Of a stretch of DNA of 17,132 nt, positions 1-17,132 are shown piece after piece. Made by a program: the position numbers and the translations under genes. Origin of the DNA: Candidatus Bathyarchaeia archaeon (GTDB lineage Archaea > Thermoproteota > Bathyarchaeia > Bathyarchaeales > Bathycorpusculaceae); contig JAVZLS010000019.1 of NCBI GenBank assembly GCA_038883715.1, forward strand, positions 1-17,132, written 5' to 3'. Positions within the stretch are counted from its first letter, which is position 1, and each line of letters opens with the position of its first letter. The notes beneath the pieces are model-generated. The model searched no databases. It was not told the DNA's origin and worked only from the letters and a program-made list of their open reading frames with translations.

Positions 1-1631
1 TTTTCCCTCGCTATTTTCTTCGCCTTCTCATAACCAGCGTCCGCATGCCTAACTATGGCTGTTCCAGGGTCTGTTGTTAGAACTGTGACTATGCGTTTTT
101 CAGCCTCTTTTGTTCCGTCAGCCACCAAGCACATGCCAGCATGTATACTATAGCCTATTCCCACGCCTCCGCCGTGGTGGACGCTTACCCATGTGGCGCC
201 AGCCACAGCATTCAATAGCGCATTCAGTATGGGCCAGTCGGCTATGGCGTCGCTTCCGTCCATCATGCCCTCTGTTTCACGGTTTGGCGAGGCGACGCTT
301 CCTCCGTCCAAGTGGTCTCTTCCAATCCATACGGGGCCGGAAAGCCTCCCGCTTGCCACCATGTCGTTCATTATTTTTCCGAAGCGGGCTCTCTCTCCAA
401 AGCCCAGCCAGCAGACGCGGGCTGGCAACCCCTGAAACTTAACATGCTCTTTTGCCTTCCGTATCCATCGGCAAAGCTCCCTGTTGTAGGAGAACTCCTT
501 CAAAATGATATCGTCTAAAGTGTAGATGTCTTCGGCGCTTCCTACAAGGGATGTCCAGCGGAATGGCCCCCGTCCTTCGCAGAACATTGGCCTAATATAG
601 CGTTGAACAAAGCCTGGAAAGGCGAAGGCGTCTTTGAATCCGGCGTTGTAGGCTTGCTGGCGGAGATTGTTACCGTATTCGAAGGTTATTGCGCCTTTTT
701 CCATCATTTTAACCATGGCTTCCACTTGGGTGCGCATGCTTTGGCCGGCTCTTCGTAGATATTCTTCTGGGTCGTTTTTGCGGAGTTCATCGGCTTCCTC
801 CTTTGATAGTCCAGCTGGATAATAGCCATTCAACGGGTCGTGGGCGCTGGTTTGATCTGTCAGCACGTCTGGTATTATTCCCCTCTTCAAGAGTTCAGGG
901 TGCACCTCAGCCGCGTTTCCAAGCAGTCCAATGCTTCTTGGAATGCCTTCGCGTTTTGCTTCCAAAGCCATTTTCACAGCCTCGTCTAAATCATCTGTCC
1001 ATGTTTCCAAATAACCATGCCTTATGCGCCTGTCAATTGCGCGTTTATCTATTTCCACAACAAGCGCTACGCCCTCGTTCATTGTCACGGCTAGGGGCTG
1101 GGCTCCCCCCATTTCGCCTAAACCAGCCGTTAAGACTAGTCTGCCTCGGAGGGTTCCGCCGAAGTGTTCACGGGCTACCGCCGCCAAGGTTTCATATGTG
1201 CCTTGCAAAATGCCTTGCGTACCAATGTAAGCCCACGAGCCAGCGGTCATCTGTCCAAACATGATTAAGCCTTTCTGCTCCAGCTCGTAGAAATAGGCCC
1301 AAGTCGCCCATTTCGGCACAAGCATGGCATTAACTATTAGGGCTCGGGGCGCCCACTCGTGGGTTTTGAAGACGGCTACGGGCTTGCCGCTTTGAATAAG
1401 CATGGTTTCGTCTGGCTCCAGCTCAATGAGGGTTTCAACAATTTTTTCAAAACACTCCCAGTTGCGGGCAGCCTTGCCAGTGCCACCATAAACAATCAGC
1501 CTTTCGGGGTCTTTAGCCACTTCAGGGTCAACAACGTTAAAGAGCATTCGCAAGATTCCTTCAATCTGCCAATTCTTGCAATGCAACTCGTGGCCGGTCA
1601 AACATTTTATGGGTCTTTCCAACTTTAACAA
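1..1631 (-). CDS. hutU: Urocanate hydratase (urocanase); 3' end truncated by the window edge
   Basis: Absent from the ORF track because there is no stop in the window. Manual minus-strand translation is open down to base 1: LVYGG-like [97 protein letters not shown]. Start taken as TTG 1631 after an AGGGTGA RBS; GTG 1643 and TTG 1622 are alternatives. Confidence 0.96.
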
Positions 1632-1671
1632 GGAACTTTTCACCCTTAATCATGAAATATGTGGTTGGAGG

Positions 1672-3006
1672 TTACTCTAATCCTTTGCTGAAGAGTTTAG
1701 CTGCTTCGGCTATGGAGGCTTCCTCGTCAACAACTGTTCTGCCGTTCTTTATTACTTTGTCCACGAGGTTTACGCCGAAACGGTAGCCGAGAAAAACATG
1801 GTTTGGCGCATTCAAAATCACTATGTCCGCTTTCTTGCCAACCTCTAGGCTTCCAACTTCGCTGGCCCTTCCAATGGCATGAGCAGCGTTAATTGTGGCT
1901 GCTGTTATGGCTTCGGCTGGCGTCATCTTCATGAAGTAGCATGCAAAGGCTATGACGAGCTGCTGGTTTTCAACCCAACAACTAGGGTTAAAGTCTGTTC
2001 CCAAAGCCACTGGAATACCATAATCAATCATTTTACGAGCTTCAGCGCAACGTCCAGTCATGAGGCTGAAGGCTGCTGCTGGGAGCAGAACGGCAATAAC
2101 GCCCTTCTCAGCCATAGCCTTAAGGCCAACATCAGAAGCGAACAACAAGTGCTCGGCTGAGACTGCTTCAAGGCTGGCTGCAAGCTCAGCACCGCCCAGC
2201 TGGCTCATTTCGTCCGCGTGCACTTTTAGCCTTAAGCCGTGTTTTTTGGCGGCTGTTAGAATTTTTCTTGTCTGTTCTAAGTTGAAGACGCCTTTCTCGC
2301 AGAAAACGTCGCAGAACTCCGCCAGCCTCCTCTCGGCGACGGCTGGAATCATTTCATCAACAACTAGGCTTACGTACTCTTCCGGGTTGCTTGCGTATTC
2401 GGCTGGGATGGCGTGAGCTCCCATAAAAGTTGGAACAACGTCAACAGCGTGAAGCTGGTTTAAACGCTTAATAACCTCCAAAATCTTCAACTCATCCTTT
2501 GTTGTTAAGCCATATCCGCTCTTCGCTTCAACTGTTGTTGTGCCATATCGTAGCATAACATCTAAAGTGTTTAAGCCAAAGCCCAAAAGCTCGTCTAGGC
2601 TTGCTTTGCGGGTTTCCCTAACAGTTTTCAGTATGCCTCCGCCAGCCCTTAAAATCTCCATGTAGGAGGCGCCTTCAATCCTCATTTGGAACTCGTCTTC
2701 CCTCGAACCCGCAAAAACCAAATGCGTATGGGGGTCAACAAAGCCCGGCAGAACGGTTTTTCCGCTGGCGTTCACAATGTTTTCAGCTCTAAAGTTTTTC
2801 CTTATTTCCGAGGTTTTTCCAACGGCTAATATTTTGCCGTCTTTTATGGCCACGCATCCGTTCTTGATTATTCCAAGCTCCCGCATACGTTTGCCAGTTC
2901 TTGGCTTCTCGTTGCCGCCGGCCAATGTAATAAGCTCGCTGGCATTAACAATGAGTGTATCAGCTTTTTCCTTGGCAGCGGTCTTTCCAGTTTTAGCTTT
3001 ACTCAA
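1672..3006 (-). CDS. hutI: Imidazolonepropionase (amidohydrolase superfamily)
   Basis: Motifs PGFVDPHTH, GGGILKTV, GTTTVEAKSGYGL, HADE, GTDFNP, GSLEVGKKAD. Likely start is TTG 3006 after GGAGG, overlapping the ftcD stop; the track start at 3075 lies inside ftcD. Confidence 0.95.
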   Translation of the reverse strand: MSKAKTGKTAAKEKADTLIVNASELITLAGGNEKPRTGKRMRELGIIKNGCVAIKDGKILAVGKTSEIRKNFRAENIVNASGKTVLPGFVDPHTHLVFAGSREDEFQMRIEGASYMEILRAGGGILKTVRETRKASLDELLGFGLNTLDVMLRYGTTTVEAKSGYGLTTKDELKILEVIKRLNQLHAVDVVPTFMGAHAIPAEYASNPEEYVSLVVDEMIPAVAERRLAEFCDVFCEKGVFNLEQTRKILTAAKKHGLRLKVHADEMSQLGGAELAASLEAVSAEHLLFASDVGLKAMAEKGVIAVLLPAAAFSLMTGRCAEARKMIDYGIPVALGTDFNPSCWVENQQLVIAFACYFMKMTPAEAITAATINAAHAIGRASEVGSLEVGKKADIVILNAPNHVFLGYRFGVNLVDKVIKNGRTVVDEEASIAEAAKLFSKGLE

Positions 3007-3919
3007 ATTTTCCTCCCTTCTCAACGGCGTTTTGAATGGCCACCTCCAACACTCTATCAACCGTGAGGTTGTCAATTTTTAGGTAGTAAGACGCAACGTC
3101 AACTATCGCCTTTAGGGGCGCCATTCCACAGAACTCTGAGCCTATCACTGGCACGTTGTAGCGTTCAGTCTCTACTTTTAAGAGTTCGAAGACACGGTAT
3201 AGTGGGGTTGCTTCAAAATCGCTTATGCTCATCCCAATCTGTGTTATGTTCTTTTCTGGGATATAGGCTGCCATAGCCTTAACATTTGCAAGTCCACCTT
3301 TTTTCGAATGCAAAGCCTTAGCGATTTTCTTTGCAATTTTTAGGTCTGCTGTTCCAAGGTTTACATTGAATCCGGCCATAACCTTGCGGGCGCCAGTTAT
3401 TGTGGCTCCAGCCGTAGGGTGGGGCTTGGCTGGACCGAAGTCTGGTTTGCGCTCCGGCTTAGCCATCATTTCCGCTAGCCTCTCATATTCGCCTTCTCGT
3501 ATCCAGTCCAAGTCTCTTCTTTCCGGTTTTGTGGCGGCCTCTCCGTAAAGGTAGACTGGCACGCTGCGTTCTTGGGCTAATTTTTTGCCAAACTTTCGTG
3601 CCAGCCTTATGCAGTCTTCTGTTGTGGCGTTTTTTATTGGTATGAATGGGACAACGTCCACCGCGCCTATTCGTGGATGCTGCCCCTTATGGGTTCTCAT
3701 GTCGATGAGCTCCACAGCCCTAAAAGCCATTTTTAACATGGCTTCAAGAACGGAACGCTTATTGCCGATAAAGGAGACAACAAGCCGATTATAATAATTG
3801 TCAAAGGTGTAATCGAGCAAAAACGCTTTTTTGGTTGTTTTAAGCTCGTTTAGGATTTGTTCGACAACCTTTGGGTCTGAAGTGCTAAAATTCGGAACGC
3901 ATTCAATGATCTCCTTCAA
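2999..3919 (-). CDS. ftcD: Glutamate formiminotransferase (FT domain only, no cyclodeaminase domain)
   Basis: IIECVPNFS, IDMRTHKGQHPRIGAVDVVPF, VPVYLY, PDFGP, HPTAGATITGAR; hut context. Start TTG 3919 (alternative ATG 3949). Confidence 0.93.
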   Translation of the reverse strand: MKEIIECVPNFSTSDPKVVEQILNELKTTKKAFLLDYTFDNYYNRLVVSFIGNKRSVLEAMLKMAFRAVELIDMRTHKGQHPRIGAVDVVPFIPIKNATTEDCIRLARKFGKKLAQERSVPVYLYGEAATKPERRDLDWIREGEYERLAEMMAKPERKPDFGPAKPHPTAGATITGARKVMAGFNVNLGTADLKIAKKIAKALHSKKGGLANVKAMAAYIPEKNITQIGMSISDFEATPLYRVFELLKVETERYNVPVIGSEFCGMAPLKAIVDVASYYLKIDNLTVDRVLEVAIQNAVEKGGKFE

Positions 3920-4058
3920 TGAGTTTCCACCGCCCTCCCCTTCTATCATCCTCGGAGCCTAATTAAAGTTATTAGCAAACTCTGCCACTTTTAGAAAAGC
4001 TAAAATCGGCTTTAAATCCAAACTCTTATCCGCGCCTTGAAAACTGGTGGAGGAAGGC

Positions 4059-4667
4059 TTGACACAACGAGAGCTTGAGTTCGAAGTGCCAAAATGGAAC
4101 CAAATATATAAGATGCTCGTACAAATAGCGGAAAAAATAAGGAAAGACAATTTTAAGCCAGACGTAATTGTGGGTGTTTCCCGTGGCGGATGGCCCCCAG
4201 CAAGAGTCTTATCAGATCTCTTGGAGAATCCAAACCTCGCCAATGTTAAGGTTGAGTTCTATGTGGGTGTGGCTGAAACTAAGGGAGAGCCGACCTTAAC
4301 ACAGCCTGTTTCTGTTGATGTGGCCGGTAAAAGAGTGCTTGTTGTGGACGAGGTGGCTGACACTGGCAAAAGCCTCAAACTCATAAGGGAGCACTTGCAA
4401 AATGAGGGTGCCGTTGAGGTTAGGATTGCCGCTGTTTACCTCAAGCCATGGAGCATAATAAAGCCGGACTATTATGCTAGAGAAACAAGCCGCTGGATAG
4501 TTTTCCCATGGGAAATAAAGGAAACCATAAGAAAAATAGTCAAAAAATGCGAGGAGCAAGGCAAGTCTGTTGAAAAGGAGGTGGAAAAACTGGTGAGGGC
4601 TGGCTTGTCCCGAAGGCTTGTTAACCATTTCTTGAAAGAGATTCGCGGGGAAGAAGGGGCTTGCTGA
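4059..4667 (+). CDS. Type I purine phosphoribosyltransferase (hypoxanthine/guanine/xanthine PRTase-like)
   Basis: SRGG loop, PRPP motif VLVVDEVADTGKS, and WIVFPWE. TTG 4059 follows GGAGG (alternative GTG 4047). Substrate cannot be determined from sequence. Confidence 0.88.
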   Translation: MTQRELEFEVPKWNQIYKMLVQIAEKIRKDNFKPDVIVGVSRGGWPPARVLSDLLENPNLANVKVEFYVGVAETKGEPTLTQPVSVDVAGKRVLVVDEVADTGKSLKLIREHLQNEGAVEVRIAAVYLKPWSIIKPDYYARETSRWIVFPWEIKETIRKIVKKCEEQGKSVEKEVEKLVRAGLSRRLVNHFLKEIRGEEGAC

Positions 4668-5227
4668 GATATCTCGAAGAGTTTGGTAGACATGTGGCTA
4701 TCGCTGGCTTCAAGAATGTGAAAATAGCTAATGTTGAAGATTTTCTCGAAACTGTTAGGAAAAGTTTGACAAAAAATGTGGAAGCCCAGTTCTTCGACGC
4801 CGGGTTTGTGGCTACTTGGCAGCACTTGTATTTTGCGGCTTTAAACGCCTTGAGTGCCTTCAAAAACGGCGTTAACATTTCAAAAAGCTTAGCTGTGGAG
4901 GTGCTGCTTTATGCCTCTGCCCAGCGTCAAATTCGAAAAGCCATGAGCCTTCTCGGAGTAAAACCCAACTGTGAGGCGATTGCGGTTCTTGTTGTCGGGG
5001 AAAGGGCAGGAGATGTGAAGGCAGCCCTACAAGCCATATCAAAAATTGTTGGCGGACGGCGTGACGATGCCGTTTTGGAACTTTCACGAGAGAAGGTTGA
5101 GGCTATTCGAAAAGCCTTCGAAATTTCAGACGCGGAGCTCGAGGCAATTATGAGAGAAAACGACTTGGAGCAAGCCCTAGTTAACCTAGTCATCGAGCGT
5201 GTGGCGCTCTTGGCAACTGAGCGTTAA
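4661..5227 (+). CDS. cgi121: KEOPS complex subunit Cgi121
   Basis: QFFDA..VATWQHLYFAALNA, SLAVEVLLYASAQRQIRKA...LG and terminal ERVALL are typical of Cgi121. Overlaps the PRTase stop. Confidence 0.88.
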   Translation: MLRYLEEFGRHVAIAGFKNVKIANVEDFLETVRKSLTKNVEAQFFDAGFVATWQHLYFAALNALSAFKNGVNISKSLAVEVLLYASAQRQIRKAMSLLGVKPNCEAIAVLVVGERAGDVKAALQAISKIVGGRRDDAVLELSREKVEAIRKAFEISDAELEAIMRENDLEQALVNLVIERVALLATER

Positions 5228-5760
5228 AGCACTTTCTCCTTCACAATTGATAGAATGTCTTCCGGCTTAATCACCGAAAGCCCGGTCAACCCGCCGATAA
5301 CTTCGATTAGGAGAATCTTGTCAGGCTTGTTTAGGTCCACTTTGCGTTCAATGTTGGCTGCTGCCGCCTCAATAATGTCCCTTGTTGAGGTTTCCGTGAA
5401 GCGCTTCTCAACGGTAATCCTGAAAGTTTCGTTTTTGCCAATTTTTGAGCTTAGTTCTGTGGCTGCCCGCTGGATTTCCCCCAAATCTGTGCGGATAACC
5501 TTCTCTATTGGGATTATGCGCAGTGTATAGCGGAACTCGTAGGGGCGTTCTCGGAGAATCTGCCTAAACTTTTCAATAACTTCAAAGGGGTTGAAAGCCG
5601 TTTTTGCTGCAATTAAACCAGCCACTCCAGTCTTGTCCACAACAGGTGCCGAGTCTCCGATCTCGCCAAGCAAATACCAAAGTTCGGAGCAAGCCTCATC
5701 TTCGTTTCCTCTTGAAGTTGTGGCTAAAAGGTTGAAGTCCCTAAGCACATAACCACCCAC
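5224..5760 (-). CDS. Stand-alone THUMP-domain RNA-binding protein (Tan1-like)
   Basis: RIIPIE, ETFRITVEKR and KVDLNKPDKILLIEVIG are THUMP signatures; no catalytic domain. Alternative start GTG 5748. Stop overlaps the cgi121 stop (TTAA). Confidence 0.88.
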   Translation of the reverse strand: MGGYVLRDFNLLATTSRGNEDEACSELWYLLGEIGDSAPVVDKTGVAGLIAAKTAFNPFEVIEKFRQILRERPYEFRYTLRIIPIEKVIRTDLGEIQRAATELSSKIGKNETFRITVEKRFTETSTRDIIEAAAANIERKVDLNKPDKILLIEVIGGLTGLSVIKPEDILSIVKEKVL

Positions 5761-5767
5761 TATAAGT

Positions 5768-5840
5768 TTTGGTCAGTGCAGGTTGGTTGGCTTTTCACAG
5801 CTTTGGAAGGCTCCTAGCCGTCGCCTCACATCATCCCAAA
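5768..5840 (-). ncRNA. Candidate box C/D 2'-O-methylation guide sRNA
   Basis: Minus strand reads TTTGG-G-ATGATGT (box C, 1 mismatch, 5834-5828) ... CTGA (box D, 5776-5773)-CCAAA, giving a 5-bp terminal stem. Degenerate D' (AGGA) and C' (CTGTGA). TATA-like GATAAAT at 5868-5862. Confidence 0.6.
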
Positions 5841-5946
5841 TATTACTCTCCATAAACATGGATTTATCTGTTTTGATGGTTCATAAGGATTAGGCTTAAA
5901 TTTATGGGCGTAGACTCTATCTTTCTAAAGTTCGGGGGAAGGGCAA

Positions 5947-6900
5947 ACGCCAAAACCCGTAATCGTTGTTCATGGCGGCGCTGGAAACTGGCAGCCTGAA
6001 CGCATAAACCCGGGACTTGAGGGCGTAAAAAAGGCGGCTAAAACAGGCTTTGACATTTTGGCTAAGGGTGGAAGTGCCCTTGACGCTGTTGTTGAGGCCG
6101 TCGCCGTTATGGAGGATGAAGGCGTCTTCAATGCTGGTTATGGTTCAAGCCTAACAATAGAGAAGACCGTGGAGATGGAAGCCTCAGTCATGGATGGAAA
6201 AACTTTGAAGGCTGGGGCTGCCGGGCTCTTGCGGGACATTAGGAATCCGGTTAGGCTTGCAAGAATTGTTATGGAGAAGACAGACCACGTCTTCATCGTC
6301 GGCGAAGGAGCAGAAAAGCTCGCAAAACTTTTCAACCTTGAAAGGCGGAACCCGCTTACGGAGCTCCGCCTAAAATATTATGAGCAGGCGAAGCAAGCCC
6401 TCCTGGATGGCAAGTTTGAACTGCCAAAACTTGCAGAACTGGTTAAAAGTCATCCAGAGCTTTTCGACCTTGAAACGGTTGGCGCTGTTGCCTTGGATTT
6501 GGAGGGAAACGTTGCAGCTGCCACATCCACAGGCGGTTTTCCATTGAAGATTCCTGGAAGGATTGGCGACTCGCCCTTGATTGGATGTGGCACCTACGCC
6601 GATAATAGGAGTGGTGCTTGTTCCGCCACAGGCGTTGGCGAAATCGCCATAAGGCTTGTTTTGGCGAAGACCGTTTGCAACTACATGGAGAGCGGCAAAA
6701 CCGCACAGGAGGCTGTTGAAGCCGCCATAAGACTTGTTAATGAGCGGATGGCTGGAACCTACAACTCCATGGGTTTAATCGCCGTGGACAAGCAGGGAGA
6801 AATTGGAGCCGCCCACAACTCTAAACATTTATGTTGGGCTTATCTTAAACCTCGAATGCAGGAGCCGGAAGCGGCATTAACGGCAAAAATTCTGAAGTAA
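5947..6900 (+). CDS. iaaA: Isoaspartyl peptidase / L-asparaginase (Ntn hydrolase, plant-type)
   Basis: PVIVVHGGAG (in frame upstream of the track start at 6058), FNAGYGS, EMEASVMDG, catalytic ETVGAVA, TSTGG, GRIGDSP, GCGTYA, TGVGE. The start appears to be ACG at 5947. Confidence 0.92.
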   Translation, partial: TPKPVIVVHGGAGNWQPERINPGLEGVKKAAKTGFDILAKGGSALDAVVEAVAVMEDEGVFNAGYGSSLTIEKTVEMEASVMDGKTLKAGAAGLLRDIRNPVRLARIVMEKTDHVFIVGEGAEKLAKLFNLERRNPLTELRLKYYEQAKQALLDGKFELPKLAELVKSHPELFDLETVGAVALDLEGNVAAATSTGGFPLKIPGRIGDSPLIGCGTYADNRSGACSATGVGEIAIRLVLAKTVCNYMESGKTAQEAVEAAIRLVNERMAGTYNSMGLIAVDKQGEIGAAHNSKHLCWAYLKPRMQEPEAALTAKILK

Positions 6901-7007
6901 ACCTTTTAAAATATGGGCGTGTAATCAAGGAGGTTTCTCGACAGCAGTCGAAAGAAAATGCTTAAAGCAGTCTTTTGAGGCTCTCACTATGCCAAGCCCA
7001 CGGTTAT

Positions 7008-7016
7008 GGGAGGTGA
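7008..7016 (+). promoter_or_regulatory. Strong Shine-Dalgarno GGGAGGTGA for the acidic micropeptide
   Basis: Near-perfect archaeal SD immediately upstream of ATG 7019. Confidence 0.75.
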
Positions 7017-7018
7017 AA

Positions 7019-7093
7019 ATGGTGTTCGAGGAAGAAGAGGAATGGGAAGAGGAAGACTGGGAAGAAGAAGAGTGGGAAGAAGAGGAATGGTAA
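7019..7093 (+). CDS. 24-aa hyper-acidic Glu/Trp repeat peptide MVFEEEEEWEEEDWEEEEWEEEEW, function unknown
   Basis: ATG...TAA with a strong SD. Four 15-nt repeats differ only at third codon positions. A T-rich tract follows. An in-frame ATG at 6989 is an alternative start. Confidence 0.75.
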   Translation: MVFEEEEEWEEEDWEEEEWEEEEW

Positions 7094-7112
7094 AAACCTT
7101 GAAGGAGTTTAT

Positions 7113-7132
7113 GTTTCCCTCGTTTTCTTTTT
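7113..7132 (+). terminator. Putative archaeal oligo-T terminator after the micropeptide gene
   Basis: Pyrimidine/T-rich run gtttccctcgttttcttttt. Confidence 0.45.
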
Positions 7133-7221
7133 AACCCGAAAAGTTTTTAGCACCGCGCCAATCTGATTTTAGGCTCATATTTATGTTGTGAGACACATAA
7201 CTAGATAGTTGCTGGTAAACT

Positions 7222-9021
7222 ATGACGCGTGTGGCAGTGTTAGACTCTGATAAGTGCAAGCCTAAGCGTTGTGGAAAACAGTGCCAACGCTTTTGCCCAA
7301 TGGTGAGGAGCCACGTTGAGGCAATCCGCTTCGAAGACACAAGGCCACTGATTGTTGAGGCTCTCTGCTCCGGTTGTGGAATATGCGTCAAAAAATGCCC
7401 GTTCAGCGCCATATCAATAGTGAACCTTCCAGACGAGCTGGAAAAGGAGTGCAGCCACAGGTTCGGACCAAACACCTTCAAGCTTTATAGGCTTCCCACT
7501 CCGTCACCAGGCACTGTTCTGGGGCTTCTTGGGAAAAATGGAATTGGAAAGACAACAACATTAAAGATTCTTTCCGGCGAGGTTAAGCCAAACCTTGGAA
7601 ATTATGAGAATCCGCCCAGCTGGAGCGAAATTATAAGATATTTTAGGGGTTCAGTGCTGCAGGACTATTTCCAGCGGATGAGTGAGGGCAAACTTAAAGT
7701 TGTGCATAAGCCCCAATATGTTGACAAGATTGCAAGAGCCGTTTCAGGAAGGGTTGGCGAGCTTCTCAGAAAAGTGGATGAGCGGGGCGTTCTTGAAAAT
7801 GTTGCTGAAAGACTTGAGTTGAAAACCATCTGGGATAGACCCATCGAAGCTCTAAGCGGCGGCGAACTGCAGAGGGTGGCTGTAGCCGCCGCGATATGCA
7901 GGGAAGCCGACGTTTACCTTTTCGACGAGCCCTCCAGCTATCTTGACGTGAAACAAAGGCTTGAGGTTGCCAGAGCCATAAGAAGCCTAAAAAATGAGGG
8001 AAAAATTGTCGTTGTAGCCGAACACGACCTTGCAATAATCGACTACCTCTCAGACCAAATATGCATATTCTACGGCGAGGCTGGCGTTTACGGAATAGTT
8101 TCCCACGTGCACGGCGTTAGGACGGGCATAAACATTTACCTTCAAGGCTATATTCCAGATGAAAATATCCGCTTCAGAAAAGAAGCAATAGTATTTCATG
8201 AAAAACCACCGACCATAAGCTTCGGAGCTGGAGAAACCCTCCTAAAATGGGATAGATTGGAAAAGACCTATGAAGGCTTCAAACTCGTCGCCCAGCCAGG
8301 AGAAATCAGAAAGGGCGAGATAATAGGGATTCTTGGACCAAACGGCATTGGAAAAACAACCTTTGTAAAAATATTGGCTGGCTTGGAGAAAACTGACGAT
8401 GGGAAAGAATTCAAAGAGCTAACAGTAAGCTACAAGCCACAATACATTTCTGCTGAATACGAGGGCACAGTGCAGGAACTTTTAACAAGTATAGCGAAGG
8501 AAGACTTCACATCGGGCTGGTACAAGGCTGAAATCCTCCAGCCTCTTGGAATTACGCCGCTTTTGGAGAGAAACATAGCCGAGCTAAGCGGCGGCGAACT
8601 TCAGAAGGTTGCCATAGCCGCATGCCTATCCAGAAAGGCTGAACTTTATCTTCTAGACGAGCCAAGCGCCTACTTGGACGTTGAGGAGAGGCTTAACATG
8701 GCGAGGACCATACGCCGAGTAATAGAGGCTAGAAACGCCACAGCCTTCGTTGTTGAACATGACGTTGTTGCCCAAGACTTTATTGCAGACCGTTTAATGG
8801 TTTTCACGGGCGAACCGGGAATAAGGGGCGTAGCCAACCCGCCCACAAGCCTAAGGGATGGGATGAACACTTTCCTAAGAGAGATGAATGTAACCTTCAG
8901 AAGAGACCCGGTCACGAAGAGACCCCGGGTCAACAAGGAGGGTTCAAAGCTGGACAAGTATCAGAAGGAGATAGGCGAATACTATTATGTTAGGCATGTA
9001 GCCATAACAGAAGAGGATTAA
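7222..9021 (+). CDS. rli1: Ribosome-recycling ABC ATPase ABCE1/Rli1
   Basis: N-terminal 2x[4Fe-4S] motifs CKPKRCGKQCQRFCP and CSGCGICVKKCP. Two NBDs (GKNGIGKT, GPNGIGKT, LSGGELQ twice, DEPSSYLD/DEPSAYLD). C-terminal FRRDP...RPRVNK. Confidence 0.98.
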   Translation: MTRVAVLDSDKCKPKRCGKQCQRFCPMVRSHVEAIRFEDTRPLIVEALCSGCGICVKKCPFSAISIVNLPDELEKECSHRFGPNTFKLYRLPTPSPGTVLGLLGKNGIGKTTTLKILSGEVKPNLGNYENPPSWSEIIRYFRGSVLQDYFQRMSEGKLKVVHKPQYVDKIARAVSGRVGELLRKVDERGVLENVAERLELKTIWDRPIEALSGGELQRVAVAAAICREADVYLFDEPSSYLDVKQRLEVARAIRSLKNEGKIVVVAEHDLAIIDYLSDQICIFYGEAGVYGIVSHVHGVRTGINIYLQGYIPDENIRFRKEAIVFHEKPPTISFGAGETLLKWDRLEKTYEGFKLVAQPGEIRKGEIIGILGPNGIGKTTFVKILAGLEKTDDGKEFKELTVSYKPQYISAEYEGTVQELLTSIAKEDFTSGWYKAEILQPLGITPLLERNIAELSGGELQKVAIAACLSRKAELYLLDEPSAYLDVEERLNMARTIRRVIEARNATAFVVEHDVVAQDFIADRLMVFTGEPGIRGVANPPTSLRDGMNTFLREMNVTFRRDPVTKRPRVNKEGSKLDKYQKEIGEYYYVRHVAITEED

Positions 9022-9023
9022 AC

Positions 9024-9446
9024 ATGGTTAAAATTGGTGAGATGGAGCAAGCCCTTTTAAAGGAAGCCTCAAAGGATTTAGCGAACGCCTATGTGCTTTG
9101 GGGTTTCGGTGTTGGCGCGGCGGTTTTGGCTGAGGATGGCAAAATCTACGGCGGCTGCAATGTTGAAAGCTGGATTTCAGGGCTTGGCATATGCGCTGAA
9201 AGAAACGCCATAAACCACGCCATTTTACACGGAAACAAGAGGATTAGGGAAATAGCCGTCGTAGCGGAAGCCAAAAACGCTGATGAAATAAAACCCTGTG
9301 GGGCATGCCTCCAATATATTTCGGATTTCGCCGAAAGCCCCGAAATTAAAATTGTCATGGCAAAAGTTGAAAACGCCCGGGTGCTGTTTGAAACGGTTAA
9401 GGTAAAGCCGCTTAGGGAGCTTCTCCCAGAACCTTTTGAGAAATGA
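9024..9446 (+). CDS. cdd: Cytidine deaminase family protein (three-Cys Zn, homotetrameric type), divergent
   Basis: VGAAV, GCNVE, ICAERNA, KPCGACLQ, ELLPEPF. Confidence 0.82.
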   Translation: MVKIGEMEQALLKEASKDLANAYVLWGFGVGAAVLAEDGKIYGGCNVESWISGLGICAERNAINHAILHGNKRIREIAVVAEAKNADEIKPCGACLQYISDFAESPEIKIVMAKVENARVLFETVKVKPLRELLPEPFEK

Positions 9447-9531
9447 ACTGTTCACATGAAACGGCATAGTTAAATTAATGTGCATGCCGCGTATACATAC
9501 GTTAAAGTGGCTCTGCTGAATGAGGTGACTG

Positions 9532-11070
9532 GTGGAGGCTAGCGTGGCGCAGGTAACCTTCGAAGAGATAAGTGCATCAGATTTCTTCTATAGAAACCGT
9601 GACATAGCGGGATTCACAAACCCAACGAGAGCCATTTTTGCGGCTATCCGTGAACTTGTGGAAAACTCTTTGGATGCTGCTGAAAGTCTCAAAATACCGC
9701 CAGAGATTTATGTTAGGCTTTCTTTTGAGGGCGAGGCGAGCAAGGAAACCCAAATCTACAAGCTGCGTGTTGAGGATAATGGCTGTGGTGTCCCGCCTAG
9801 GCATATTCCTTCAGCTTTTGGGCAGGTGCTTTTCGGTTCAAAGTATAAGCTGAAACAGCAGAGGGGAACCTTCGGCTTAGGCGGTAAAATGGCTATTTTG
9901 TATGGGCAGATAACAACCCACCAGCCAGCCACAATAATTTCCAGCACTGGCATGTCAAGGATTTACATGTACAAGCTTATGATTGACATTCAACGAAACC
10001 GCCCAATAATCCTTGACCGAAAGGTGTTTTTAAACAAGGAGGGCTGGCGCGGCACCATTGTCGAGTTCAGCCTTGAAGGCGACTATTTGAGGGCTATGCC
10101 AAAAATCCTAGAATATTTCAAGCAGACGGCTATGGTGAACCCCTACGCCAACCTCACCTTCGTAGATCCGAAAGGCAGACTCTACAAGTTTACTAGGGCA
10201 ACCACAGTTATGCCGGACCCGCCAAAAGAGACTTTACCCCACCCATACGGCGTTGATGTGGAGCTTCTCCAGCGCCTCATACAAGTTACGCTCTACAACA
10301 ACATGCTCGAGTTTCTGAAAAACCACTTCCATCGTGTGGGCGAAATAACAGCCAGAAAGTTCCTAGAGTTCAGTGGCATAAGCCCATCTAAAAACCCGAA
10401 GAAGCTATCCCACGAGGAAATTGTCCGGCTTATGCATATGCTGAAAAAGTTTAAGGAGTTTCTCCCGCCAGACGCCAGTTGCCTCTCCCCACTAGGTGAG
10501 GAACTGCTAAAAACAGGCGTTTTAAAAGAGCTTAAACCAGAGTTTGTGGCGGTTCACCAGCGGAAGCCCGCTACTTATGCTGGACACCCCTTCATTGTTG
10601 AGGTTGCAATAGCCTATGGCGGGGAAATTCCACAGAAAGGCGGCTTCCTAATATACCGCTTCGCAAATAGGATTCCACTTCTTTATGATGAGGCAAGTGA
10701 CGTTTCAGTCAAGGTTATAAATGAAATGAACTGGCGACGCTATAAGGTTTCGCCGGACATGCCCATAGCCATAGTTGTCCACATATGCAGCACAAAAGTC
10801 CCCTACAAAACTGTCGGAAAAGAGTTTATAGCCGACAGACCGGAAGTCCGGCGGGAGATAGCCAACGGCTTAAGGGAAGTAGCACGCCAACTCCAGCGTT
10901 TCTTAACACGAAGAGAGCACGTGGATAGAGAGCGCAAACGTCTAGGAGTTTTCAGCAAATACTTGCCAAAAATTGCCGAGTTCTCCACAAAACTTGCCGG
11001 CAAGAAGAAGCCTCCAGATATTGAGAAGCTTTTAAGGAGTGTGAGAAGGTTTGGAGTCGAGGGAATTTAG
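9532..11070 (+). CDS. top6B: DNA topoisomerase VI subunit B
   Basis: GHKL motifs ELVENSLDA, EDNGCG, RGTFGLG; RFANRIPL; KVPYKTVGKE. GAGGTGA RBS at 9522-9528 before GTG. Confidence 0.98.
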   Translation: MEASVAQVTFEEISASDFFYRNRDIAGFTNPTRAIFAAIRELVENSLDAAESLKIPPEIYVRLSFEGEASKETQIYKLRVEDNGCGVPPRHIPSAFGQVLFGSKYKLKQQRGTFGLGGKMAILYGQITTHQPATIISSTGMSRIYMYKLMIDIQRNRPIILDRKVFLNKEGWRGTIVEFSLEGDYLRAMPKILEYFKQTAMVNPYANLTFVDPKGRLYKFTRATTVMPDPPKETLPHPYGVDVELLQRLIQVTLYNNMLEFLKNHFHRVGEITARKFLEFSGISPSKNPKKLSHEEIVRLMHMLKKFKEFLPPDASCLSPLGEELLKTGVLKELKPEFVAVHQRKPATYAGHPFIVEVAIAYGGEIPQKGGFLIYRFANRIPLLYDEASDVSVKVINEMNWRRYKVSPDMPIAIVVHICSTKVPYKTVGKEFIADRPEVRREIANGLREVARQLQRFLTRREHVDRERKRLGVFSKYLPKIAEFSTKLAGKKKPPDIEKLLRSVRRFGVEGI

Positions 11071-12142
11071 AAGCATAATGGAAAGGCGAAAAGAAGTTTT
11101 AACAAGTCTTGAAAATTTTGGATTGAAAATTTATGAGCAGATTGATAGGGGATATTTCCCGTTTATTGAGATGCCGAGCCGCTCCACAGAAAACATTTAC
11201 TACGACCCAAAGTTTAGGCAGTTCATTTTAGGTGATAAACGTGTTAGGCGTAGTACCCGCAACATCCGCCACTTGAAACCCTTCGCCCAGCTGGTTTGGA
11301 CGGCGCTTTTCTCCTATGAACTTACAAGCCAACGTAAGACATCCACCCTAAGAGACGTTTACTATTCGGCGCAAGCCTACGAAATGACCTTCAAAGACCA
11401 GCAAGAATCCAACAACATAATAACCGACTTGGAAACGGTTTTGGGCTTCTCACGAGAAGACTTTAATATCTTCCCAGAAGAGCGTTCAGCTGTCTTCGGA
11501 GACCTAACAATACGCTATACAGTACCGGGCTACGAGGGAAAAACCCTAAACTTGACTTCCCACCCAGACGGTGTCATGATTGGACCAGCCCTAACCTCCG
11601 CGGAGTTTGTCGAAACCACAGCCGACAAAGTGATAGCCATAGAGAAGGGCGGCTTGTTCACCCGCTTTATTGAGGAGAATGTGCATAAAAAGTTCAACGC
11701 CCTGCTGGTGCTTACGGCTGGACAAGCGCCAAGGGCAACCCGCCATTTTATTAGGCGACTAAATCGCGAACTCGGCTTGCCAGTCTACATTTTCACGGAC
11801 GGCGACCCGTGGGGAATGCACATAGCCATGGTCATAATTTCCGGTTCGGCGAATGCCGCCCACCTAAGAGATTTGACAACCCCGGATGCCAAATGGAGCG
11901 GCGTTTGGGCAACAGACATTGTCAAATATAAGCTGCCAACAGACCCGCTGGACGAGATTGACATGAAGAGGCTGTATGAACTTCAGAAAGACCCAAGATA
12001 TAAGGAAGACCCCCTATGGCAAAGGGAAATAAAAACTTTCATGAAGATTAAGCGCAAGGCTGAGCAGGAGGCTTTCAGCAGATATGGGCTAACCTACATT
12101 GTGGACGAGTACTTGCCAGCAAAACTCGAAGAGACAAAATAG
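11051..12142 (+). CDS. top6A: DNA topoisomerase VI subunit A
   Basis: STLRDVYY (catalytic Tyr), IEK, and TOPRIM DGDPWG; KAEQEA. Overlaps top6B. Alternative start ATG 11078. Confidence 0.97.
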   Translation: MESREFRSIMERRKEVLTSLENFGLKIYEQIDRGYFPFIEMPSRSTENIYYDPKFRQFILGDKRVRRSTRNIRHLKPFAQLVWTALFSYELTSQRKTSTLRDVYYSAQAYEMTFKDQQESNNIITDLETVLGFSREDFNIFPEERSAVFGDLTIRYTVPGYEGKTLNLTSHPDGVMIGPALTSAEFVETTADKVIAIEKGGLFTRFIEENVHKKFNALLVLTAGQAPRATRHFIRRLNRELGLPVYIFTDGDPWGMHIAMVIISGSANAAHLRDLTTPDAKWSGVWATDIVKYKLPTDPLDEIDMKRLYELQKDPRYKEDPLWQREIKTFMKIKRKAEQEAFSRYGLTYIVDEYLPAKLEETK

Positions 12143-12156
12143 CCCTTATAAAAGGG
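12143..12156 (+). promoter_or_regulatory. TATA-like element inside the inverted repeat CCCTT-ATAA-AAGGG
   Basis: Directly after the top6A stop and upstream of the 65-aa membrane protein gene. Confidence 0.45.
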
Positions 12157-12221
12157 AAATTTAAAATAACACTCAATGCTTTATGTAGAAGGACACTGCA
12201 AACCTTTAGAGGCTGAAAAGT

Positions 12222-12419
12222 ATGAGCGAAGAAGGCGGCTTCGGAATAACAGCTGCAGAAAAATTCTTTGGGCTAATTCTAGTGATTGTTGGCGCTTTGG
12301 CTACACACTTCACTTTAACAAGCAGCAGCACGCTGGGCGTTTACACGTGGTTTTTTGGCTTTTTAGCCATAATTCTACTTGCACTTGGAGTTTTCCTCAT
12401 AATCGCCAAGGCTGAGTAG
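12222..12419 (+). CDS. Small two-TM membrane protein, unknown function
   Basis: Two hydrophobic stretches (FFGLILVIVGALA; WFFGFLAIILLALGVFLII), GAGG upstream, and it fills the top6A-infB gap. Confidence 0.75.
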   Translation: MSEEGGFGITAAEKFFGLILVIVGALATHFTLTSSSTLGVYTWFFGFLAIILLALGVFLIIAKAE

Positions 12420-12508
12420 CATCGCCTTTAACAGCATTTATTATAAAGGGATAATTTTATTAGTTTGTTGGATGGTTGCAGTCTGTTATCTGCCCAGGGA
12501 AGACTGCC

Positions 12509-14290
12509 ATGTCGCTTCGTCAGCCTATCGTCTGTGTTCTTGGTCATGTGGATACTGGTAAGACTCTTCTTTTAGATAAGATTCGCAAGACAAGTGTTCA
12601 AGCTCGCGAAGTTGGAGGTATGACACAGCATATTGGCGCCAGCTTCTTTCCAGTTGAAACCCTAAAACAAATGATTGGTCCATTGCTTTCGACTATTAAG
12701 GGCGAGATTGAGATCCCGGGATTGCTGGTTATTGACACGCCGGGGCATGAGGCTTTTACGAATTTGCGGAAACGCGGTGGCAGCGTAGCTGACATCGCTA
12801 TTCTCGTCATTGACGTGCTTCGGGGTTTTGAGGCTCAAACTTATGAGTGTATTGAGATTTTGAAGGCTCGGAAGACGCCATTTCTTGTGGCTGCCAACAA
12901 GATTGACCGCATTCCAGGCTGGAATTCTTATCCTGACACGCCTTTTTTGAAGGCTTATCAGCTTCAGGACAAGTATGTGCAGGAGGATTTGGACAACCGC
13001 CTCTACGAGATTATTGGCACTTTTTCGCGTTTAGGTTTTAGGGCTGACCGTTTCGACCGAATAAAGGACTTCACAAGAACAGTGGCTATTGTTCCTACAA
13101 GCGCCAAGACTGGCGAGGGCATAACAGAGCTTTTGGCTGTTCTTGTGGGCTTGACACAGCAGTACCTTAAGAAGCGTTTACAAACCACTGTTGGACCAGC
13201 CAAAGGCACGGTTCTCGAAGTTAAAGAGGAGCCTGGGCTTGGCTTGACGCTTAACACAATAATTTATGATGGGACACTGCGGAAGGACGACTTGATAGTT
13301 GTTGGCGGTAAGGAGAAGCCCATAACAACGCGGGTTAGAGCCATCCTAGTGCCAAAGCCACTAGACGAAATTAGGGACCCAAGGGACAAATTCTCTTCAG
13401 TGGATTCTGTTTCCGCAGCCGCCGGAGTGAAGATTGTTGCCCCAGACTTAGAAGGCGCCTTGGCTGGCGCGCCCTTGTATGCTGTTGGGGACGGCGAAGA
13501 CCCTGAAAAGTATGTTAGGCTTGTCTCCGAAGAAATTGAGAGGATTAGGATTACAACGGATGTGGATGGCGTTGTTTTGAAGGCTGACACGCTTGGCTCT
13601 TTGGAGGCTATAGCCGAAAACCTTAGGCGGAACGGTGTGCCCATCCGTTTGGCAGACGTTGGCGACGTTTCAAAACGGGACGTTACAGAGGCTGCTATTG
13701 TGAAGGAGCATGAGCCCTTCTACGGCGTCATTTTAGCTTTCAACGTTAAAGTTTTGCCAGACGCCGATGAAGAAGCAAAAAACATTGGCGTCCAAATCTT
13801 TAAGGAAAAAATAATCTATCACTTGATAGACAACTATATTTCTTGGCTTAAAACCCAAAGAGAAGCCAAAATTGAAGCCGAATTCGAAAAAATGGTCAAG
13901 CCAGGCAAAATCCAGATTTTAGAGGGCTATGTTTTCAGAAGAGCCAAACCAGCCATAGTGGGCGTTGAAGTCTTGGCTGGAAGAATAAAGCCAAAAACAA
14001 GCCTAATAAGGGCTGAAGACGGCGAAGAAGTGGGCGAAATACAACAAATCCAAGAGAAGGGCAAAGCCCTACCAGAGGCTAGGCAGGGTATGCAGGTAGC
14101 CATAAGCCTAGACAAGCCCGTGATTGGAAGGCACATATTCGAAAAGGACATTTTATACGTGAAAGTGCCAGAACAACACGCCAAAGCACTGCTGAAAAAC
14201 TTTATGGACAAGCTAACTCCGGACGAGCAGGAAGCCCTAAACGAGTACATCAACCTAATGCGAAAGAAAATACCCTTCTGGGCAGCATAG
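12509..14290 (+). CDS. infB: Archaeal translation initiation factor aIF5B (IF-2)
   Basis: LRQPIVCVLGHVDTGKT, TQHIGA, DTPGHEAF, NKID, SAKTGEG, KADTLGSLEA. ATG 12509 preferred over TTG 12476. TATA-like TTATAAA at 12441. No intein. Confidence 0.98.
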   Translation: MSLRQPIVCVLGHVDTGKTLLLDKIRKTSVQAREVGGMTQHIGASFFPVETLKQMIGPLLSTIKGEIEIPGLLVIDTPGHEAFTNLRKRGGSVADIAILVIDVLRGFEAQTYECIEILKARKTPFLVAANKIDRIPGWNSYPDTPFLKAYQLQDKYVQEDLDNRLYEIIGTFSRLGFRADRFDRIKDFTRTVAIVPTSAKTGEGITELLAVLVGLTQQYLKKRLQTTVGPAKGTVLEVKEEPGLGLTLNTIIYDGTLRKDDLIVVGGKEKPITTRVRAILVPKPLDEIRDPRDKFSSVDSVSAAAGVKIVAPDLEGALAGAPLYAVGDGEDPEKYVRLVSEEIERIRITTDVDGVVLKADTLGSLEAIAENLRRNGVPIRLADVGDVSKRDVTEAAIVKEHEPFYGVILAFNVKVLPDADEEAKNIGVQIFKEKIIYHLIDNYISWLKTQREAKIEAEFEKMVKPGKIQILEGYVFRRAKPAIVGVEVLAGRIKPKTSLIRAEDGEEVGEIQQIQEKGKALPEARQGMQVAISLDKPVIGRHIFEKDILYVKVPEQHAKALLKNFMDKLTPDEQEALNEYINLMRKKIPFWAA

Positions 14291-14297
14291 CATGAAG

Positions 14298-14307
14298 CTT
14301 ATAAAAG
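14298..14307 (+). promoter_or_regulatory. TATA-like element CTTATAAAAG upstream of the radical SAM/TcmP cassette
   Basis: Identical 10-mer to 12145-12154; about 45 nt upstream of ATG 14350. Confidence 0.45.
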
Positions 14308-14349
14308 TATATCATAGTTTTAAGTTCTAATAGTGGAGAAAAACAAGTA

Positions 14350-15348
14350 ATGTGCTTTAAATTGGTTACGAAAACTGGACCAACGATATTTTTTGATAAG
14401 TTCCAGAAACTTAATGGGACCGAGGAGATTTTAGTTAAAAAAGTCGGTGATGGTTCAATTATAGAAAGATTTGCGAAAATTCCAGTTCCGCGTTCTCCTA
14501 CGGATATTGTCTGCCCGACCTTCCTAGAACTCAGATGGGCGTACGGGTGTCCCTTTCACTGTTCCTACTGTTATCTTCAAGGGACACTACGCTTCTTGCC
14601 AACAGAAAAGCAACCGCGTTCTAAACCTGATAGTAAAGTTAAGCTTCATCTGATGACATTTTTGGCAAATGTAGCTAGTAACATGAGAGAAATCCTGAAC
14701 TCTGGAGAGTTAGCAGATTCATTAATGTTCGAGGGAACCAAAAAGGCTCTATCTCAAGTTGTTTTACCACTATTTGTAGATCGCAATCCCTACGGGCACA
14801 AAGTGTTGATTCTAACAAAGTCTGATAAAATAGACCAATTATTAAATATGGAGGCACAAGAGAGCGTTGTAGCTAGTTTCAGTATAAACACGGGATCTGT
14901 CGCTACTAAATGGGAAAAGGGTACAGCTTTACCTAAAGATAGAATCAATGCAGCATCAAAATTGTTCGAGACTGGTTATGAAGTAAGAATCCGCATTGAC
15001 CCAATGATACCTTACCCAGAAAACAACTGGAAAATAGAATATTTAGATTTAATTGACGAGATTTTTAGCTTACTAATGCCAGAACGAATAACGATTGGTT
15101 CTCTTAGAGGGTTGCAAACCACCATAAATCATACTAGCGATACCTCGTGGTTAACATATCTGAAGGAAAACTCAAAGTGGGGAAAGAGGCTCTCTACCCG
15201 CACCAGACTTGAAATGTACTCTACCATTATTGAATACTTGAAAAAAAGGTATTACTATGATAAAGTTGCCTTATGCAAAGAACCTGTTTTCATTTGGGAG
15301 AAACTTCATTTAAATTGGAAAAATTGTCGTTGCAACTGTGTGTGGTAA
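14350..15348 (+). CDS. Radical SAM protein, spore photoproduct lyase (SplB)-like family
   Basis: GCPFHCSYCYLQGT (CxxxCxxC at 14548-14571 with YCYL), SGELADS, LTKS, FSIN, RIDPMIP, ITIGSLR, LCKE. Confidence 0.85.
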   Translation: MCFKLVTKTGPTIFFDKFQKLNGTEEILVKKVGDGSIIERFAKIPVPRSPTDIVCPTFLELRWAYGCPFHCSYCYLQGTLRFLPTEKQPRSKPDSKVKLHLMTFLANVASNMREILNSGELADSLMFEGTKKALSQVVLPLFVDRNPYGHKVLILTKSDKIDQLLNMEAQESVVASFSINTGSVATKWEKGTALPKDRINAASKLFETGYEVRIRIDPMIPYPENNWKIEYLDLIDEIFSLLMPERITIGSLRGLQTTINHTSDTSWLTYLKENSKWGKRLSTRTRLEMYSTIIEYLKKRYYYDKVALCKEPVFIWEKLHLNWKNCRCNCVW

Positions 15349-15349
15349 T

Positions 15350-16273
15350 ATGGGCAGGCGTAAACCCTATTTTGAGTGGTGGATGGAAAGGATAAGAACG
15401 TTAAAAGGATACCAAAAAGAGGCTGAGCAACTATACAACCTAACAAAGTTAGCGTACCCAGCTCACTCTTGGACTATACTCAAGCTCTCAATCTTAGCTT
15501 ATTATATTGACCTTTACACTGTCATAATAAAGTCACGTTATGAACACGCTTTCTATCTTGATTTGTGTGCTGGATGTGGTTTAAATCGCATAGAGGAAAC
15601 GGGCGATATAGTTTTAGGTTCTGCGTGTATCGCTGACCGAATACCAAGGGTTGATAAAAAATTTGATCAATTAATTCTATTTGAACAAGACGAACAAAGG
15701 GCTGCTGCAATTAAAAAAATCCTGCCAACAGCAAGAGTAGAAAATGCCGATTCAAACAGCCCTATACTTACCAATATTTTGCGCGGAATTGACAATGTCC
15801 CGCGGAGTCATTTTCTTGCTTTTGTTGACCCTGAAGCTGATGAAATTTATTGGGCAACTATAGAGACTTTATTGAAAACACGGGGTGATATTTTAATAAA
15901 CTACATGTGTACCAGCATCAGACGTATATGGGGAAACGCTTGTAGAGGCGAGGAGAAATTTATTGAAAGAATGAATAGATTCTTTGGCGATGATTCTTGG
16001 AGGTCTTGCGTGCAAGCTGAGGATCTTTTTACAATATATCTTGAAAAGATTCAGAGACATAAAGAGGTGGTTATTCCAATTGAGGTAAAGGGACCTAAAG
16101 GCTTTCATTATCACGTCATAGTTGCCGTAAGAAAAACAAAAGGAGCCCAGCAGTGGATTCAAGCAATCGAAAAAGCAAAATACAGCATAGAAAAGGCAAG
16201 TCATGAAGACGCGGAAGAGTTTTTACGCATATTTTCAGGGAAACAAAAAACTCTTGATATGTCTTTATGTTAA
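15350..16273 (+). CDS. tcmP: Three-Cys-motif partner protein TcmP-like, class I SAM-binding methyltransferase fold
   Basis: N-terminal WTILKLSILAYY, motif I FYLDLCAGCG, GS, LILFE, FLAFVDP, DILINY, FFGDDSW. ATG lies 1 nt after the radical SAM stop. Confidence 0.78.
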   Translation: MGRRKPYFEWWMERIRTLKGYQKEAEQLYNLTKLAYPAHSWTILKLSILAYYIDLYTVIIKSRYEHAFYLDLCAGCGLNRIEETGDIVLGSACIADRIPRVDKKFDQLILFEQDEQRAAAIKKILPTARVENADSNSPILTNILRGIDNVPRSHFLAFVDPEADEIYWATIETLLKTRGDILINYMCTSIRRIWGNACRGEEKFIERMNRFFGDDSWRSCVQAEDLFTIYLEKIQRHKEVVIPIEVKGPKGFHYHVIVAVRKTKGAQQWIQAIEKAKYSIEKASHEDAEEFLRIFSGKQKTLDMSLC

Positions 16274-16548
16274 AACTGTGAAATATACCACAATGAAAGA
16301 TTAGTGGCGCCATACAAGGCGTTTATTGCTTCTCTATCTTAAACTGAAAACAAGCTTCTGTGAAAGGCTGATATTCTTGCCTCATTTTTTATTTCTATGG
16401 CTCTAACGATGTCTTGCGGAAAATCATTTTGCTTCCCTTTAAATTCCTTCATTGCTTCGCTTACTCTGGCAATTCTTATATTGGCTAAAGTTTTTCCGTT
16501 ATGCTTACTTTTGATTCAACTAATTAAGAATTTTCACATGAAATTATA

Positions 16549-17132
16549 CTATGATAGGAGATGTATGTTGCCTAGACGTACTCGTTTTAGGTGTTTTTGT
16601 GCGGCTTTTTGGCATTCTGTTGCTTGTTTTCTGCTTGTTGTTGGCAAGTCGTTCATGACATAGCATGGGTAAAATGCTAAAAGCGTGTAGGGGATTTCTG
16701 GGTTCATTTGGCTTATGAATTGGGCTATTTTTTCGACTTCTTCTGCGTCCACATATCCTGGCACAAGTAGCGTGCTTGCCGTTAGGACTGGCAGTTCTGG
16801 GCGTTTCGCATAACATTTTTCGCCTATCATTTTGAAGTTTTGTAGAGATGGTTTGTTGGATACTCCGCATAGGGCTATGGCTAGTGGTTCGCTCCATGCT
16901 TTCAAGTCGAATTTTATGTTTCCTCCGCTTTTTAGGGCTAGTTCTGCGGCTTTCTCCGCCAGTTTTGGGTTCATGTAGCCGTTGGTTTCCCAGCAGACTC
17001 GCATGATTCGCTTTTCCTCTTCTGCCTTTTCCATGGCTATGCGGCTTGCTTCTAGCGAGTGTGGCATCTGCGGGGACGGGTCTCCTCCAAAATAGCATAT
17101 GCATGAAACCCTTTTGTCGAAGGCTTTTTGGG
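16549..17132 (-). CDS. PflA-like (glycyl-radical activase-related) radical SAM protein, 5' part outside the window
   Basis: The frame is open to the right edge: QKAFDKRVSCICYFGGDPSPQ, CWETNG, IKFDLKA, STLLVPGY, LLAFYP, VRLGNIHLL. The CxxxCxxC motif would lie outside the window. Confidence 0.85.
   Translation of the reverse strand, partial: QKAFDKRVSCICYFGGDPSPQMPHSLEASRIAMEKAEEEKRIMRVCWETNGYMNPKLAEKAAELALKSGGNIKFDLKAWSEPLAIALCGVSNKPSLQNFKMIGEKCYAKRPELPVLTASTLLVPGYVDAEEVEKIAQFISQMNPEIPYTLLAFYPCYVMNDLPTTSRKQATECQKAAQKHLKRVRLGNIHLLS

Follow-up and report, generated by a model that had tools for sequence, protein, structure and literature searches.

A Glu/Trp micro-gene beside ABCE1, widespread in Thermoproteota, probably encodes a helper of protein synthesis

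The window, meaning the whole stretch of 17,132 nt that was analysed, is an entire 17.1-kb contig of a Candidatus Bathyarchaeia genome of 1.33 Mb (41 contigs, 45% GC). On its forward strand, a type-2 asparaginase gene (6058-6900) is followed by a micro-ORF and then by the gene for ABCE1. A cytidine-deaminase-fold gene, the genes for topoisomerase VI B and A, a 79-aa ORF, and aIF5B lie 3' of ABCE1 on the same strand, and the 5' side of the window carries Cgi121, a THUMP-domain gene, and histidine-utilisation genes. The micro-ORF reads ATG GTG TTC, then four 15-nt units of the (GAR)4TGG type, and then TAA. Its product has 16 Glu, one Asp, and four Trp (residues 9, 14, 19, and 24) among 24 residues; translation and repeat analysis agree with the (E4W)n gene of this composition that a preliminary description of the DNA had proposed. 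Tandem Repeats Finder assigned to positions 7030-7090 a period of 15 nt with 4.1 copies, 84% matches, and 0 indels. The four repeat units differ solely at third codon positions, and one of these changes converts Glu to Asp. No second Glu/Trp stretch of this kind was found in the six frames of the whole 1.33-Mb genome.

Table 1. Coordinates of the micro-gene, ABCE1, and the signal-like elements around them (positions in the window).
Feature	Position	Strand	Remarks
TATA-like box of the preliminary description, TTTTAAAAT	6904-6912	+	Abuts the asparaginase stop codon
Inverted repeat TCGAC-AGCA-GTCGA	6938-6951	+	Just 5' of the BRE/TATA-like block
BRE-like CGAAAGAAAA, then TATA-like GCTTAAAG	6949-6967	+	TATA-like box ends 41 nt before the Shine-Dalgarno sequence
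Shine-Dalgarno (SD) sequence GGAGGTGA	7009-7016	+	Conserved family-wide; GGAGG core ends 5 nt before the ATG
Micro-gene for MVFEEEEEWEEEDWEEEEWEEEEW (24 aa)	7019-7093	+	Stop codon TAA at 7091-7093
T-rich tract TTTCCCTCGTTTTCTTTTT	7114-7132	+	Probable archaeal oligo-T terminator of the micro-gene
ABCE1 promoter-like region	7137-7184	+	CGAAAAGTTTTTAGC at 7137-7151, ATATTTAT at 7177-7184; conserved
ABCE1 (ribosome-recycling ATPase)	7222-9021	+	Pfam Fer4_RLI, Fer4, and two ABC_tran; neighbour kept in relatives

Promoter-like elements precede both genes (Table 1). In an alignment of 19 family sequences, TTAAA (6962-6966) and CGA were unchanged in 19/19, and TCGACA-N3-G(T/A)CGAA was conserved in most. 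Positions 6949-6967 are the probable core promoter of the micro-gene, and the inverted repeat is a candidate regulator site, to which a regulator might bind. The preliminary description had placed a TATA-like box at about 6905. This box exists and recurs in the 10 sequences compared at genus and near-genus level, but it is inconsistent in distant family members; the promoter-like block 6938-6967 is better conserved, and the family-wide TATA-like box is the one at 6960-6967. The TTTTAAAAT box may be a second promoter or a piece of the asparaginase 3' end. On the 3' side of the micro-gene, TTTTCTTTTT occupies 7123-7132 within the T-rich tract, and the ATATTTAT box ends 37 nt before the ABCE1 ATG. 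A scan for bacterial-type promoters and hairpin terminators gave 0 sites, as expected in an archaeon.

A repeat of the (GAR)nTGG type leaves all three forward frames open, and an open frame alone is therefore no proof of a gene. This property would suit the view that the segment is not a gene at all and is either a chance ORF or a purine-rich DNA/RNA repeat that serves a structural or regulatory purpose. We searched relatives of the same genus, family, and order with ABCE1 as the anchor, which introduces no bias towards the peptide. ABCE1 orthologues were present in 41/41 relatives, and the anchored search used 30 ABCE1 loci from 40 relatives, 29 of them with upstream DNA. A Glu/Trp ORF stood in frame about 165-196 nt 5' of the ABCE1 start in 23 of these 29 loci, which upholds its placement beside ABCE1, and 21 of the 23 ended in Trp-stop. 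Among the six misses, G002 carries the micro-gene about 900 nt 5' of ABCE1, behind an insertion (a 24th relative), and G026 carries it on a different contig.

In the 19-sequence alignment, codon positions 1 and 2 were conserved and position 3 was variable; over the last 11 codons of 21 sequences, the variable columns at positions 1/2/3 numbered 4/4/10. Indels measured 9 or 15 nt and changed the number of repeat units with the frame kept. The start codon was ATG, GTG, or TTG, each right behind a conserved GGAGGTG, and the positions of SD, start, and stop were conserved solely in the Glu/Trp frame. The repeat units, the period-three conservation, and the variable columns all bear out the earlier claim that variation confined to wobble positions reflects selection on the peptide. 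In distant families, Trp was often replaced by Phe (TTT/TTC) and Glu by Asp (GAT/GAC), so that chemistry is kept and bases are not; the Phe in place of Trp in family f20 requires two base changes. The sole match in an Rfam 15 scan of the region was MIR2118 (18.8 bits against a gathering score of 85, E = 0.48), and single-strand RNA folding of the region was no better than that of shuffled sequence (z = 0.36). The frame-specific signals, the period-three pattern, the preserved chemistry, and the lack of an Rfam family or a significant fold all count against the non-gene view, which we regard as extremely unlikely. As far as comparison can show, 7019-7093 is a protein-coding gene under selection on its peptide.

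Other readings of the region were rejected. For a 34-aa form from the in-frame ATG at 6989, close relatives either lack the extension or have it out of frame; an Arg/Gly ORF in the +1 frame (7006-7134) is without its own SD and overlaps the SD of the micro-gene; and antisense coding fails in that the minus strand has no ORF of 20 aa or more across the region, a point that also speaks against a non-gene origin. The ORF was checked as the broken tail of a longer gene and is not one. Of 180 unique loci from many lineages, 135 had an SD core 5-mer no more than 20 nt from the chosen start codon, and 129 had a T-run of at least 5 within 60 nt 3' of the stop (control A-run of at least 5: 18/180). The strong SD and the T-tract that the preliminary description had assigned to the gene are both conserved. 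From these signals, the micro-gene is predicted to be independently transcribed and translated.

Across the order, the pattern TGGGARGARGARGARTGGTRR (WEEEEW-stop), allowed at most one mismatch, matched 240 of 401 genomes, and the reversed pattern, used as a control, matched 1 of 401; within the window's own family, 207 of 247 genomes matched. This occurrence is far above chance. A search for frame-preserving homologues in relatives had been set as a refuting test, and such homologues were abundant both here and at the 23 ABCE1-anchored loci. A scan of all bacteria and archaea, with each species represented by a single genome, gave at least 120 loci. Among the matches listed, most records were titled Bathyarchaeia or Bathyarchaeota; other titles were Desulfurococcales, Desulfurococcaceae, Pyrodictiaceae, Hyperthermus, Ignisphaera, Thermogladius, Candidatus Aramenus, and 'Thermoprotei archaeon'. 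The named carriers include a Sulfolobales relative. Contigs labelled Krumholzibacteriaceae and Nanoarchaeia carry an asparaginase gene (L080) or an ABCE1 of 74% identity (L100); these few oddly labelled contigs look mis-binned, because their asparaginase/ABCE1 context is that of the window's family.

An ABCE1-anchored search of the phylum (60 genomes, 27 families) found the ORF within 1.5 kb 5' of ABCE1 in 28 genomes, from families f1, f13, f14, f16, f19, f20, f21, f26, f28, f29, f32, and f35. Trp-stop closed the ORF at 27 of these 28 loci, that is, at all complete ones, the L212 ORF ending at the edge of the fetched region. A pattern for the whole phylum Thermoproteota, EEEEW followed by stop or Trp, matched 125 of 301 genomes (control matches in 13), with family tallies of 22/22 in f23, 11/14 in f16, 12/17 in f20, and 5/5 in f28. 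It matched none in f15 (0/50), f22 (0/11), f24 (0/8), f27 (0/19), and f31 (0/11), where absence means that none was found in the sampled genomes by these patterns, which favour EEE(E)W ends. The zero-match families possess ABCE1, and the peptide is therefore not universally needed by it. Two complete f29 genomes missed by the pattern carry an EEEW-stop form with the stop about 50 nt before ABCE1, so that the phylum tallies are lower bounds. In an Asgard sample, the pattern occurred in 8 of 151 genomes and the control in 7, which is background, although one match (L262) looks plausible as a family member. We conclude that the micro-gene family is unannotated and widespread in Thermoproteota.

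The 131 unique peptides of the family are 16-51 aa long (median 23) and about 70% acidic; their aromatic residues, mostly Trp, number four at the median and are spaced every 4-9 positions. A short hydrophobic stretch opens many of them, and an acidic run with a C-terminal Trp closes almost all: 130 of 131 end in Trp and 125 of 131 in EEW, in a set collected mostly via the Trp-stop pattern, for which the unbiased figures are the 21/23 and 27/28 loci above. The product is predicted to be a free, disordered polyanion. Fused forms also occur. A 92-aa protein of G478 consists of a LysW-like zinc ribbon (PF21344, 29.3 bits, cut-off 27) and a tail of Glu and Trp, about 50 residues long and closed by EEEEEW, and an 85-aa protein of G454 carries a short C-terminal PEEEEEW. 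Because the tails are fused to folded domains and the terminal Trp is near-universal, this arrangement suggests that the tail works as a C-terminal short linear motif that a receptor recognises, with the free peptide as its multivalent form. Among the other ORFs of 100 aa or more in the genome of the window, none ends in [ED][ED]W and three end in [ED][ED]F. The LysW/ArgW amino-group carriers resemble the micropeptide in being small and acidic with a Trp-containing C-terminal tail. Unlike them, the micropeptide has no Cys and no zinc ribbon (PF21344 is absent from the 24-aa peptide and matched only by the fused G478 form), and it does not lie in a lysine/arginine biosynthesis cluster. The LysW tail ends in an EDWGE motif, not in Trp.

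To describe the linkage with ABCE1, we took 80 pattern-derived loci with 2-kb flanks, 78 of which were credible. ABCE1 lay co-directionally downstream in 63 of the 78, with gaps of 48-1783 nt and a median of about 130 nt. This proximity, together with the T-tract 3' of the stop codon, could be read as the mark of a cis-acting leader or upstream ORF: ribosomes would stall on, or be destabilised by, an acidic, Trp-ended ORF, and the level of ABCE1 expression would follow from read-through of the T-tract or from reinitiation, so that the ORF would act as a feedback sensor of ribosome recycling. Acidic runs at the N-terminus are described as destabilising translating ribosomes in the sections of PMC9718836, PMC11162784, and PMC12673854 consulted for this point, which would fit such a role. 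A leader or attenuator shares a transcription unit with its gene and always lies upstream and co-directional. Judged from the sequence, neither appears to hold for the micro-gene. At four of the 78 loci it stands head-to-head with ABCE1, and at 11 there is no ABCE1 within the flank (at one of them owing to a contig end). As to INDEPENDENCE from ABCE1, a conserved TATA/BRE-like block and a T-tract belong to the micro-gene, and the TATA-like box of ABCE1 is a different one. In G002, about 850 nt of inserted DNA with opposite-strand ORFs split the two genes, each keeps its own signals, and the conserved TATA-like box of ABCE1 stays with ABCE1. An RPB9-type zinc-ribbon gene (about 100 aa) is interposed between the peptide gene and ABCE1 in L063, L085, L114, and L194, and stand-alone second copies occur in unrelated contexts in L075, L083, L115, and L127. 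The conserved Trp/Phe and the fused EEEEEW tails moreover imply a function at the level of the peptide. Because of the gene's own signals, the G002 insertion, the intervening genes, and the divergent and stand-alone copies, a purely cis-acting leader is unlikely, and we give the leader reading as a whole only a small chance; some read-through from the micro-gene into ABCE1 may occur. The Glu/Trp-sensing leader suggested in the preliminary description is likewise disfavoured by the divergent, separated, and stand-alone loci and by the TATA-like box of ABCE1 itself.

The upstream neighbour of the micro-gene switches among asparaginase, THUMP/Cgi121, and Sua5, and ABCE1 stays. Copies that do not adjoin ABCE1 often lie by genes for other factors of the small subunit: the micro-gene is head-to-head with aIF1A-Rio1 in G454, adjoins Rio1 in L045, and lies between NMD3 and aIF1A in L125 (a Nanopusillus record). 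In family f23, no micro-gene was found within 1.5 kb 5' of ABCE1 in 3/3 genomes, and the only f23 copy located (G415) is far from ABCE1 and adjoins an AdoMet decarboxylase gene. These neighbourhoods bear on the idea that the peptide is a general polyanionic partner or nucleic-acid mimic. Its targets would be strongly basic proteins that bind nucleic acids, for example those of the ribosome or of chromatin or SSB-like OB folds, and it would neutralise, chaperone, or displace them; the ABCE1 linkage would then be nothing but an old neighbourhood of housekeeping genes. The peptide's acidic composition with a few aromatics and its stand-alone copies in unrelated contexts are in line with this idea. 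DSS1/Sem1 proteins are free-standing, very acidic, and disordered and bind basic grooves with a few conserved aromatic anchors, and both they and the aromatic-ended acidic tails of SSB resemble the peptide in acidic, aromatic-anchored composition. DSS1/Sem1 differ from it in being eukaryotic, about 70-90 aa long, and non-repetitive, with no sequence relation, and their partners (BRCA2, the proteasome lid, TREX-2) are without a link to ABCE1. Against a general polyanion stand the ABCE1 linkage, which spans classes while the upstream neighbour changes (asparaginase versus THUMP/Cgi121), the enrichment of the non-ABCE1 neighbours for 30S-binding factors, and the lack of a conserved basic orphan protein beside the micro-gene in the window. 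We consider this idea, a serious rival of the reading favoured below, somewhat unlikely. A modified-peptide precursor, which had also been proposed, finds no support in the gene's surroundings, as no maturase is conserved beside it.

The closest archaeal likeness is the C-terminal tail of the ribosomal stalk protein aP1, which has NBD1 of ABCE1, aEF1A, aEF2, and aIF5B as binding partners. The aP1 tail and the micropeptide are alike in being flexible and acidic with hydrophobic or aromatic anchor residues at the end. In aP1, the anchors L103, L106, and F107 lie in a short helix and the tail is tethered to the ribosome, whereas the micropeptide is free and far more acidic and has Trp anchors. 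In the relevant part of PMC6125642, the C-terminal 18-mer of aP1 alone binds ABCE1, through an L/GxxLF motif. The normal aP1 of the genome itself ends in EEAALEGLGALFG and is its sole PF00428 match, encoded as a separate gene on contig C3. The Ribosomal_60s N-terminal dimerisation domain (PF00428) is absent from the 24-aa peptide. The L/GxxLF(G) motif is absent as well, the peptide ending in EEEEW. Given that the peptide is devoid of Leu and that the aP1 of this genome closes with EEAALEGLGALFG, we place the peptide outside the aP1 family. Of the functions suggested in the preliminary description, the peptide may have that of a decoy for the stalk tail or that of a nucleic-acid mimic or chaperone.

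On the eukaryotic side, the N-terminus of eIF3j and the C-terminal tail of eIF1A are acidic with conserved aromatic residues, and the acidic N-terminal part of eIF3j contains conserved Trp. The eukaryotic ABCE1 accessory factor eIF3j/Hcr1 works in the eIF3 network and exceeds 200 residues, among them a helical dimer core. Its architecture, in which acidic tails at both termini flank this core, is too large for the 24-aa peptide and for a family of 16-51 aa, and a low-complexity peptide of 24 aa shows no demonstrable homology to eIF3j. According to the portions of PMC7780240 and PMC6125642 used here, a 'multivalent interaction patch' of ABCE1 binds both the aP1 C-terminal 18-mer and an N-terminal peptide of eIF3j. 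In the native 43S complex, as set out in the same part of PMC7780240, this N-terminal peptide inserts near NBSI/HLH of ABCE1 in an aP1-like position; the authors also use the term 'inhibiting peptide' and describe a stimulation of splitting by eIF3j. No identity is established between the acidic Trp motif and the part of eIF3j located on ABCE1.

A further parallel concerns the C-terminus itself. In the passages of PMC10245660 that treat Rli1, this protein requires the Yae1-Lto1 adaptor, and the C-terminal Trp of Lto1 is critical and leads ABCE1/Rli1 to the cytosolic Fe-S targeting complex. The same passages give the TCR motif as [LIM]-[DES]-[WF]-COO-, in which what counts above all is the aromatic residue and its place at the very end, and QDW alone suffices (PMC10245660). 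Lto1 and the micropeptide are alike in having an acidic residue before an obligatory C-terminal Trp and in being tied to ABCE1. The C-terminal aromatic residue with a free carboxylate is present throughout the family at the Trp-stop frequencies above, and Glu at position -2 agrees with [DES]. To our knowledge, the eukaryotic TCR receptor complex of Cia1, Cia2, and Met18 is not known in archaea. The peptide might on these grounds be an Fe-S maturation signal, whose acidic-Trp C-terminus would recruit an Fe-S delivery factor to ABCE1 as the Trp of Lto1 does; the last two residues (E, W) fit the motif, and the stand-alone copy in L066 adjoins a NUBPL/Mrp-type P-loop NTPase. We find this very unlikely, given that position -3 is Glu and not Leu, Ile, or Met, that the lack of other ORFs of at least 100 aa ending in [ED][ED]W gives no sign of a general targeting code, and that, in the part of PMC10245660 concerned, the motif is missing from the bacterial and archaeal homologues of the clients compared.

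Gene status and ABCE1 linkage are established by the comparisons given here; for the function, we infer, at slightly less than an even chance, an independently expressed micro-gene whose peptide acts in trans on translation, with ABCE1 or the ABCE1-bound small subunit as the likeliest target. A trans-acting ligand of ABCE1 or the 30S subunit is proposed because ABCE1 binds short acidic-hydrophobic peptides. In such a mechanism, hydrophobic pockets would receive the Trp side chains as anchors, among them that of the C-terminal Trp with its free carboxylate, and the Glu runs would rest on basic, RNA-binding or peptide-binding surfaces. Acidic-hydrophobic tails already described act in this manner, those of aP1 (C-terminal) and eIF3j (N-terminal) each binding a patch on NBD1/HLH of ABCE1. 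The peptide would then compete with acidic-hydrophobic tails or with RNA and so tune the ATPase and splitting cycle of ABCE1; alternatively, the competition would tune the clearing and re-use of the 30S subunit.

Some observations run against an ABCE1 ligand. The peptide is without the motif by which aP1 binds ABCE1, synteny with a housekeeping gene may last without physical interaction, and so charged a peptide could bind many basic proteins. The families that have ABCE1 and gave zero matches, and the placement of the gene in f23, weigh on the same side. A complex prediction for ABCE1 (27-row alignment) with the 24-aa peptide gave a score of 0.00, in a job unlike those on which the tool was calibrated, and is taken neither for nor against binding. 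A more specific version of the trans-acting reading remains rather doubtful: the peptide would be a dedicated trans regulator of archaeal ribosome recycling that docks via its Trp anchors, the C-terminal Trp included, on the NBD1/HLH peptide patch of ABCE1 or, imitating mRNA, enters the channel of a 30S subunit to which ABCE1 is bound. The peptide would thereby time ATP hydrolysis, ABCE1 release, and mRNA/tRNA clearance, and would be a free-standing archaeal counterpart, possibly a forerunner, of the acidic-aromatic tails of eIF3j and eIF1A.

A protein-database search with the 51-aa stop-to-stop stretch gave no candidate, and a 48-aa family member gave 1306 word-sharing candidates, none with E <= 0.01, low complexity making both searches uninformative. 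By exact look-up of ten family sequences among about 15 billion predicted proteins, 9 of 10 were absent and one was present without a name; because of these absences, the family appears to have been missed by gene callers. In full-text searches of the literature, no account of the peptide was found, and supplementary small-protein, Ribo-seq, and TSS tables could list the ORF. Annotation and standard proteomics miss such a gene because it is below caller cut-offs, is of low complexity, and offers no Lys or Arg to trypsin.

ABCE1 is essential and universal in archaea and eukaryotes, and its control off the ribosome and the clearance of the archaeal 30S subunit after splitting are standing questions. 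The comparisons across genomes suggest that the micro-gene probably encodes a helper of protein synthesis. It would be a phylum-wide gene kept beside ABCE1, and, if it acts on ABCE1, it would be a new component of a well-studied translation step. The family also illustrates that conserved micro-genes can hide in 'intergenic' DNA beside core genes.

The Glu/Trp peptide gene does not always adjoin ABCE1. In several Thermoprotei lineages, the two are separated by genes for proteins of approximately 100 aa whose N-terminal part is a zinc ribbon of the RPB9 type, and the protein at locus L194 also carries an acidic C-terminal tail. In one species of the window's genus, an insertion of ~850 nt with opposite-strand ORFs (L269, on contig G002:C48, ~607-1500) parts the peptide gene from ABCE1. 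In four order-level relatives (L026, L028, L029, and L030), no peptide gene precedes ABCE1, and at its place, ~150-200 nt 5' of ABCE1, there is a conserved element of ~25 nt (…CGCCGTCGCCACACATCATCCC…) that is common to all four. When this element was compared with Rfam, no family reached the gathering score.

The phylum-wide pattern scan (EEEEW followed by a stop or Trp) did not find the Glu/Trp peptide in family f27 (0/19 genomes). In f27 genomes, the ABCE1 matches begin only from query residue 54 and lie inside open frames of 785-926 aa, which suggests that these ABCE1-like genes are N-terminally extended or fused.

Coordinates of ABCE1-like, zinc-ribbon, and Glu/Trp-rich features and of one further ORF
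Feature	Location	Strand	Context
ABCE1 match, example	G421:C2:73780-75384		family f27
RPB9-type zinc-ribbon protein gene	L063:2133-2441		
RPB9-type zinc-ribbon protein gene	L085:2258-2566		
RPB9-type zinc-ribbon protein gene	L114:1461-1742	(-)	
RPB9-type zinc-ribbon protein gene	L194:1171-1470		
LysW-like zinc ribbon + Glu/Trp tail protein, 92 aa	L242:1237-1512	(+)	G478, family f33
Locus with Glu/Trp micro-gene	L241:915-1620	(-)	G415, family f23
79-aa ORF	window 12176-12415	(+)	flanked by the topoisomerase VI subunit A and aIF5B genes

Glu/Trp tails were also seen on other proteins. The 92-aa protein of an f33 genome consists of a LysW-like zinc ribbon (PF21344), followed by a Glu/Trp tail of ~50 residues with the C-terminus EEEEEW; it additionally matches PF09538 (FYDLN_acid), and its gene is located outside any lysine biosynthesis cluster. 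A record titled Candidatus Nanopusillus (L125) contains, at ~1838-2021, an open frame of 61 codons flanked by an NMD3-family gene and aIF1A. Its translation is basic at the N-terminus and continues into a long tail rich in Asp, Glu, and Trp, with EEEEW at the end. Possibly, the Glu/Trp peptide family has a DPANN relative in this frame. Within the window itself, the 79-aa ORF had no Pfam match.

In the complete f23 genome G415, ABCE1 and the Glu/Trp micro-gene are far apart, and the micro-gene sits immediately 5' of an S-adenosylmethionine decarboxylase gene, on the same strand. From this single case, a link to polyamines may be conceivable for the polyanionic Glu/Trp peptide.
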